In this document: piece after piece, positions 1 to 64,000 of the stretch | Layout of the letters: every line of letters begins with the position of its first letter | Position numbering within the stretch: the first letter of the stretch is position 1 | Origin: Flectonema sp. DT1601 | Taxonomy: Eukaryota | DNA length: 64,000 nt | Direction: 5' to 3' | Assembly: GCA_964019425.1 (NCBI GenBank) | Contig: OZ025781.1 | Coordinates: 930,001-994,000, forward strand | The notes under the pieces: model-generated | What the model saw: only the letters and a program-made list of their open reading frames with translations | Told to the model about the DNA's origin: nothing | The model's database searches: none | Made by a program: the position numbers and the translations under genes

Positions 1-1256
1 CTGTTTGTTCTCTTGAGGGAACTGAACACAGCCCGGGCTTCTTCCTGCGAGAAAGGACTACACTCCGGAGTTTCATAGTCACCAGGTTTTACCTTTGGAG
101 CTTCTGGCCTAGTACTGTCAGAGCCGCTTGGGAAGAAACGGCTTATAAGCGACGTCATTGGAGCTCGTGGTGTTGGAAGTGCCGTCTTATCACCCCTGAG
201 TTCCCGTATTTTTCTGTAGGTCCACGAGAAGCCCTTATCACAACCTTGGGAGGCTACTTGGCTGGGGGATAGAGGAGCTAGGATACGTTCCCTTCCCTTG
301 TGTCGAGGCTTGCACCACTTGTTGGGTAGCTTGGCGATTGCTACTTTTTCTACCGTATGGACAAAGTTGTTTGAGAGTTTCTTCAAGGATTTTATCTTTA
401 ATAGTCGTGTTGTGTGTGATTCCAATGTATCAGAAAAGGCTGTCCAGTGTGCATCTTGGAACTGATTGAGGAGCCATTTGCGGTGTGGTGGTGAGTTGCT
501 AAAGTTTGAGAAAGTCGTGATATCGAAGTCCGCTAAGATAGGTGTATGATCCGACATTAGTGCGTCAGGGTCATATTGGCAAACGCTCAGACATTTATGC
601 TGAGGAGAGTGTAAGACCAGATCGGGGGTTGTACCGTGTTTCGGAATCGTCGGTTTGAGCTGAACTAACTCCAATCCGTTGTCATTTATCCAGTCAAAGA
701 CCGTTGAGCCTGCTGATTTTGTAGGGACTTTCTGTGACCAGGATTCATGATGGGCGTTAAAGTCACCAAAAGCCATGTCACCTAGATCGTATGATGATGG
801 AAGGCGTGAAACACCGGGTGGAATATATATATTCTTAAAAGTTATGGAACCTATTGTTGAAGCGAGGCTGAATTCCAGCGCCTCAATGTCGGAGGATCCA
901 GATGATACGTCGTTGTTGTGAGAGATCTTTAAACCATTTCTGAAATACGTCAGTAGGCCACCACCCCGGCTCTTGGAGACTGTCTTCCTGTCTCTCCTAA
1001 TGTACGAGTACCCATCCATATGTAAAAGATCACTGTTGTTCTCATTCAGCCAGGTCTCCTGCAGGTTTATTATATCAGGGTTTGTTGCGTTAACGATGGA
1101 CTCTAAGGCTGCTCTAGTGTTAGTAAGCGACCTTAGATTCCAGGATAAAATTCTCAGAGGACCCGGGTTTTGTTCTATCCCCGATCGGATTAAGAGCTGC
1201 CTCGCGGTGACCGTCAGATGGAAATCCCTGCTGGGATGTGGTTGGGGATGTCGTTG
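1..1256 (-). CDS. LINE ORF2: 2A-like leader, APE endonuclease, linker and start of the RT region (partial)
   Basis: Manual translation shows no stop from 1256 to 1: LRILSWNLRSL..PDIINLQETWL..RRDR..RGGG..NIYIPP..GDFNAHH..TPDLV..SDHTPI (APE motifs), ending SPFSQEEARAVFSSLK (pre-RT motif). First ATG is at 1019, downstream of the QET motif. Not in the ORF track. Confidence 0.92.
1158..1256 (-). other. 2A-like (StopGo/ribosomal skipping) peptide
   Basis: QRHPQPHPSRDFHLTVTARQLLIRSGIEQNPG/P directly before the APE domain. Same position as the trypanosomatid L1Tc 2A (..LLLSGDIEQNPGP) and nearly the same motif, but without the Asp. Confidence 0.8.
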
Positions 1257-3299
1257 CTATTGCTTTGACATAGAACTCCGGTGAGGCGTCCTACCCCGTG
1301 ATCTGCTGGGGGTATTCGTTCTGTCCCCGTAGGGAGAGAAGGAGTCTTGTAGCTGCTTTGCCACCTCTGATTCCTGTCCCAGGACTGATTTAGACCTGAT
1401 TCTGTTCAGCATCGTCTTGTTGGATGCTTTCTTCGGAGGTGCCTTCGTGACTGGTGCTGTTGTGACTTCAGCAGTTGGAGGCTGTGCCGGCTTACCGTGC
1501 ACCGGAGGTTTCATGTTCTGAGGTGGCACTTCAGTTGTTTCCGCAAGAGGAGACCCTTCCGGCGATGAGGACTGTTGAAGAACAGTGTGTTCGATCGAGA
1601 GTTTCTGCTCGTGCATTTGGTTAAGCCGAGCTAACAACTCCGATATTCTTCGTGACAGGTTAGCCACTTCGTCGGTGAGTCGGGAGTTCTGTTCCTGCAT
1701 TTTAACTTGCTGTTTCAGAAGATCTTGGATGCGAGCGTCTCTGTCTTCTAATGACGCCTGTGTCCGTGCTGACTGGTCCTTCTGTTGTTGATCTTGACGA
1801 GCCATGAGATCCGAGGCCTGTTCTGTTAAGCCCGTCACTTTGTCGGTTAGGTGGCCGTTCTGGACCTGCATCTGTCGCTGTTGTTTGAGAAGTTCTCCGA
1901 TTCGAGTGTCCTTAGCGGAGTCGGATGGGGACGTAGTGTCAGTTGGGGTGCTGTTGTCCGGTGAAGGAGCAGAGTCATCTGGTGAGCTATCATCTATTGT
2001 TGAAGTAGGGAGCGATGGATATTCCGCTTCGTTACGTGGTGGCGGTTCTCGTTTGGACTCTCGGTTTATAGTCAGGAGGCCATGTCCCTTGCAGTGAACG
2101 GTGGAGAAGGTCGGTTCTTCTAGTGATTTCACTACAAAGAAACCTCTGCTACCCTTCTTCCTGTGGTGAGTCGCTGTGTCTACAATCCAACCCTGTCCAC
2201 CTAGAATCTTGATGAGGTCTGTAGTGCTGATCCTATGGAGAGAGGGACCTGTTATGAAGTAGCGGGTACCCGGTGTTGGAGGAGGCATGGCTAGTTGTCC
2301 CAGAGTCTTACGTGTATCTAGTTCCCTTCCCGGGTAAGTAACTAAACCAAGCTTCTTCGTTCCACGAAGAAGGATGACTGCCGCGTCGCAATAATCTGCA
2401 GCCTTGCGGGCAGTATTTAAGTCTGCTGTGTCCAGTCTGATCACGACTGTTTTCGGTAGGTCTTCTTGTATGTGTCTCGAAGCAGAGATAAAGAAGCCCT
2501 TGTGTTCCGCTGGAACGTGCGCTTGCAGGCGGTGAACTGCATCAGTAGGTATACGAAGGTTCACCGATGACACCTTCGGGGTGCGGACTTTAGATGCCCA
2601 TATCTGGTGACGGTCTATGGGAGAGAAAGAGTGGTTCTTCGCAAAGTCGTTGTAGATCTTCAAGGCCGCTGCAGATAGATCCGAGGTTGAGAGTGCTTCG
2701 GTCTCACCGTGTCCAGAGTGGTAGTTCAGTTGAACCACTCCGTTCGATACAGGATCCCCGCCCGAACGGACTAAAAGTTTGGCTATGGAGCCTGAGATTG
2801 TCGTTGCGTAGGCCTTGCGGACTACCGTCTTACCATCTAAGAGCAAAGGTACTTGAATAAGGGTACCTTTACCCGGGTCTTCAGTTGTAATTGCCGTTAA
2901 ACGGCCTGTGTTGCTTCGTCGTTGGAGTTGTGGTATCTGGTCTGTCGGTAACAGAAATACAGCCGAAGCCACTGCAGGGTTGTTGATGACTTCACAGCCA
3001 TCTTTGACCTTAAGGTCCCAATCCTCATCGCGGAGTTGAGCCTTCCCCCACGGTTTTGCTGGTTTTAGTTGTCTGGACACTACTGTTGCCCATGACGAGT
3101 TCTTCTTCGTATCTTCAGAACCCGTCTGCCTCGGTGTTTTCGACTTTGGTCTCGGTGATGGAGCCGTTCTCGGTGGAGCTGCCTTCGGTCTCGACACTGA
3201 TGGCGGCGGAGGTTGCTTGTTCCTGCCATCTTGCGTGTTAGCTACCATGCTTAGCAGGGCGCTTAACAAGGTCTTCAACTGGACCCTCTTCTTTTTCAT
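1257..3299 (-). CDS. LINE ORF1 protein (basic N-terminus, central globular region, duplicated coiled coil)
   Basis: 680-aa ORF upstream of ORF2. Two related heptad segments, DTRIGELLKQQRQMQVQNGHLTDKV and DARIQDLLKQQVKMQEQNSRLTDEV. Ends in TAG in frame with ORF2. Confidence 0.85.
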   Translation of the reverse strand: MKKKRVQLKTLLSALLSMVANTQDGRNKQPPPPSVSRPKAAPPRTAPSPRPKSKTPRQTGSEDTKKNSSWATVVSRQLKPAKPWGKAQLRDEDWDLKVKDGCEVINNPAVASAVFLLPTDQIPQLQRRSNTGRLTAITTEDPGKGTLIQVPLLLDGKTVVRKAYATTISGSIAKLLVRSGGDPVSNGVVQLNYHSGHGETEALSTSDLSAAALKIYNDFAKNHSFSPIDRHQIWASKVRTPKVSSVNLRIPTDAVHRLQAHVPAEHKGFFISASRHIQEDLPKTVVIRLDTADLNTARKAADYCDAAVILLRGTKKLGLVTYPGRELDTRKTLGQLAMPPPTPGTRYFITGPSLHRISTTDLIKILGGQGWIVDTATHHRKKGSRGFFVVKSLEEPTFSTVHCKGHGLLTINRESKREPPPRNEAEYPSLPTSTIDDSSPDDSAPSPDNSTPTDTTSPSDSAKDTRIGELLKQQRQMQVQNGHLTDKVTGLTEQASDLMARQDQQQKDQSARTQASLEDRDARIQDLLKQQVKMQEQNSRLTDEVANLSRRISELLARLNQMHEQKLSIEHTVLQQSSSPEGSPLAETTEVPPQNMKPPVHGKPAQPPTAEVTTAPVTKAPPKKASNKTMLNRIRSKSVLGQESEVAKQLQDSFSPYGDRTNTPSRSRGRTPHRSSMSKQ

Positions 3300-3370
3300 T
3301 GTTTTTTTGGAGATGTTACTGAGGGGAGACGCACCTTACTGCTCTTTCACCGTATTGTTTGGATCGAGAT

Positions 3371-3408
3371 CAATAAAGTACAGAAACTGTAGCTTTAGAA
3401 TCGTTGGT
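3371..3408 (-). other. Retroposed copy of the spliced-leader exon (38 of 39 nt)
   Basis: Minus strand reads ACCAACGATTCTAAAGCTACAGTTTCTGTACTTTATTG. It contains the euglenozoan SL core ACAGTTTCTGTACT.TATTG and a diplonemid-type 5' part. Followed by ATCTC rather than a GT donor, so it is not an SL RNA gene. Confidence 0.92.
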
Positions 3409-3545
3409 GGAGAAGTGATTGAACTTGAGGACAAGAAACGACTTCCAATAGAAGTGACGCTACAAAGTCCTGAAAGATCAAGAGCAGTGATTCGAGAACA
3501 GGAAGTCAAAAAATTATCTCTAATAGTAACAACACTACTAAGACC

Positions 3546-3569
3546 TGAAAGTTAGTTAGTTAGTGAAAG
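3546..3569 (-). mobile_element. Micro-insertion (CTAA)3 flanked by a 6-bp direct repeat CTTTCA
   Basis: Plus strand: tgaaag-ttagttagttag-tgaaag. Sister LRR units read GAY CTT TCA GGW CTT with no insert. It introduces an in-frame TAA. Confidence 0.7.
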
Positions 3570-3595
3570 GTCAAGAGCAGTGATTTGTGAACAGG

Positions 3596-4305
3596 AAAAA
3601 AAAAAAAAAAAATTAACCAGTGTTTAGGGGTTTGAATCCCATGGATCCCGTCGCTCAGGCGGTCCGGTGGAGAACCGGGTAGGGCACTGTGAACGAGTTG
3701 CGGTCCAGGTGGCGTCGGAAGGCCACCGCACCAACAGATTTGTTTCTTCGCACAACAGTAGCTTGGAGACCGTAAGAGACCCAAGGTGGTTCACAACCGC
3801 TCGAACAACCGCGTGTGAAGGAACAAGATTGAAAAGAAAAGAATATAAGAAAAGAAATGCCACACACAAAAAACGACGTAGTAAAGCAGAGAGGTAGGGG
3901 GAGGGATGGCCTCTTTCTCCACACATTGCATGGGAGCTCCCCGAGTAACTCGCGGGGCTGATACTGTTAATACATTTCAGGCGACCTGAACTTATAATCC
4001 CCCCATGCGTGAAAAGACTAAACGGGGGAAGTTTGAAGGAAATGGGGGTAAAGGGAAATCATGCCACTAAGGAAAAAATAAAAACCCGGTGGCCCCTGTG
4101 AGCTCTGGGTGCCTGAGTCTCCCGGGCCGGATCACCTGACCTTCTGCTATGTTGTCCTTTTTTTTTTTTTTAAAGGTTAGGCTACCGGAAAATAAAACGG
4201 GGGTAAAAGAATACACAGCAACAACAATACGTCAGCACTCTAGTTACACACAAGGTGCATCCAGGTAACACCACGAGGAGGCGCGCTATCCGAGTTTCGT
4301 TACCC
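3596..4305 (-). mobile_element. Non-autonomous, non-coding retroelement (SINE/SIDER-like, possibly composite) with a 5' HDV-like ribozyme
   Basis: About 710 bp of non-LRR sequence inside LRR coding sequence. Starts at the ribozyme G1, has an internal A14 (4171-4158) and several GC hairpins, and ends in T17 (minus strand). Flanks are TGTTCACGAATCACT and TGTTCACAAATCACT. Confidence 0.75.
4234..4305 (-). ncRNA. HDV-like self-cleaving ribozyme
   Basis: P1 GGGUAAC/GUUACCU (G1-U wobble), P2 AGCGC/GUGCU, P3 GCC/GGU, L3 UCCUCGU, P1.1 CC/GG, P4 AUGCAC-CUU-GUGUGU, J4/2 AACUAGA containing the candidate catalytic C. The full nested double pseudoknot can be built by hand. Confidence 0.85.
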
Positions 4306-5377
4306 AAGTGATTCGTGAACACTCATACAAGAAATAATCCTTAATAGCTACAACATTATGAAGACATGAAAGGTCAATAGTAATGATTTGTGAACAGGAA
4401 GTCAAAAAATAAAACCCAATAGTGGTAACACTACTAAGTCCTGAAAGATCAAGAGTAGTGATTCGTGTACAGGAAGACAAGAAAAAATCCTCAACAGTGG
4501 TGACACTTTTAAGACCTGAAAGGTTAAGGGAGGTGATTGAACTTGAGGACAAGAAATTACCTCCAATAGTAGTGACGCTACTAAGTTCTGAAAGATCAAG
4601 AGCAGTGATTTGAGAACATTTACGCAAGAAGCCTTGAGATATGACTGTGATGTCGGAATTCGAATTGCGGAAAGATATCTGTAATAATTTAGCATCTAAA
4701 GGCAGCAAATCAGTAAAAGTGAGGCAACCGTCTTCTGAGAATGTAGGGGTGTCCAGATATAATTTCCCGCTGTTGCTTCGAAGCCAACGAAGAAGCCTTT
4801 CCCGCATAGAATCATCAACAAACCAGCATTTACCGAACAAACGAAACCGCTTCTTCCACATTTCCAATTCGCTGTTTGTATCCACTCCGTGATCCGCAAG
4901 CCTCTCAGTTTCACAAAGAATGTCACCAGCAAACGAGAGTTCAACTTCCTCCAGATCGATATCCCACTCCTCAGCCGCCGCCGTCAACACGTCGCTCACA
5001 ATGGAATCAACACTAGCCGTGACTGACACCGCAGGGAGTCCCAAATCTGGGCAAGTTACAGAAATTTGCATTTTGTTGAGTAATCTGCCGAAAAGAAACG
5101 AAGGGGTAACTTGACACTGTGATTAAATATAAGAGGGTGTTAATTATCCAGAAAATGTGTGTCCAAACGTCAAATGATTCCTTCTTTCCTTTTATCGGTG
5201 TATTGTTGGGGTTGTTGTACTTCTCCCTCTCTGATAGCAGCCTTCCCCTGGTTGGAACAACAATAAACTTCTTAATACTAAAATAGGTAAGAGGGTTAAA
5301 CTGAAAAAAGTGACAGAAAATTGGTTGAAACCTTTGACAGTAACAACTTTAATTATTTGTAGTAGTAATTGATAGGC

Positions 5378-5695
5378 CTGGAGCAGGGGGGTTAATTGTT
5401 CGAGTTCGTACGTAAAATACAAATGTTTTGTATCATAAACAACATAACGATAATTTAACATTAGTTCTGAGATACAGTGACTAAAGGTAATGTTAGTGTA
5501 GGTATACACACTGTGATTGACGTAAATACTTTACATTATAATAAATGTTTCTAACTTAGCTGCATACACATCTCTTTTTCCGTGTTGGAGCAGGGGGGAT
5601 GTATGTTCGATTTTGTAAAAATTACAACTGTGTTGTATCATAAAAACATAAAGATAATTTAACATTAGTTTTAAATACAGTGACTAAGGGTGATG
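5378..5695. repeat. Degenerate direct repeat, two copies of about 110 bp, about 207 bp apart
   Basis: tggagcaggggg..tgttcga..ttgtatcataaa..gataatttaacattagtt..atacagtgactaa.ggt.atg at about 5378-5492 and 5585-5695; partial gagcaggggg again near 5908. Confidence 0.7.
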
Positions 5696-6392
5696 CGCAA
5701 CTTAGCATATTAAAGTAACTATAGGTTTCGAGAGTAATCCATATACCTCTTACCTCTATTCTCTCTCATCAGTATGGTGTAGAAGTAAGTCAGTCAAATG
5801 TTGAGACTGAGTCATTCCAGTTTGCAGGACTGGAATGTAGTTACTTTAAGTTTCATGTTCATAATAAAAAAAAACATATTTTTTACTGTTACTAGTTCGT
5901 AGCTCACTAGAGCAGGGGGGGTAAAAAAATGATAACAAACACAAGAAAAAAAAGGTCGCAAGACTCAGAGACGGTACAATTGTGAGTATTTGAACATAAT
6001 AAACAAACTTAGCGGACTTTTAATTAGAACCGATGGGCCAATGCATAGCAGAAAACTACAACGGCTAGCCTTAATCGGAACGAGCAGTACATTACAATAA
6101 CGGTAATAAAATATTACCAACCTGATCTTCTTATAGACCCAATGGAGTGGTGAAATAATTCACTTCTTTGTTATTTCCCAAAAAGAACTAAATAAATTAT
6201 TCGACCCCACCGTGAAGTGTGTTATTATAATTTAGCTAACCATTTTACTTAACAACAAAAAACAAAAAAAAAAAATGTAAATTTAGAGATTTATTTCTAC
6301 GCTCATAAAGAAAATAAATAGCAAAAAGCAAAATAGGATGGTTGTGAAGGTTTTCGTAAGACAACAACTGCAGTTGCAATGGTGATGAACAT

Positions 6393-7637
6393 TTAATAGA
6401 CCCATTGAGTTTTCATCATTGCTAAATATCTAGTTCTCACAAGACTATACGGAGTTGATACTCGAGAAGCCGTATAAACTGTGGGGAAGTATGAAGAACG
6501 AGGGAAGTACGAAGGAGTAGGAGACCTAGTCTGAGATACATCAATCTCATACTTGTAATCATCTTCATGAGATACATATCGAGACCGACTACCAGATGAG
6601 TATCGAGATCTTCGTGACGGAGTATCAAATGACGCTCGTCGAGGAGATTGCGTACCGAGAGATCGAGTTCCAGTATTAAAAACAACATCATCTTTAGAGT
6701 CTTCCTCGTCAATATTTATTGTAGCCTGAGTACCCACTGAAACAGAAAAAGATCGAGTAGCAGGTTTACGAACAACATCATTGTTGATGTGTACACCATG
6801 ACTACTATTCTTTAAGTGGTTCTCTGCTTTATCTCTGATGTTGACGTCTTTTGGTAATCCAGTGTCGAACATTTCATCAGCGAGGTTTTGAAGTTTTTCA
6901 GACAGCGACTTTTGACTTGCCGTACTTTGACCATCAGAGTCAGGTTGGTGTTGAAGGGACAGCAGTACTTTACAAAACTGAGCAAACAGATCGAAGAGTT
7001 CCGTTTTTCTAGTTAGCAGTAAATTAAAATCATCCGTCGCGTCAGATTGTTTTGACTCGCCATCAATAGGAAGTCTGCGGCTGGCTACGGACACACTCTC
7101 TTCAGGGGAAGTTGTTAAGTGTTTTTGATCCATCGTAAATATTGGATATTGAGCATCTGTTATATCGACTGATGAGGATGGTTGTCTATCATGTTGAACT
7201 CTTCTTGAAATGAATGGAGATCGAAGACACTTTAACTGCTGCTCATTTCCACCACCTGCACCCCAAAGTATTGGAGATTCTGTAGGTGTTGTGATGATGT
7301 GTTTTGAAGGAGTAAATCTCTGCATAGGAGCAGTATTATAACTCTGCATTGGAGTCATGTTAACAAGTAGTTCATCATCTTCATCTGGTTCAGTATCTGC
7401 CTGATCACTTCGATAACTAAAGGTCACTGGGCGAACTTCTGCTATCGATTCAAAACTAAAATCGAAAACCCGATCCTTGACGAAGTCTTGTTCTTCTGCT
7501 TCTCTACTTAACTCAACATCTGACAGTTTGAACATTTCATCCAAGTCTGGCCAATTATTCCTCTCTCCTTCTCTGAAAGGATTCCTTGGAGCAGTTCTTG
7601 TTTCCCATCCGTATGGTGTTTCCGACGGGTCAACCAT
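6393..7637 (-). CDS. Hypothetical protein, 414 aa, S/R-rich C-terminus
   Basis: Long ATG-initiated ORF on the gene strand; no domain recognised. Confidence 0.7.
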   Translation of the reverse strand: MVDPSETPYGWETRTAPRNPFREGERNNWPDLDEMFKLSDVELSREAEEQDFVKDRVFDFSFESIAEVRPVTFSYRSDQADTEPDEDDELLVNMTPMQSYNTAPMQRFTPSKHIITTPTESPILWGAGGGNEQQLKCLRSPFISRRVQHDRQPSSSVDITDAQYPIFTMDQKHLTTSPEESVSVASRRLPIDGESKQSDATDDFNLLLTRKTELFDLFAQFCKVLLSLQHQPDSDGQSTASQKSLSEKLQNLADEMFDTGLPKDVNIRDKAENHLKNSSHGVHINNDVVRKPATRSFSVSVGTQATINIDEEDSKDDVVFNTGTRSLGTQSPRRASFDTPSRRSRYSSGSRSRYVSHEDDYKYEIDVSQTRSPTPSYFPRSSYFPTVYTASRVSTPYSLVRTRYLAMMKTQWVY

Positions 7638-8938
7638 CAGACTGTCCTGAGTGAGATATTAAATGATAATAAATAACAAACAACAATAAGTAAGTACACC
7701 TGAGTGCTTTTCGCTGGCGTACATGTTATAGCTGATGGAAAGATTTAAATTAAGTCACACCGCATTGATTCTCTGAACGGAACCCGAATACAATAAATTA
7801 TTTCGGACAACAAGAGCCGCTTCGATTATACAAACACACGAGGGTTACTGAAGAAGGAAACAATTTGTTTGTAGTTTTTTTGTTCTTTTTTTTTTTTTTC
7901 ACTAAAAACGTAACAGTAAGCGATCAGAAATAGACAAGCCTGTCACTCAACGAGAAGCTTGAAATGTCACTCTTTAAGATGCAGATGGGTTTTTGCAAAA
8001 AAAGATAACACAACAAGCCGTGGAATAATCATATCCTCATGTCGACACTGAAGAGCCGCGCATAAGAATCTTTTTTTCCCCTTTCCTCTTTTTTTTTTTT
8101 CATTTGTTTTCTGGGAGGAAACAGGAAAGAGGTGCGCTTGTTTTTTTTTTTTTTTTAAATGCTTGAAAACAATAAACAAATATTCAATAATAGTCAGACT
8201 GAACGACTAACTAAGTAAGTAGTACAACAACAGTACCGCCTTGCAAAACATCGTTGCTTGTCACTGTCTCAGATCAGCGATCTGAGACAATCTCGTTTTA
8301 ACTAGCAGACTGCAAGCCTGCCTTGTCTTTTTTTGACGAAAAAAAAAATAAAAACTTCGTTTTCATTTCATTGATGTAACTGCTTCTGTTTACAGAGGTG
8401 CCAGACACCTTTAAAACAATAATTGTAGTTACACATAATGAATGAAAGGAATACTTATCTCAGACTACATCCCTTTTATCCATCACATAGATTAGCCGTA
8501 ACCCTCAGAACTAGTGGTTGAATAATGTAAAGAGGTACTTTCACGTTAAGAATAGTTCTCATAGATGCTGCCTTTAAAGAAATAAAAGGAACAAAAAAAA
8601 GAGCAAGAGGCTGTGGAGCAAAGAACAAAACACAACTAAAAGATAAAACATCGAAAAAAAAGAGAACCGAAGAAAAACACAAGCACACATTGTCGGTAAA
8701 TTATATTGTGCGAATCACACAAAGTAGTGGAATGCTCAATTTTCTGTTGCCTTGACACTGTGCTTGTTCGGTACAAAAGAAAAAAACAGACTTGGCCATT
8801 AAGGCGGGTAAGCTCATGGCAAGCTGCTTTGCTTTGGAAAAGAGTAAAAGCTACCGTTGTGTGAAATGAAATAAAACATAATAAAACAATGATCCATAAG
8901 AACGACTAACTCAATAATAATAATTGCGATGAATGAGA

Positions 8939-11755
8939 TCAGTCCATCTCTTGTAAAGGACTGAGGTTAGCGACATTATCAAAATTCTGATTCTCAATGT
9001 GAGTACTGCTGTACCCACGACGAGGAATTCCATCTTGTTGTAAGTCATCAAAAGACGGAATGTGAGTAACAGAAGTAGCTCGTCGTAAATTATTCATCGG
9101 CACAAATGGGAGTGCAGGAGCTGGAGCAGCCATGTTTTCTGGAGAGTTGCGAAGTCTGACTCCGACTCGACCTCCACCTGGAGAAGGAGGACCTGACTCA
9201 CCAACTGATAACATATTATTTAATGATGAATTCGCAGATGGAACAGAATTAGCACCTCCAACTGGAGGAGCTAAATGTGAAGTTCCAACAGACGAGCCGC
9301 CAATTCCCAAGACTCTCGATGATGAGTGAGATCTGTTATTCCATTTCGTTAACATATCAACAACTTGTTCTTGAAATGATCCCTCTTGTGAGTCCATCAA
9401 TAGCGATCCAATTGTATTCTCAGCAGCAGCTGTACTGGCGACTGATATAGCGTCACCTCCACCAATACGAGAATTTGAGATACTGGTGTTACCAAAAGTA
9501 TTCAAAGTATGAAGTGGAGATGCTGGAACTGATGATCTATCAACTGATCCCATTTTTAACACTCGAGTAGGTGCTGGAATTGATGAAGCCACCATACTAT
9601 CTGAAGGAGACATTGAAACACCAGAAGAAGGAGAAGGTTGAGGTTGATAAAGTGGAGATATATCTGTGAGAGATCCTAACAGAGAAAGAGCTGTTGGTAT
9701 TCTATTAATAGCTGACCTATCAGTTGTGATTGGTATTGCACGAGGGTTATTATGAAGTCCAACTAAATTAATTCGATAGTCTAACTCTGCCTGACAGACG
9801 GATGACAACCAATCACAGTCAGGATCACAAGACATTGTCCACTTAGTACGTGTTGACCATGTCGGCCACTCTCCTCCTTTCAAGTCTTCCTGTCGATTCA
9901 TACGAACAGTTTCAATTGTTTGCTGATCAAAATATGAACCAACAGCCCACATAATAACAGAATAGTCACTACTACAAGAAGCAAACCCTAAACCAGTTGA
10001 AGGAAGTGTTGTTATTCCAGTTACCCTCTCAGTGTGAACTACGAGATCACAAATACAATCCTCAACAGGATCAATAATTGATTTAAATGGTCTGTAAGCA
10101 GTGTATGGCATTATCTGTGAATAGAAATCTTGAGTATAATTATCTTCATGGGGGCTTTCAGTGTGGCGTTCGTTTCTACTTGTAGTTGACTCTCGATCGT
10201 GATTATTTGCTGTCAGAGTGTCACGTTTTTCTTTGTGTTTTGATTTGCTGAAGAATGAGCGAAGTAGTCCTCCGGGAGAAGTCGTCGATCCTTTTTTTGA
10301 TAAAACATTTCCAGTGTTGGTTCTTCCTATCTCTGCGAGAGTAGGAGGGTGTGACATACTTCCATTATTATGTGAGGGGTTTACGTTGCTGTTACTGCGA
10401 GAACGAGAAGGATCGCTGTGTGCACTTCCAACATTTCCGAGATTCCCAGAACCATATCCCTGAAGGAAATGATGAGTCTTCTGTTCTCGAGTAAAGATGT
10501 CCCAAACTTTGATAGCGCAGTCCTCAGAACCAGTTACAAGAAACTGACCATCACATCCTGGAAGCCATTTTATTTGAGTCACCGCCAGTCTATGTGGATG
10601 AGTTAATCTACAGAGAGGTTCCGCTGTTTCAACTCGCTTTCCATTCTCAACGCAGTCAGGAAATGGTAAAACCGCTACATAATTACCTCCAGCAACAGCC
10701 ATACAAGAGTGCCTCGCGAGTACAGCAATGGATCTGATTGAAAGATCTTCTCTTGCTCTCTGAGATGAACTCACTTTACATTTAAATAATTTCGGGAGTG
10801 AGAAGTATCGATGGGGAAGAAGTGTCTTCGATCCCCAAATTACAATCTTTCCCTGGTCGTCACCAGTCACAAATTCTGATCTCTCTAACATTCCTACCAT
10901 TTGTGTTATGGAAGCACCTGATTCGTGAGGACCTTCAATCGGCTGGACGCGTTTTTTTGAACCGCGTTGACTGAAGGCGGTGACCAGAGTGTAAACAAAT
11001 ATCTTATGACTATTACCTGACACTGATGCTATACTTGACGCATCTAATGCAAGAAGTAGTGAAACATCTTTAGAAGTCGCCCACTGAGGAGACCAGTCAG
11101 CACGCTCAACGAAACCCATGCAACTTGTCTCTGCCATTGAAAGAGGTGAGTTTTCACCAGCGCTGTGAACTCCCCTGCTGTGAATTATTTGTGTGATTTG
11201 ATCATCTCCTCCCTCAGGTGGTAACGTTGCGGCGTTTGCTGTTGGAGCAGCAGTCCACAAACAAATCAATGGATCCACACCAGCCGTAACCAATAAGTGT
11301 GCATGCCCTGGTACTGATGCTAAGCAATGAACAGCACCTTTATGTTTCCCTCGAAGTACTGTTAATCTGCTTCCGTTAGTTAATGACCAGAGAGTTACAT
11401 TTGGATCTCTTGTAATACAACTCGCTAATATATTTAATTCAGCCAGTGGTAGTAGTGCTCTGACTGCTCGTTTTCGTGGTCTAAATAATAAATTGTCTTC
11501 GGAGTCGCTCGAGTCTAAGTCTGTTGTTGTGTTTGCATCTATTCTTAATTTAGCAACTCGCTTGGCTAAGTCCCAAACCAAAACCATTCCATCATCAGCT
11601 CCACTAGCAATAGTCTCAGAGTCAATTGTAACAATACACCTGACGATATCTTGATGACCAGTGAATACACTGCAGTGATCAAAACATCCTTTCATAGGAT
11701 TATCTCCCTCATCTCTTTGCGACTTTCCCGTATTGGCACTTCCATGGTTTCCCAT
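8939..11755 (-). CDS. WD40-repeat protein with likely N-myristoylation and a disordered tail
   Basis: GH..WD-type repeats (TGHQDIVRC..SGADDGMVLVWD; TGSEDCAIKVWD; SCSSDYSVIMW). First ATG gives MGNHGS. Confidence 0.85.
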   Translation of the reverse strand: MGNHGSANTGKSQRDEGDNPMKGCFDHCSVFTGHQDIVRCIVTIDSETIASGADDGMVLVWDLAKRVAKLRIDANTTTDLDSSDSEDNLLFRPRKRAVRALLPLAELNILASCITRDPNVTLWSLTNGSRLTVLRGKHKGAVHCLASVPGHAHLLVTAGVDPLICLWTAAPTANAATLPPEGGDDQITQIIHSRGVHSAGENSPLSMAETSCMGFVERADWSPQWATSKDVSLLLALDASSIASVSGNSHKIFVYTLVTAFSQRGSKKRVQPIEGPHESGASITQMVGMLERSEFVTGDDQGKIVIWGSKTLLPHRYFSLPKLFKCKVSSSQRAREDLSIRSIAVLARHSCMAVAGGNYVAVLPFPDCVENGKRVETAEPLCRLTHPHRLAVTQIKWLPGCDGQFLVTGSEDCAIKVWDIFTREQKTHHFLQGYGSGNLGNVGSAHSDPSRSRSNSNVNPSHNNGSMSHPPTLAEIGRTNTGNVLSKKGSTTSPGGLLRSFFSKSKHKEKRDTLTANNHDRESTTSRNERHTESPHEDNYTQDFYSQIMPYTAYRPFKSIIDPVEDCICDLVVHTERVTGITTLPSTGLGFASCSSDYSVIMWAVGSYFDQQTIETVRMNRQEDLKGGEWPTWSTRTKWTMSCDPDCDWLSSVCQAELDYRINLVGLHNNPRAIPITTDRSAINRIPTALSLLGSLTDISPLYQPQPSPSSGVSMSPSDSMVASSIPAPTRVLKMGSVDRSSVPASPLHTLNTFGNTSISNSRIGGGDAISVASTAAAENTIGSLLMDSQEGSFQEQVVDMLTKWNNRSHSSSRVLGIGGSSVGTSHLAPPVGGANSVPSANSSLNNMLSVGESGPPSPGGGRVGVRLRNSPENMAAPAPALPFVPMNNLRRATSVTHIPSFDDLQQDGIPRRGYSSTHIENQNFDNVANLSPLQEMD

Positions 11756-12129
11756 CTTCTTCAACCCCGCCTGTTGTGAATTGTATAAACTATGTACGTT
11801 AGTATTAGGTACTTTAAATTTCTTTATCAGAATCAGAGCTTGCCAGTTAGACGGCTTCCCCTGCTGCAGTAGTTTTAATAAAATGTGTCTTTCTGTGTCT
11901 TTTGAATAATAATAAATTAATAATCAAAAAAAATACGACAGCCACTGGTGTTAAAAGTGACAAAGCTAGGAGAGGTCGTTAAAGTCTCATGTAATTGAAT
12001 AAGGCTTTGTGAGGAATCGTTCGACATGACTACGAGAACACCGTTAATTTCAATTATTCCATTTGAATACTTCTCGCAGTGTAACTCCAGCTAGGCATGA
12101 GAGAGCAACCGTTCAAAAGGATAAAATAT

Positions 12130-13614
12130 TTAAAACCAAGTCGTCACGGGAATGATTGATCCCCCGCCAAGCGCCTTTTTCAGGGAAGGAAGTGGTCCAT
12201 CTTTTATCCAATGTGATAATATTGAAACAGGTTCTGAGAACAATTGTGAGAACGGTATCGGAGTCCCATTCATCAAAAAGACAGATCCTCCTGGTTGAGC
12301 ATGAAGGAATTTTAGAACAAAAGAGTCGCTACTCACTGGCGACAAGAGATGGAATGGGACTGCAAAGATTGGTAGTGAAAACAACACAACAACAGACACA
12401 AGTATTACTTCTTGTAATAATCTAAGAGATCCATAGCAACTCAACATGAATATAAAATAAACACAAATTGTTGGAAACAAAAACGAACACAAAGCGAAAG
12501 CTATTATACTAACGAGCTTCTGATGTGCATCAAAAGAATGAGAATCAATTATATTCTTTAAGGGGTTGAACTTCTTTCCAGTCATTTGACGAGACAACTC
12601 AACAACGACACCCTTGACAGTACTGTACAATATTCCAAATAGAATATAAACAATAATATACTTAAAGAACAAAACAGATAGTAAGTCAGTAAACAAACCA
12701 ACTATTCCAGATAGCCCCAGTACACCAGAAATTAATAATATCATCACCATCCCAACATCACAACAAATACCTGAAAGTAATAAGTTCACAGAATCTGGAA
12801 CTTGCAATCGTAGAATTCGTAACAGAACTTTAGAACCCAAAAATGAATTGAGTTCTGTATTTCCTTTAAAACCAGCAGGCCATCCTAATAGCCATTCCGT
12901 GTAATCAATTGTGTTGTTGTCAATTATAAGAACCACTTCACGTAACTTATCAGAAATACTGACGACACCTTGCAAGGAGGTATTATCAGAGTCGTTTCTC
13001 TCCATGAATGAAGTAAACCTAAACAACTCACTGCTATCCTCAACCACAAGTGTTTGTATCACTCCCACTAACAGCACACCTGCTATTGCATCCAACAGTA
13101 ACATTGCACACCACGCTGTAAGACAATGTTGACGTTTCTCACTATAGAAAAGACTTTTTGTCTTACACCATTTGTGTCTTATGATCGCATAAAAAGTCGA
13201 CCACGACAGGAATTGAACTGCATGAGATTTTTTAAGTTCCGCCGGAGCTGTCAAATTGATAGGGTTGGTGGGGGTGTTGTATATCACATGCGATACCCAT
13301 CTCCAGTCTATTCCAGTTGTTGTGACTACAGAAGGATCAACTAAGTGTTTAGAATGTGAGTACTCTCGGTATCCTTTCAAATCTAGTTCTTGTTGTAAGA
13401 ATGTTGCTTCCCGTCCTCGGCTCTCGTACCAAATAACAGACCATCGGTCTGCACCCGTAATGGTAATTGTTTTAAGATTACCCTCAACAAAAAGTGAAGT
13501 TATGATATCTTTCGACTTGTCAAATACGATTGCTTCTCCCAATCTGTGTCCTCTCACAGGGACTTTGTCACGAAATTCCGTTCCCTTTTTAATAAATAAC
13601 ACCACGTGATTCAT
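12130..13614 (-). CDS. PIGQ: GPI-GlcNAc transferase subunit Q (Gpi1)
   Basis: WLLGWPAGFKGNTELNSFLG and GKKFNPLKNIIDS..FDAHQ match Gpi1 motifs; multiple TM segments. Confidence 0.85.
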   Translation of the reverse strand: MNHVVLFIKKGTEFRDKVPVRGHRLGEAIVFDKSKDIITSLFVEGNLKTITITGADRWSVIWYESRGREATFLQQELDLKGYREYSHSKHLVDPSVVTTTGIDWRWVSHVIYNTPTNPINLTAPAELKKSHAVQFLSWSTFYAIIRHKWCKTKSLFYSEKRQHCLTAWCAMLLLDAIAGVLLVGVIQTLVVEDSSELFRFTSFMERNDSDNTSLQGVVSISDKLREVVLIIDNNTIDYTEWLLGWPAGFKGNTELNSFLGSKVLLRILRLQVPDSVNLLLSGICCDVGMVMILLISGVLGLSGIVGLFTDLLSVLFFKYIIVYILFGILYSTVKGVVVELSRQMTGKKFNPLKNIIDSHSFDAHQKLVSIIAFALCSFLFPTICVYFIFMLSCYGSLRLLQEVILVSVVVLFSLPIFAVPFHLLSPVSSDSFVLKFLHAQPGGSVFLMNGTPIPFSQLFSEPVSILSHWIKDGPLPSLKKALGGGSIIPVTTWF

Positions 13615-13937
13615 TAGAAAGTATCAGTTACTGAGTCATGTAATTCTGTTAAGATCGTCTTTATGAGCGAAGTTGAGTAAGAAATATTAGTTTTCTAATA
13701 AATAAATAACTTAATTCGAACACTCAAAAAAAAAAACAATAATTTTTTATTAAAAGATGGCTGCAATCACAAAAAGAAAACTGATTTTTCATCACCATAA
13801 CAGTGTGACTGAAGCTTGTGACTAAAAACAGCCTGGCGGTGTAAATGAAAAGAAGCTCAAGAGGGGAAGTGTAAATAAAAAATGATCTGTCGCTACTTAT
13901 AAATATTGTAATTGATAAAGTCATAAAGGTCGAGAAT

Positions 13938-16900
13938 TTAAGTTGTGATGTCAGGACCAACGTTACTAATAATTAATTGTCTTTCAAAGTCTTCCGACAC
14001 AACCAGATTCTCTCGACTCCGACGAGAGCAAACCGGAGACCACCTCTCAGCAGACCCAGCTGGTTGCGGGACAGCATAATTGGCAAGTCCTTGAGACTTG
14101 TTCTGACGACTAGCAGCTTCGCGAAGCAACAGATCCCATTGAGAGAAACTATTTAGAATTAAAGTACTCCCTCCAACACTTGAGAGGAGGTGAGATTTAG
14201 AAACCAAATCCTTTTTCAAGTAATCAATTTTACGACGCATTCGAGATTTCGGTAGCAGGTCACTTGGATGTTGAGGGACGTCTGTTGATGAGATGCAAAG
14301 AGACTTCCACTGATCCCTTCCTGACTTCTTACCAACAGTATACCAAGGGACTCTACGAGAAGTTAAACAATTAACGTCTTGTTGGGACCTCTGTCTCCAT
14401 CTGGTCTCTCGTTGTTGTTGAATCGAACCAACATAGTTTCGAATAATACAATCTCGTACATTACTTTCTGTTGATATCATTTGTTTTCTTGAGAGGGTTT
14501 CGAACTGGAGGTGATGATGTTGATCTCTCTGTTTGATAGTTTTGTAAATATCTTTTTTAACATCCTTTAAGTCACAGCTGAGTACCACCCACACCACTAA
14601 CTCTTCAACAGCTAACTTAGCTCTGCGTTGAGTCTCACTTGCAAATAGTAAGTCTCTTCGACATCTGTTTCTCTCTCTCATCAAAGACAGTTTTTCTTCT
14701 GACGTTCCTGACTGTGAAAGAGTTTTCCAACTAATTGATTCTTCTGTTTGGATTTCTGTGAATAAAGACATTTGCGTAGCTGTGAGTTCATTTCTACAAC
14801 TGTTGAATAAAATAGTCTGCTTTCGTAACCAACGTTGTTTCACATCTTCAATTGATGTCGTTGCTTCACTGCGGTGGTTGTTCCAGTTGTTCAATTCTGA
14901 TGATGTTAACACTTCTCTCATTCCAACTTCTTCTCTAATAATTAATTGTCTAATTAGTTCATTACTTTCTATTCGAGATTGAATTCGTCGATTAGCAGCT
15001 GCTACATTATTATCAGATTCTCGTTGTAGTTCCAGTCTGTTGATGACTTCCTCTTCTCGTAGTGATATTACTTCCGTAATATGAAGTGAGGTTAGTTCGT
15101 ATTCCTCTTCGAGAAACTTTCGAAGTACAAATTGTGAATGCTGCAGATTGTGTGTCACAGCTGCGGTCAATTCTTTTTGTAAATTAATGTCAATTTGAAA
15201 ATTTTGTTGTAAAGTCTGATGTTGGAATTGTGTTTCCGTTTCCAGAGAAGTTCTTTCTTGCGATTCGATATTTTCAATTATCGAAGATGAGTCGATTGAT
15301 GTCCAGTTGAGATCATCAGTTTCAGTCGCTGATGAGATGGACTCTGTCTTTGGACTACTCGGTTGGTGACCACCACCACCACCACCATCAGGTCTTTCAC
15401 TCACTTCTTCTGGTTGATGACCACCATCAGGTCTTTCATTCACTTCTCCCAGTTGATTATTTTCACTCACGTCTTCCTTTTGATTAATTGTTGGCATCGA
15501 TAAAGACTCCTCTGACTGACTTCCATCATCTGAGAAGTCAGAATACGTCGCATTCAAATCTTTTACTTTCTTACTTATCATCACTTTCTCATCATCAGTT
15601 GCAGTCTCTGGCTTCTTCAATTCTGATGCTTCGCTTGAGTCAGTTGGGAAGGATGGGTTAAGATCTCGCAGTAGTCCTGAGGAGTGACCAACGTCATCAT
15701 TATTGGAATCCGAGTTTACTTCAGAGAACTCTGAATAAGTTCCGTCCAAAGGTTTTGGATTCCGAACTGCCTCTGATTGCCCAGAGTTGTTTGCTGTCAT
15801 CTCCATCGGTGGCTGACTACTCTCATCGGGTTGCATTTTAATATCTTCTGTTGTGAGAACTGAACAACCGTCGTTCTTCACTTCTTCAGAGCTGTTCAGT
15901 CTGCTGTGCGTTTGATCATCGTCGTGACTTTCTATTAAATTAGTTGTTGGTTGAGGTTCACTCTCCTCATTTAAGATGTTATTAATTAATTGAGTTGCCA
16001 CTTCCTCGTCTGAAATATCTGAGGACTTAATTTCTTCATTACTTTTAGTATGTTGTTGAAGTACTTGATTCGAAGGACTATTTTCTTCATTTAAAATATC
16101 AGATTCCGTAATCAGCTCATTTGACATCTCATCGCGTACTACTTGTGATTGATTGCTGACATCATGTGAGTCGATTCCTTTTGATTGCAGGTTGGGATCG
16201 TTGCCGTCATCATGGTTTGTTTTAATTAATTGTGAAGTGTCGAGTTGGTGTTCAGAATTATATTTATGACAGTCATCACTCTCACTGAGTGAAGGTTCAG
16301 ATAATGAAACACTTTGTGAGGTGTTCGATTGGTCATCAGACTGTCGATTAATTAATTCCTCAGATTGTGAGAGAGAACTGATACTTCGTTCTGACTGCGA
16401 TGGAATCGAATTAACTTCTTTCTTCTCAACAACATCTTCTGGACTAGAATACGAATGGCTGTCCTCATCATGTGTGGATGCATTCTTTAAAAACCTATTC
16501 GTTGGATTAGTATTCTCTTGGTGTTGTTTATCAGAGTCGGGATTCTTCTTCTTTTTTTTCTTCTTCTTGCTTTGCGATCCCTTCTTGAATTCATCTTTTC
16601 CGATGGAGTTCACTTCTTGCGGTTGAGTGGTCAGCTCATTGGAAGTAGTTGTTTTATTTTTAGTTTTCTTTCCTTGAATGGGAGTTTTGGATTCACAAGA
16701 AACTACTTCAGGAGGAGGAGTCTTTTCTTTTTTTCGCTTCTTTTTACCATTTTTTTGAGAAGGATTTTGACACTCGCTAATTAGATTCTTTTCACCCTCC
16801 GATGCGGAATCGCGAAGAGGGGATCTAGTCTGCTTTTGTTTCTTTTTGTTGTTCTTTTTTTTGGGCTTGTCGGGAGGCGTATCTTCGATGTTGCCAGTTG

Positions 16901-17216
16901 GTACCTCCGCAGGGATTGTGTTCCTGGCGTGTTTTCCTCTTTCCTTTTTTTTGTTGCCTCCCTTGGCAGTTTTCCCGATGTTGTCGCTTCCAATACCACT
17001 GACGTAGTCTGTGGTGTCGTTTGTGTTCAAGGCCGTTTGAGGTCTACTCTTGTTGTTTCTCACTTGTCCATTCTTTTTAGCTGAAGTTCTCGGTCGCTCT
17101 CTTGAGCTTTTCTCATCGCCATCGTGTTGGTGTTGATTTTTCTTTTTCTTATTCTGGACGGGTTCTTCGAGTGGTTCAAAATCAAGATCTGAGTAATCCG
17201 AATAGCCGTCACTCAT
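13938..17216 (-). CDS. Hypothetical protein: K-rich and acidic low-complexity N-terminal half, coiled-coil C-terminal half
   Basis: About 1090-aa ORF; first ATG at 17216 follows an AG; internal repeat EV.ERPDGG..HQP twice. Confidence 0.75.
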   Translation of the reverse strand: MSDGYSDYSDLDFEPLEEPVQNKKKKNQHQHDGDEKSSRERPRTSAKKNGQVRNNKSRPQTALNTNDTTDYVSGIGSDNIGKTAKGGNKKKERGKHARNTIPAEVPTGNIEDTPPDKPKKKNNKKKQKQTRSPLRDSASEGEKNLISECQNPSQKNGKKKRKKEKTPPPEVVSCESKTPIQGKKTKNKTTTSNELTTQPQEVNSIGKDEFKKGSQSKKKKKKKKNPDSDKQHQENTNPTNRFLKNASTHDEDSHSYSSPEDVVEKKEVNSIPSQSERSISSLSQSEELINRQSDDQSNTSQSVSLSEPSLSESDDCHKYNSEHQLDTSQLIKTNHDDGNDPNLQSKGIDSHDVSNQSQVVRDEMSNELITESDILNEENSPSNQVLQQHTKSNEEIKSSDISDEEVATQLINNILNEESEPQPTTNLIESHDDDQTHSRLNSSEEVKNDGCSVLTTEDIKMQPDESSQPPMEMTANNSGQSEAVRNPKPLDGTYSEFSEVNSDSNNDDVGHSSGLLRDLNPSFPTDSSEASELKKPETATDDEKVMISKKVKDLNATYSDFSDDGSQSEESLSMPTINQKEDVSENNQLGEVNERPDGGHQPEEVSERPDGGGGGGHQPSSPKTESISSATETDDLNWTSIDSSSIIENIESQERTSLETETQFQHQTLQQNFQIDINLQKELTAAVTHNLQHSQFVLRKFLEEEYELTSLHITEVISLREEEVINRLELQRESDNNVAAANRRIQSRIESNELIRQLIIREEVGMREVLTSSELNNWNNHRSEATTSIEDVKQRWLRKQTILFNSCRNELTATQMSLFTEIQTEESISWKTLSQSGTSEEKLSLMRERNRCRRDLLFASETQRRAKLAVEELVVWVVLSCDLKDVKKDIYKTIKQRDQHHHLQFETLSRKQMISTESNVRDCIIRNYVGSIQQQRETRWRQRSQQDVNCLTSRRVPWYTVGKKSGRDQWKSLCISSTDVPQHPSDLLPKSRMRRKIDYLKKDLVSKSHLLSSVGGSTLILNSFSQWDLLLREAASRQNKSQGLANYAVPQPAGSAERWSPVCSRRSRENLVVSEDFERQLIISNVGPDITT

Positions 17217-17714
17217 ATGGTCATTCTGAGAGAGAATTACTTCTTTATAAGTAAACACACAACACACTAATTAGATTAAATATGAAAACGCATTGTTCCG
17301 AACTAACTCGATGCGCTGTTTTCAATAAAATAACTTATGAAAAAATATATTAATTCTCAGAATAAGATGCGTAACTTCTTCTTCTATTATTGCGGGTTTG
17401 GGAACTGGAAATTAGTAGCGAAAAAGCACATCTTCAGTTTTGTGAGTATTGACATTCAGACTGGCACTCGTTGGACAGGAGCGAGTTGCCAGACTTTTTT
17501 TTATTACTCAAAGCGATTGCTACAAATACTTCAAGTGAATCAAGCTCTGATAATATGGAAATAAAATATAATTTTTTTTTTTTGTTTCTTCGTTTGTAAT
17601 TAACAAACTGACTACTTACACAAATAGAAAACAAAACAACCGACGAATATAAACAAAAAGTTTATATTTTAATTTAATTAAAGGTACAGAACTAGTAAGT
17701 AGTGAAGTGTCTCC

Positions 17715-18686
17715 TTAAGGGTAATCATCAAATCTTTTACACTTGCTGCCGCAACCCTTGCCAGTGTTTTGCATTGCGTTTACGACTGACCACTCGATCG
17801 GTTTCGTGAAAAAGAAGTCTTTTAAATTACGAAACCAACCTTTATCAAAGAAACTGTGTCGTTGTTGACAACACAGAGGTAGAGTTGTTGAAGAATGTAG
17901 ATAAAGGCATTGATCTGGTCGAAGCTTTTCAAGAGATGTTTTGTTAACGAATATCAACTTTAAGTGAAAGAATAATAATTTAGTTACACTACAACCGGCT
18001 AGAAATGATAATAATAATAATAAACTATTAACTGCCGTGTCTAACCTAAACGATGTCGAAACTGACAGAAAACAGAAACGAGCAGTTTGAAAACTTAACA
18101 TTGCTTGGGTTAATAGAAATAACATGAAAGCAGGTTTATTCTTTCCTCCAACACAGTTGTTAATCCACCAACAGTGATGATCAAAGGTATATATACATCT
18201 ATTACAATTATTGCAATGTTTTGTTCTCATTGGTTGGCGAGTTACGCAAACTCTACAACTGCTTTTTACAATTTTAGGATCAGAAATATGATCACTAATA
18301 ACAACCCCAGACACTCCTGGATCGCCTCTCGAGTGTTCTCTCTTTGGTCTGATCAATCCTGGATCAGATGTTAATAAGAAGATATAAAGACCTACTGCCA
18401 GACACATTATTATTAATCCTTTCTTTGCTTCTTCATTATCAAACAATTTCCACGGCGTTGTAACTGTGCTACAGCTCACTACAGTTACAAACATCACCGC
18501 GTGTGATAAAATATAAATTGGTACCAGTTTCGTCCTCAGGTGTTGCAGCCTTCCTCTTTTTGGTCTTGTTGAGTATCGTTCATTTACAAAGAAACTTTCA
18601 ATTAGCTCTCCTTCAGAGAAAGTAATTGGATCTTCATCTCTTTGTTCTGATGGTGAAGCCTCTCTACTGCTGCTGACTCGCATCAT
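17715..18686 (-). CDS. DHHC palmitoyltransferase (ZDHHC family)
   Basis: DPG, CRVC..QPMRTKHCNNCNRCIYTFDHHCWWINNCVG..N, NKTSLE, FDKGWFRN; four TM segments. Confidence 0.95.
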   Translation of the reverse strand: MMRVSSSREASPSEQRDEDPITFSEGELIESFFVNERYSTRPKRGRLQHLRTKLVPIYILSHAVMFVTVVSCSTVTTPWKLFDNEEAKKGLIIMCLAVGLYIFLLTSDPGLIRPKREHSRGDPGVSGVVISDHISDPKIVKSSCRVCVTRQPMRTKHCNNCNRCIYTFDHHCWWINNCVGGKNKPAFMLFLLTQAMLSFQTARFCFLSVSTSFRLDTAVNSLLLLLSFLAGCSVTKLLFFHLKLIFVNKTSLEKLRPDQCLYLHSSTTLPLCCQQRHSFFDKGWFRNLKDFFFTKPIEWSVVNAMQNTGKGCGSKCKRFDDYP

Positions 18687-18970
18687 GTTCTACGACTCTT
18701 GACTGAAAAAGATAATAAACCAAATATTGTAAATATTTGTATGAAGACTAACGCTGTACTTCTCAATTCTAACAGATTTAGAAAGAAGTCAGTTTGGTCA
18801 GAATACGGTGACCACTATTCTTAAATTAGTATTTTGAAGGAATAGAATCTTACTGAAGGAACTATTAAATAATAGTACGTAACTAAAAGTAATAAATAAA
18901 AACATCATCACAGATGGTAGTTCAGCAGACAAGTAGAAATGGTATCTAAATTATAACTAACTCGGAAGTG

Positions 18971-19564
18971 TCATTTCTTGTTGTCTTTTAGTTCAATTGG
19001 TTGCGTTGTTTGTTGATCTTCATTTTCAACTGCCTCACCTTGTATAGCAGTCCTCACCATTGCGATTAAGGCCCTGCGTAAGATGACGCGTTCAACAACA
19101 GAAAGGGTTTTTTCAGGGATGCTCTCACCCGGTGCCGCAGGAAGAAGAGATGAAATTATCTGCTGCGCTGATAACAGCGTCTTGACACCTAAAGAAGTAT
19201 CTTCACTAATGGGTTGTTGTAATCGTTGGAGTGATCCGTTAGTATCAAATGTCATGGCTCGCCTTGCTTCATCTCCTAATGCTCTCCCTTGAAGCATTGC
19301 TATACCATTTCCGAAATATCTAAACATATCTCTATCCATCTTACCTGACTTCATACTTTTAGACTTTGAAGTCTCTCCCTTCTTTGATCCGTAAATTGGA
19401 GGAACCAACCATCCTTTTACTACAATCTTCTCTTCTTTTGTCTTTACGCTTCTTACGCTTCTTACCATGTGTGAGGATTCTGTTGGGGTGAAAGTAGGTA
19501 ACTTGTTCCTTTCGAGTCTGCAATCTAAAGGATGACTACCTTCACACCCTCGAATTGTGTTCAT
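18971..19564 (-). CDS. Hypothetical protein, 197 aa
   Basis: ATG ORF on the gene strand directly after an AG; no domain recognised. Confidence 0.55.
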   Translation of the reverse strand: MNTIRGCEGSHPLDCRLERNKLPTFTPTESSHMVRSVRSVKTKEEKIVVKGWLVPPIYGSKKGETSKSKSMKSGKMDRDMFRYFGNGIAMLQGRALGDEARRAMTFDTNGSLQRLQQPISEDTSLGVKTLLSAQQIISSLLPAAPGESIPEKTLSVVERVILRRALIAMVRTAIQGEAVENEDQQTTQPIELKDNKK

Positions 19565-19751
19565 CTAAAAAGTGGATTAAAGAAAAATAATAAATCACTT
19601 TAACATCAGACGATTGATGAGCAGCTTCAACCAGACAAAAAAAGTGAAAAGGGTCTGGGAGCCACAATGAGAATGCTAACCTGTTTGTGTGCAAATGATG
19701 TACTCGACCACCTCCTAGTTAGAGATGACAACAAGACTGCCTTCAATAACT

Positions 19752-21797
19752 TCAGGCGTCTACTTCAACGAATGATATTTTAATTAACTCCCACAACCTC
19801 GCTGTGTGCCTCAGTGAGAAGCATTTCGTCACATCTGAGATAGAATGTGAAGTCGTCAGACTACGAGTAGCTGTAATTAGATCCTCAAGTAAATCCTGGT
19901 GAGTCACTTCCATTACAAGTAAAAGATGTCTCGTTGTGTTTTTATATTGAGAAGCTGTCGATTCGAGCCATGTTTTAATATGAGGCAACCATAAAGAAAC
20001 GAACGGAACGGTTCCTTCATTAGTCATGACTACAACGTGTTGTGTGTGGATTTGTGATGGAGCCACACGTGGAAGACGACTCCTCTCTGCTTCTAACTCT
20101 TCTATTGCATCACAACATGTGAAGAATGCTCCAGCTAGTTGTGGTAATAAATAAAAACCTCCAGGTTCGTATATTGTGACAGATTCAGTTGAAGATTCTG
20201 GTAGTGATTTTAATACTTCGGTAGCAAATATTTTAAACTTCGTACCGTGTGGAGGTGGTCTCTTAATTCTATTCAGACTCCAATCAAACGAATACTCGAA
20301 TCGCTTTACTGCTGGTGATGGTCGTGCGCTTACCATCTTCTCAACGGATTCCAAATTAGTTGAAATTTCTTTTGGAGAAGTATGAAATATAATAACCATG
20401 TGAGGAGTTCCCAATACCCAAGTTGATACGAAAACTGGATAAAACATCGACTGCGAGTATAATTTACAAGCTGACTGAACTCCATGAATAATCCAATCTG
20501 CTGCTGCTCCTTCCCAGGGCTCAACTGCACTGACGTAAGGCAGAGCGATTGCTAACGACTTCTTCACTAATGAATTTGATAAAATATTATGTAAATCTCC
20601 CCACTCATGACATGTTCTGAGACACTTAGCATTGTAGGCCTTCCGAGCAAAGTACGTCAACCAAACCGCGTCGTACGCTCCTGACATCTCAGCAACGTAG
20701 TTATTTCCAATTTCTTGGTATGGGATTGGTGGGTTTTGTGAGGCGTTCATCGAGTCTTCGAGAACTGTAAAAATATTATCGTGAGATGTTGTGTACCGAC
20801 AGCGTTTGGTTACTATTTGATTGGTAGTATCCAACACGAATAGAGTGTTGTTAAAATGCAAGCAACCCTTTGTGAAAATATCCGCTGAGACTTGCAAAGC
20901 TTCACAATGAGGTGTCATTTTTAAAGCGTCTGCGGATATCATGCAGTCCCAAGCTTCTTTAATCCCCTTACACTTTAGTGACCAAATCTTTAGCAGAAGA
21001 TGTCGTCTGTCACATCCAGTTGCGTAGTCAACAGAGTTACCTCTGGATATTAATCTTGGTAATAAGTGTTTTAAATGTTTAAAGTCATCATGAATAAAAG
21101 ATAAAGTATGAATAGGTCCGCTCTTAACAGAATACGTAGCTGACCCCGATAAGGTTATCGAAACTTTAAATATCTTCGCAAGTTCCGTTACTAACATTTT
21201 AGCATTTTGCATAACCTGGTCTCTGTACATATTCCAACTTCCTCTGACTGAGAATGTTAATGCAAACATACAAGACTGTTTATTGATATAGTTATTTTCA
21301 AACAGGATGAGGATGTCGGTCTGTCGCTTACGTCCAGCACCTGTCATAAGTGTGCCGCAGTAGTCGAGCCAAAGTAATGTGAATTGTGACCACCCAAGAG
21401 ATGTTAATTTATTATAAAAGGGTCCATGATCCTTTAAGTCTTGAGCAAGTCCATGAGATGTTCCCAAATATGTAACACAACCAGCTTCCTCTAAACATTT
21501 ACACTCTTCAGGATCTGGGTTTGGGATTACTGTTCTTTTCGGTAGTAGTCCACAACTGTCTCGCATGTGTTTTAATGTTGTCATTGCTTTGGTTTCTAAT
21601 AACAGTCCCCACATTTCATTCGGATCGCATTCTTTTAAAACAACTCCTGCAGTACCAGCCAGCCATTTGTTGACTTCTTCTTTCTTTAATGATCCTCCCT
21701 GATATGCTGTACCTGTCGCTTTTTTTGTTGAAGTTGCCGTGGCTGCTGTCCGATCATTCAAAATAATCGGAGCGTGTGCCAGCACCGAACGAACCAT
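19752..21797 (-). CDS. Hypothetical protein with tandem SAM-methyltransferase-like folds
   Basis: FTLLWLDYCG..DILILF..ALTFSVRG and a degenerate second copy YDAVWLTYF..DLHNIL..LAIAL. Likely start at the ATG at 21797 after a CAG acceptor. Confidence 0.6.
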   Translation of the reverse strand: MVRSVLAHAPIILNDRTAATATSTKKATGTAYQGGSLKKEEVNKWLAGTAGVVLKECDPNEMWGLLLETKAMTTLKHMRDSCGLLPKRTVIPNPDPEECKCLEEAGCVTYLGTSHGLAQDLKDHGPFYNKLTSLGWSQFTLLWLDYCGTLMTGAGRKRQTDILILFENNYINKQSCMFALTFSVRGSWNMYRDQVMQNAKMLVTELAKIFKVSITLSGSATYSVKSGPIHTLSFIHDDFKHLKHLLPRLISRGNSVDYATGCDRRHLLLKIWSLKCKGIKEAWDCMISADALKMTPHCEALQVSADIFTKGCLHFNNTLFVLDTTNQIVTKRCRYTTSHDNIFTVLEDSMNASQNPPIPYQEIGNNYVAEMSGAYDAVWLTYFARKAYNAKCLRTCHEWGDLHNILSNSLVKKSLAIALPYVSAVEPWEGAAADWIIHGVQSACKLYSQSMFYPVFVSTWVLGTPHMVIIFHTSPKEISTNLESVEKMVSARPSPAVKRFEYSFDWSLNRIKRPPPHGTKFKIFATEVLKSLPESSTESVTIYEPGGFYLLPQLAGAFFTCCDAIEELEAERSRLPRVAPSQIHTQHVVVMTNEGTVPFVSLWLPHIKTWLESTASQYKNTTRHLLLVMEVTHQDLLEDLITATRSLTTSHSISDVTKCFSLRHTARLWELIKISFVEVDA

Positions 21798-22008
21798 CTG
21801 TGAGGTGCTGAAGGAATGAATAAAACTGATATAACACAAACCCTGGCAGACCTCCGACAGAAGGAGTTCTCGAACGCAATGAAAATGAGGCAATACGGGG
21901 TTTGCCTTTCCTTCGGTACACGACGTTTTTTTTTTTTTTTTTTTTCACCCTTCACTAATTGCATACTGAACTGCAATAGTTTAGATACATTATCGAATAC
22001 GAGTTTCC

Positions 22009-22818
22009 TCATATCGCTTTTGCCGAGCCCTGAAAAAACAGATCAACGATTCCGTTTACCTGCTCACCATACTTTATGTGAATGTTATGTTTACCGTCAG
22101 GGAAGTAGTAGTCGCTACTGTTTGGAATGTTCTCTTTAAACCATTCAGCGTGTTCAGTTGGAACTATTGGATCTTTGTTACCGTGTAAGATGAGTGTTTC
22201 ACATTTAATTCTTTTTGCTTCTTCTTTACAAATATCACCTCCAGCATCATGGATGGCCTTCATCGCGTCACAAAACGAGTCCCACATAGGTTGCAAGTCA
22301 GCTCCGTAAATAGGTATCAATTTCCCCTTCATCCCAGCTGACCAAGTTCTTTCAACGTCGCGAGTAGCTTCGTACGCAGCGATGTCATGTTTTGTGACGT
22401 ACGAATTGCCTCCAAATATTACGAGTCGCTCAACTTTTTGTGGATACTTCGCAGCCAACTTCACGCTGGCGTTAGCTCCGTCACTCCAGCCGAGGAGGTT
22501 GAAAGAGTCCAGTTGAAGTGATTCGGATATTCTTACAGCGTCGTCAGCATCGATGTCATAAAAGTTACTCGGAAACCTCCTCATTGGAGGTCTACTCTCT
22601 CCATATCCTCTCGGATCAAAACTAATAACACGATAACCACACTCAGCTAAACCTTCTAACTGATAAGGGAAGTCAGTCTTCGCTGTTCCCATAGCTCCAG
22701 GCATACAAATAATTGGAACACCATCTTCTGGTCCAGACTCAACAATATGAAGACCGAATCCTTCAATAGTTATTTTAGATGTGCGGAAGCACAACTTCGG
22801 AATGGATCTCACGAACAT
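22009..22818 (-). CDS. BPHL: Alpha/beta hydrolase, valacyclovir hydrolase/BPHL-like
   Basis: PGAMG, DPRGYGESRPP, nucleophile motif GWSDG, HGNKDP, GKHNIH. Confidence 0.85.
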   Translation of the reverse strand: MFVRSIPKLCFRTSKITIEGFGLHIVESGPEDGVPIICMPGAMGTAKTDFPYQLEGLAECGYRVISFDPRGYGESRPPMRRFPSNFYDIDADDAVRISESLQLDSFNLLGWSDGANASVKLAAKYPQKVERLVIFGGNSYVTKHDIAAYEATRDVERTWSAGMKGKLIPIYGADLQPMWDSFCDAMKAIHDAGGDICKEEAKRIKCETLILHGNKDPIVPTEHAEWFKENIPNSSDYYFPDGKHNIHIKYGEQVNGIVDLFFQGSAKAI

Positions 22819-23001
22819 ACTAATTAGGACTGTTGTGTTAAATTAAAGTTACAGAAATACAAAAACACGAGTCACACGTCATAAAGTCGTACGCAAGCAT
22901 CCCCAAGAAGGGAAAATTGTACAGAAACCAATCAAAGAAAACGATCATAAATAATGTGAAAACATTATTTAAGTTGCGTTAAATGTAAAAGTTCTGAAAG
23001 G

Positions 23002-25188
23002 TCAAGTTGTTTGATGTGGTGGAACATCTCTGTCTCGATCTCCATCAGTTCTCTTCTCTTCAGAATCAATTAGATTATCAAGAGGCGATTCTAAATACTT
23101 CTCAGCTGAACCAGAAGGGAAGATATTCGACCATCTTATATGCGAAGTCTTGTTAACCCGATGAGACAACGTGTTGAGTGGTAGTAACTCTGCTTGTGGT
23201 GAGAAGTATCCCGACATCACATTTATAAAGTCTGCGGCTGTTATTACTTTGGAACGACTATTTAAAAGGGAAGTCAGTTCAGCAGATGAAAACTCAGATT
23301 TTGAAAGCTGACTACCCAGTTCCTGTGTTGTAATAAATCCTTTTTTATTATTATCAAATGTGTTGAAGATGTTCGTTATTTCAGAAGTAACTAATAAAGG
23401 AACCGTATTAGTTGGTATCTGAACTTCAGGTGGGGACCATTTATCAATAGCAGACTGTAGTGTACCAACAGAACATTTTGGAAAGTGACAATGCAGTAGT
23501 TCTAAAAAACCAACTCGTTCACCGTCTCCAACAACAAATCGAAAAACTCGGTTTGGGATAGCAGTTGGGTGGGCAGCACTGAACTTTACTAACTCGTGCA
23601 GTGTTAAGTAGCCACTCTTGTCACTGTCCATCGCGTCAAATATTCTTTTCACTCTGCGAACGTCTTCTTCGTAAACAACTGTTCGCTTAGCTCCATCATG
23701 GTCGAGGATGGGTCCAAGTTGCTGCTTTCGAATGGTTTGCATGCCTCCCAAACTCATTTGAAGTTTTGCTGACACTTCGCTCTCAATTCTCGTTGTTACT
23801 TTCTCTATCAAGTGTCGTATCCTTTCGGTGATTTTAAATCTCGTGGCCTCCTTTCCTTTTGCATCCCCGAATTCAGATGTTTCAATCTTAGAGCAGACTA
23901 AAGCAACTCTTCGAAGAGATCCCAATTCATGGCCACCAGTTTCCAGTTCGATTCCCTGCACCGGGCTATTCAGCATCGCAGAACTCCCGCAAGTATCCCC
24001 CCATAAAACCAGTTTTTTTCCAGATTTTAATATTACTTCCACTCGTCGGGTGGCAATCGTACCCGAAGTAGTGTTAAGGATCGAGCGTGCTTCCGAAATG
24101 AGTAAATTAATAATCCCGTGTCCTGTTCTCGTGTCAGGCCCTCGGTGTGAAATTGGGTTTTTGATAATAAAATCAACAGTCATCTTTGAATCGGATGATG
24201 ATTCATTTTTCTTCTTAACTGTTTTGTGATTGTGTGATTGAGAGTTCAGTATCTTACTTGTTTCTACAGCAGTTTTAAGTTCATTTCTCACTCTGGAACT
24301 ATAAGCACATGAAGAACAACACCTCTGACAATTATTTGAGTATATTCCTATCACCAAGTCTTCGTTATTGCTGTTATTTATTTCTGAAGATTTATAACGT
24401 TGGTTTACATTGAATCCAAGAATCGTAGTGGGTGTTGATTTATATTTGTCACAACGGCATATCAAATCCAAATAGATCGATTCCTTGTCGAGGATATTTT
24501 TCACTGATGCAGATAATAGTGTGAATCCAGTTGGTAGCAGTTGAATATCTATATTGCTGAGGTAGCGTCGTCGGAGTTTGAAAGTCGTGATGCCGTCTGT
24601 TCCTATAACTTCTTGAGGGTGTTGCTTGCGAAATTTTGGAACTCCAGTTGACAGTGCTCGGCGGTAAACAGCAGCTAGTTGGATGACGGATATAATCGTC
24701 TCTCCACTGATTGAGACCAGTTGCCAACTTGCGTAAGATTTCAGTGCCTGAATAGGACAGCTGCTACTTATTGAATAATCTTGTTCAGTGATTTGATGGT
24801 TTTCATCATCACCATCTGAAATATTTATAATAGACTCCACTTCATACTTACGAAGTTCATTAATAGTAACGGTGACATCAGTTGTCTCTCCTTCTAATAA
24901 CTTCACAAGTTGTTGTTTGACTGATTCGTATGCGGCGATGTTATCTTTTTTACTTCCTGTTTTCCACTCGTGATAAACATCACATTTTACTTCTCCTAAA
25001 ATATATTTATTTCGTGTCATTACTCGAACAGATAGGTCGCCGACTACATGTTTTCCATTTAGTACTTTTCTTTCTGATTCTTTCTCTGCTCCAGGTTGTA
25101 GTCTCTTTTTCAATTCTTTCACCTGTGCTGAGTCAACAGAGAGTGTTACTCGACCTCCGAATTGTGAGATACGGGAATGCTGAGGCAT
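23002..25188 (-). CDS. EF-hand calcium-binding protein
   Basis: EF loops DSDKSGYLTLHE and DNNKKGFITTQE in the C-terminal third of a 728-aa ORF. Confidence 0.8.
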   Translation of the reverse strand: MPQHSRISQFGGRVTLSVDSAQVKELKKRLQPGAEKESERKVLNGKHVVGDLSVRVMTRNKYILGEVKCDVYHEWKTGSKKDNIAAYESVKQQLVKLLEGETTDVTVTINELRKYEVESIINISDGDDENHQITEQDYSISSSCPIQALKSYASWQLVSISGETIISVIQLAAVYRRALSTGVPKFRKQHPQEVIGTDGITTFKLRRRYLSNIDIQLLPTGFTLLSASVKNILDKESIYLDLICRCDKYKSTPTTILGFNVNQRYKSSEINNSNNEDLVIGIYSNNCQRCCSSCAYSSRVRNELKTAVETSKILNSQSHNHKTVKKKNESSSDSKMTVDFIIKNPISHRGPDTRTGHGIINLLISEARSILNTTSGTIATRRVEVILKSGKKLVLWGDTCGSSAMLNSPVQGIELETGGHELGSLRRVALVCSKIETSEFGDAKGKEATRFKITERIRHLIEKVTTRIESEVSAKLQMSLGGMQTIRKQQLGPILDHDGAKRTVVYEEDVRRVKRIFDAMDSDKSGYLTLHELVKFSAAHPTAIPNRVFRFVVGDGERVGFLELLHCHFPKCSVGTLQSAIDKWSPPEVQIPTNTVPLLVTSEITNIFNTFDNNKKGFITTQELGSQLSKSEFSSAELTSLLNSRSKVITAADFINVMSGYFSPQAELLPLNTLSHRVNKTSHIRWSNIFPSGSAEKYLESPLDNLIDSEEKRTDGDRDRDVPPHQTT

Positions 25189-25379
25189 TACTTTAAAAAG
25201 GATTTTATCTCACAGTTCAATCATCGCAATCACATTCACTCGAATGTTTCTAATGTAAGTATTCATTTTAACCTTTACAGAAAAATTAATTTTAAAATAT
25301 AATGATAACAAACACAACGAAGCTCGATTCGAAAACAAAAAGTGTGAGCGGGTGGTATCGTTTAGGTGCAGGAAATAAG

Positions 25380-25411
<32 letters not shown>

Positions 25412-26607
25412 CCTTCTCTCTCCCTCCCCTCCGAGAAAATAGTTAAGAAAGCAGAAGAGAGTAAAAAAAAACGATGTGACATTTCACTAACTATTTCAAA
25501 GACGTAGTAAATTATCGCTACGGTTTAAATCAATCACATTTATTTTTCTAATTACTTACTTTTTACACTAGTAGTTCAGTAGGTGTACTCCTTCTCGCTG
25601 CCTTCTTCTTCTTCTTTTCTCTCAGGGTTTTCTTTTTTACTTATTTTCGACGTGGTCACTTTGTTCTTCGCACACGATAAAAAGAAAAAAAAAAAGAATA
25701 AAAATAAAAAAAGTAGAAAAATCGCGTTCACCAAAAAAAAAATCAAAGAGCGGCTAAAGAAAAATAAAAATAAACGGGAGGCAATGCTTTAAAAAAAAAA
25801 AAAAAAAAGGAAAAAAATCTAAAATATGTTGCTGAACGACATTTGTGCATTTTTAGAAAAAGGCACGAATTCATTGAAAGGTAATAGAGTCTAGTCGGAA
25901 AAAGGTTGGATTTAATTTTTTTCTCATTCTTTCTAGGCTAAGAAGCCAAGTTTTCGGTACCAACCTACAACACAAATCCATTTCCTTATTAAATGTAAGG
26001 CTGAAAACAGCCAAATTGGCTAAGAAGCCAGGTAGCAGTAGGTTTCTTTTTTTTAATTTGGGTTCTACTCTTGTATGATTACAAGCAAACACTAAAATAA
26101 AAATAATTTACGTTTTTGAATACAACACGAGAACAGAAAGAAACAATTAATCGGCTTCAAAAATTAAAACTCGTGGCCAATTATCTTTTTTTTTCTCCCC
26201 TTCTCCTCATCAATACTCGATTGTCGCAAAAAATAAATTTTAAAAAAAAAAAAAAAAAAAACGGGAGCCCTGGCACCCGCTTATATGTTTCATGTAAGCA
26301 AAAGCTTTTTATTTTATTTTATCACTGTAAAAGTTTTTTTTTTTTTTTTTTCTTTTCTCTTTTGATCTAAGGGGAGGTAGGTCTTCTGTCGTTTACTCTA
26401 TTTCCTATTTTTGAAGTTTTTTTTTTTTTTTGTTTTTTTTTTCCGTAAAAAGTCCCCTCGTCTTTTTTTTTTTTTTTTTGTTCTTATTTAATCATTCTAA
26501 CTTGCAGGAAGCTGAAAATATCACACCTGTTGTTGGCGTGTTGTCTCTTGTGAGATTCGGATGTATAATTAATAAACTTATGTATGTGAAGATGTCAAAA
26601 CTTAAAT

Positions 26608-29060
26608 TTAACTTCCGCAGTTGAGGCACTCTTCAGGTTCTTTGCTGGTGTCGTTTTCGGAAGCAGCTTCAGCAGCCTTTAATTGGTCCTGATCAACAGT
26701 GAATTTGATAGCGTCAACTGCTGGACGAGTTCTCAAGTAGTATTGACCAGTCTTAAGTCCCTTGTTCCAGGCGTGGAAGTGCATCGAAGTCAGTTGTCCT
26801 CTTGTCGGACTCGCTAAAAACAAGTTCAACGACTGACTCTGATCGATGTAAATAGATCTGGCAGCCGCCATGTTAATTAAATCTTTTTGTTTAATTTCCC
26901 AAACAGTCTTGTAGAGTTCCTTAATCTTTGATGGAATGCTGGAGATGTCTTGAATCGATCCGTTGTAGGCGATGATCTGGTTTCTGATGCTCTCATTCCA
27001 TAAGTTAGCCTTTATCAAATCCTTTACAAGGAACTTGTTAACAATTGGGAACTCACCAGAGAGTACTCTGCGAAGATAAATGTTTGATGTGAATGGTTCA
27101 AAGCACTCGTTGTTTCCAAGAATCTGACTCGTTGACGCAGTTGGCATCGGTGCGACTAACAGAGAGTTGCGCATTCCAGTTTTGACAATCTTCTTTCTGA
27201 GATCATCCCAATCGTATCTTCCGGACTTTGGAGTTGCTTTCCAAAGATCGAATTGAAATTTCCCCTTCGACATTGGAGATCCTTCCCAAGTAGCATATGG
27301 ACCTTCAATTAATGCTGCCTCATATGATGCCTGTTGTTGGTGTTGTTGTTGTCTTTTGAAACATAAGAAAAGTAAAGAAACAGTTAAACACAAAAAGGAG
27401 AACAGCATACCTCACAAGCGGAGAAGTAAATAGTTTCGAAGATATCCTCATTGAGAGACTGTGCCTCTGGTGATGCGAATGGGAGTTCTAACTTGAGGAA
27501 GGTATCAGCAAGTCCTTGAATACCAATTCCAATTGGTCTGTGTCTCATGTTTGACTTCTTAGCTTCAGGAACTGGGTAGTAGTTGAGATCAATTACACTG
27601 TTCAGGTTTCTGGTTACGATCTTTGTAATATCACGAAGCTTGGAGTGGTCGAAGAACGCTCCCTTGTCACCCTGAGCGACAAACTTTGGAAGTGCGATGG
27701 AGGCCAAGTTACAAACAGCTACTTCATCAGGAGCAGTGTACTCAACAATTTCTGTACACAAGTTACTGCATTTAATAGTACCCAAATGCTGTTGGTTAGA
27801 CTTTGAGTTGCAAGCATCTTTGTACAGAAGGTACGGAGTTCCAGTTTCCTGCTGCGATTCGATGATGGCAATCCAAAGTTTTGGGGCGTCAACCTGCTCA
27901 ACGTAAAGTCCTTCCCTCTCGTACTTGCAGTACAGATCCTCAAATTCCTGACCCCAGCAGTCAGCCAATCCCTTTGCGGAGTTTGGGTCAAAGAGCGACC
28001 ACTTGCCGTTTGTGTGTACTCTCTTCATGAACAAGTCAGGAACCCAAAGTGCGTAGAACAAATCTCTGGCACGGTTTTCCTCCTTACCAGTGTTCTTACG
28101 GAGGTTCAAGAACTCAAAAACGTCTGCGTGCCATGGCTCGAGGTAGATAGCGAAGGAACCCTTTCTCTTACCACCTCCCTGGTCAACGTAACGAGCAGTG
28201 TCGTTAAAGACACGAAGCATAGGAACTAAACCGTTAGACTGTCCATTGGTACCTCTGATGTACGATCCGTTTGCTCGGACGTTGTGGACGTGAATACCAA
28301 TTCCACCAGCGGTTTTGGAGATCATGGCGCATGTTTTCAGGGACTCGAAGATGCCTTCAATAGAGTCGTCCTTCATGGCAACCAAGAAACAGGAAGACAT
28401 TTGAGGGTTTGGAGTTGCTGCATTAAACAGAGTTGGTGTCGCGTGAGTGAACCATCCCTCACTGAGCATGTTGTAGGTTTCAATAACTCGGTCAATGTTT
28501 TCGTACCAAATTCCAACAGAAACTCTCATCAACATGTGCTGTGGACGTTCAGCAACGTAACGCTCTCCCTTACTATTGGCGAGCTTCAACAGGTATGATC
28601 TCTCAAGAGTTTTGTAACCAAAGAATTCATAATTCAAGTCTCTCTTGTAGTTAACAGCGTCATTTAAACGATCAGCGTTGGCTATGACTACTTCATATGC
28701 GCGGTCACAGATAAGTGGAGCCTTTTCTCCGTTACGTGGATTGACAAACTCATACAAGTCAGTGATAACTTGTGAGAAGCATGAATTTGTAGTTTTGTGC
28801 AATGTTGACACAGCAAGTCTACCAGCCAATAAAGCGTAATCAGGATGTTTCATTGCCAAGTAAGCAGCAGATTGCGCTACCAACTCATCAATCTTAACTG
28901 AAGGCATATTAGTTTGACATCCTTTATAAACAGTGTCGACAAGGACTTGTGCTGATACTCTCATGGTGTCTAGACCGAAGGTAAAATGTTCGATTCTCTT
29001 TCGCAGCTTTTCTCCGGAGAATGCCTCCCGTCTTCCATCACGCTTAATCACCGTCGACAT
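26608..29060 (-). CDS. RRM1: Ribonucleoside-diphosphate reductase large subunit (class Ia), 2 exons
   Basis: ATP cone (VIKRDGRRE), [37 protein letters not shown]-terminal CLNCGS. Intron 27331-27410 (GTATGC..CAG) joins FSACE|ASYE. Confidence 0.97.
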
Positions 29061-29278
29061 CTTATAGGTGTAGTGCTAAGGATCACTGTAATTAAAATAA
29101 ATATAACTATGGCTGCCTAAGTAATGTTGGTAGTACTTCCTTGTTGACGTTGAGAATGAAAACTACTCACTCTTGTACTAAAAAAGAAAAGAACGATGAT
29201 GATGATAAATCTAAAGTAATAAAAAAAAAAAAACTATTTAATTAAAAGAACATAAACCATCCTATAGCAGTAAGCAGA

Positions 29279-30010
29279 CTACAAACACTCAAGGAACTGA
29301 ATGATTTCGTGATGATCTTCTTCTTTTGCGTAGTCTAAAGCAGTACACCCCTCGTGGTCTTTAGTTTTGTGGTCGGTGTGTAGACTAAGAAATCTGACAA
29401 CATTAAGATGACCATTTGAAGCCGCCCACATGAGTGGAGTGTCGCCGTCTTCATTTGGAACAGAGACATCAGCTGAACAGTTAAATAAAGCTTCGAGACA
29501 TTCTAAACTGCCAGCAGAGGCTGCCCACATCGAGGGAGTTTCATTGAGGAAACCACGAAAACAGATATCAGCACCAGAATTAATTAAAAGTCTCAAACAG
29601 TTTATGGAATTGGCTGACGCTGCGTGCATAAGCACCGAACTCCCACCAGCATCACATGCATTCGGATTAGCACCGCACTTCAATAACATTCGAACGGCTT
29701 CATCATTGTTATCCCTTACTAGAGTTACGTACTCAGTAGTATCTTGATGGCTACCTTCTAATCCATAGTAGCCGTCAATGTTTGTTTCTACCAGTAGTCT
29801 ATCTCCAGTCACAACTCCCATTTCAACTAAAATCATGTCATCTAACACTAATTGTGATTCAAATCTAATTTCTAAGCTGTCTGCTGGAGCTCCAGTCATT
29901 TCTTCAAGAGCTTCCTTCAACTGTCTAACTGTTGACTCTTGGCAAATGTTAAAGGTTAGCGCGCTGGTATCCTTCAGCTTGCAGTGGAGAGTTATGTCAC
30001 GTTTTACCAT
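29279..30010 (-). CDS. Ubiquitin-like domain + ankyrin repeat protein
   Basis: Ubl (TVRQLKEALEEMTG..LEIRFESQLV.DD), then ankyrin repeats (GDTPLMWAASNGHLNVVRFL). Confidence 0.88.
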   Translation of the reverse strand: MVKRDITLHCKLKDTSALTFNICQESTVRQLKEALEEMTGAPADSLEIRFESQLVLDDMILVEMGVVTGDRLLVETNIDGYYGLEGSHQDTTEYVTLVRDNNDEAVRMLLKCGANPNACDAGGSSVLMHAASANSINCLRLLINSGADICFRGFLNETPSMWAASAGSLECLEALFNCSADVSVPNEDGDTPLMWAASNGHLNVVRFLSLHTDHKTKDHEGCTALDYAKEEDHHEIIQFLECL

Positions 30011-30309
30011 TTTGAAAATTAAAGATCTGCGAATAATAATAATAATATTGTTAATAATAAATCTTCAGAAAGAACCATCTGCATTCACTTTAGATCCATT
30101 TAATTTGTGAACTGAACAAAATATCTCTTTTGATTCACTCTCGGGGGTAAACAAATCACACAAAAGAAAGTAAATCAGCGAAAAAATAAGCGACGACACC
30201 TCAAGGATGAGCTAAAGTGCGAAAAGTAAACTGAGCTGCCAATCCTCAGTGAAGGTGATTGAGGCTTTTTGGGATTAGCGATCGTAAAGAGCGAGACAGA
30301 GACGGATGA

Positions 30310-32856
30310 TTAATCGGAATTACCAACAACAGAATATTTGTAATTATCATCATAACAATGTTCAACCGTCGCATAGTCGTAAGTTAGCGGAAGTGATCTA
30401 TCAGAAGGAGAACTTGGTAATGGCGGCACTTCAGGAAGTGGTCTCTCAGATTGTATTTCAGACTCCGAGTTACAAGACCAGAATACAATTAGACCATCAG
30501 AACTACACGTTGCAAGCTCTCCACTGATTCGATCAACAGCTAGTTTCGTAATGTTATCCTCATGAAGGATGGTAAAGTTATTTAACTTGCTTTGTGTTTC
30601 TACAGACCAAGCAGTGATTCTGTCAGTTGCAGTAAACAATACTTTCCCATCTGTTGACCATACTAATGAAGACACCGCAGCTCTGCTATCATTTCTTTTA
30701 AATGAATGCGTACGAACACCTCCTCCATTCCAAATATGAATCACACCATCACTTCCACAGGTTGCAATTTGAAGATAATCTTTGAGAGGTGATAATTGAA
30801 CATCAGTCATTTCGTATCGATGAGGTTTCTTAATTACGACTGGAGGTCCAAATGATTTCTTTTTATCTGCAAAGTCTTTAATAACGATTCCCTCATCAGA
30901 GTTAGTTGGTAGATAATTAACTGTCAGTTTCTTAGTAGTTCCCCAAACAAGTAGTTCTGATGAGTCCTCAGACTCCGGAGTATAAATTTTTACAAATCGA
31001 GGAACACATTTCCGAGTAAGACAAGGAACAGTCATCGATATGATTGCTGACTTAAAAGCAACATTATAAATAGTGTAAGCATTACCCGATGTAAACACTG
31101 TTAGAAAGTTTTCAATTCGTGGATGAAAACAGTGATTCACATAAGCAGTATTCGACTCTATGATATACGGTGTTTTACTTCCATATGATGGTTCCCAAAT
31201 GAGAACTCTACTAAATGATATGTCATGTCGTTCACCAGCACATGACGCTGCGAGTCTATTACCAGCGCAGTCCCATGAAGCAGATCTGACAAAGGGACAA
31301 GCCTTTAGAGTTAATGATGTTGATTCTGATATTGTATTTGTGTTCCAAAGTTGTAATGTATCACTTGCTGCTTCCCAAGTCACAAGTCTGTTACCACAAG
31401 CCTCATCAAAACACATTGATGTGACAGCCTTCTTCAAGTTTACTACTTTTTTTGATCTTCCAAAGTCCGATACCGAGACTCTGTACTTCACTGCACATGC
31501 CTGACTACTCCTCAGGTATGTCATTCCAACAGGTGTTATGTTGTTGTTATTTCTCAAATCTATTGAAATCAATTTGTGTGAAGAAACTGCTTCAGCAATT
31601 GCTTGACAACCCTCGTCATCGATATTGTTATTTGATAAGTCAATTGAAGTATGATGAATGTGTAACAATGACGTCACCACTCTTCTAATCTCCTTGTTTA
31701 ATGAAAGTCCTGAGAAATCTAAGTTGGGAGTAGCTGATAATAATCGACAATGAAATGCTTCATTAGCTGTCGACATTGTCATCAGTCCAGTATGATCAAC
31801 GTAGTCATCTGGAAGTGGAATTAGTGACTTTGATATGAATTGGTCTCCAGAAAGTCTTCGTATTTTTGATAAGATCGCTTGCATTGTTGGTCTTTTCACT
31901 TCATCAATCTCTAAACAAGCTCTTATCAAACAATCGTATACTTCGTCTGGACATCCTCTTGGTTGACGTAGTCTTGCAACACCATTCCTGATTGCTAACA
32001 CGAGAGTTTCAAAATCAGAAGTTCCCTCATCATAATCAGTAAATGGATTAGAGAAACAATATGAGAACAATTCCCACAACAAGATCCCATACATCCAAAT
32101 GTCTGAGTTAACAGATGCTTTCTTTTGTGTAATAGTTTCAGGAGACGTCCACAAGATTGGATATATTGATATGGGTGCTTTACCATTTATCATTTTCTGA
32201 GCTATTCCGAGATCCGCTACTTTACAAACATCCTTTCCCCTAAGCATATTCCTACAGGCAATATCACAGTGTACATAACCTGAGCAATGCATGACATTTA
32301 ATCCAACAGCCACATCTTCTGCTATTCGTAGTGCTTCATGAAGAGTGAGACGATGTCCGCTGGCACGTTGTTGTTGAAGCCAACCTGATAACGATCCTCC
32401 GTCTACGTATTCAGTTAATAAAAACATTGAATCGCCTCTAATAACACAACCGTAGTACTGAACGATGTTAGCGTGTCGCATTGACTGTAGTTGGATGATT
32501 TCCTTTGAAAAGATGTCTCGTTGTTTGCTAATGCGAGCAGCAGATGCGTTGTGAGGGTTCTCAGGAGGGAGTAGTTCTTTAATTGCACAATCACCTCCAC
32601 GCCATCTTCCTTTCCAGACTCTACCAAACTCACCCTGTCCAATAACTTCTCCTTTATGAAAGTCGTCATCAGCTGTGAGTGAATTACTCTTACTCATAAC
32701 TTCCATTACTATTTGTGTCGCATCGTTCTCTGTTTTAGGATTCGACTTTAGCAGTTCTTTCGCAAACTTATCCAGCAGCTGTAGACTTGCATTGCTTTCC
32801 TCTCCTTTTTCAAAGATTTCTTTTAAATATTTAAACTCCGTGCCCTCTTGGCACAT
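30310..32856 (-). CDS. Tyrosine-kinase-type/TKL protein kinase + LRR + WD40
   Basis: GQGEFG, AIK, HCDIACRN, DLG, PILWTSPE, DIWMYGILLWELFS; RI-like LRRs (IDLSNNNIDDEG); WD40 repeats. Confidence 0.85.
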   Translation of the reverse strand: MCQEGTEFKYLKEIFEKGEESNASLQLLDKFAKELLKSNPKTENDATQIVMEVMSKSNSLTADDDFHKGEVIGQGEFGRVWKGRWRGGDCAIKELLPPENPHNASAARISKQRDIFSKEIIQLQSMRHANIVQYYGCVIRGDSMFLLTEYVDGGSLSGWLQQQRASGHRLTLHEALRIAEDVAVGLNVMHCSGYVHCDIACRNMLRGKDVCKVADLGIAQKMINGKAPISIYPILWTSPETITQKKASVNSDIWMYGILLWELFSYCFSNPFTDYDEGTSDFETLVLAIRNGVARLRQPRGCPDEVYDCLIRACLEIDEVKRPTMQAILSKIRRLSGDQFISKSLIPLPDDYVDHTGLMTMSTANEAFHCRLLSATPNLDFSGLSLNKEIRRVVTSLLHIHHTSIDLSNNNIDDEGCQAIAEAVSSHKLISIDLRNNNNITPVGMTYLRSSQACAVKYRVSVSDFGRSKKVVNLKKAVTSMCFDEACGNRLVTWEAASDTLQLWNTNTISESTSLTLKACPFVRSASWDCAGNRLAASCAGERHDISFSRVLIWEPSYGSKTPYIIESNTAYVNHCFHPRIENFLTVFTSGNAYTIYNVAFKSAIISMTVPCLTRKCVPRFVKIYTPESEDSSELLVWGTTKKLTVNYLPTNSDEGIVIKDFADKKKSFGPPVVIKKPHRYEMTDVQLSPLKDYLQIATCGSDGVIHIWNGGGVRTHSFKRNDSRAAVSSLVWSTDGKVLFTATDRITAWSVETQSKLNNFTILHEDNITKLAVDRISGELATCSSDGLIVFWSCNSESEIQSERPLPEVPPLPSSPSDRSLPLTYDYATVEHCYDDNYKYSVVGNSD

Positions 32857-33548
32857 ATTTAAAGAAATCCTTTACAAGATACCACTCGTGTCTGTTAAGA
32901 AGGAATATCAGCTGTGGGAATCAACAAAATGTTTTCTGAATTGACATTAAAAAAAAAAAAAAAAAGACTTCCCTCGCCATTTCTATTTTGCTGTAAATAA
33001 AATGCTTTTCAATAACCTCCCTTGAGCTCAAATCGATTACTTGCAGTCAGAACTATAAATTTCTACGGGTAAAATAAAAAGGGGGGGGACGCTTCGATTC
33101 TTATCCTTTCTATGTCAAAGACACGGGAAGGCAATCCATAATAATCTTTGAGGGTAACTTATACGAGGAAGAACGCTCCCACTGTTGAAGCAATTTTATT
33201 TCAAAAACTTCTTAACTACAAAAGACTCACAAGAAGAAGAAGAAGAATGAAAATAAAACGGCAGACATCAAGCACACAGAATTTATTATTTTATATCAGT
33301 AGCGCAATAAGGTGTCAATTTGTTTCCGTCAACAGGGTTGGATAACGCAGTCTGTCTTGACAGCAAGAAACACAGCGGTTACTCTGAGAATACACCTTAA
33401 CTGATATCACAAATTAAATAAATGGGAATTGAGAACAACACAATATCGAAGTATTCTTTCTGATCTAATAATTCTAATCTATAATTGAAGGGAGGCATTG
33501 CGGGATAGATTTCATTGTATGCTTCCCTTCCTTTGCAAAGAACGTTAA

Positions 33549-34946
33549 TTACATTCCATTACGAAGATACGTGAAGTCATCATTATGAGTAGCAGATCTC
33601 ATACGGGAAGGAATGTCGCGATCTGACGATGGTTTTGCAGTTCTGGTCCTCACTGATGACGTTGCCCGGGGTAGAGCTCCCCGAGATGGATTTCTCTGAG
33701 GAGGTCCTCTTGCTGGTTGAGCTCTTCTTGCTTTTTCTCCACAAGATGGAATGTGTGTCTCTGCAGTCGTAGAAGCAAATCTTCTGTTGCAGTGCGGACA
33801 AGGAACTCTTGTGTCCTCAGACTCAACAGAGGTTCCATTCAGTCCAGCTTTTAGTGCTTCACTTCGTTGACGCCATGATGATCTCTTTACACCAGTATCG
33901 GAAGATTTCACAGCCATTGGGTCTGCTTCTAAATCAGCAGTTCTGTGAACTTTACTATCGAATACCTGCCGCTTTTTAGACTCAGACTTCGCACAGACAT
34001 CTTCGTGTCTGGCAAGCCTTTCCTCGTTGAACTTTCTCTTACAAATTGAACAGCTGGCTAAAACTACTTGTTCTGGTGGTTGCTCTTCACCAGCAACAGG
34101 GTTTCGATAACCTGGCTGATGATTTAAAAGAACAAGTCGACCGTCTTGAGTCTGAACTGGAAGTACATTCTCAAGGTTTGCTGTAGCTGAAGGCGATGCA
34201 GACATGGCAGGGGATGAGCTTGGAACTGACGGTGGAGGTGACGGCTGGTAGTGCTGTGGTTGACTGCTGTACTGCTGTCTCTGCTGAGCTGCAATTATTT
34301 GCTGCTGGAGGTGCTGTTGCTGTTGTTGGAGTTGCTGCTGTTGTTGTTGGTGAAGCTGCTGCTGCTGATGCTGCTGCTGCAAGTGTTGATGTTGCTGAGG
34401 AAGAATATGACCATTATTATTATTATTATTATCACTACCATGTCGGATAAACTGTTGGGCTGGTGTTAGAGTTGGAGAAACCGACGGCGAAATCGAAGGT
34501 GAAATAGAAGCAGGTCCCCTCAGTCTCATAATCTCTGATAGCAGAACTCGTCTGGCTACTGAAGGCATGCCAGAAGGTAAATCAGATTCTGATGTTACAT
34601 TTTGTAAAGCGAATAATGTTGCGATACCAGCTGCTTCCATGTGTGGTGCCCATTGACTTAATTTATGAAGTTGTAATAACTCCAATAGATCTCTACTAAC
34701 ATGTGATGTTGGTGGTTGTGGAGGTGCTGGTTTTATCATCTGACCACCTCCAGCACTTACAGGATAATTACCAGAAATACTTTCCATCTTCTTTCTTTGA
34801 TGTGCCGCCAAAGCTCTTGCTTTCAAACCAAACCATCCTTCTCCTTTGTATCCTTTAGCAACCATTCCTGCAATCCATTTTCTCTGATTTTCTAACAGTG
34901 TTAATTGTCGCTGTTTTGATGCGCTGCTCGCTACTGAAGTCGGCAT
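33549..34946 (-). CDS. C2HC zinc-finger protein (ZC2HC1/FAM164-like) with SAM-like region and polyQ
   Basis: CSICKRKF..RLARHEDVC..KKRQVFDS and CPHCNRRF..AETHIPSC; SAM-like LLQLHKLSQW; Q-rich tract. Confidence 0.8.
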   Translation of the reverse strand: MPTSVASSASKQRQLTLLENQRKWIAGMVAKGYKGEGWFGLKARALAAHQRKKMESISGNYPVSAGGGQMIKPAPPQPPTSHVSRDLLELLQLHKLSQWAPHMEAAGIATLFALQNVTSESDLPSGMPSVARRVLLSEIMRLRGPASISPSISPSVSPTLTPAQQFIRHGSDNNNNNNGHILPQQHQHLQQQHQQQQLHQQQQQQLQQQQQHLQQQIIAAQQRQQYSSQPQHYQPSPPPSVPSSSPAMSASPSATANLENVLPVQTQDGRLVLLNHQPGYRNPVAGEEQPPEQVVLASCSICKRKFNEERLARHEDVCAKSESKKRQVFDSKVHRTADLEADPMAVKSSDTGVKRSSWRQRSEALKAGLNGTSVESEDTRVPCPHCNRRFASTTAETHIPSCGEKARRAQPARGPPQRNPSRGALPRATSSVRTRTAKPSSDRDIPSRMRSATHNDDFTYLRNGM

Positions 34947-35882
34947 CTTTATATCTGTTTGATGAGTTGGATTACATTAATAAACTGAAACTTTTCTTTC
35001 GACAAAAACAAACATGTCGAACAGAAACTGGAAACGTTTTTTTTTTTTTTTTGATTTACTTTTTGTTCCGCTACTCTGTGAGAGTTGTAATGGAATAAAA
35101 ACTATTTTATAAAAAAAAAAAAAAACAAAAAAAAAAAAAAAAAAAACTTTTTTTTTTTTTTTAACAAAATCTGTTATCACATTAGTGTGTCAACAAGATG
35201 AGCCCGATCACGGCGCACGAAAACAAAAAGTGATATTCCAGGAAATTGGATTTATTTTTTTGTATTATACCAAAAACTCTCTCAGAGTCCTAACACACCA
35301 AAGCAGTAAGTAACTTTTATACAAGGCAAGACTTGGGGATGGGACGGCTATCTATTTCAAATAGACAGCTGAGAGGATACACGAATAAACTAACTAGTCC
35401 CAATGTGTTTATGTTTTGGTAACACATCGCTGTCAACCCTCCTTGGTACTATTGTTTATTAAGAAAATGGTTCAATTAACTTTTAGTAAATTACCATCTT
35501 CTAAAAAAACATTGTGAGTTGTTCTTTTTGTTTTGGGTTTGTTGTTTTTTTTATTTTTTTTTATTTGTTGTGAAGATAGCAACTTCGACATCAGATTTGT
35601 CGCTGCGATCAATTGCTGGGGGGAGCGTAGAGAATAAAAAGAAAAAGATTGGGGGGAAAAAAACTTCAAAAAAAAAAAAAAGTGAAGAAATTACTAGTGT
35701 TTGCGCGCAAGTGCATCAGCATCGAGAACTTCTAACCAGCGCTGTCAATCTTCCAGTAGTGTACGGAACAGATTGTTCAGTATCAACTTAAAGGAAACGG
35801 AAAAAAAGTAGTCATCACATCAGTAGTACGGATCGCTGATGTAAGACTTAGTCATCTCACTGAGGATAACACATCGAACTGT

Positions 35883-36607
35883 TTACTCTTCTTCAACTAA
35901 ATAGTTTCCACTGATTATCGCATCCACGTCATTCTCTTCATATGCAATCAGTTCTTTGATTGGAATGAACTTATCAGAGATCGATAGCTCTGAAGCAAAC
36001 GTCTTCGCAGCTAAGACAGCAGACCATGATAAGAAACCAATATGTGTTACGTCAGGACATCCAAGAATAGACATCACTACTACAACTGCTGAAACTGAAA
36101 TAGAAGCATGAATTGGTTTATCACAACAGACAGCCAGATTAATTAAAACCAACTTCCACAACACCGAAGGATGTCCAAAAGGCATCATCATCACAATCGC
36201 CAGCACTACTGCCGCAGTTGTGAAAGCAAACCTAGTTTGGTAGATCTTCCCTCTTTCACGTCTTAAATTATTTTCAAGGGCATCTTGTTTTATCCTGTCT
36301 TCTCTCCATTTCATGTACTCACTAGATTCCGTTAAGTTTCTTAATGCTTCTTTTGTAGTTTCAGTTCTCTCTTGGAATGTAGGCTTTCGGAAACCTCCAA
36401 CTATGTGACACTGTAGGTGGTAATTATTTATATGAAATTTGATTGCAACTTTTTCAATTAGCTTTCTTAAGTAATAAACGAAACACACACCTGGTCGGCC
36501 CTCAACTTTGGTACCTCAGTAGTGAGGTTACTCAAAAACCAAAAAACGATATTAACAAGCGCTACAGTAGCGCAGCATCCTCCCTCACAAAATAGACAGC
36601 AAAGCAT
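35883..36607 (-). CDS. Hypothetical membrane protein, 2 exons
   Basis: Exon 36607-36491 (MLCCLFCEGGCC..RADQ) joins CHIVGGF.. in frame across GT-AG intron 36411-36490; hydrophobic segments. Confidence 0.65.
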
Positions 36608-37374
36608 TAGAATCTGTTATATACTTGAAAAGGGAACGTTAAGAAACTACTACTACGACTCTATAAAAATAAAAAAGTGTAATCGCGAACACGGATGTTT
36701 GTATTTTGTGGCAACTCTGTTTACAATTTGAAAAAAAAACTAAAAACAGTAACGACTTAAAAAAAACCAATTTCAAACGCTGTGTAAATAAAGCACTCTA
36801 ACTAAATAAAGCAAACGATCAAAAAGGAAAAAAAGACAAAAAAAAAAAAAAAAAAAGCTGCGCGAGGCTGAAAGAAAACATAACCATTAACCGATTGCCT
36901 CGTAGGAAGACGTATTGATGGTGTGCTGTTATTTCAAACCTATTTTCACTCAACAAAACCCGAATACAATAACAGAAATACAATAAAAACATATTCAGCA
37001 ATGATAAGCATAATATAAATAAATGATCAAACCTGCTGTGAGCCTCCCAACAGCTTGAAAAAGAATTAGTTGATCGCTTTTCACACCATTACAATAACGT
37101 GAGGTATCTGAGCTGTCCCTACAAACAAAGACTCCGTCAGCAGTATTGTCGTGAACTAGTTAGGTATTATAGCTGGTAGCAAAAATAGCACAGAAGTACT
37201 TTTTTTTGCTTTCAATTCGTTGAAAAATAGCGAAATGAAAAAAAAAAACGAAAGGGAAAAAAAAAAAAAAAAATTGAATACCACCTGCAGGTCCTCAACG
37301 AGACTACTACAAATAATAATAAAGTAATCAAGTCTTATTTGTGGTCTAACTTCGAACACATTCCAATCATTTTT

Positions 37375-39678
37375 TTATGTTGAATTCGAAGAGTTGATTG
37401 CGTCATCATAAAATTGTAACTTCGGCATTTCTAAAGCCTCGCACGTATCTTTTAACAAATGGAGCTGCGGTTTGTCATTTTCAGGAAGCCCTTCGATGAA
37501 CGCCAGCGTCTCCTCCGGACCAGAGTTTCTAAAAACTTCCATCACTTTGAATACCTTTTCATTGTGTGTACCAATAGCATTTAATTCGTACATCCACTCA
37601 TTTACATTTCTTTCCTTATCTTTCCTACAGTAAGCAACAACAGTATACACGTCTATGTATTTACCACCTTCACCGATTGGTCCAGAACAAGATACATATC
37701 CACAAATAGAAATCACATCAACTGGTTTCAGACAATACGACGAACTCAGTTCTCTTAAGTCAGTTAGCATGTTGAGGTTTCGACGGGAACCAATTCGTTG
37801 CATTGAATTAATAATTTGAAAATGAGGACCCATCAGGACGGGTGATTTTAATTTCGATCCTCCCAAAGTTCCGCAGTGACCAATTCTCTTTGTGACAGAA
37901 TGCCGCAATTCAAAGGTACTGCTAGCGCAAGATTCAATTTGAAATGCTGTTGTCATCGCGTGTACTGCTGGTGTTGCTCTCACGAGATTGAAATTCCATC
38001 CAGCGATAACCGCGTCACCATCAAGTCTTAGAATTGATCCTCTATTACCTTGAACAGAAGTATGAATAGTGTCGATTAGTGATTTATAAGACGGTTCTGA
38101 GAACTGATGATGTGATTGTTGTATGTTATTAATTGGTGATTCTTGGATGTCAGCATTCGATGAGATTGAGATGTGCAACACAGCGACATCTCTAATAGTA
38201 ATTTTAACAAGTTCACGCATACTACAAGTACCTCCCAATACGACATCATCTGTACTCTTCGAGCTGGGGACGAGTGGGGATTTCGGCTCAGAGTCAGATG
38301 AGGATTCTGATCCCTCTGTGTCGACTTGAAGTAGAGTTTCAGGAAGGAAACTTCTGTACATCAGTAGAGAACTAATAATCGTTTGAAAGCTTTGTTGAAC
38401 ATTCGACGGGTTTTCGATAACCATTAAATACTCGAGAGATTCCAATTCCATTCTGGCTATCTGAGCTGCCATGTCTTCTGCTAGTCTGGAAGTTGAATAC
38501 AGTTTTCTGTATTCTCTCATCTTTGATGTCATTTTCCAAACAACGAAAGCTGCTATCAACATCAACACAAAACCACCAATAGAAGATCCTAATACAATAG
38601 GAGTGATATCCATCGTGTCATGTTTAATATTACAAGTAACACCAGAGACTCCTGAAATACATTCACACGATCCTAGTTTACAACTACCTCTTCCACTACA
38701 TTGATCAGGACATTGAAAAGGATCAAGAACCCAAACATCATTGCTGTAGTGATTACCATCTATGAGACCTCCGAGAACTATAACTTTCTTACCATAGCTA
38801 ACAACTCTAATATCACGTATTGAAGGAAGCCATGATGATCCTTGAGTGATCGTTGTCCAGTTACCACCTTCAGTTATATTTACTAAAGCCACTCCGTTGA
38901 CAGGTGCGAGTTCTCCTTTTCCACCAGGGTTTCCCATAACTCCGAGAATCTCACCAATTGAAAATGCTTGAAATTCTTCACCAGAAGGACCGGTTAACTC
39001 TTTCCATCCAATATCCCAAAACCTTTCTGAAATATTAATAACTGCTGAACGGTTTGGTAGATATTGAGTGTTTGTAGATCCACCAAGTAGGTATACCTGA
39101 TCTCCATATGAAATCAGTGCGGGATCTTCTACTGCAGTCAGCCGTGAGGACTCATTCAATCGAATCCAAGTGTTGTTTGATTTCGTGTATATTAAATACT
39201 CACTTGAGTCACCATCGATAGACCCAGCAACTATTAGATAACCAGGGACACTTACTGCTGCACAGTCTGTTCCTTCAATGCTGCTGTTGTAGAAATCGGG
39301 TGGTTCAGAAGACAGAATTGTCCACATTCGTGATCGTAAGTTAAACTTCCACGCTCTGTGATCACTACCCCTTCCACCAAGTAAGTACAAACTCTGTTCT
39401 AACGAATCGTGTAATAAGAAATGTCTATTTCTTCTAACAGGTATTAACGAACCCACAACAACAACAGGATGGTATCTCATCGTCGTCAATTCCAATTCAA
39501 AAAACTCATCTGTTGTATGTCCAGACGTGTTAACTCCGCCATGCATGTAAATCTTTGATCCAACAGTACAAACTGCAGTGTAAAGATTTACTTTAAAATT
39601 CTTATTAATAATCTCATGTGGTATGGATGACCATTGATCTTGTCCAGCAGTCAGTTCTGTGAATTTATCGAATGACAT
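37375..39678 (-). CDS. Kelch + EGF + TM + degenerate class III nucleotidyl-cyclase-like receptor (5' end uncertain)
   Basis: Kelch GG motifs, EGF CPDQCSGRGSCKLGSCECISG..C, TM IVLGSSIGGFVLMLIAAFVVW, cyclase-like RGSILRLDGDAVIAGWN, EWMY. Confidence 0.75.
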   Translation of the reverse strand: MSFDKFTELTAGQDQWSSIPHEIINKNFKVNLYTAVCTVGSKIYMHGGVNTSGHTTDEFFELELTTMRYHPVVVVGSLIPVRRNRHFLLHDSLEQSLYLLGGRGSDHRAWKFNLRSRMWTILSSEPPDFYNSSIEGTDCAAVSVPGYLIVAGSIDGDSSEYLIYTKSNNTWIRLNESSRLTAVEDPALISYGDQVYLLGGSTNTQYLPNRSAVINISERFWDIGWKELTGPSGEEFQAFSIGEILGVMGNPGGKGELAPVNGVALVNITEGGNWTTITQGSSWLPSIRDIRVVSYGKKVIVLGGLIDGNHYSNDVWVLDPFQCPDQCSGRGSCKLGSCECISGVSGVTCNIKHDTMDITPIVLGSSIGGFVLMLIAAFVVWKMTSKMREYRKLYSTSRLAEDMAAQIARMELESLEYLMVIENPSNVQQSFQTIISSLLMYRSFLPETLLQVDTEGSESSSDSEPKSPLVPSSKSTDDVVLGGTCSMRELVKITIRDVAVLHISISSNADIQESPINNIQQSHHQFSEPSYKSLIDTIHTSVQGNRGSILRLDGDAVIAGWNFNLVRATPAVHAMTTAFQIESCASSTFELRHSVTKRIGHCGTLGGSKLKSPVLMGPHFQIINSMQRIGSRRNLNMLTDLRELSSSYCLKPVDVISICGYVSCSGPIGEGGKYIDVYTVVAYCRKDKERNVNEWMYELNAIGTHNEKVFKVMEVFRNSGPEETLAFIEGLPENDKPQLHLLKDTCEALEMPKLQFYDDAINSSNST

Positions 39679-40212
39679 GTTTTTTGTAGACTTTTTTTTT
39701 TTAATCAAAAAACTGCCTTACCCCTTTTAGATTTAATCAAAGCATAAGACTGAAATTAATACTGTTGAGAATAATGAAATAGGTGATCAAAGAGAGGTCT
39801 TCATAGGAACCACAACGATATTTTATAACAATAACCACTACTATTGATGTCGATTTTTTTTTTTTTTTTTTTTTTCCAAAAAAGGGATGATGCGTAAAAA
39901 ACAGAAATTGTATAACAATAAAAAATAGGGGAATATAAAAAAAAAAAAAAAAGAGATAAGGGGATGAAGTGGAAAAAAAAAAAAAAAAAAAAAAACACTA
40001 CTCAGTATGTTCTGATGATTTTTTTCTCATCCAATACTTTTGATTTTTATACGAATTAAGTGTATTTCGGTCTTTTTTTTGATACTAAAATATTTATATC
40101 ACGATTTGTCATCCATTTTTTCAACGTTATTATTTAACAATAATAATCAGATGGTTGTCCAACAGCACAAAAACTCAACTAATATAACATCACCGACTAA
40201 AAGAGAAATTAC

Positions 40213-43200
40213 TTAAACAGGTGCGACAAAGTGTCTAATGAGCGCGAGAGAATTATCAACGAGTGACCCTAAAAGATCAGCGTTGTCCTTTTGAAGCGAC
40301 TCTAAACGAGCGAATCGACTCTGCAATGATGAAATACGAGAAGCAACTAAACCAGTTTTACGAATAAACAAAGTGAGTAAAGCCTGGACATACTCAAAGT
40401 CATTTCTAGTTGCTAGCATTTGCTCAAAGAATGTTGTGACTAATAGAAGTCGACGTTCATTTTCTGATGACAGCTCATCATCGGTAGAGTCATCTAATCC
40501 GCTGAGAGTATCAACGAGTGAAGTGAATTCAATGTCGACCTTTGCTGCTCCCATATCCTTCAATAGCAGTAAGGCTCCTTCGTTATCAGAATTTATAAGA
40601 AGTCTTACGAAGGGTGTTTCTGTTTGAGCAACCAACGCATCATCTTTTAATGTATTTAATATTTTAGACTCAGTTGGTGATACTTCCGTTGTAGCAGTGC
40701 CAAGTGGAAGGAAGAACGGAGCATCAATCTTCTTTGGAGGAGCAATAGGAGCGTTTCTCTTTTTAATTTGATCTAAAGAAGTTAGAGTTATCCACTTAGT
40801 CGATGGTGCGTCAGAATAACTAATAACTCCTGGGTATTGTTTTGTTTGTTTCTCAATTAGTTGTTTTTCTGATTCAGTTAGTTTCTGCTCGGTGTTAATT
40901 TCTGGGTTTTCCACATCAAATAATTTAACTTCACTTCCATCGCCATGTTCGATAAACCCGTCAATGCTGACTTCAGGCATGTCGTACAACTCACGTGTTT
41001 CTAGTCCTGTCGCTTGTTTACCTGCTGCAGATGCTGGAATGTGACCATATCTCATTTTGTTAGTCCATAAATAAATATTTTCATCATTTGCATGTGTTGT
41101 TGATAAGAAATATGATTCTGGATGCATTCCCAACGATGTTATTGGAGTTGGGAATAAAATACAATCGATTAACCTATCAGTCGGAACATCCCAAACACAT
41201 AAAGTTGAATCAAGAGACGCAGAGAATATTAGTCTATTATCTGTTGAAGACACCATTGATGTAATGTTTGATGTGTGTTTTTTAAATGAACGAACAAGTC
41301 TCGCATTACGAACTGAAACAGCATCAAGAACACCTTCAGCTTTTGTTAGAGTCGTAGTAGCCGACACTTCATCAGCAGTAATCATATTATGTGGAGTCAT
41401 ATCGTAGACGTTTATTAAATGTTTTTCAGTTGCTATTGCTAAGAATTGGTTAGCGCTGTTGAATGATCCTAACAAAGCTTGGTGACCACCTTCTAAGCTG
41501 AGTCGATATTTTAAATTCACTGATGGAAATGACCAAATTCTAATAAAAGAATCGAGTCCAACAGAAACAATTAAATCATTATCACGAGCAACATACACTC
41601 CAGTGACACGACCTGTGTGAGCACGTGAGCTTTCGAGATCAGAATCACAGTATGATTTCTTGTGGAGTTGTGACTGTAGGTTGTAGTGATGAATTCTTCC
41701 AGAACTCAATCCAATTATCGCAAAATTAGCACATCTGGTAATCGCTATTGCTGATACTTCTGCTTCTCTATCACGACTGTCAGGTGATCGAAGCATTGAT
41801 TCTTTTTTATTAGCGATACTTAGAGTATTCATTTTCCAAAGATAAGCAGTACCAGAACCTTTATGACCAGTGACAACTGATGACCAGTCATGCATTCTGT
41901 GTGAACTCGCATCGTAAACTGTAATAGGAGGAAGTCGTAGATCGAGAGTTGCAACTTGTCTCTTTCTAGCTTCTTTAACAACTGATCCTTGTGACATTTC
42001 TCGATTAAAGACATCAGAGAAGACGTGGTTAACTCTAAGAGTTCTGTCTGATCCAACTGATAACATAATTCGTGGATCAAAGAATAGAGTACCCGTACAT
42101 GACATGTAGTGACCACGTCTTTCTCTTAGTAGTTTACCTGTACCTTGAAGTTTATCAAAAACATACATACGAACACTGTTATCAGTTCCACTTGTTACTA
42201 AAACAGGTTCCATTGGTAAGAAGTGAGCAAGCGTCACACGTCCATTGTGAGGAGGCTCAAAAACCTCATCTTGAGAAGCTGCTTGCAGTGATGAAGTTAG
42301 AAGACCTTCAAGTTTCTGTTTTGATAAATTCCAAACCGCAACGTCTCCTCTGTCAGTAGCTGAAACCAGAGTCTGCACTCCATCCATACGAAATGAAAGA
42401 GATGTGACTATCGGCTTTCTCTTTCCCTTTTGTGATGCAGTACCATGTTGAAAAGTTAATAAAGCCTTTCCATGTAATAAATTATAACAAATCACTCTTC
42501 CATCAGCGAGACCAACTCCAATAGTGTCAGCAGCTGGTGATGAAGCGAGTGCTGTGATCTGACAACCGAATCCTTCGAACTTGTGAACCATAACACCGCT
42601 GTTGAAGTTCCATAATTCGAGATGTCCTTGATGAGTACCAATTACAATCTTAGATGAGTAATTAACAACAGCAGTCATACACGATGGGTTAGCGTCATGT
42701 CTGGTTGCCATAGTAGTCAGTAGATCTCCAGTAGTTAATCTCCATGCTTTTATCACACTGTCAGTTCCCATTGAAAGTAAAATATCATTCTTCGCAATTA
42801 ATTGAACTACCTTCGCGTGATTAGAGTGAACAACTGACCAAATAGGTCTTCTGATCTTCAAACATTGAATATTTCCTTTGTAAGCTGCGATGTTTAGTGT
42901 TCCCTGTTTTGCTACCGCGCAAACCTGTTTTTTTTGTTTAGTTTCTTTTTACTCAATACTTTGAGTGATACTGACGGGTAAAAACAAACCTTCTTTGGGA
43001 ATGCAGGACTGACGTGAATTAGTTGCAACTTTGCCAAGTTGTATTCATGAAGGGTTCTGTTGTTTTATTTATTTATTTTTAATAAACTGGCAGTAAGAGA
43101 TGATTAGAAAGATTATTTTTACTTCACTCACAAAAAAACATACCTCCCAACAGCACACAGTGCGAATGAATCTTTCCCAACTGTCACAATAGCAGGTGGT

Positions 43201-43298
43201 ACTGATCCTGTTACAGAACCAACTGCTCTGTAAGGCAGCAACACGTGATCATGTGTTGAACTCTTCTGCCGTTTGACTACGGGACCGTCGCTTGCCAT
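40213..43298 (-). CDS. UTP21: U3 snoRNA-associated protein 21 (WDR36), 3 exons
   Basis: Exon 1 PYRAVG..AVGR; GT-AG introns 43057-43143 and 42925-42989; WD40 repeats; RERRGH; Utp21 C-terminal motif IKKRNAPIAPPKKIDAPFFL. Confidence 0.92.
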
Positions 43299-44007
43299 GT
43301 TCCGGATCGGCAGGGTTGCCTTCCCTTAGAAAATAAAGTTATGAATTTATTAAAGTGACCTTACACTAAAACCTATATTCGTTATCACAATCTAAACATA
43401 ATAAAACACCTGTTTGATAATTGATATATTTAATACTCCAACATCATATCAAAGAACTGACTAACATGTTTAGTCAAAATCCAACAACACACGAACCAGT
43501 CACTCGTCCGCAACGCGGCTCAACTCGGAGCTGTGAGAAATGGAAGGTCAGTTGAGGCAAACGTGGCTGCCGCGAGAGCGACTGCGGCCGGGCGGATGCT
43601 GCGAACGCCAGGGCAGGCGAGAGGGCTGCGGCGACACTGGAAGGGACGACTGCGGCTGCGCTGTCGAGAGACAGGGCTGCTGGAATCGCTCTCGAAAAGT
43701 AAGTTTTGTAGTTGGGGCTCACAGAAAACTGATTCAACAGATTCCTTGCTCCCGATTACCTCAGGAATTATACCACGAGATGTATGGGATGAGGAGATAC
43801 GATGGTATAATCCCAATTAGGATTTTTATTATTAAATCTTCGAAAAGAGACACGAATCGGTCTCGCTTTTCTCGACGTTTCGTGGGTACGCTCAAAATAC
43901 TTTCTTTCCGTTCTCTCTCTGCAGATACATTTCACAGCTCTTTGAGCACTCGTCCACATTACTTCATCTTCACACAAGTTATCTCACGATTGCCTTATAA
44001 GACACAG

Positions 44008-45601
44008 CTACTTACAAAGTTTGCAAGTTTTCTGACAAAATGACTTCATACCACTCTTGTTTTTAATGCACTCACCCGCAAGTGCCCAGTCAGGACACTT
44101 ATTGGGATATAAATCCTTACATCCTTCTGGTATTGGGTTTACGTCACCTTCTTCTCCATAGTTTGGCGGGACGGACATTTTTGCGACTCCCTGATGCCAC
44201 CATTCAGAAGGATCGATGTCATGAATGACTGCTAGTTCCTTCCATTTATCATCGTAAGGACCTCTACCTGCCCCGTAAGTAACACACCAGTGATCAGTAA
44301 ATGATTGGTGGTTTTGAAGTACTGGATCTAACCTTGAGAACTTCCAATATTGCCACAAAGATCTTTCCTTTCCTAAGCCATACTTTGGGAGTCCTATCGA
44401 CAGGTCGGAATCGGTTGTGTTGATGTCAATTAGTCGAGAACCTGGTTGTCCCGGTTTGGTAATCCCTAATATGTGTTGGATTCTTCTATGAGCTATGTGT
44501 TGGAAATGAGACACTTTCACTCCGTGAGTCTCCATGCGGGGTCCCCTTCTACCATATCTATGATACAATACATTAACACTTGGTGAGTATAAGTCATAGC
44601 CACTAGTCCACAATCGTATTCCAAGAAGTGATTCTTCTCCAAAAAAGAGATACGGCAAGTGGGGATCGAAAGGAACGTCCAATACCTGAATTAGTTTAGT
44701 TATTTTTGTAATTTTCAAACCCGCAAACCCACTTAAAGAAATAAATAACAGAAATACAAACCATACGACCAGGTCCAAAGACGAGTCCAGCACCCAAGTA
44801 TGGCTGAGGTTTTGGGTAGCTTGCACCAACGTAAGTATTCGCCCAGAATGGTCCTGGAAACCCTGCGGTCCAGCCACCATTCTTACCAAGGGCACAGAGA
44901 TAAGCGATTGCAGGAGTTTCTTTTGTTTCATCTTTTTCGTTGATGGCTTGCGGGTATGTTGTTAGAACTGATTTCATGTTACCAGTCTTGTCGTGTTCGT
45001 CAATAATAACTTCATCCCAATTACTAACAAATCTATTATGAGAGTCAATCATCATAAAGTAATCCTCACCTCTATAAAGAAGAGACGCTAAATGCCTTGC
45101 GTAAGTTGGACCTTTCGCATATTCTGATCTAAACGTACGAGATCTGATGTTGTCACTTGGACACCACGATTGTGTTCCACAAGTTTCATCCCATGAAAAG
45201 TGTGGAAGACAGATCTCTTTTTCTTTATTAGGATCAGCCTGACATATTAATCCAACAAAAACCCTTTCAGGTACAGCAGCCTTGGCGAATAGACTATGGA
45301 GAGTAATGTTTGCCTCAACATCTCGAAAAGCCGCGATCGATACGAATATACTTTTAGCTATTGGACTACCCTCAGGGTCACCCTTTGCTTTAGATATAAA
45401 CTCGCCTTGATTATCAGTGAATCCAATTGTTACATTATTAGCATTGTTTTTATTGCATTCAAAGTGTCGGGATACTTTAATATGATGACCAGGTCTCCAC
45501 AAGTCTCTCTTAGACATCGAAACTACCTGCCAGGAAATGAGCAGCGCAGTGAGCGCTAACCCTGCGAATAGTATCTTGCTCATGGGGGTCATTTTCTTCA
45601 T
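44008..45601 (-). CDS. GlcNAc-transferase (Gnt1/OGNT-like) with signal anchor and C-terminal ShKT domain, 2 exons
   Basis: IFVSIAAFRD, AKGPTYARH, MIDSHNRF, VPFDPHLPYLFFGEE..RLWTSGYD; intron 44686-44761; ShKT C.D...CPDWALAGEC..MKSFCQKTCKLC. Confidence 0.88.
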
Positions 45602-45655
45602 TTTTTTTTTTTTTTTTCCCTTAATTCACAACCCCCAACTGATAAGCGAAAAGAA

Positions 45656-45828
<173 letters not shown>

Positions 45829-46054
45829 TTTTTTTTTTTTTGAAAGAAGAAAAATAATCAAAAAAAAGTACCCATCCAACATTTCCATTTTTCACATTTG
45901 AACCTGTCTTACAAATTACTAAAAAGTACACAAAACAACACATCTCCAGCGGGCTATACTTTTAAAGCGTCCCCGATTTGTTAGTTGGGAGGGTTAAATG
46001 GGAAGGAAACACTTTCTTATGTTAGGAAGCGTACAAGCAACGCTTACACACTAG

Positions 46055-46248
46055 TATTAATGCAAGGGTAATTACTGTAGTGTGACGCTACATAATTATG
46101 TCCACACACACTGCATGTGTCAAGGCAACTACTGCAAGCACAAGCATGGCGCGCAGTACACCCTCTAAATTACGTAATTAGTTTTCTCAAAATTAGAAAT
46201 AGTACAAACTGGGGGGCTAATTAAGCACACTGTTGCCTTGCATTAATA
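46055..46248. repeat. 13-bp inverted repeats bounding 194 bp (MITE-like)
   Basis: tattaatgcaagg (46055-46067) and ccttgcattaata (46236-46248). Confidence 0.45.
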
Positions 46249-46547
46249 AGTACCTTAAAGGACATCATAAAGATGTTGTTGCTCACTGGGGCTTATTCAA
46301 TAAATAGAAAGAAGAAAAAAAGGTAAAAAAAAGTAGAAAATATAAAATAAACAAAAACTCTATTTTCTTAAAAAAAAATTAAAAAAAGGAGCACTCGCCA
46401 TGTCCGAACCTAAAACACTGCTGACTTTCTCACAGCGCTCCGATTACGGCGGTGTAGCAAACAACACCAACATCGGTTTGTTTCTTCCACCGTAAGCTCT
46501 TTAACAGAGTGCAACATATTCTCTATCTAGAAAGGTGATGAGAAATC

Positions 46548-47908
46548 TCACTTTTCAGCTACTCTAGCAAGTCTCTGCACGCGGTTCAACAGTAGATCAC
46601 CCTCCTTGAGGAACTGTTTGTTTTATCATTTTTAATCTCATCTTGTATAGTTGTTGTAGATTGTAATTTTGACATTAATAAAAACAAACCTGTTGGTACT
46701 GAAAGCTTCTGCTGTCAGTTTGTGCAGTCTCAACACTGCCACTCACCTTGTCTACCTTCGCGGATAATCTTCCTGAAGCGATGAAAACACTCAATTGGTC
46801 GTCTAGTAGATCAATTGGCTGTTGGGAAGTTATTTAACAAAACTTTCAAAGGGATACGAAACCCTTCATTAACATAAAAAACAGATTGATCACATACGAT
46901 AGCGAAGGCCTCAGCCATTGAGCGAAGTGTCACAGAACGGTAACTCTGAAGAAATTGTTTAAATGCGAGTAATCTCATTTCTCTGTAAAAGTAGTTAACG
47001 TGGGAGGCGGTGTAAACGTGCTGCTGCATAGTCTGACAGATTTCTCCAAGAGATGAAAAGAATTCATCATACTTACAGTCATATAATGAACTAATAAATC
47101 TCTTCAAGTGTGGAAGCTGTGGAAATACTTGAAGGACTTCTGATGCTTCAAGGACCTTCTTTTTTAACATTGGTCGGTCCAAGGTGACGATGGCAGTGAT
47201 GGAAGTGTACAAAACAAAGTTTTTATACTCAACGAGCTCTCCACTGGAAAAAGCGCAAAGGGACTCGAGTAGAATGTCAGCTCCTTTTTTAAATTGTCTT
47301 TTTGACGCTAAATAGACACCTTCGTACACCTTCAACCTGTTACGACGTTCCCAATCACCTTCAAGGATTAGTAGTTCATGGGCGTCGTCAATTCCCTGTT
47401 GGATTTGAGATGGGTCGTTAAATGCGAACCCAAGTCTAATTCTCTGAAAGGCTAAATCTAATTTTGGACCTAATCCAACCTTACCAGTCTCCAATGCTTG
47501 GTTGTTATACTTCAGGCAGAGTTCTCTGTCTCCAATTCTAGCACAGTAATTCGCTTTTTCAATAATGATCTCACGAACTTCAGTCTCTCCGTAGTTTTCC
47601 TCCGCGTCTTTGATCTGTTCGTCAAATTCGGAGAATTTTTTGTTGTTTGCGTCCTTCATTTTCTTCATCTTCACTTCATCAATTGGCCACATGAAACTCT
47701 CATGTAAGAACTGGTAATAAGGAGCCATATCGAAATCCTCAATTTCCTTTAAAATGTCTCTCTGAATCGTTTCTTTATCCGCAAAGAACTCAGCCTCTGA
47801 TGTGTATTCAAATCGCTTTTGTAAAAGAACGAGAAGCGGATCGACCGAAACGGGAACTTCCTCCTGCACTTCTTCACCTGCCTCCTTTTCAATGTCGTCG
47901 ATGTGCAT
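46548..47908 (-). CDS. RPN7: 26S proteasome regulatory subunit Rpn7 (PSMD6), 3 exons
   Basis: MAPYY, EGDWERRNRLKVYEG, REMRLLAFKQFLQSYRSVTL. Introns 46819-46897 and 46614-46689 restore FIASGRL..KVDKV..EGDLLLNRVQRL. Confidence 0.95.
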
Positions 47909-48746
47909 TTTATTTAAACCTGTCTGATGGATGGTATTTATAGAGAACAGAGACTTCACACTATTGGTTAAGTATTTTCAATAGTTAATAATCAATACAC
48001 CAAACGAACATTGCTCTGTCTAATGAATAATAATAACAACATTGCCACTCCAGTGCAAGGTAAAGTAAAGATTAATTCTTTTTCTTTCTTTCCTTATTTT
48101 CTTTTTTTCATTCGTTTTCCTTTTCGTTCCCAAATGACATGTGCGTTTTTTTTTTTTTTTTTTTTTTTTTTCCCCCCCGCTTGCTGCTTTTTTTTTTTTT
48201 TTTGCTAGCCCCCCCTGTTTTCCAGTATTAAACTGCTAAAAGAGGGAACGCGCATCGTTAATTGCAAAGATGATGATCCTTCTTAGAAAACAAAAAAAAA
48301 AAAAAAAAGGGGGAAAAAACTTTTCGTAATCTCCCTTTTTTTTTCATCATTTTAATGTTATTCAAGGTGAGAACCTTCGAGAAAGCTACAGAGACCTGAG
48401 TAAAGTGACTTTTTTTTTTTTTTTTTTTTTTGATCACTTTTCGCCAAAGTCGTAGTGTAGTAGCTTCTATAAACGGGGGGTGAAAACCGAAAAAAAAAAA
48501 AAAAAAAAAAAGATAAAATAAATAACAAAAAATAACTCAGACGCGCAGCTTTCCACAGAAGAGATGATTTTAGGATATCAATTAGCAGTTTAATATAATT
48601 TACTTGAGCGCGATCAAATAGTATTATTGGTTTATATTGTGAATAAAGACAGTCTTCACTGATAAAGTAACTCTCAATACGGAAGTCGCTACTACTGTCA
48701 TTAAGGTAAAGCTATTGGTCCATACGATAAATTAATAAAATGTACA

Positions 48747-48783
<37 letters not shown>

Positions 48784-48856
48784 ATAATATTCTCCCCATC
48801 AGTGTTAACGCTGGTTGGAGAAAAAATATGTTCTTTTCCCCCATCCCCCATCCCCC

Positions 48857-48896
<40 letters not shown>

Positions 48897-49261
48897 AGAG
48901 AGCTTCTTGTTCTACCTTCTTATGAATAAGTGAGCACACAAAAAGAGAAAAAAAAATAAGAATAATAGAATACTTAAGAAACAATTAGCAACTTGAATAA
49001 AAAAAACAGCGATACCATTCATCGTGTCATCGCTTTACTATAAAAAGACAAACGAGTGAAAACGGGAAATGGTTATCCCCTTTCACAACTATACATTTAA
49101 AAAGGTTTCTAACCCTACTCAGTAGTCACAACCAGTGTTAAGGAAAGGAGTGCGTGAGATATTTTGTTGTACTGATGAACAAAACAAAAAAAAGAAAATC
49201 ATCATCAATATGAAACCCCCTCCGTTAAGTAATTGTCAGCTGTCCAATCATTCTGTTACGA

Positions 49262-51354
49262 TCATCTTTCTAACTTATTCTTTACTAATCTAGCTCTTTT
49301 TGCTTCAATATTTAAAGCAAAAGTATGCTGATGATATAAATAAAGCGGATCCATACTAGTTGATATACACGTTATTCCTAAGGCACGACAGGTAGCATAA
49401 ACAAATGTCTCAAGCTGTGTTTTTTTTTTTTTTTTTTTCTTTTTTTTTTAAACAGATATAAATATTTAACAGCAAGAGAGACATACCTCTTTAGATAACC
49501 AACTCGTAGAACCATCAAGAAGTGCGTATGCCGGTAGATGATAATACATTCTGGTAATATTTATACATTGTTTTTGGTGAGGAGAGAAGCATTCCAACCA
49601 ACACTCTCGATCATTTAGACTCCAAGTTCCAAGGATGGTCTGTTTGTTGTTTTTTTATGAAATCACACACTAAAAACATCGTCTCAAGAAGAAGAAAAAA
49701 ACAAACAAACCTGTTTATGATCAGTTAAGCATAGTAGTTTAGCCAGATGTTCATCAGTGAATCCAAGACTTCTCGACTCCTCAATAGAATGTGGATAGAT
49801 TAACTGCTCACGTAGAGTACCATCAACAAAATGTGGAGATTCAGATAGATAATAAAGTCTCTCTTGAGGAGGAGTCACAATAGAAGAAAGAGCAACTGGC
49901 CACATGCCTCCCAACGCACGAAGAATTGCCGTCTTTCCAGACCCTCGTCGACCAGTAATGAGTAAATTCTGAAGTGGTTGAACAACAAAAGAAACACCAG
50001 CAATAAGAAGTTCTCCAGTTGGAGTAATAATATCAACATTACGAAACTCAATGTGACGTTTTTCAGTTGGGCTACGTTGGTTAGGCGTCGCCTCACTTCG
50101 TTTCTTAATCCACATCTTCGCCCAATCCGATGCGTATTCTGGAGCTAAGAAATCCCCGTCACCAACATGTGGTGAGGCAGGTACTTCCTCTGTGTGCTTT
50201 GTAACTTCTTTTAAATTATCGATGAGTTCACTTACTCGTCTGGTACTTCCCTCAATTGATGCAAGAAGAGTAAAGCTGTCTTCAAGTTCACATATTCCTC
50301 GATTCAGTTCCGTTAAAGTTTTTAAAATAATAATATATTCCCTCATCATAACTGTTGAAGTCTTGTGTCTAACTCTTCTGAGTCCAAGTAAATGAGGTGA
50401 CAACAGAACACCATAACCTGCAACGGATGCTCCATATTTTGATACCAATGTATCAAAAGCCGTGATCACAGCACTTTTAGTCCTATTTTGCCAACTTTGT
50501 TTTGTCGCTTTATCAAGCAACTCAGTGATCACTCGACTATCAGTATCAACTCCGTTATTAAAAGCAATCTCATCAGCGTTCGATAAAAGAGATGCATGTG
50601 CTGCTGCATGTCTTTTTTCATAGTCCGCCTGTACATTAATTGCATGCTTCACAGGCTTTAACATTAACGATATTTGATGCCTTAATAAGAAATATATCCA
50701 AATTATGACGGGTCCTTGCCATCCAACTGTTCTTCTTAGTCCGTCAGTGTAGACAACGATGTCGATGACTGGTTTTATTAATTTACTGAGGATGTTGGCG
50801 ACCTCACCTGAGTACTCGTCAACGCTCTCGGTTATTACGTTTTGAGGATCTTTAACTCCGTAGAAGTGTTTTATTTTATAGAAATTGGTATCTCTTAAAT
50901 ACATGTTATTAATATGACTACTTAAATTCTTCCTCATTGATATCGAGAGAGCATCCTGTACGTATCGAAGAGCTGCGTTCACCAACGCTGCCGGTATCGA
51001 TAAAATTAAAAATTTCGTTAAACTCCTATTCAAAGAATTCCATCTTCTCAAAACAAAATGAGTTGCTGTAAGAGCTCCGAGGTTAACATTTACAATACTA
51101 AGTGAAGTTCTTAGTAATAATAAAACAGTTAGACCCATCACGTACAAAGATTCTTTACTACCCTTAGGAATACATATTGCGTACAATCTACAAAACCTTC
51201 TCAAAAATTCCAAACTATTCCGCTGCCTTGTCTCAGGATTCTGTCGATTAGGAATATCAGATGAAAGAGAATAGAGCTTCAGTCCTATAAACAAGCTTGT
51301 GAATCCAATAAACAACCGTGCCGGTGGGGTACTAGTCACGGATGGAATCGACAT
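49262..51354 (-). CDS. Peroxisomal ABCD-type half transporter with degenerate NBD, 3 exons
   Basis: EAA-like NADEIAFNNG, Walker A GRRGSGKT, GTLREQLIYP. Introns 49640-49710 and 49415-49486 give ..FSPHQKQ..ALLDGSTS..GITCISTSMD.. Confidence 0.85.
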
Positions 51355-51810
51355 TATGGTTGCCCGTGCGGGAGGGCTCCTAAAAGGAATAAAGTAGTAA
51401 TTAACATTGAGAGAACTTTATACACTTTTCAAAATTCGATATTTATTTTAACCTGTTTTGCATAGAATGAGAACAATAATATTACATCGATTGTTTTGGA
51501 TACTTTTCACTGCAAGTTTGAGCAACGGAAAAAAAAAAAAAAAAGAGAAAAAATTTTGAATAAGACAAAACCTGACCAAAAAGTAAAGTCTACCACCACT
51601 TTCTGAAAAAAACTGTATTGCTGAGATTCTTTTCAGAACCTGCATCACACAACACAAGTTGTAATGTTATAAAGTGCTAAAAAAAGGGTTAAAAAAGTAT
51701 ACTTTTAAACTAATCTCGGTATCTATTCTTGAAGGGAATGCGAACTAAAGCAGACTCAGATTTTTTCTTCCTCCAAACAGAATGCCTTCATATACTCTCA
51801 GAGTTTTGTT

Positions 51811-52404
51811 TTAACTTGTCGCGCCGAGTAGCCACTGCATTGCGTCTTCCAGTTGCCAATTGAGATCATTTGTTGGAAGAGAGAAGTCGATATCTTTGAC
51901 GGACCACTTCCGTTCAATAATTGGTGAGAATGATGAGAAGGCTGATAGTGGAAGGGATTGAATCGGAGAGTTCGATGTCATTAAAATTAAAAGAGGTGAT
52001 TTGTGATCAGATGAGTTGAGACGAGACACCATCTCTGACCATATCATCGGAAGACGAAGAGGATCATTCTTCGAGATTACATAACAAATACCCTTCGCGT
52101 TGTTACATACTTCCGTCCAATACTCACGAAGGCTTGCTACACCACTTCCAATCCATAAATCTAATGTACTACCTCCTAATTCTTTATCAACTCTTACCCA
52201 TGGAACTCTCTTCGATGCCGTTGTCAGTATTTTATCCTCTTCTTTTAACAAGCCAGCTATTCTGCTTTTTCCCGCACCATCGAGTCCTAATACGGCAATT
52301 TTAATACTATTTTGCAATACTGGTGACTTGTCAGCTTCAATAACAGCTTCCCAGGCATTGATTTTAGGCTTTAATTTCGCTTCTTTCGTTTGACCACCTC
52401 CCAT
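51811..52404 (-). CDS. ARF/ARL-like small GTPase, divergent
   Basis: MGGGQT myristoylation motif, GLDGAGKS P-loop, LREYW..Y.I...D..R; G3 and G4 degenerate. Confidence 0.75.
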   Translation of the reverse strand: MGGGQTKEAKLKPKINAWEAVIEADKSPVLQNSIKIAVLGLDGAGKSRIAGLLKEEDKILTTASKRVPWVRVDKELGGSTLDLWIGSGVASLREYWTEVCNNAKGICYVISKNDPLRLPMIWSEMVSRLNSSDHKSPLLILMTSNSPIQSLPLSAFSSFSPIIERKWSVKDIDFSLPTNDLNWQLEDAMQWLLGATS

Positions 52405-52718
52405 ATTTACTTACCTGACTGTGTTGGTAATTATATAATTTGCATTAACAATAAAAAAAAACCTTTTTTTTTTTTTTTTTTTTTGAATAAATTCTTTAAG
52501 TCGGATTGCAGAAGAAGAGAGAATAAACAATCTTTTTTTTTTTTTGAGGACTTTTTGTTCTCTCTTTTTTTTTTTTTAGAACAATAAAAAAACGTATTGA
52601 GGCATTCAAAATCGTCTTAACTCAACTCCTTTTTCTTTCAAATAGGGTTAAGTAGGTTAGTTGTGTTAAAAACTCTGATAAAAGAGTTGCAGCTAGTAAT
52701 CGGTCAGAACTAAGAGTA

Positions 52719-53108
52719 TTACTTTGTTGTTGGTTCGCTATACTTACTAGCAAATAATCTGAAAAGATAATTCACAACCGTTGGAGGTGTCAATGAATGT
52801 AACACAACAGCAACAGCGAATCCAATTTCATACTGCGTCAGGTCATCAGCGGTGGGACAGAATATGTTTCTTTTAATAAGTCGGAGTTCTAACTTGCTGA
52901 CAGCATACATATTTAACATTACTCTAATTGGTGTTGTTACTCCACCTATTACAGCTCCAATGTAAGCTGATACCGCTGCTTTGATCAGCTTTACCTCGTC
53001 TGGTATCACAAACCAGGTTGAGAGCATTTCTTCTAATTGAGACCCACCAATTAATAGTCCAATTGTTGCGAAGTACCCCCTGTCGACATATGCTCGTTGG
53101 AAGTACAT
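52719..53108 (-). CDS. Hypothetical membrane protein (a 5' exon may be missing)
   Basis: 129-aa hydrophobic ORF on the gene strand, AG acceptor at about 53116. Confidence 0.45.
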   Translation of the reverse strand: MYFQRAYVDRGYFATIGLLIGGSQLEEMLSTWFVIPDEVKLIKAAVSAYIGAVIGGVTTPIRVMLNMYAVSKLELRLIKRNIFCPTADDLTQYEIGFAVAVVLHSLTPPTVVNYLFRLFASKYSEPTTK

Positions 53109-53487
53109 CCCATTCCTGAATTGGGAAAATAATTAATCGAAACTCAGGTTGTTATTTCAACGGAATAACTGTTCTCGTATTGCGTGTGTTGTGTGTCCTG
53201 TTTGTAGTAAAAGAGTAAAGACAAAGTACGAACATTTCCAACTCAACTCTCCCTTTAGAATAGGAAATGAAGTTGTTGCTGATTTCCTCGCAGTTGGAGA
53301 GATGACGGCAACTTGTAATCGCCGACAGCTCAGATTCCCAACAAAGAGAGGCGGCCTATGAACCGTAGCAAACTTCGTTACTTTCACAAAATGATTTGAT
53401 ATAAATTATTTATCAATTTTATATAATCCCTTCACATCAACCAAACTATTCACAATATGATGAAGATGAAGATGAATATTAATTTAA

Positions 53488-55113
53488 CTAATTGAAGGTT
53501 TCGAGGGACCCAAACAGTTCGCTCACTTCAGTAACGTCGACACCAAACGACTGCAACACTTCAGAAATATGATTCTCAAGATGTGGTGAATGATATCTAA
53601 CAAACAGAAGTGAGAGTGCAATAAGAGATCTATGACTGAGTGTGAGGACTGTACTTTTAGGCTGCAATGTTTCATACACTTGTTGAAGCCATGCCATTAA
53701 CTCTGTAGACGGAACAGAAAATTTCGGTAGCAACATAATAACATCGGAAGTTATTGACTCAAGCTGTTGTATTGCGAAGGTACGCATTGTGTTGATGTCT
53801 TGTTCAGTCCCTGAATTTATTCCCATGGTGGTTTCATTTTCTTGTTTTTCAGCAGCATCGTTTTCTTCTTCAGTAACTTGCATGGGATAATCGTATTTTG
53901 GATTGTTGTAGTCTTTTGTTGGTTCCGAAGTGCTAATAATGACCTCCTTATTCTTAAGTCTTGTTGATGTTGTTGGACCGCACCATTCTGATACAGCTTC
54001 TGTTACTTGACAATAGACAGGGAGGTTGCTTAGCATAACGTCTAATCCATTTTTAAGATATTCCATCCCGTCATCATACTCATTGCTGTACTCACTTTCA
54101 TATTCGCTTTCCTCTTCTTCTTCCTCTTCTTCTGAATCTTCTTCAACATTCTTTGAGGTTGAGTCAGTCTGGGTGTCGCTCTGTTCTTGTTTCGCAGCAT
54201 CAAATTGCTTCCACAAGTCGGCTTCATTAACTTCTTTAGTCTCTTTATTTACAATTCTTTTTTTAATTTCTTTCTTTAGATCTGGTTGTTGCTTTAAGTT
54301 ACCTCTTGTTATTTCAGTTTTTTTCTCCTGTTTTGACGTCTGTTTGGAGTCAGAGTTAGCAGAAACAGTCGCCTGGACAGGTTTTGGATTCGGTTGGCTG
54401 TTCTTAACAATAATACCAACGGGAGCGGCGGCTACTATTTTCTTTTTTTTGTCCAAATCGGATTGTGTTATCGTAATTAAATTATTTATGTCTTTCAGAT
54501 CAGAAAGTGATAATTGAGGAAATAATCTTAATAAGACTGGTACAGTCTTATAATGCGTCACATAAATATTAGAATTCGTTAGTTGAGAATCGTATTTTGT
54601 CGAAGCTCGGTGGCATTCCATCCCACAGAAAAGCTTTTCTTCAGTCGTCTCGTAGATGCGTTGATCTTTTAGAGAAACTCGATAGGTTTTTTCTTCTAAG
54701 TCAAAATTCTTAATTTTATCTCTGCACATCGGGTATCCACATTGTAGTGTTGCTGCTCTTTCTTCAACGACTGCAGCGTATTTCTGAGTGTCCAACAAAC
54801 CTTTTATTAGTTCCATGAAGCCTTCTGTTACTCCCTGACCTTGTAATCTATTCTGAACTCTCATTACTGCTTGGTCAACAAATGTTTCCCAAGAGACTCG
54901 AGGATCAGATCTTCTAGGGGGAGGTTTTGCTGTTGAAGTGTTGGTATTTTTACTTTGTTTTAATATTCCTGTAGACGGTTGTTTTGTTTGTTCCTTCTCT
55001 CCATCGAAAGTCACAGTCTTCCTTCCTGGTTTCTTCTTCTTTACTAAAGTGTTCTGTAGTTGTGCAGTGACATCGAGACCTAGTTCTCGGGCGATGTATC
55101 CTCTTCCAGCCAT
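53488..55113 (-). CDS. RPAP2: RNA polymerase II-associated protein RPAP2/Rtr1
   Basis: VVEERA..CGYPMC..YRVSLK..IYE..FCGMECHRAS Rtr1-type zinc finger. Confidence 0.88.
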   Translation of the reverse strand: MAGRGYIARELGLDVTAQLQNTLVKKKKPGRKTVTFDGEKEQTKQPSTGILKQSKNTNTSTAKPPPRRSDPRVSWETFVDQAVMRVQNRLQGQGVTEGFMELIKGLLDTQKYAAVVEERAATLQCGYPMCRDKIKNFDLEEKTYRVSLKDQRIYETTEEKLFCGMECHRASTKYDSQLTNSNIYVTHYKTVPVLLRLFPQLSLSDLKDINNLITITQSDLDKKKKIVAAAPVGIIVKNSQPNPKPVQATVSANSDSKQTSKQEKKTEITRGNLKQQPDLKKEIKKRIVNKETKEVNEADLWKQFDAAKQEQSDTQTDSTSKNVEEDSEEEEEEEESEYESEYSNEYDDGMEYLKNGLDVMLSNLPVYCQVTEAVSEWCGPTTSTRLKNKEVIISTSEPTKDYNNPKYDYPMQVTEEENDAAEKQENETTMGINSGTEQDINTMRTFAIQQLESITSDVIMLLPKFSVPSTELMAWLQQVYETLQPKSTVLTLSHRSLIALSLLFVRYHSPHLENHISEVLQSFGVDVTEVSELFGSLETFN

Positions 55114-55878
55114 GTGATAACACCTATTAGAGAACAGAGATGAAATGAGATAAATACCGTTACAGTTCTCTTATTAATATTCAAAGTAACATACTCATGT
55201 CGTATTGTTTATAAGCTGTGGAGACAAACCTTTTTTAATGCAATTGAGTGCCTACAGAAACAGAAAGCAGTAAAAATAATACATCAGGACTGTGAAAAGT
55301 CCATTAGCCATATACACTATTTTTCTTTGGCCGTCGTCGGAAAAATAAAAAAAAAATTAAAAAAAAATTGAATAAAATAAAAAAGCTACGAATATTGAAT
55401 GACAACTGAAATAGACAAATCTTATGAACACTTTTTGTGGTACTAAATTTTCTTTTTTTTTTTTTTTTTTTTTTTTCCCTCCCCTTTTTTTCCCCGACAA
55501 AAAAGAGAACATTTAAAAAAAAAAATTATACTAAAAAAAAAACAACACTAACAGATAAAGACTGGCAATATAATTGCACATTCTCTCGTGGTAGTAACCG
55601 CCGGTGCGACTCGTTATTTTTTGCTGAAGCAAAAAAACTATTAGTGCAATGCGTTCTTTTTTTCGTGGTAGGTATAAATAAGACGACTCGTTAAAAATCG
55701 CAAGCTACCTACCTGATATAACATGACTGTCAGTACACAGTACACAGTCTAAAGGTTAACATCATTAAGGTGTGTTAAATACATCCCTCTTTGGATCACG
55801 ATAAATCCATTCCAGTAAACAATATGATTAACATGAGTGTCTACCGTGTTAATGAGCAAGTGACACATTCGAGTCAGT

Positions 55879-56841
55879 CTACCAAGGCTTCATGATACCA
55901 CCCTCCTGTTTTATTATTCAATAAGTAGGATATGTTAAAGTATAACATAAGTAGAAAAGTAACATACCTGAACTGGATCAAATGATGATACATTGTGAGG
56001 TGCTCTTTTGTGATCACCGAATATAGGTGCTTGCATACCATAACGGTTCCTGTTTGTGTAGTGTTTTAGACATGATTTACCCTAAGTGAGTTGATACGCT
56101 GTAATAATCAAACATACCAGTAGTGTTTGAATGAATTACCGTTCATTTTTGGAATCTTTGCTACCCACCAAAGAGGATGGTGGTCTGCTCTGATAACATC
56201 GGAGTTGTATTTCGGGTTATTAGAGTCTCTGATTTCGTGTCTTGGTGGATCCATAACCTGTTTTGAATGGTTGCTGATTGTTGTTCATTTCTTATAAATG
56301 ATACTAGTGGTTTTAAAGAATAAAAACATACTCTGGTACCTCCCCCCATAGAAAATCTACCCTTCAATGACTTAACAGAGTACTTAGATCTCCAAAACAT
56401 GTGACCCCAGTTAGGATCATTGTACAACCAATTCTTATCAGCGATGGCGTACATTGCGTGGTGTGCTCGTTTTCTCTGTAGGACTTGGTTTCTGCGAACA
56501 GCATCAGCAGCAACGCATAATTCATACTCGTGGAACTGATGACCACATCCTCTACTTCCACTGTAGTAAGAACCATTTGAAACATAACAATAATACCACG
56601 GTATATATTTATGTGAACAATAATCCCATCCCATCAATGGAATTCGTAACCTCGTTAAATCAGATCTTGAAACAGATGACTGTCTCTGTTGGTGGGGACG
56701 TCCTCCAAATTCATATTCCCACTCCGCTTCAGTCATACCATATTCTTTCATCATCTGTCTGTTACCAGCGGAGTAGTCGAACGGCGATGGTGCCGGATCG
56801 AACGTGACACCCAGCGGATCTGCTGATGCCTCGTGAGCCAT
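55879..56841 (-). CDS. NDUFB7: Complex I subunit NDUFB7 (B18) with N- and C-terminal extensions, 4 exons
   Basis: RIPL..WDYCSH..C..CGHQFHEYELC twin CX9C. Introns 56258-56331, 56050-56117 and 55906-55967 keep the frame to ..EGGIMKPW-stop. Confidence 0.8.
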
Positions 56842-57123
56842 ATTTACGATTTATCTGGTTAAACAAAAGAGTATTTGATGAAATATTGTTAACAAAAAAA
56901 ATATCAACGAAACTATCTAACAGAAGAAGTACAACAAGAACCATATGTAGCAAATAGTGTTATAAGGAAAAGAAAAATACACAAAAAAAAAAAAAAAAAA
57001 AAAAAAATCAAAAAACACTCTAATTTCTAGTAACACAATAAAAATATCTGTTTAGTGAGGAGGGTCACATAAACGCAAACAAAAAAAACAATGAAAAACA
57101 ATTATCGGGCAGCAATATTTCAA

Positions 57124-59159
57124 TCACGGGTCACTACAAAATGAAGTAATGTAAAGCCTCTGATTCAAGTCAGCTTTTAATGAAAGTATTTTATGAAAAA
57201 GAGATCGATTATGAATAAAGTCAAAGAGGATGGAGAGATACTGCGCTGAGTCAGTTGATATATCGTCGATTTGATTCAAAGTGTCGAGTAGTACCTCAGG
57301 AGAGTCTGAAGAAACAGATGAAATAGAACCAAGTAATTCTTTAGCTGAGAGAAGTGTTTCGTGAAGAGACCTAAGAGAGGAAACATAAATATTATTCATT
57401 TCAACTGTTGATGAGCTGTTTGATATTCCAGCAACTATTTGTTGATGTGCGCGCACAGTGTCTGACATTATCTGTTCACTTCTCACAGGAACATGTAACT
57501 CTCTCGCAGAGTTTGCTATTTTACTTTTGCTGAGAGCAGTTTCCTGTTCCAATTCTTGTTCAGCTGCTTCACTATTCAAACTCGCGGTTAACGCAGACAG
57601 CATTCGATGTTGTTTTGTTACCTGATTTTATTAAATTGGTTGAGAAAAATGTCAACAACAGTGTTCGTGTCGTAGATAATGATGTTCATCCAGTTACACA
57701 TTTCAGTAATATTATAAAGACATACCTGTTCAAGTTGTTGTTTTTTACTATGTCGAAGTCTCTTAGTAGCTACCGCAGCTCTGAGGTAGTGTAATTGAAG
57801 TACTTCATTCTCATCCAACTCTGTTGGTATCGCTGAAGTAGTTGCTCTTGTTTGAATACCACTGAGACGAGAGACTGTTGATGCTGCAGGTGATCCTGAA
57901 GCTATACGATCTCTTGGAGTACCAGAACGCTGACCAGCTTTTCTACCTGGAGAGTACGTCCTATTCGATGCATTGATAGCTGAAGATATTACTGATACTG
58001 AAGCATCTCTTTGTGATATACCACTTCCTGAAGTAGGTCCCCCCCCTCCGGTAAATATTGGCATCGCACCACTTCCTCCAGAAGTGGTACCGTCAGCGAC
58101 GTTGACCACTCGAACATGTGGTCGAGACGGAGTTCGCTTTTGAATTCGAGATTGCTGGGATGTCGAGCGAAGTTGAGATGCCGCTGGTGAAGATGTTCGG
58201 GGAACGCGAACAACAGGTGCTGGCGTACGTCCTTCCGAAGGACCTCTTCTTGCTGATGGAGATGCTGTTCGTCGAATTGGAGATGTCGTCCTTCCGAAAG
58301 CAGTTGTTGCGGTTGATGTTCGTTTTGGCACCGCCCCGAGTGACGATTCTCTTAACATAGCCTTCAACTTCTGACTTCCCTTTGCAGTTGGTTTTGTAGG
58401 AGTTTTCACCACTTTCTTAATACCAGGTGATGATGTTCTAACTGTTGCTTGTGGAGTTGTACTACCTGACCTGCTAATTGGAACTTTTTGTTGACTCTGA
58501 TCGCGGTAGCGAGACTTGACACCAGTGAGGCGGGGACTACGAGGAGGTGATTTAACAGTTGCGGAGACTGATTTCTTCATCGCCGACTTTCGAACAAATC
58601 GTATGTTCCACTCATCGCTATCTATTTTTTTACGACAGATGCCACTGAGAATAGTGGCGTCTCGGGAGAGTGTTCCAGTGAACTCTGTTTCCCAGTCAAT
58701 AAAGAGCCAAGTAACTATTTCATCGTGAAGCTTGCCTTTTATTGTACAGATTTCTGAGGGACCAGCTCCCTCTGCTGCTTCATGTGTCCCGTGGACGACA
58801 TTACCATCTTGCCAAATACTCAAACAACCAACAATTTCTGTTTCACCACTTCCGTCCCAAACTTCATTCCAATCCCCTGTTAGAGTTACTTGAGAATCTA
58901 CAGTTGAGCCTGCTCGGATTAAGTCTTTATTTCTTTGATGTTCTGAAGCAAGTTTCACACTAACTTCTCGTAGTCGTTTTGATTCCATGTCAGCATCGTG
59001 TCTTAACAGTTCTAGTTTTCGTATATCTTGCAGGTGTTGTGCTTCTTCCATACTCACCTTAGAAGTACTAATTGGACTCTTACTACGGCTTCTGGTACTC
59101 CGATGTGGTGATGAAGCTCCAGGAGAAGTAGGTACCCATGGAGGCCACGATGTATCCAT
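57124..59159 (-). CDS. Hypothetical protein with S/R/T-rich region and C-terminal coiled coil (possibly HAUS8/QWRF-like), 2 exons
   Basis: ORFs 57618-59159 and 57124-57603 join in frame across intron 57622-57725 (QQLEQ|VTKQHRML). The family guess is weak. Confidence 0.65.
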
Positions 59160-59749
59160 CTTGTTTTAAAGAGGTGCTGTTACTTATGTTATTTATCATT
59201 ATTACAATTAATTTATCATCTTGTAAAGTCACTTATTACAGTTAACAACAGCTTACGTCGAATGCAAACAACAAAGACAGGAAAAAAAAAACACGTACGC
59301 ACAAGAAATTCAAACAGATTTACTGCTGAAGAGTAAACAATAAAAAATATAAACTAATTCAAGTTAAGAAGGTAATTCGCTGAGTGTGACAAGCAAGAAC
59401 GCTCAGTGTAATACCATAAAAGGTGTTTAACTAAATTTGTTTTATTTTTGTACCGACGTAGTCGGAGAGAAGAAACTATTCAGATTGAAAGCCGATATTT
59501 CTAATGGTCATAATTTATTTTCCCCGTGCGACAGGATTTTGTCTGCGTTCAACGAAATATAAGGCTAATCTGAATGGTTTTTTTTTTTTTTTTTTTTTTC
59601 ACCACAACATAAGACCAAAACAGAAAAAAAATAAAAAAAAATGTATACAATCAATCACAATTAAGAAGTAGGTCCTAATAAAATTCCGCTGAGGACACAA
59701 GAAAAGTTATTACTAAGATGTAACTTTGAGTGTTTACAGTTCAGATATT

Positions 59750-61912
59750 TTAATTAAATTCCATTTGATGTGACTGCGCTGCCTGAGTTTGTTCATTAAA
59801 TTGCTTTCTCTTGTTAGGAGATGGCGTTTGTTTTTCATGAGGAAGTGGACAGATGCGTTTGATCGTTTTATTTGGACGGTCATCAGATCCAAAAATTAAA
59901 TGAACAGCCTTCCCAGTTCGTGTTCCCGGAGGTGTTTGACAACGAGGTATTGGATTTGGTACAAACGTCGATTCAGATAACGTGCTTGAGTTCTTTGTCG
60001 GGACCATTCGAATTCCTGAAAAAGGTTTCCTCGGAGACGACTCATCTGAGACTCGACTATATTGAGGAGGGATAGAAGTGAAGTATTGATCTCCATCTGA
60101 TTTCTCTTTTTGAATAGCCGCATGTTTTCTTGATTCTCCTTCTCTACCAGCATTCACCATAGTCAGAGAACTGTTTGAACTTCCTATTGCCTGAGCTGTT
60201 CTTGCATCACTCTGCATTGACTTCTTACAAGTAACAATCTGATCACCACGTAATGAACCAGAAACATTCCATGTCTGGCGTTGGCTAGCAGGGGCAGAAA
60301 AACTTCGTTTTGCACTGGTTGGAGTTCCAGCATCAGAATATGGATTTGGGTTACTACCAATCCCGTGGGAATCCGTCGTAATTGTGAGTCGTTTTCTCGA
60401 TGGAGAAGTCTCTTCGAGAGCGACTGGGTTTGGATTACTACCCATTCCTGTTGTATTAAAGTGACTCAATGATGACATTACTCTACCTGTTCTGGGACTA
60501 CCTCCTTCTTCAATATCTCCTGCTGCATTAGGATTACTCACAGCAGTCGCATCATGTGATCCGTACCTTCTTCTTCTACCAGGGCTTTCAGTTCTTGATC
60601 CTCCTATGTTGTAGGGATTTGATGCGTTGGTTGATTTAATAGTTGCGACCTGTTTGTAGAATTCTCCATCATTCCCAATTGAGTATGGACTTGAAACATT
60701 CTTCTGAGAAAGAGTACGAGATGGTGACCTCCTCTGAGATGGAATCTCACGACATGTGTCAGCAGGACCATTTGAATAATGCCTTGTGATGCCGCCATTA
60801 TTCTGACTTTGATCTCGTTCTCTTCCAAGACCAATAGTTGATGGATCAGATGCATTTGGAGATGTAGGACCGTTGCCATACCTTCTGTTGATACCACTGT
60901 AACTGTTGACGACATTACCAGCAGGACTGCTATTCGTTCTGTTATTTGATTTATTAATATTTGGAGATAGCTGCGTCGTTCTAAGTGATTCTTTAGCTCC
61001 ACTACCACCACCCATTGAAAACACAGGTCTAGATATCCTTTGAGAACTACCACCTCTCTGAATAGGAGATGACGAACTCACCCCAGAACGCGCAGAGTAC
61101 AAAGTCGATTGCGGGGATGCTTTTGAAAGAGGTGCGGATTTCTGATCAACGGACACACTCGGTGGTCTAACTCGTTCAGTGTTTTTCTTAACAAAGTCAG
61201 GTCTTGTAGGTGACGGTGAGTGACTACCCGAAACGAATATTGGCTGTGTGTCTTTCACAACAGGTTTAGGTAGATCATGAAAATCTCTTCCCTCCGTATC
61301 AATGTGTCCATTGTCATTCTTAGGCATCATCGGAGGTGAAATACTTCTAATTGGAGACAGTTGCTGAACGTACTGACGCTGATTTGTATAAATTACAGAT
61401 CCACTTCTTGGTGATATTCCACTCAAAGGAGTAGACGAAGGGTGAGGTGCAATCTTTTTGAGGCTCGCTGGAGATTCGCATAATTTTCCTTTTTCCGGTA
61501 CCTTCATCCCTTTCATTTCTTGCCAATAAAGTTCAATTCTGGCTGAATTTAAAGGATCGTCTAATTTATAAAGTCGAAGTAGTCTTTGAAGTATTTGCAG
61601 GTCTGGAATTTTACAAAGCTCTCGTTCAGTTAATTCTTTCTTAGCGCGTTTTACGAGAGTCATCCATGCTTCACGTCGTTGGATTTCGCCTCTATTCTTC
61701 TGAGGAGCTTTGTCTCTAGGATTGACCCGTTCGTCCCATACATCCTGTTGAATACTGTGCCGAGTGAATTTTGGAGACATAGTTCTTCTTTCTGCCATCA
61801 CTTCTTCCTCTTTCTCACTTAGTGAAGCCGACAGCTTTTCCACCTTCCCCGCGAGATGTTTCAAGAACAACAGCGAGTCATCTTCTGGAGTGCTGGTACT
61901 TTGACTTCCCAT
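59750..61912 (-). CDS. Hypothetical S/P-rich disordered protein, possible N-myristoylation
   Basis: 720-aa ORF starting MGSQST; recurring SNPN/SNPY motifs. Confidence 0.7.
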   Translation of the reverse strand: MGSQSTSTPEDDSLLFLKHLAGKVEKLSASLSEKEEEVMAERRTMSPKFTRHSIQQDVWDERVNPRDKAPQKNRGEIQRREAWMTLVKRAKKELTERELCKIPDLQILQRLLRLYKLDDPLNSARIELYWQEMKGMKVPEKGKLCESPASLKKIAPHPSSTPLSGISPRSGSVIYTNQRQYVQQLSPIRSISPPMMPKNDNGHIDTEGRDFHDLPKPVVKDTQPIFVSGSHSPSPTRPDFVKKNTERVRPPSVSVDQKSAPLSKASPQSTLYSARSGVSSSSPIQRGGSSQRISRPVFSMGGGSGAKESLRTTQLSPNINKSNNRTNSSPAGNVVNSYSGINRRYGNGPTSPNASDPSTIGLGRERDQSQNNGGITRHYSNGPADTCREIPSQRRSPSRTLSQKNVSSPYSIGNDGEFYKQVATIKSTNASNPYNIGGSRTESPGRRRRYGSHDATAVSNPNAAGDIEEGGSPRTGRVMSSLSHFNTTGMGSNPNPVALEETSPSRKRLTITTDSHGIGSNPNPYSDAGTPTSAKRSFSAPASQRQTWNVSGSLRGDQIVTCKKSMQSDARTAQAIGSSNSSLTMVNAGREGESRKHAAIQKEKSDGDQYFTSIPPQYSRVSDESSPRKPFSGIRMVPTKNSSTLSESTFVPNPIPRCQTPPGTRTGKAVHLIFGSDDRPNKTIKRICPLPHEKQTPSPNKRKQFNEQTQAAQSHQMEFN

Positions 61913-62072
61913 ATTGACTGACCAGTTGCTGTGAGTGAATACAATAAATGATAATTAAACCTTAACTAATCACTACTACGACATTATTATATCACAAGTA
62001 AAGTCAAACATTAAAGGTTAGGTATAGATGACTTCACTATGGATAAAAAAAAAACTCAAGAAAGGTAGAACA

Positions 62073-62951
62073 TTAGTATCCATCACACATCCCTCCGGAA
62101 TCAGCTACTTCTTGGACGAATTGTTCGTCATTTTTCAAATAATTTGATAAATGATTCCAACATCTTGGGTTCCTAACTAAACATTTAATAATAAGTGATC
62201 TGAGTGTTGCATCTTCCAGAATTTCGCTCGTTGTAAAAACATTTACCACCGCAGGACATGAAGTGCAAGAGTTCAGTACAGCAGTGTGATCTGCCTTTAC
62301 TAAATGGGCAACGCAGTTGGTAGACCTGGCGCTTTTTAAATACGCAGTTAGGATGTAAGTATCGGTTGGAAAACTAGCGTGACAAAACGGTCTCCAGGCT
62401 TTCGTTGCTACGCTTTTCATGAATTTTCTATTCTTCTTGAGAGTGTCAGGAATAAGTTCCCAGTTATCTTCAAAACAATAACAAGCAGCTCTCAATGCAA
62501 CAATCTTATTGGATTTCATCTGCGGACTCAACAGGTTATATTGTCCTGATGATGTGATCGTATAACTAAATTCAACATCACATTTAAGGCGATCGCTAAT
62601 TCGTGAATAGTTTTCAGGACAGTTTCTGACTGCTATTATCGCAAACTGTTCGTTGTTTGCTGTAAAACTGTTCCAGTCAGATTCATGAACCGTTGGTGGA
62701 CATCTTCTTAAAACATCACTAACTATTACTTCACCATTAGGTTTTAAAAATATTTCATCATTTGGTCCTATTCCGACTGATGTCAGAATCGTATTCTTTT
62801 TTAGAACCAGTTGATCGAATTCAAGTTGCATCCTTATCGGATCCATGTCGAGCTCATCTGCAATTATTTCTATTAAACAATTACAAGTAGTCAATTCATT
62901 GATTTCTTTTAATGTACAATCACCATTTGGAAGAATCACTTGAACGTCCAT
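62073..62951 (-). CDS. Ubiquitin-like domain + DUF4116-like repeat protein
   Basis: Ubl (MDVQVILPNG..MQLEFD..L..VGI..NDEI), then S..LK.D/N.EF..A repeats. Confidence 0.7.
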   Translation of the reverse strand: MDVQVILPNGDCTLKEINELTTCNCLIEIIADELDMDPIRMQLEFDQLVLKKNTILTSVGIGPNDEIFLKPNGEVIVSDVLRRCPPTVHESDWNSFTANNEQFAIIAVRNCPENYSRISDRLKCDVEFSYTITSSGQYNLLSPQMKSNKIVALRAACYCFEDNWELIPDTLKKNRKFMKSVATKAWRPFCHASFPTDTYILTAYLKSARSTNCVAHLVKADHTAVLNSCTSCPAVVNVFTTSEILEDATLRSLIIKCLVRNPRCWNHLSNYLKNDEQFVQEVADSGGMCDGY

Positions 62952-63387
62952 ATTACTCTTTCGAAGATAATCTCCTTGAGATGATGAAAAAATGAAAAAA
63001 AAAAAGTTGAAAAAAAAACTGGGATTTCATAATATTTTATTACATTTTTTTTTTTTTTTTTTTTTTGCTTTTTACACACGCCGTCTGTTGAATGAGATAA
63101 TTTTATTTTTATTTTTTTTAAAAAAAAAAAATAAAAAAAAATAAACACGAACACCAATTGGTGTTATCCTTAACGAAAGTATAAATCGCCCTCCCAATAG
63201 CGGGGCTTCATGTAAATGCACTAATGGAGGTGGGGAGGGGAGGCCGCGGGTTGTAATACAATAATATTCGTATCATAAATTTAACGATAATTTAGCAATC
63301 TGTTGAGGATACAGTGAACTATAGTGATGATGGTTTTTTTAGCTTTTTTTTGAAGTAACTCTCTTAGAAATTATTGAGACTGAATCA

Positions 63388-64000
63388 CCCCCCCCCCCTA
63401 GGGGGGGGTACAAGCTGTCGATAAAGTACTTTTTCCGAATTTTGGTAAATATAACCTTCCCGGGGGCAAAAAATACCCAGGACCCCATCAGAACCCCCAA
63501 AAATGTGATTTCGGGGCCGAAAAAACCTCGATTTGGCTGATTTCGGCAAAGGAATGAAAAATCTCAAAAAGTGTGGACCGTGTGGTACCTGGGGGTCCAA
63601 TTTTGAGGACTGTGAAATGCACCTTCAAATAAATTTTTTTTACAATGAGAAGAGGTGAGTCTTGGTGTGCCCCTGTATGCGCAGTTTGCTAATATACCGT
63701 TTCCGTATCAGTTTCCGCCTCAAGAACACGCCACGAAAAAGAACAGCGCTCTCGCTCGGCCATGCTTGAGGCCACGAGGCTCACGGGCAGGATATCGCAG
63801 CGGAAAACAACGTTCTGCAGGGCAGCTCACAAAGTCATTCTGCGGAGGAGAGCATTGATCCCGGAGTGCATGAAAACACCTCCCGAGGCATCCCTGAAGT
63901 CACTCAACAGCACTTGGACAGTCAGAAGCAAGATACGCGTGAGAAAGGGGTCCAAAAACGTCCAGTATCTGAATCGTGGTCACAGAAGGCTCACAGAATA
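63388..64000 (+). mobile_element. Probable transposon end or foreign segment carrying a plus-strand gene (partial)
   Basis: Abrupt GC rise, palindrome C8-TA-G8 (63391-63408), then the only spliced plus-strand ORF seen; the other end is not in the window. Confidence 0.35.
63645..64000 (+). CDS. 5' part of a basic plus-strand protein, with an intron
   Basis: ATG AGA AGA G|GTGAGT..GCTAAT..CAG| (intron 63655-63711) gives MRRVSASRTRHEKEQRSRSAMLEATRL.., open to the window end. Confidence 0.45.

What the first reader, a model, noticed from the sequence alone, without database searches (positions are those of the whole stretch)
1158..1262. Tandem recoding cassette in a LINE: leaky UAG followed by a 2A StopGo peptide couples ORF1 to ORF2
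Seen: ORF1 and ORF2 are in one frame, separated only by a TAG in the context CAA-TAG-CAA-CGA. It is followed by 32 sense codons ending LLIRSGIEQNPG and then P-LRILSWN, the first strand of the APE endonuclease. ORF2 has no AUG until 1019, past the QET motif. Known: CAA-UAG-CAR is the TMV-type readthrough context, and CAA-CGA fits the yeast CAR-NBA consensus. 2A peptides precede the APE domain of L1Tc/ingi, but those elements have no ORF1. Inference: rare readthrough sets a low ORF2:ORF1 ratio, and the 2A then releases an unfused ORF2p starting at Pro. I do not know of this combination being described in a LINE.
Basis: partly seen in the sequence, partly recalled or inferred. Interest (0 to 1): 0.92.

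Follow-up and report, generated by a model that had tools for sequence, protein, structure and literature searches.

The report
LINE with leaky stop plus 2A
A young jumping-gene (LINE) family, probably from a diplonemid, keeps its two genes in one reading frame, parted by a single stop codon that its sister copies share and followed by a conserved virus-like 2A 'skip' peptide, so its copying enzyme is likely made when ribosomes occasionally read through that stop and is then predicted to be released unfused at the 2A site.

Summary
On the minus strand ORF1 (680 aa) ends in CAA-TAG-CAA-CGA; 32 sense codons follow in frame to GIEQNPG|P and the first strand of an APE endonuclease; the next AUG lies 47 codons inside the domain. 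The stop is not a one-off lesion: 4 of 4 family ORF1 records that reach the C-terminus end there, a 51%-identical relative ends in the same column, and no fused protein was found. The 2A-like peptide is conserved in sister families and in the diplonemid Flectonema, and fits the expanded core motif. The copy starts with a spliced-leader-like exon, and the junction has no host-like splice-acceptor tract, so ORF2 is probably translated from the bicistronic RNA. Readthrough followed by StopGo is the best reading (about 0.55), but nothing here measures either step. The stop context could be read in this one copy only, it misses strict CAR-YYA, and a sister family has an AUG there, so L1-like reinitiation remains a real rival (about 0.27). 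Each part has precedent; I found no report of the tandem arrangement. New variant of a known kind.

The parts
3409..3609 (-). Flank at the element's 5' end: piece of a host leucine-rich-repeat gene, the probable insertion target
   Evidence: blastn to the LRR gene at 4361-4618, 91% over 3412-3500; similarity ends where the leader-like sequence begins
3371..3408 (-). 38-nt spliced-leader-like exon, first bases of the element; followed by ATCTCG, not by a GT donor
   Evidence: 16 of 17 bases match the prokinetoplastid SL piece printed in PMC7859406; only such site in the window at up to 4 mismatches
3300..3370 (-). 5' UTR, 71 nt
1260..3299 (-). ORF1, 680 aa: Pro/basic N-terminus, predicted ferredoxin/RRM-like alpha-beta region, Gln-rich coiled-coil-like region, basic tail ending SSMSKQ
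   Evidence: low-confidence model (mean pLDDT 52), best Z 8.2 then 6.8, generic ferredoxin-like folds including RRMs at Z about 6
1257..1259 (-). The single in-frame TAG between ORF1 and ORF2
   Evidence: same ORF1 end in 4 of 4 family records that reach it
1251..1262 (-). Stop context CAA-TAG-CAA-CGA: fits UAG-CAR-NBA with A at -1 and -2; does not fit CAR-YYA
   Evidence: motifs as stated in PMC3159437 and PMC4446449
1161..1256 (-). 32-codon leader with no AUG, GUG or UUG; Pro-rich start, then the conserved 2A-like peptide TVTARQLLIRSGIEQNPG; near-cognate CUG at 1217 and ACG at 1214
1158..1181 (-). 2A/StopGo core GIEQNPG|P, predicted skip between Gly 1163-1161 and Pro 1160-1158
   Evidence: core motif (D/G/C/N)(V/I)ExNPGP in PMC12846837
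3..1160 (-). ORF2 from the predicted N-terminal Pro: APE endonuclease, running off the window; sister copies continue into reverse transcriptase and RNase H
   Evidence: aligns to exonuclease III from its residue 2 (weak, E 0.043)
1017..1019 (-). First in-frame AUG of ORF2, residue 48 after the Pro, beyond the WN and QET motifs

Best explanation
This is the ORF1-ORF2 junction of a young APE-RT-RNase H LINE family in which ribosomes likely reach ORF2 by occasional readthrough of the single UAG that ends ORF1, and a conserved 2A-like peptide 32 codons later is predicted to release ORF2p as a separate protein starting at Pro. Shown: one frame, one stop, no AUG before the endonuclease motifs, the same ORF1 end in sister copies, conservation of the 2A-like peptide, a spliced-leader-like 5' end. 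Inferred: the template is one trans-spliced bicistronic mRNA; most ribosomes stop at the UAG and give ORF1p; a few per cent or fewer insert an amino acid, make ORF1p plus a 33-residue tail, skip the Gly-Pro bond and go on to make ORF2p in cis. The leaky stop would set the ratio and the 2A would keep a 700-residue ORF1 moiety off the endonuclease's first strand.
For: (1) Fixed stop: 4 of 5 family ORF1 records reach the C-terminus and all 4 end at SSMSKQ (6 contigs, one possibly the window's own); P0052 (51% identical) ends in the same column, P0053 one residue earlier. 5 of 15 listed ORF2 records (18 in the cluster) keep the N-terminal part and all 5 were called from AUG 1019, none from upstream. 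No fused protein among 733-2090 aa or 1191-3400 aa candidates (weak by the tool's own note). (2) The stretch before AUG 1019 must be translated: it holds the WN and QET motifs, and the leader aligns without gaps to sister family P0002 from codon 6 after the stop (22 of 35 identical), 13 of the last 19 residues identical. That similarity starts upstream of the near-cognate CUG and ACG (codons 14, 15). (3) The 2A-like peptide with upstream T(A/V)R..LL recurs in family 2, family 4 (GDVERNPGP) and Flectonema neradi (NVEVNPGP), which form one RT clade with this family (96/88). p12=G is as common as D in viral StopGo sites and L-rich motif 5 ends in (A/G/S)G (PMC12846837 sections 9, 10). (4) The context fits UAG-CAR-NBA and A at -1/-2; chance about 0.01 for the 3' hexamer. 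(5) TAG is an ordinary stop in the host (5 of 25 ORF ends). (6) One bicistronic RNA: leader-like exon before ORF1, and best 30-nt T fraction 0.23 at the junction against 0.53-0.97 upstream of 21 of 21 host ORFs examined.
Against: No measurement of readthrough or skipping. The nucleotide context is known from this one copy only. It misses strict CAR-YYA, and no 3' structure stands out (z 0.86 and -1.42). P0052 and P0053 have Lys, not Gln, before their stop, and their ORF2 partners are unknown. Family 2 has an internal Met (AUG) 29 codons before the skip site in 4 of 4 full-length records; Flectonema ORF2s are called from a Met 31-33 residues before it; 3 of 9 listed N-terminal family-4 records start 21 residues before it: in these relatives a short AUG-initiated leader plus 2A suffices. 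The similarity over leader codons 3-14 is only 3 of 12. Family 2 has His at the key Glu position (GVHPNPGP), and many LINE 2A-like sequences were weak or inactive in assays (PMC3708506). 0 of 38 distant 2A-APE loci with an upstream stop in view show this layout. In Tca2 a gag-stop-pol junction did not direct readthrough in reporters (PMC2194720 abstract). 2 of 25 host ORF ends also have CAA after the stop.
Confidence: 0.55

Rival explanations
1. Termination-reinitiation as in mammalian L1: ribosomes stop normally at the UAG, restart without an AUG (at CUG 1217, ACG 1214 or any codon), make a short leader, and the 2A trims it so that ORF2p always starts at Pro. The 2A would act as an adaptor that makes the ORF2p N-terminus independent of the entry point.
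For: Family 2 has an AUG at the place matching codon 4 after the window's stop, and Flectonema and part of family 4 have Met-headed 21-33 residue leaders. L1 ORF2 tolerates any sense codon in place of its AUG (reported in PMC1965478, and PMC5009743; primary paper not held). A CUG start would leave a 19-residue 2A, and strong conservation begins right there.
Against: CUG and ACG are in poor context (C at -3). Ungapped similarity to family 2 reaches upstream of them. Reinitiation does not need frame match or a leaky context, yet both are present. The yeast L1-like Zorro3 needs its AUG.
Confidence: 0.27
2. ORF2 is made from a separately trans-spliced, ORF2-only mRNA using an AG near 1322-1304.
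For: A 14-nt pyrimidine run precedes AGs at 1322, 1307 and 1304. Essentially all mRNAs of Diplonema papillatum carry an SL (PMC10161547).
Against: The run is C-rich and encodes the conserved SFSPY of ORF1; T fraction 0.23 against at least 0.53 at 21 of 21 host ORFs. The first AUG of such an RNA (1271) opens MSKQ-stop, so the TAG would still have to be passed. The copy itself carries the leader in front of ORF1.
Confidence: 0.07
3. The 2A-like motif is inactive or only lowers yield; rare readthrough gives an ORF1-ORF2 fusion, or ORF2p starts at AUG 1019 without a working endonuclease or is supplied by sister families.
For: Many retrotransposon 2A-like peptides lowered protein abundance rather than skipping cleanly (59% of ORF2p cases tested; bioRxiv 10.64898/2026.06.17.732966). 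Family 2 has Glu-to-His.
Against: The window's core is an exact match to the expanded motif, and p14=H variants were over 95% active in viral context. WN and QET upstream of 1019 are kept at about 50% divergence from families 2 and 3, and three 1305-aa intact ORF2 records exist.
Confidence: 0.08
4. The TAG is a nonsense mutation in a single ORF1-2A-ORF2 polyprotein.
For: This artefact is real in other families: locus L132 has TGA 35 codons before its 2A where the otherwise identical L188 has Cys. Fused ORF1-2A-ORF2 proteins are annotated in Cordylochernes. 3 of 18 ORF2 cluster members were not listed.
Against: Same end in 4 of 4 family records and in the same column in a 51%-identical relative; no fused protein found; family 3 is also called only from a Met after the WN motif in 4 of 4 full-length records.
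Confidence: 0.03

Closest known systems
L1Tc / Ingi and other APE-type LINEs with a 2A at the head of ORF2 (Odon et al. 2013, PMC3708506; read: abstract and parts 1-4 of 5 of the main text; supplement not seen)
   Same: 2A-like peptide directly before the APE domain; APE-RT-RNase H order as in Ingi (PMC12278014 passages); L1Tc core DIEQNPGP differs from this one by D versus G. CR1-26_BF, CR1-53_BF and CR1-1_LG also have an ORF1.
   Different: In those elements the 2A lies 40-80 aa into an ORF2, most lack ORF1, and the parts read mention no in-frame leaky stop. Here a 680-aa ORF1 is in frame, the leader has no AUG, and the 5' end is a spliced-leader-like exon, not Pr77.
Fused ORF1-2A-ORF2 proteins of Cordylochernes scorpioides (bioRxiv 10.64898/2026.06.17.732966; passages only, supplements closed)
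   Same: 2A between ORF1p and ORF2p domains in one frame.
   Different: Annotated as one open frame with no stop, so nothing sets a low ORF2:ORF1 ratio upstream of the 2A.
Paramecium non-LTR Group 3
   Same: ORF1 and ORF2 reportedly in one frame across a single stop, with readthrough proposed from sequence.
   Different: No 2A reported there as far as I know (unchecked); the predicted product would be a fusion.
Type I readthrough sites: tobamovirus UAG-CAA-UUA and yeast UAG-CAR-NBA (PMC3159437, PMC4446449, PMC2754532; passages)
   Same: UAG flanked by CAA codons, A at -1 and -2, CAR-NBA met, no 3' structure needed.
   Different: Second downstream codon is CGA, not YYA; viral products stay fused; no conservation data at DNA level here.
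Cardiovirus StopGo followed by -1 frameshift (PMC5009743; passages)
   Same: Two recoding events in close tandem, one setting a ratio and one separating products.
   Different: Order reversed (StopGo first), frameshift rather than readthrough, RNA virus rather than LINE.
Mammalian L1 and SART1 termination-reinitiation (PMC5972666, PMC1965478, PMC4072516; passages)
   Same: Bicistronic LINE RNA with low ORF2 output; L1 tolerates loss of the ORF2 AUG.
   Different: L1 has a 63-nt spacer and an AUG, SART1 an overlapping stop-start; neither has a 2A.

Membership tests
2A/StopGo peptides | Core (D/G/C/N)(V/I)ExNPGP | tested here: met
   GIEQNPGP at 1181-1158; motif from PMC12846837 section 9
2A/StopGo peptides | Older canonical GD(V/I)ExNPGP with Asp | tested here: not met
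   No Asp; one residue shorter than family 4's GDVERNPGP
2A/StopGo peptides | Suitable upstream context (Leu-rich hexapeptide, conserved) | tested here: inconclusive
   QLLIRS-G fits the text description of motif 5 and is conserved in relatives; the logos and SI were not seen
2A/StopGo peptides | Measured peptide-bond skipping | not testable with these tools
   Needs a reporter or proteomics
Type I (tobamovirus) readthrough | UAG-CAR-YYA | tested here: not met
   UAG-CAA-CGA; consensus
Yeast-type leaky context | UAG-CAR-NBA and adenines at -1, -2 | tested here: met
Programmed readthrough (any type) | Stop fixed across copies with downstream frame under coding constraint | tested here: met
   Protein-level only:
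Programmed readthrough (any type) | Nucleotide context conserved across divergent lineages | not testable with these tools
Programmed readthrough (any type) | 3' stimulatory RNA structure (types II and III) | tested here: not met
   z 0.86 for 1262-1140, z -1.42 for 1256-1020; single sequence, no covariation test
Ingi / L1Tc clade | APE, RT and RNase H in ORF2 with 2A before APE | tested here: met
   Pfam on P0014, P0002, P0003
Ingi / L1Tc clade | Single ORF, no ORF1 | tested here: not met
   680-aa ORF1 kept in copies and relatives
Ingi / L1Tc clade | 5' Pr77 promoter/ribozyme signature | tested here: inconclusive
   No Rfam match at gathering level in 1-4200 and the 5' end is SL-like, but no Pr77 reference was available for direct comparison
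Ingi / L1Tc clade | RT groups with named Ingi elements | not tested
   The tree held no named Ingi reference; it shows only a clade with Flectonema elements
L1/SART1-type reinitiation junction | AUG at or near the ORF1 stop | tested here: not met
   No AUG in any frame between 1270 and 1046; met in sister family 2
Copy retroposed from SL trans-spliced mRNA | SL exon at the 5' end, joined to element sequence without the SL intron | tested here: met

The most novel reading that the evidence does not exclude
A diplonemid LINE clade uses a two-step recoding cassette, a leaky UAG to set the dose and a 2A peptide to unfuse the product, to make ORF2p from a spliced-leader-capped bicistronic RNA, and the 2A frees sister families to switch between readthrough and AUG reinitiation without changing the ORF2p N-terminus.
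Probability: 0.5. Interest if true: 0.8.

Novelty: new variant of a known kind. Interest (0 to 1): 0.64.

Why it matters
How LINEs translate ORF2 from a bicistronic RNA is still open for most clades. This junction makes sharp, separable predictions (ORF1p, ORF1p plus a 33-residue tail, ORF2p starting PLRILSW), and sister families in the same assembly differ in whether they have an AUG there, which is a natural comparison of readthrough against reinitiation. It would be a natural counterpart of the stop-plus-StopGo reporters used in the laboratory, a compact way to co-express an unfused minor protein, and the first hint of programmed readthrough in diplonemids that I know of (recalled, not searched separately).

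Tried and rejected
No whole genome is held for the window. Only one copy lies in the window. Scans for relatives: viral contigs gave none; the 2A pattern there gave 113 loci, none with similarity to the element's proteins; genome contigs gave 1 distant locus, L205, not followed up; metagenome contigs gave 91 loci, of which 37 had no in-frame motif, 9 had the motif without an APE match and 45 were 2A-APE LINEs, all distant (24-34% identity among the 12 best rows printed); 7 of the 45 had no upstream stop in view and were left out of the count of 38. That pattern needed WN, so elements with FN or LN were missed. An alignment of 14 2A-APE proteins was too variable for the locus search. ESM Atlas on ORF1 residues 60-430 gave only scores under 0.8; Foldseek found nothing at E 0.001; the wide structural search gave only generic ferredoxin-like folds, so the RRM label is a lead. 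Rfam found nothing at gathering level. A reassigned genetic code was rejected: TAG ends 5 of 25 host ORFs (some of these ends may be intronic). The Pro-X-Pro-X-Pro run after the stop recalls luteovirus readthrough regions (recalled, not found in PMC3159437), but ORF1 has 2 such runs too, so I give it no weight. The bacterial promoter scan is irrelevant for this host. Papers not held: Heras 2006, Alisch 2006 and the yeast-context paper I tried by id. No printed diplonemid SL sequence was found.
Full report
What is there. The first 3.4 kb of the window hold, on the minus strand, the 5' half of a LINE. ORF1 runs from ATG 3299 to 1260 (680 aa), a TAG follows at 1259-1257, and the same frame stays open to the window's end. 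After the stop come 32 sense codons ending LLIRSGIEQNPG, then Pro at 1160 and LRILSWN, where Pfam's endonuclease profile begins. No AUG lies in any frame between 1270 and 1046, and the next in-frame one is 1019, residue 48 after the Pro. The WN and QET motifs lie before it; the Pro-started protein aligns with exonuclease III from that enzyme's residue 2 (weak match, E 0.043). That these motifs hold catalytic and metal-binding residues is established knowledge of the APE family. All 25 ATG-started ORFs of 200 aa or more listed beyond the element are on the same strand as it, as in euglenozoan gene clusters (PMC10161547, passages), and TAG ends 5 of them, so the code is standard.

Is the stop real? 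No genome or reads were available, so I used protein records. The ORF1 cluster has 5 members, all listed: 4 reach the C-terminus and all 4 end at SSMSKQ, on 6 contigs, one of which may be the window's own; the fifth is an N-terminal fragment. Two related ORF1s (60% and 59% identical over the core; 51% and 45% by BLAST) end in the same column or one residue earlier. The ORF2 cluster has 18 members, 15 listed: 5 keep the N-terminal part, are 96-100% identical to the window and were all called from AUG 1019. Searches for longer proteins found no fusion (weak evidence, representatives only). Start calls by a gene finder are indirect, and copies on different contigs could include haplotypes. Still, a control shows what a chance lesion looks like: in a distant family L132 has TGA 35 codons before its 2A where L188 has Cys. 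That pattern is not seen here.

Is the 2A real? GIEQNPGP lacks the Asp of the older consensus but is an exact match to (D/G/C/N)(V/I)ExNPGP; Gly at that position is as common as Asp in viral data (PMC12846837, abstract and sections 9, 10, 14). Chance in these 32 codons is about 2.5e-7. Family 2 (54% identical ORF2) has TVTARVNLLRSGVHPNPGP, 13 of the last 19 residues identical. Family 4 has TARELLLKAGDVERNPGP and Flectonema neradi TVRILLVTEGNVEVNPGP. These group in one RT clade (96/88; 44 rows, no named clade references), which with the leader sequence is my basis for calling the host a probable diplonemid. NPGP-like motifs precede the APE domain in 14 of the 150 nearest representatives. Activity is untested, and many LINE 2A-like peptides are weak (PMC3708506; bioRxiv 10.64898/2026.06.17.732966, passages).

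Which RNA? The element begins at 3408 with 38 bases that match a published euglenozoan spliced-leader piece at 16 of 17 positions (PMC7859406, passages), are followed by ATC rather than a donor GT, and start where similarity to a host LRR gene stops. It is the only such site in the window. I infer that this copy was reverse-transcribed from one trans-spliced RNA holding both ORFs. The junction has no host-like acceptor tract (best 30-nt T fraction 0.23 against 0.53-0.97 upstream of 21 of 21 host ORFs examined; 4 of the 25 were not included), and splicing at the AGs near 1322-1304 would still leave the TAG ahead of the 2A.

How do ribosomes get in? For readthrough: frame match, a single stop, no AUG, GUG or UUG in the leader, a context that fits UAG-CAR-NBA with adenines at -1 and -2 (PMC3159437 and PMC4446449, passages; chance about 0.01 for the hexamer), and ungapped similarity to family 2 from codon 6, upstream of the only good near-cognate starts. 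A 2A also has an obvious job only if something large is attached upstream. Against: the context is seen in one copy, misses CAR-YYA, has no notable 3' structure, the related ORF1s end in Lys, and 2 of 25 host ORF ends have CAA after the stop. Family 2 has an AUG 29 codons before the skip site in 4 of 4 full-length records; family 3 was called from a Met after WN in 4 of 4; family 4 is split, 3 records starting 21 residues before the site and 6 after WN, of 15 listed among 101. So entry seems to vary across the clade while the 2A stays. L1 shows that ORF2 can be reached without an AUG (PMC1965478 and PMC5009743, passages), and Tca2 shows that a suggestive junction need not read through (PMC2194720, abstract). 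I put readthrough plus StopGo at 0.55, AUG-independent reinitiation plus StopGo at 0.27, and the rest at 0.18.

How general? Among 91 metagenome loci from a 2A-plus-WN pattern, 45 were 2A-APE LINEs and 38 showed their upstream stop; 36 of 38 have an AUG between stop and 2A, 2 have CAR after the stop, 3 have a same-frame upstream ORF of 100 codons or more (one shown to be a nonsense allele, two likely), and 0 of 38 combine a long upstream ORF, a CAR context and no AUG. They are distant and mostly one group (2 clusters at 40% identity), so this says only that the layout is not general to 2A-bearing LINEs.

Comparison with what is known. Fused ORF1-2A-ORF2 is reported in Cordylochernes. In-frame-stop LINEs with proposed readthrough appear repeatedly in earlier findings of this scan, which cite Paramecium Group 3 (PMC5405496, not read by me). 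Tandem recoding is known in cardioviruses in the reverse order. I found no report of a leaky stop followed by a 2A in a LINE in searches, in the passages read, or in the scan's findings; subscription journals, Repbase and the supplements of PMC3708506, PMC12846837 and the bioRxiv preprint were not seen and could hold such a case. The element works like an L1Tc-type 2A combined with a yeast-type leaky stop; it is not filed as Ingi (it has an ORF1) nor as strict TMV type I.

Verdict. Observation confirmed; nonsense mutation and separate splicing unlikely; 2A well supported by conservation; readthrough plausible but resting on one context. New variant of a known kind, interest 0.64.

Noticed in passing
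window 3371-3408 (-): The LINE starts with a spliced-leader-like exon joined directly to its 5' UTR, at the edge of an LRR gene piece; it lies in the same direction as the host gene cluster, with a long T run about 200 bases upstream that could serve as a new splice-acceptor tract. Suggests promoter-less propagation through trans-spliced RNA. One copy only.
   Followed up: partly
proteins P0002/P0028/P0029/P0035, P0003, P0098/P0207, P0064/P0222: At least four LINE families apparently in one assembly, plus Flectonema elements, form one RT clade with different ORF2 heads: no AUG, AUG 29 codons before the skip site, or a called start 21 residues before it; 2A cores vary (G, D or N at p12; His for Glu in family 2).
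   Followed up: partly
L116, L129, L134, L148, L155, L156, L164, L172, L174, L186, L194, L195: In a distant group of marine 2A-APE LINEs, 12 of 38 have an in-frame stop directly followed by ATG (often TTAT-TAG-ATG) about 100 codons before the 2A, ahead of a hydrophobic leader; this could be a splice acceptor or a stop-start signal.
   Followed up: no
L132 versus L188: Identical 2A leaders except TGA versus Cys 35 codons before the skip site: a sporadic nonsense allele that mimics the layout in question.
   Followed up: yes
window 3336-3609 and 4286-5071 (-): Ubiquitin-like plus BspA-type LRR gene, with a broken LRR piece next to the element; other ubiquitin-like N-termini seem present in ORFs at 29279-30010 and 62073-62951 (by eye).
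   Followed up: no
window 56161 and 57618 (-): Two host ORF ends have CAA right after the stop (TAG-CAA-AGA, TAA-CAA-AAC); they may be intron-truncated ORFs.
   Followed up: no
window 26608-29060 (-): What looks like a ribonucleotide reductase large subunit gene in two overlapping ORFs, probably split by an intron (by eye).
   Followed up: no
L205: An APE-like match on a 4.7 kb contig in a bacterial metagenome-assembled genome, probably eukaryotic contamination.
   Followed up: no

Follow-up and report, generated by a model that had tools for sequence, protein, structure and literature searches.

The spliced-leader junction

How does the exon of a host spliced leader (SL) come to stand at the head of a LINE that lies outside an SL array? 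The question is raised by a locus in the window, i.e., the whole stretch of 64,000 nucleotides that was analyzed from Flectonema sp. DT1601, where the minus strand contains positions 2-39 of the diplonemid SL exon as an identical stretch of 38 nt. Reading along this strand, an LRR repeat extends to 3410 and is followed by a C at 3409, the SL stretch (3408-3371), a UTR (3370-3300) and the ATG of ORF1 at 3299 (Table 1). These coordinates, together with the match to L006, a metagenome SL RNA gene with GT behind its exon that was used as the reference, agree with the earlier note, which had placed the SL exactly between LRR sequence and a 71-nt LINE 5'UTR. The 39-mer at 3409-3371 matches the L006 exon at 38 of 39 positions, the sole mismatch being position 1, and is thus a diplonemid-type SL exon from which position 1 is missing. 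A comparison by eye with the SL printed for 'Euglenozoa 14' gives 36 identities out of 39 (PMC3795323).

The pattern with which metagenomes were screened for the SL was derived from the window, so that 36 positions are forced and the real test lies in the free ones. At both wildcard sites, the bases of the window are those of 45 of the 46 JGI matches, and A occupies SL +1 in all 50 pattern matches (46 JGI and 4 viral). With the L006 match, this agreement supports the assumption made initially that the SL is the real one of this lineage. GT directly follows the SL in 32 of the 50 matches, of which at least one (L013) looks viral rather than like an SL gene. Behind the window SL, ATCTCG takes the place of GT, the LINE beginning at the point occupied by the GT donor in SL genes, and the 30 nt after the SL are identical at only 6-14 of 30 positions to those behind the 32 GT-followed SLs. 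Neither the GT donor nor the SL intron of an SL RNA gene is therefore present on the 3' side, in agreement with the earlier note. The 5' side likewise shows no SL-gene flank, the sequence there being LRR sequence in register (3412-3500 is 91% identical to 4530-4618, and the register is kept to 3410).

On both strands of the 64 kb, no further SL stretch of at least 11 nt can be found. An exact 38-mer is expected by chance about 1e-17 times, and with a 20-mer allowing up to 3 mismatches one match was observed against 0.05 expected; the junction is real, exact and well beyond chance. Regarding its first base, the A had been said to be replaced by C. Base 1 does differ, but the C at 3409 is found neither in the SL, which has A, nor in the LRR paralogue, which has T; the first base may therefore have been lost rather than replaced. 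In this single copy, its absence is compatible with a stop of the reverse transcriptase at a methylated cap nucleotide. The kinetoplastid SL carries a cap 4 (PMC13393146), a kinetoplastid cap that may not be that of diplonemids.

The junction falls on the last base of the exon, which is the join that trans-splicing makes for every mRNA, and can therefore be read as that of a LINE mRNA cDNA; reverse transcription of an SL-bearing RNA, as first proposed, is still the best account of a junction at the exact exon end. The same sequence could arise if the reverse transcriptase jumped from the 5' end of the LINE RNA to the 3' end of a free SL exon, or if RNAs were ligated, the SL then being a one-off passenger. 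A free SL exon likewise ends exactly at the donor, end-to-end template jumps are known for non-LTR reverse transcriptases, and U6-L1 chimeras are a parallel in which RNAs have been joined. However, as a spliceosomal intermediate the free exon does not last long, while trans-splicing makes this junction routinely, and we consider a jump or ligation very improbable.

Table 1. Positions of the features discussed in the text (window coordinates, or locus identifiers for the metagenome and viral contigs).
Feature	Position	Strand	Remarks
SL exon positions 2-39	3371..3408	-	ends at the splice-donor position, no GT after it
Junction base C	3409	-	compared in register, neither SL +1 (A) nor LRR paralogue (T)
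LINE 5'UTR, 71 nt	3300..3370	-	no ATG
Possible inner acceptor, AG after a short pyrimidine run	3319	-	within the LINE UTR
ORF1, 680 aa	1257..3299	-	without Pfam family; RRM-like (alpha/beta) domains and coiled coil (462-575) predicted
ORF1 stop, TAG between CAA codons	1254..1262	-	same frame as ORF2; candidate for a leaky stop
2A-like stretch ending SGIEQNPGP	1158..1217	-	putative; without the D of the signature
APE endonuclease domain of ORF2	537..1148	-	PF03372 E=6e-14, PF14529 E=3e-13
ORF2	1..1256	-	runs off the window; complete in family members (APE-RT-RNase H-CCHC)
LRR (BspA-like) gene remnant	3410..3595	-	5' flank of the insertion; 91% to 4530-4618; repeat families
Candidate host acceptor, first AG after the T18 tract and three TAAC repeats	3545	-	region 3544..3613
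T18 tract	3613-3596	-	
LRR gene	5071-4286	-	neighbour; LRR_5 domain
Giant-virus-like SL loci	L004, L005, L009, L010, L016, L017, L021, L022, L023		
Giant-virus-like SL loci (continued)	L031, L034, L040, L042, L043, L045-L048; also L052, L053, L093		

Organization of the element

An APE domain followed by a non-LTR reverse transcriptase (RT) identifies the element as a LINE (APE-type non-LTR); its Pfam APE matches and its insertion in an LRR remnant bear out the initial description of an APE-type LINE outside an SL array. ORF2 is identical to the family member P0019 over all 339 shared residues, after which P0019 continues with RT, RNase H and a CCHC motif. The RT and RNase H Pfam domains are found on the representative of the ORF2 cluster, the CCHC being seen as a motif, and the best PDB matches are R2 and L1 ORF2p. 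As far as the window extends, the reading frames of this copy are intact.

ORF1 is weakly predicted to contain RRM-like domains together with a long coiled coil. In a fold search, RRM proteins occupy most of the top rows, none of them at E≤0.001 and with a weak underlying model (pLDDT 58), and the ESM Atlas contains no match above 0.80. The ORF1 cluster comprises five distinct members, one of which is present on three contigs; among the relatives are P0179 (51%) and P0181 (28%; Flectonema neradi transcriptome), the nearest named ORF1 relative coming from that same transcriptome.

Four of the five ORF1 cluster members end at the same stop residue. In the window, the stop stands in the context CAA-TAG-CAA-CGA, which is close to the tobamovirus readthrough signal TAG-CAR-YYA without matching it fully (PMC2754532). 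Downstream, the 2A-like stretch approaches the 2A signature GD(V/I)ExNPGP (PMC3708506), a canonical form of which can be found in the sister family F5. No ATG precedes the APE motifs of ORF2; the nearby ATGs are at 1271 (in the ORF1 frame), 1045 and 1019, the last being the first in-frame ATG of ORF2 and lying within the APE domain. As a guess from these motifs, readthrough of the ORF1 stop followed by ribosome skipping at the 2A-like stretch is a candidate way of producing ORF2. In the sister family F2, ORF2 has its own ATG. In F3 and F4, the Met from which ORF2 was called coincides with the 2A position or lies downstream of it; in F2 and F5, it lies upstream.

Insertion site and host region

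With the exception of one, the 30 ORFs of at least 150 aa in the window lie on the minus strand, and they carry eukaryotic domains; the element is co-oriented with this gene cluster. In D. papillatum, genes are arranged in unidirectional clusters and essentially all mRNAs are described as carrying the SL (PMC10161547). From the T18 tract to ORF1 there is no ATG. A crude and uncalibrated acceptor filter picks out as acceptor-like two AGs of the flank, at 3545 and 3470, and one in the SL, at 3393; within the 1 kb on which it was run, it also accepts 8 further sites.

The joining of a cDNA-derived read into genomic sequence during assembly would be a trivial source of such a junction. Against such a chimera, the contig bearing the neighbouring LRR protein is 1,013,941 bases long, the SL is bordered on one side by LRR sequence in register and on the opposite side by the LINE, and the host genes of the window are free of SL, all of which makes an artifact hardly credible.

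Some 670 nt between the LRR gene and the remnant (3614-4285) have a GC content of 50%, compared with 38.5% in the host region, and contain an A-run (4158-4171, minus strand) and a tRNA B-box-like motif near 3625-3640 (plus strand). This interval gives no tRNA, Rfam or LINE protein match and is possibly another small mobile element; ARAGORN reports 0 tRNA genes over the window. Elsewhere on the minus strand, the ribonucleotide reductase large subunit (26608-29060) and a GlcNAc transferase (44008-45601) are each split over two overlapping ORFs by an intron, a frameshift or an assembly error, and a long ATT microsatellite (45655-45830) lies directly upstream of the GlcNAc transferase ORF.

Age, dispersal and relatives of the family

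The LINE family is young and dispersed. Its ORF2 cluster has 18 members, and the 15 members listed fall on at least 13 distinct contigs; four long members show only 1-2 differences over 1294-1305 aa. Many others are truncated at the 5' end, most of these keeping the C-terminus, so that dispersed copies with variable 5' truncation can be found here as in other LINEs. In the truncated members P0023 and P0027, the N-termini stem from the flanks and are unrelated to each other. Read by eye, the N-terminus of P0023 looks like an antisense tRNA gene, in which case this copy would sit about 140 nt upstream of a tRNA gene. In P0180, the C-terminal part of ORF1 is fused to the C-terminus of ORF2, as in an internally deleted, non-autonomous derivative.

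Five sister families (F2-F6) are probably present in the same assembly. In a FastTree analysis of 127 RT domains, a tree that includes no labelled clade reference, F1-F4 form one branch with a support of 1.0 and F5-F6 group with Flectonema proteins. The best-scoring named RT relatives outside insects come from the Flectonema neradi transcriptome. Along with the nearest named ORF1 relative and the type of SL, they point to a diplonemid host. By alignment, no ORF2 relative was found in viral contigs, and GTDB yielded one distant element, L049 (27%), an LINE-like APE-RT contig filed in a bacterial MAG that is probably eukaryotic contamination. A search with the antisense frame spanning the junction returned 9 candidates, none of them at E≤10.

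The dispersal of the family bears on the second origin put forward in the earlier note, a master copy at the exon/intron boundary of an SL RNA gene, where the SL promoter would make a ready-capped SL-LINE RNA that seeds further copies. Such a master predicts the same junction, and APE elements can be specific for small-RNA genes, as is Keno for U2 (PMC4640811). Yet the family is dispersed, with the unrelated flanks of P0023 and P0027, and an SL-derived peptide is found in 0 of 228 proteins, truncated copies with flank-derived N-termini included, a count to which only in-frame flanks contribute. Moreover, a LINE relative is encoded in 0 of 48 SL loci, these being from other organisms, and insertion by chance at the exact donor would be very unlikely without target specificity. 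The claim is thus weakened, above all by the dispersal and the peptide count, and a master in an SL array appears a very unlikely source.

DNA-encoded spliced leaders in giant-virus-like contigs

All 18 SL matches without GT lie 18-19 nt behind the motif AAAA(A/T)TGA, which we take to be a mimivirus-type early promoter; among the GT-followed matches, 0 of 32 do. In giant-virus-like contigs, a complete diplonemid-type SL is fused to a short UTR and an ORF. One 238-kb IMG/VR contig harbors at least six of these SL-UTR-ORF units, with VLTF3-like, BRO-N and poly(A)-polymerase-subunit domains, and L052 is a GVMAG contig. The sequences point to viruses of diplonemids that may make host-like messages. 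No description of SLs encoded in the DNA of giant-virus-like contigs was found in the literature search; BsV is described as independent of the SL where PMC5871332 touches on the matter. In L056, a 110-kb IMG/VR contig, a kinetoplastid-type SL (1501-1519; 32/39 to the diplonemid SL) has no GT after it and a different upstream motif.

Like the window LINE, these contigs join the host SL in its complete form to a 5'UTR and an ORF at the DNA level, with no GT behind it. They differ from it by the spacing behind AAAA(A/T)TGA and by the first A, which is kept in 18 of 18; the LINE copy has neither. An SL encoded in DNA with a constant spacing to a promoter motif lends some weight to the possibility that the SL of the LINE is a fixed heritable head, captured once by trans-splicing and since passed on from parent to daughter copies, with transcripts starting at or beside SL +1 through an internal promoter or a cleavage of the Pr77 kind. 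The LINE shows neither a relict SL nor upstream element sequence, and several near-identical copies with a full ORF1 imply that some 5' end must be heritable. In addition, Pr77 binds TBP and SNAP50, which are also used for SL RNA genes (PMC8190864). On the other hand, an Rfam search over 3000-6500 gave 7 matches, all far below the gathering score, no viral-type promoter motif stands ahead of the window SL, and the supposed head has already lost its first base in this copy. The 3' end of the SL can form a helix of 12 pairs with the UTR, which was considered as a designed feature but turned out to be ordinary, being matched by 517 of 2000 shuffled UTRs and 165 of 323 71-mers from the LINE body. 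On balance, a fixed head is unlikely.

Origin of the copy

The copy probably originated from a trans-spliced LINE mRNA whose reverse transcription ended one base short of the cap. The earlier note, while naming an SL-bearing template, omitted the simplest version of this origin, namely a processed copy without the acceptor of its parent, similar to a SpIRE. A source copy with an AG acceptor before the 71-nt UTR would be read by the polycistronic transcription of the host, and the spliceosome would join the capped SL to the LINE RNA, discarding the upstream part. By target-primed reverse transcription, ORF2p would then insert a copy of the RNA that encodes it into the LRR remnant, in the orientation of the gene cluster. 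The daughter would lose the acceptor of the parent, a loss with parallels in human SpIREs and the relict leaders of dinoflagellates, and it could be re-expressed only via another acceptor, each giving a different 5' end. Candidate replacements are the host AG at 3545 or 3470, the SL AG at 3393 or 3387, and the UTR AG at 3319.

Within the 64 kb, the one SL stands at the head of the one APE-encoding element found, which fits the copying by ORF2p of its own RNA; LINE proteins show a cis-preference for their own RNA. The start of the UTR is identical to a relict SL at only 5/22 and 5/17 positions. As the UTR thus contains no relict SL, the parent would not have been an SL-headed copy re-spliced at the AG of its own SL. 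Counting against this origin as a whole are the single copy, whose 3' end and target-site duplication fall beyond the window, with no acceptor-bearing source copy among the data, and the fact that a family losing its acceptor at each round would need a way to persist. Furthermore, L1Tc transcripts are reported to be unspliced and the SL was present in 0 of 19 ingi/RIME cDNAs, a state that the authors deem necessary for autonomy (PMC1874656).

Comparison with known systems

The trypanosome L1Tc/ingi elements share with the window LINE the domain order APE-RT-RNase H. They too live in a euglenozoan host and have a short 5' leader (77 nt vs. 71 nt), and a 2A-like sequence is found directly before their APE domain (PMC3708506), a placement similar to that of the putative 2A-like stretch in the window. 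In contrast to the SL-headed LINE, L1Tc RNA is unspliced and starts at +1 of the Pr77 promoter, which is also an HDV-like ribozyme (PMC8190864; PMC1874656), and the Ingi clade is described as devoid of ORF1 (PMC3708506), while the window LINE has a 680-aa ORF1 with a conserved stop. At the gathering score, the Rfam search of 3000-6500 found neither the Pr77 hallmark of the Ingi clade nor an HDV-like ribozyme. The window LINE thus lacks two Ingi features, the single ORF and Pr77/ribozyme.

In the SLACS/CZAR/CRE/NeSL group, the insertion lies inside the SL exon. Like the window LINE, these are non-LTR elements physically joined to an SL exon; they encode a restriction-like endonuclease and insert into SL genes (PMC4640811), whereas the window LINE is of the APE type, dispersed, and placed after the whole exon. 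No restriction-like endonuclease can be found in the window LINE, the Pfam list for the full-length ORF2 being APE, RT and RNase H, and its insertions are not confined to SL RNA genes, this copy being in an LRR remnant and the family dispersed. It is not a member of the SLACS/CZAR/NeSL group.

The SL-headed copy is most likely closest in its workings, by analogy, to a SpIRE made by trans-splicing. Human L1 SpIREs are copies of spliced RNA that have lost 5' cis sequence and are generally dead ends (PMC5860796), and in the window the junction is exact on the donor side. Here, however, the splice would be in trans and would add host sequence, and in a polycistronic genome the acceptor is lost instead of a promoter, with replacement acceptors nearby. 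In dinoflagellates, SL-tagged retrocopies of host genes are common, and the SL of relict-SL (DinoRL) retrogenes was written into DNA through reverse transcription of trans-spliced mRNA (PMC12014239). DinoRL retrogenes are host genes copied in trans, usually re-spliced with a partial relic left behind (PMC12014239), while in the window it is the retrotransposon itself that bears the SL, nearly complete and with no relic beside it, and the host genes of the window are without SL.

The SL-headed copy is most likely the retrocopy of a trans-spliced LINE RNA. The literature search, which did not extend to subscription papers or Repbase, gave no description of an SL-headed LINE copy, and no diplonemid SL 5' motif was found in it. 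The seven text files of the PMC10161547 supplements contain no SL motif, although the repeat and splicing sections may be outside these files.

Implications for LINEs in a trans-splicing host

A complete and expressible 5' end is a standing problem for LINEs, and SL trans-splicing sharpens it by cutting away the upstream part of the transcript. Trypanosome LINEs avoid the splice; the window copy suggests that a diplonemid LINE passes through it and is copied afterwards. With one copy only, an occasional processed copy cannot be told from a strategy of the whole family. It is a possible but rather doubtful extension that the family has handed its 5' end over to the host: it would lack a promoter or ribozyme of its own, and all complete copies would be headed by the SL, the lineage persisting by a heritable head or by borrowed acceptors. 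If true, this would be an autonomous retrotransposon that receives its cap, its translation signal and its 5' boundary from SL trans-splicing, the reverse of the trypanosome LINEs. For the mapping of 5' ends by means of the SL, genomic SL copies such as this one can be misleading. At the same time, the copy would be a DNA record of a full-length, SL-bearing RNA having been reverse-transcribed in a euglenozoan.

What the first reader, a model, noticed from the sequence alone, without database searches (positions are those of the whole stretch)
4234..4305. HDV-like ribozyme defining the 5' end of a non-coding insertion
Seen: all five HDV helices form, with the G1-U wobble and an L3 (UCCUCG) matching HDV. 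The predicted cleavage site (before G4305) is exactly where LRR coding stops (ATC ACT T|GGGTAAC). Known: R2, L1Tc/ingi and SIDER elements use HDV-like ribozymes to cut themselves out of host co-transcripts. Inference: this is a diplonemid ribozyme-headed SINE family. If active it would also cleave the host polycistronic pre-mRNA here. It lies 900 bp from a LINE that defines its 5' end differently, via SL.
Basis: partly seen in the sequence, partly recalled or inferred. Interest (0 to 1): 0.78.

Follow-up and report, generated by a model that had tools for sequence, protein, structure and literature searches.

The report
Ribozyme-headed insertion in diplonemid LRR gene
A 73-base stretch with the full pairing pattern of a hepatitis-delta-type self-cutting RNA starts exactly where a gene of a diplonemid (a flagellate related to trypanosomes) is broken by foreign DNA, so it is likely the front end of a small jumping element of the kind known from trypanosomes; cutting is untested and only this one copy could be seen.

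Summary
Observation confirmed. Minus strand 4305-4233 pairs into all five HDV helices without a mismatch. A descriptor finds only this site in the window, and 1 of 3,498 shuffled windows gave a hit as good. G1 lies within one base of where the LRR repeats stop. The host is a diplonemid.

Caveats: J4/2 is one base longer than the usual C-N-R-A, P4 is weak, and Rfam gives only 15.5 bits (cut-off 44). This copy may cut poorly or not at all.

The 'SINE family' is not shown. There is no second copy in the window and none in three public collections; no genome or reads were available. The A14 run 134 bases downstream (about 20% by chance) and a possible 15-bp target duplication (explained by LRR repeats) are inconclusive.

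Best reading: the 5' head of a non-autonomous retroposon working like SIDER/NARTc/R2-SIDE, moved by one of six young APE-RT LINE families that appear to share this assembly. The neighbouring LINE starts with a spliced-leader relic, not the ribozyme. A known kind of element; two literature searches found no ribozyme report for diplonemids.

The parts
4233..4305 (-). Predicted HDV-like double-pseudoknot ribozyme; predicted cut 5' of G4305; predicted catalytic C4243
   Evidence: weak Rfam RF02682 match
4172..4232 (-). 61-nt U-rich tail after the ribozyme; possible 3' part of a short (134-nt) element. It can pair with the P1 5' strand in the predicted fold, but shuffled tails do so as well
4158..4171 (-). 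A14 run; candidate poly(A) tail of a short element (weak evidence)
   Evidence: 3,215 of 16,384 non-coding positions have such a run 60-250 nt downstream
3613..4157 (.). Segment B: 545 nt of non-coding, GC-rich (0.52) foreign-looking DNA; body of the same element or a second, opposite-strand insertion
   Evidence: GC above all 24 host intergenic stretches, 0.25-0.40; no Pfam match in the frame pieces tested; no tRNA; no second copy
3596..3612 (-). T17 run at the far junction; may be an expanded T-rich stretch of the LRR repeat itself
4306..5071 (-). 5' part of the interrupted host gene: BspA-type leucine-rich-repeat protein; reads on 6 codons into the ribozyme to a stop at 4288-4286
   Evidence: PF13306 E 5e-9
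3411..3595 (-). 3' remnant of LRR repeats, with an 18-nt insertion that holds a stop and resembles a host intron 3' end
3372..3410 (-). Spliced-leader-like 5' end of the neighbouring LINE, joined to an LRR repeat at nearly the same register as the ribozyme
   Evidence: only SL-like match in the window; by eye 16 of 17 bases equal to the published prokinetoplastid SL fragment
1..3371 (-). Neighbouring LINE (cut by the window edge): ORF1, an in-frame stop, a 2A-like motif, then APE endonuclease; the family ORF2 has RT, RNase H and a CCHC motif. Context and candidate helper type, not the proven partner

Best explanation
The 73 bases at 4305-4233 pair into the full HDV-like double pseudoknot and begin exactly where an LRR gene breaks off; they are likely the self-cutting 5' head of a non-autonomous retroposon that a host LINE probably copied into this gene. 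Inferred cycle: a parent copy lies inside a polycistronic transcript; the ribozyme would cut 5' of G1 and free an RNA with a precise 5' end; an APE-RT LINE protein would reverse-transcribe it at a nicked target (TPRT); a full-length insertion therefore starts at G1, as seen here. The most likely unit is the 134 nt from 4305 to 4172 plus the A14 run, with segment B as a second insertion; a single 710-nt unit is the alternative. Shown: the pairing pattern, its coincidence with the break, the foreign base composition, and young LINE families in what appears to be the same assembly. Inferred: cleavage, retrotransposition, the helper LINE, the 3' end and the existence of further copies. This copy has a J4/2 one base longer than standard, so it may cut slowly or be dead; if it cuts, it would sever the host pre-mRNA inside an already broken gene.
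For: Mismatch-free pairing of five helices, 1 of 3,498 shuffled windows as good. G1 within one base of the LRR break. Insert GC 0.55 (ribozyme) and 0.52 (segment B), like the LINE (0.50) and above all 24 intergenic stretches; SIDER/RIME are also GC-richer than their genomes (passage). Precedent: L1Tc cuts at +1 of the element (passages), as do Drosophila R2 and SIDEs (passages); SIDER/NARTc heads are active in several trypanosomatids (section read). By eye the P3-L3-P3 core equals that of active T. vivax SIDER1 at 11 of 13 bases. Six APE-RT clusters of 10-74 members share contig lengths with each other and with this window's RPN7 contig; four of them, checked by pairwise comparison of full-length members, are 99.2-99.9% identical within the family. 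An elongated J4/2 can be active (theta ribozyme, passage), and the base after the catalytic C is flipped out to solvent (passage).
Against: One copy only: none elsewhere in the window, 0 matches in metagenome, viral and prokaryote collections, no genome, no reads. J4/2 does not fit C-R-R-A; Rfam 15.5 of 44 bits. Predicted nested folds compete: P4 probability about 0.01, and the P1.1 guanines can pair with the catalytic C region. No target-site duplication after the A14 run; the 15-bp, 1-mismatch repeat after T17 is matched as well by two other LRR units. A-runs are common here. The only LINE 5' end in view is SL-like and has no ribozyme. No LINE coding remnant in the insert (best tblastn E 0.009 among 172 proteins, 0.023 among 42 more). 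None of 80 distant LINE loci showed a convincing ribozyme head (4 hits with C against 4, 6 and 5 with control bases; many of these contigs are too short to hold a 5' end). Active-site sequences converge among HDV-like ribozymes, so the core likeness to Pr77 proves no kinship.
Confidence: 0.62

Rival explanations
1. It is the 5' end of a full, autonomous ribozyme-headed LINE (ingi/L1Tc-like) whose remainder was lost or displaced here by rearrangement, so there is no separate short family.
For: Single-ORF LINEs with a canonical 2A motif about 30 residues from the N-terminus appear to be in the same assembly (P0057/P0307 cluster, 37 members); this is the layout of Ingi/L1Tc (passages). No clean TSD and no sure poly(A) end. 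The locus is disordered (LRR remnant, second LINE).
Against: No coding remnant of 214 LINE-like proteins in the 710 nt, although in that family the ORF may start close to the 5' end; an A14 run follows the head after 61 nt.
Confidence: 0.17
2. It is a host 3'-end control element: a ribozyme kept behind the new stop codon of a shortened LRR gene to cut or destabilise the mRNA, as proposed for Leishmania SIDER2 in 3' UTRs.
For: The LRR frame stays open for 255 codons up to the break and stops 6 codons into the ribozyme; SIDERs in 3' UTRs are linked to mRNA decay.
Against: The predicted cut lies before the stop codon and would leave a non-stop mRNA; the flanking LRR remnant has a stop and a LINE insertion, as in a pseudogene; no ribozyme activity was detected in the SIDER heads of down-regulated mRNAs.
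Confidence: 0.06
3. The fold is a chance pattern in a non-coding insertion of another kind (DNA transposon, template jump or intron).
For: The descriptor was tuned to this sequence; J4/2 is non-standard; Rfam score is low; nested energy is ordinary. The host has GT-AG introns, and a GT lies at 4303. Over some 250,000 scanned windows a few hits of this quality are expected by chance.
Against: 1 of 3,498 shuffles is as good, and the hit also starts within one base of the break on the sense strand. No GT donor between 4319 and 4150 restores the LRR frame with any AG in 3640-3420; the 12 pairs that do use non-consensus donors inside the LRR. No terminal inverted repeats other than the two homopolymers.
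Confidence: 0.1

Closest known systems
NARTc, RIME and SIDER1/2: non-autonomous L1Tc/ingi-clade retroposons with the Pr77 (79-bp) HDV-like ribozyme head (PMC4035085, PMC3185411, PMC2323293)
   Same: Euglenozoan host with all genes on one strand; HDV-like fold starting at base +1 of a short non-coding, GC-rich insertion; similar P3/L3 core (11 of 13 bases by eye); APE-RT-RNase H LINEs with 2A-like motifs in the genome.
   Different: P1 starts with G.U and P1.1 has 2 bp (the Pr77 heads in the supplement start with C, and L1Tc's P1.1 has 1 bp). No likeness in P1 by eye. J4/2 is one base longer. No clear TSD, copy number unknown, partner LINE unknown. The candidate unit (about 150 nt) is shorter than NARTc (0.25 kb).
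R2 SIDEs of Drosophila (PMC3414825 abstract start; PMC3774820 and PMC6765202 passages)
   Same: A non-autonomous element reduced to a 5' HDV-like ribozyme plus a short 3' part; cut at the precise 5' junction of a host co-transcript.
   Different: SIDEs sit only in 28S rDNA and use an RLE-type R2 protein; this insertion is in a protein-coding gene and the candidate helpers are APE-type LINEs.
HDV/CPEB3-type and theta ribozymes (PMC6326823, PMC10879173; Rfam RF02682)
   Same: Five-helix nested double pseudoknot, G1.U, U and C-G positions in L3, 2-bp P1.1, catalytic C in J4/2.
   Different: J4/2 spacing; weak P4; below the Rfam threshold; not next to a tRNA; activity untested.

Membership tests
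HDV-like ribozymes | Nested double pseudoknot P1, P1.1, P2, P3 (P4 optional) in the right order | tested here: met
HDV-like ribozymes | G1-Y pair at the cut site, U and C-G in L3, C-G pairs in P1.1 (fixed positions of the descriptor in PMC6326823) | tested here: met
HDV-like ribozymes | J4/2 with catalytic C followed by N-R-A directly before P2 | tested here: inconclusive
   C4243 present, but the junction reads CUAGA: one extra base, or a G at the fourth place. An elongated J4/2 of another pattern is active in a theta ribozyme. Two papers that might list such variants were not held
HDV-like ribozymes | Score above the curated threshold of an Rfam HDV-like family | tested here: not met
   RF02682 15.5 bits against 44, E 3.7; none at E<=1
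HDV-like ribozymes | Mg-dependent self-cleavage 5' of G1, lost on C-to-U change | not testable with these tools
   needs an in vitro assay
HDV-like ribozymes | Covariation among homologues | not testable with these tools
   no second copy obtained
Trypanosomatid SIDER/NARTc/RIME (L1Tc/ingi clade) | 79-bp (Pr77) signature at the 5' end | tested here: not met
   compared by eye with supplement parts 1-2 of 3 of PMC4035085: core alike, P1, first base and P1.1 differ; no alignment was run
Trypanosomatid SIDER/NARTc/RIME (L1Tc/ingi clade) | Adenosine-rich 3' end | tested here: inconclusive
   A14 at 4171-4158; 0.196 chance rate; the far end is T17
Trypanosomatid SIDER/NARTc/RIME (L1Tc/ingi clade) | Target-site duplication | tested here: inconclusive
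   none after A14; 15 bp with 1 mismatch after T17, equalled by LRR units at 4471 and 3500
Trypanosomatid SIDER/NARTc/RIME (L1Tc/ingi clade) | Ends shared with an autonomous LINE partner | tested here: inconclusive
   the one LINE 5' end in the window is SL-like, not this head; DNA of the other five LINE families could not be fetched
Trypanosomatid SIDER/NARTc/RIME (L1Tc/ingi clade) | Dispersed multicopy family | not testable with these tools
   no genome held; single copy in 64 kb
Classical SINE (tRNA-, 7SL- or 5S-derived Pol III head) | 5' head derived from a Pol III RNA | tested here: not met
   ARAGORN 0 genes; no tRNA, 5S or SRP match in Rfam at E<=10; the head is the ribozyme fold

The most novel reading that the evidence does not exclude
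Diplonemids carry an active family of mini-retroposons headed by an HDV-like ribozyme that is not the trypanosomatid Pr77 head and uses a longer catalytic junction. It rides on LINEs that get their own 5' end by spliced-leader trans-splicing, so two ways of cutting a retroelement out of polycistronic RNA share one enzyme set and one preferred site in LRR repeats.
Probability: 0.2. Interest if true: 0.68.

Novelty: new member of a known kind. Interest (0 to 1): 0.45.

Why it matters
It would extend ribozyme-headed retroposons from trypanosomatids to diplonemids, and so bear on whether this way of leaving polycistronic RNA predates the split of the two groups or arose twice. Two searches of the held library found no paper on a diplonemid ribozyme (1 unrelated paper with all three terms; 0), and 'ribozyme' does not occur in the main text or in the 7 searched supplementary files of the D. 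papillatum genome paper. Subscription papers were not searched. A natural five-base J4/2 would be a small, testable variant of the HDV catalytic core. The principle itself is established (L1Tc, SIDER, R2 SIDE), and only one copy is in evidence, which caps the score.

Tried and rejected
Designed attenuator: the tail pairs with the P1 5' strand once about 105 nt are made, like the L1Tc attenuator, but 500 shuffles of the tail did as well (energy reached by 50%, sequestering by 61%, duplex by 47%). Rejected as a selected feature.

Intron: no consensus donor at or after the junction restores the LRR frame. Excision of 4305-3596 in silico is in frame but meets a stop 11 codons later.

TSD: not separable from LRR repeat likeness.

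Second ribozyme in segment B: none by three descriptor settings. tRNA or Rfam identity of B: none. Bacterial promoter/terminator scan: nothing, and not relevant to this host.

Copies elsewhere: 0 in metagenome, viral and prokaryote contigs with one gapped pattern; a diverged family would be missed. No look-alike among earlier notes.

Ribozyme heads on distant LINE relatives: background only in 80 loci; Rfam 0 in 20 of these 80.

Clade of the LINEs: no named ingi or L1Tc protein among the listed hits, and the Atlas gave only unnamed RT clusters, so 'ingi-like' rests on domain layout alone. Expression and read support were not obtained.

Full report
Setting. The window is from a diplonemid. Its RPN7 protein is 76% identical to that of Diplonema papillatum and 43-47% to trypanosomatid ones. 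The ORFs of the recognised genes all lie on the minus strand, as expected for polycistronic transcription (PMC10161547, passages). No whole genome was available and no reads were obtained, so everything about this element rests on one locus.

The observation. On the minus strand 4305-4233 the five HDV helices pair without a mismatch: P1 7 bp with G1.U, P2 6 bp, P3 3 bp, P1.1 2 bp, P4 6 bp. A descriptor written after seeing the sequence finds this one site in 64 kb. Shuffled windows gave 9 hits in 1,424 (strict) and 44 in 1,159 (loose). A second run gave 28 hits in 3,498, only 1 of them as good on P2 length, L3 G, P1 quality and P4. The positions fixed in a published HDV design descriptor (G1-Y, L3 U and C-G, P1.1) are met. 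Its J4/2 pattern C-R-R-A is not: here C4243 is followed by UAGA before P2 (passages). Either an extra base is bulged next to the flipped-out position, or the conserved A is replaced. An elongated J4/2 of a different pattern was active in a theta ribozyme (passages), and R2 ribozymes conserve only the catalytic C and four other positions (section read). Rfam's nearest model scores 15.5 bits against a cut-off of 44. Nested folding gives z -0.21 and P4 a probability near 0.01. So the pattern is real and beyond chance, but activity of this copy is open.

The junction. The host gene is a BspA-type LRR protein (PF13306) with repeats of 72-75 bp. The last repeat matches five others at 0.70 per base up to 4307 and at 0.18 from 4305 on. 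G1 is therefore within one base of the break, on the sense strand. This coincidence is independent of the fold statistics and is the main reason to read the fold as the 5' end of an inserted element. In L1Tc and Drosophila R2 the cut is at +1 of the element (passages).

What follows the ribozyme. After 61 U-rich bases comes A14 (4171-4158), then 545 bases (segment B), then T17, then LRR repeats again (3595-3411), then an SL-like stretch and a LINE. The ribozyme (GC 0.55) and B (0.52) resemble the LINE (0.50) and exceed all 24 intergenic stretches measured (0.25-0.40). The A14 is weak evidence of a tail: 3,215 of 16,384 non-coding positions have such a run at a similar distance. No duplication follows the A14. 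After T17 there is a 15-bp repeat of the left flank with one mismatch, but two other LRR units match equally well. The tail can sequester P1 in the predicted fold, but shuffled tails do so too. No splice donor at the junction restores the gene. B matches no tRNA, no Rfam family at threshold, no Pfam family and no LINE protein. The 3' end of the element is thus unresolved: about 150 nt with B as a separate insertion (preferred), or about 710 nt.

Possible helpers. The neighbouring LINE has ORF1, an in-frame stop, a 2A-like motif and an APE domain. Its family ORF2 adds RT, RNase H and a CCHC motif. Six related clusters (18, 10, 15, 25, 37 and 74 members) share contig lengths with one another and with the contig of this window's RPN7, so they appear to come from the same assembly (inference). 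Full-length members compared within four families are 99.2-99.9% identical, which points to recent activity. APE-RT-RNase H with an N-terminal 2A is the layout of Ingi/L1Tc (passages), but 2A also occurs in other clades, no named ingi protein was among the listed hits, and no tree was made. The neighbouring LINE starts with the only SL-like sequence in the window (16 of 17 bases equal by eye to a published SL fragment) and has no ribozyme, so it is not shown to be the partner.

Search for copies. None in the window by blastn and nhmmer. None by one gapped pattern in metagenome, viral or prokaryote contigs. None among earlier notes by sequence or place. Eighty distant LINE loci showed only background descriptor hits (4 with C against 4, 6 and 5 with control bases) and no Rfam hit in the 20 scanned. 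These negatives mostly reflect the absence of this organism from those collections. They leave 'family' and covariation untested.

Mechanism (committed, 0.62). The fold is the 5' head of a non-autonomous retroposon. It would cut the element out of a host co-transcript at G1, and a LINE RT would copy the freed RNA into a new site, here an LRR gene. Shown: fold pattern, junction, foreign composition, young LINE families. Inferred: cleavage, TPRT, helper, 3' end, copies. Rivals: the stranded head of a full LINE (0.17), a chance fold in another kind of insertion (0.10), a host control element (0.06).

Comparison with known systems. It works like NARTc/RIME/SIDER and R2 SIDEs. It is not filed as a member of the Pr77 family. 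By eye the P3-L3 core matches active T. vivax SIDER1 at 11 of 13 bases, but the first base, P1 and P1.1 differ, and such cores converge. It is not a classical Pol III SINE. Several SIDER heads with adequate folds were inactive in vitro, a warning against reading activity from the fold. Earlier AI notes describe similar ribozyme-headed mini-elements from Vingi LINEs in fish and SL-headed LINEs in Euglena and dinoflagellates; these were not checked and are leads only.

Papers seen. PMC4035085: abstract, sections 5 and 6, supplement parts 1-2 of 3. PMC3774820: passages and section 16; its supplements could not be read and may list J4/2 variants. PMC9901934: passages and section 7, nothing on this junction. 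Passages only: PMC3185411, PMC6326823, PMC10879173, PMC4870747, PMC6765202, PMC3708506, PMC2323293, PMC12278014, PMC7859406, PMC4708014. PMC10161547: passages and two term searches of 7 supplementary files. PMC3414825: search listing. PMC3256349 and PMC3308841 were not held. The B-box and stop-readthrough remarks under 'noticed' are recalled motifs.

Verdict. A real, statistically solid HDV-like fold at the exact 5' junction of an insertion; probably a ribozyme-headed retroposon; a known kind of element in a lineage where two searches found no report. Family status and activity are unproven. Interest 0.45.

Noticed in passing
window 3410-3372 (-) and LINE 3371-1: An apparently young APE-RT-RNase H LINE begins with a nearly whole spliced-leader sequence, which suggests copying from trans-spliced RNA; whether its 17 cluster relatives do too could not be seen.
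   Followed up: partly
window 1259-1257 (-): LINE ORF1 and ORF2 are in one frame, separated by a single TAG followed by CAA (a context recalled from leaky stop read-through), with a 2A-like motif about 25 codons later.
   Followed up: no
window 4306/4305 and about 3411/3410: The ribozyme and the SL-headed LINE join LRR repeats at nearly the same register (within about 4 bases in a 72-75-bp repeat). A shared target preference is possible; chance is roughly 1 in 8 by my arithmetic.
   Followed up: partly
window 3613-4157: Segment B is unexplained. On the plus strand its first 75 nt fold as a four-way junction with several G.U pairs (z -0.54) and hold a B-box-like motif (recalled) near 3628-3639; it ends in the T14 that is the ribozyme element's A14. 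It may be an opposite-strand element.
   Followed up: partly
window 3563-3546 (-): An 18-nt insertion of three CTAA repeats ending in AG resembles the 3' end of a host intron seen near 44690; it could act as a trans-splice acceptor.
   Followed up: partly
window 27411-27384 and 44961-44696 (-): The ribonucleotide reductase and GlcNAc-transferase genes are split by what look like short GT-AG introns.
   Followed up: partly
window 5379-5492 and 5586-5695: A 115-bp direct repeat (83% identical) in the intergenic DNA upstream of the LRR gene.
   Followed up: no
window 45655-45828: A tandem array with a 6-bp period, about 174 bp long, followed by a T run.
   Followed up: no
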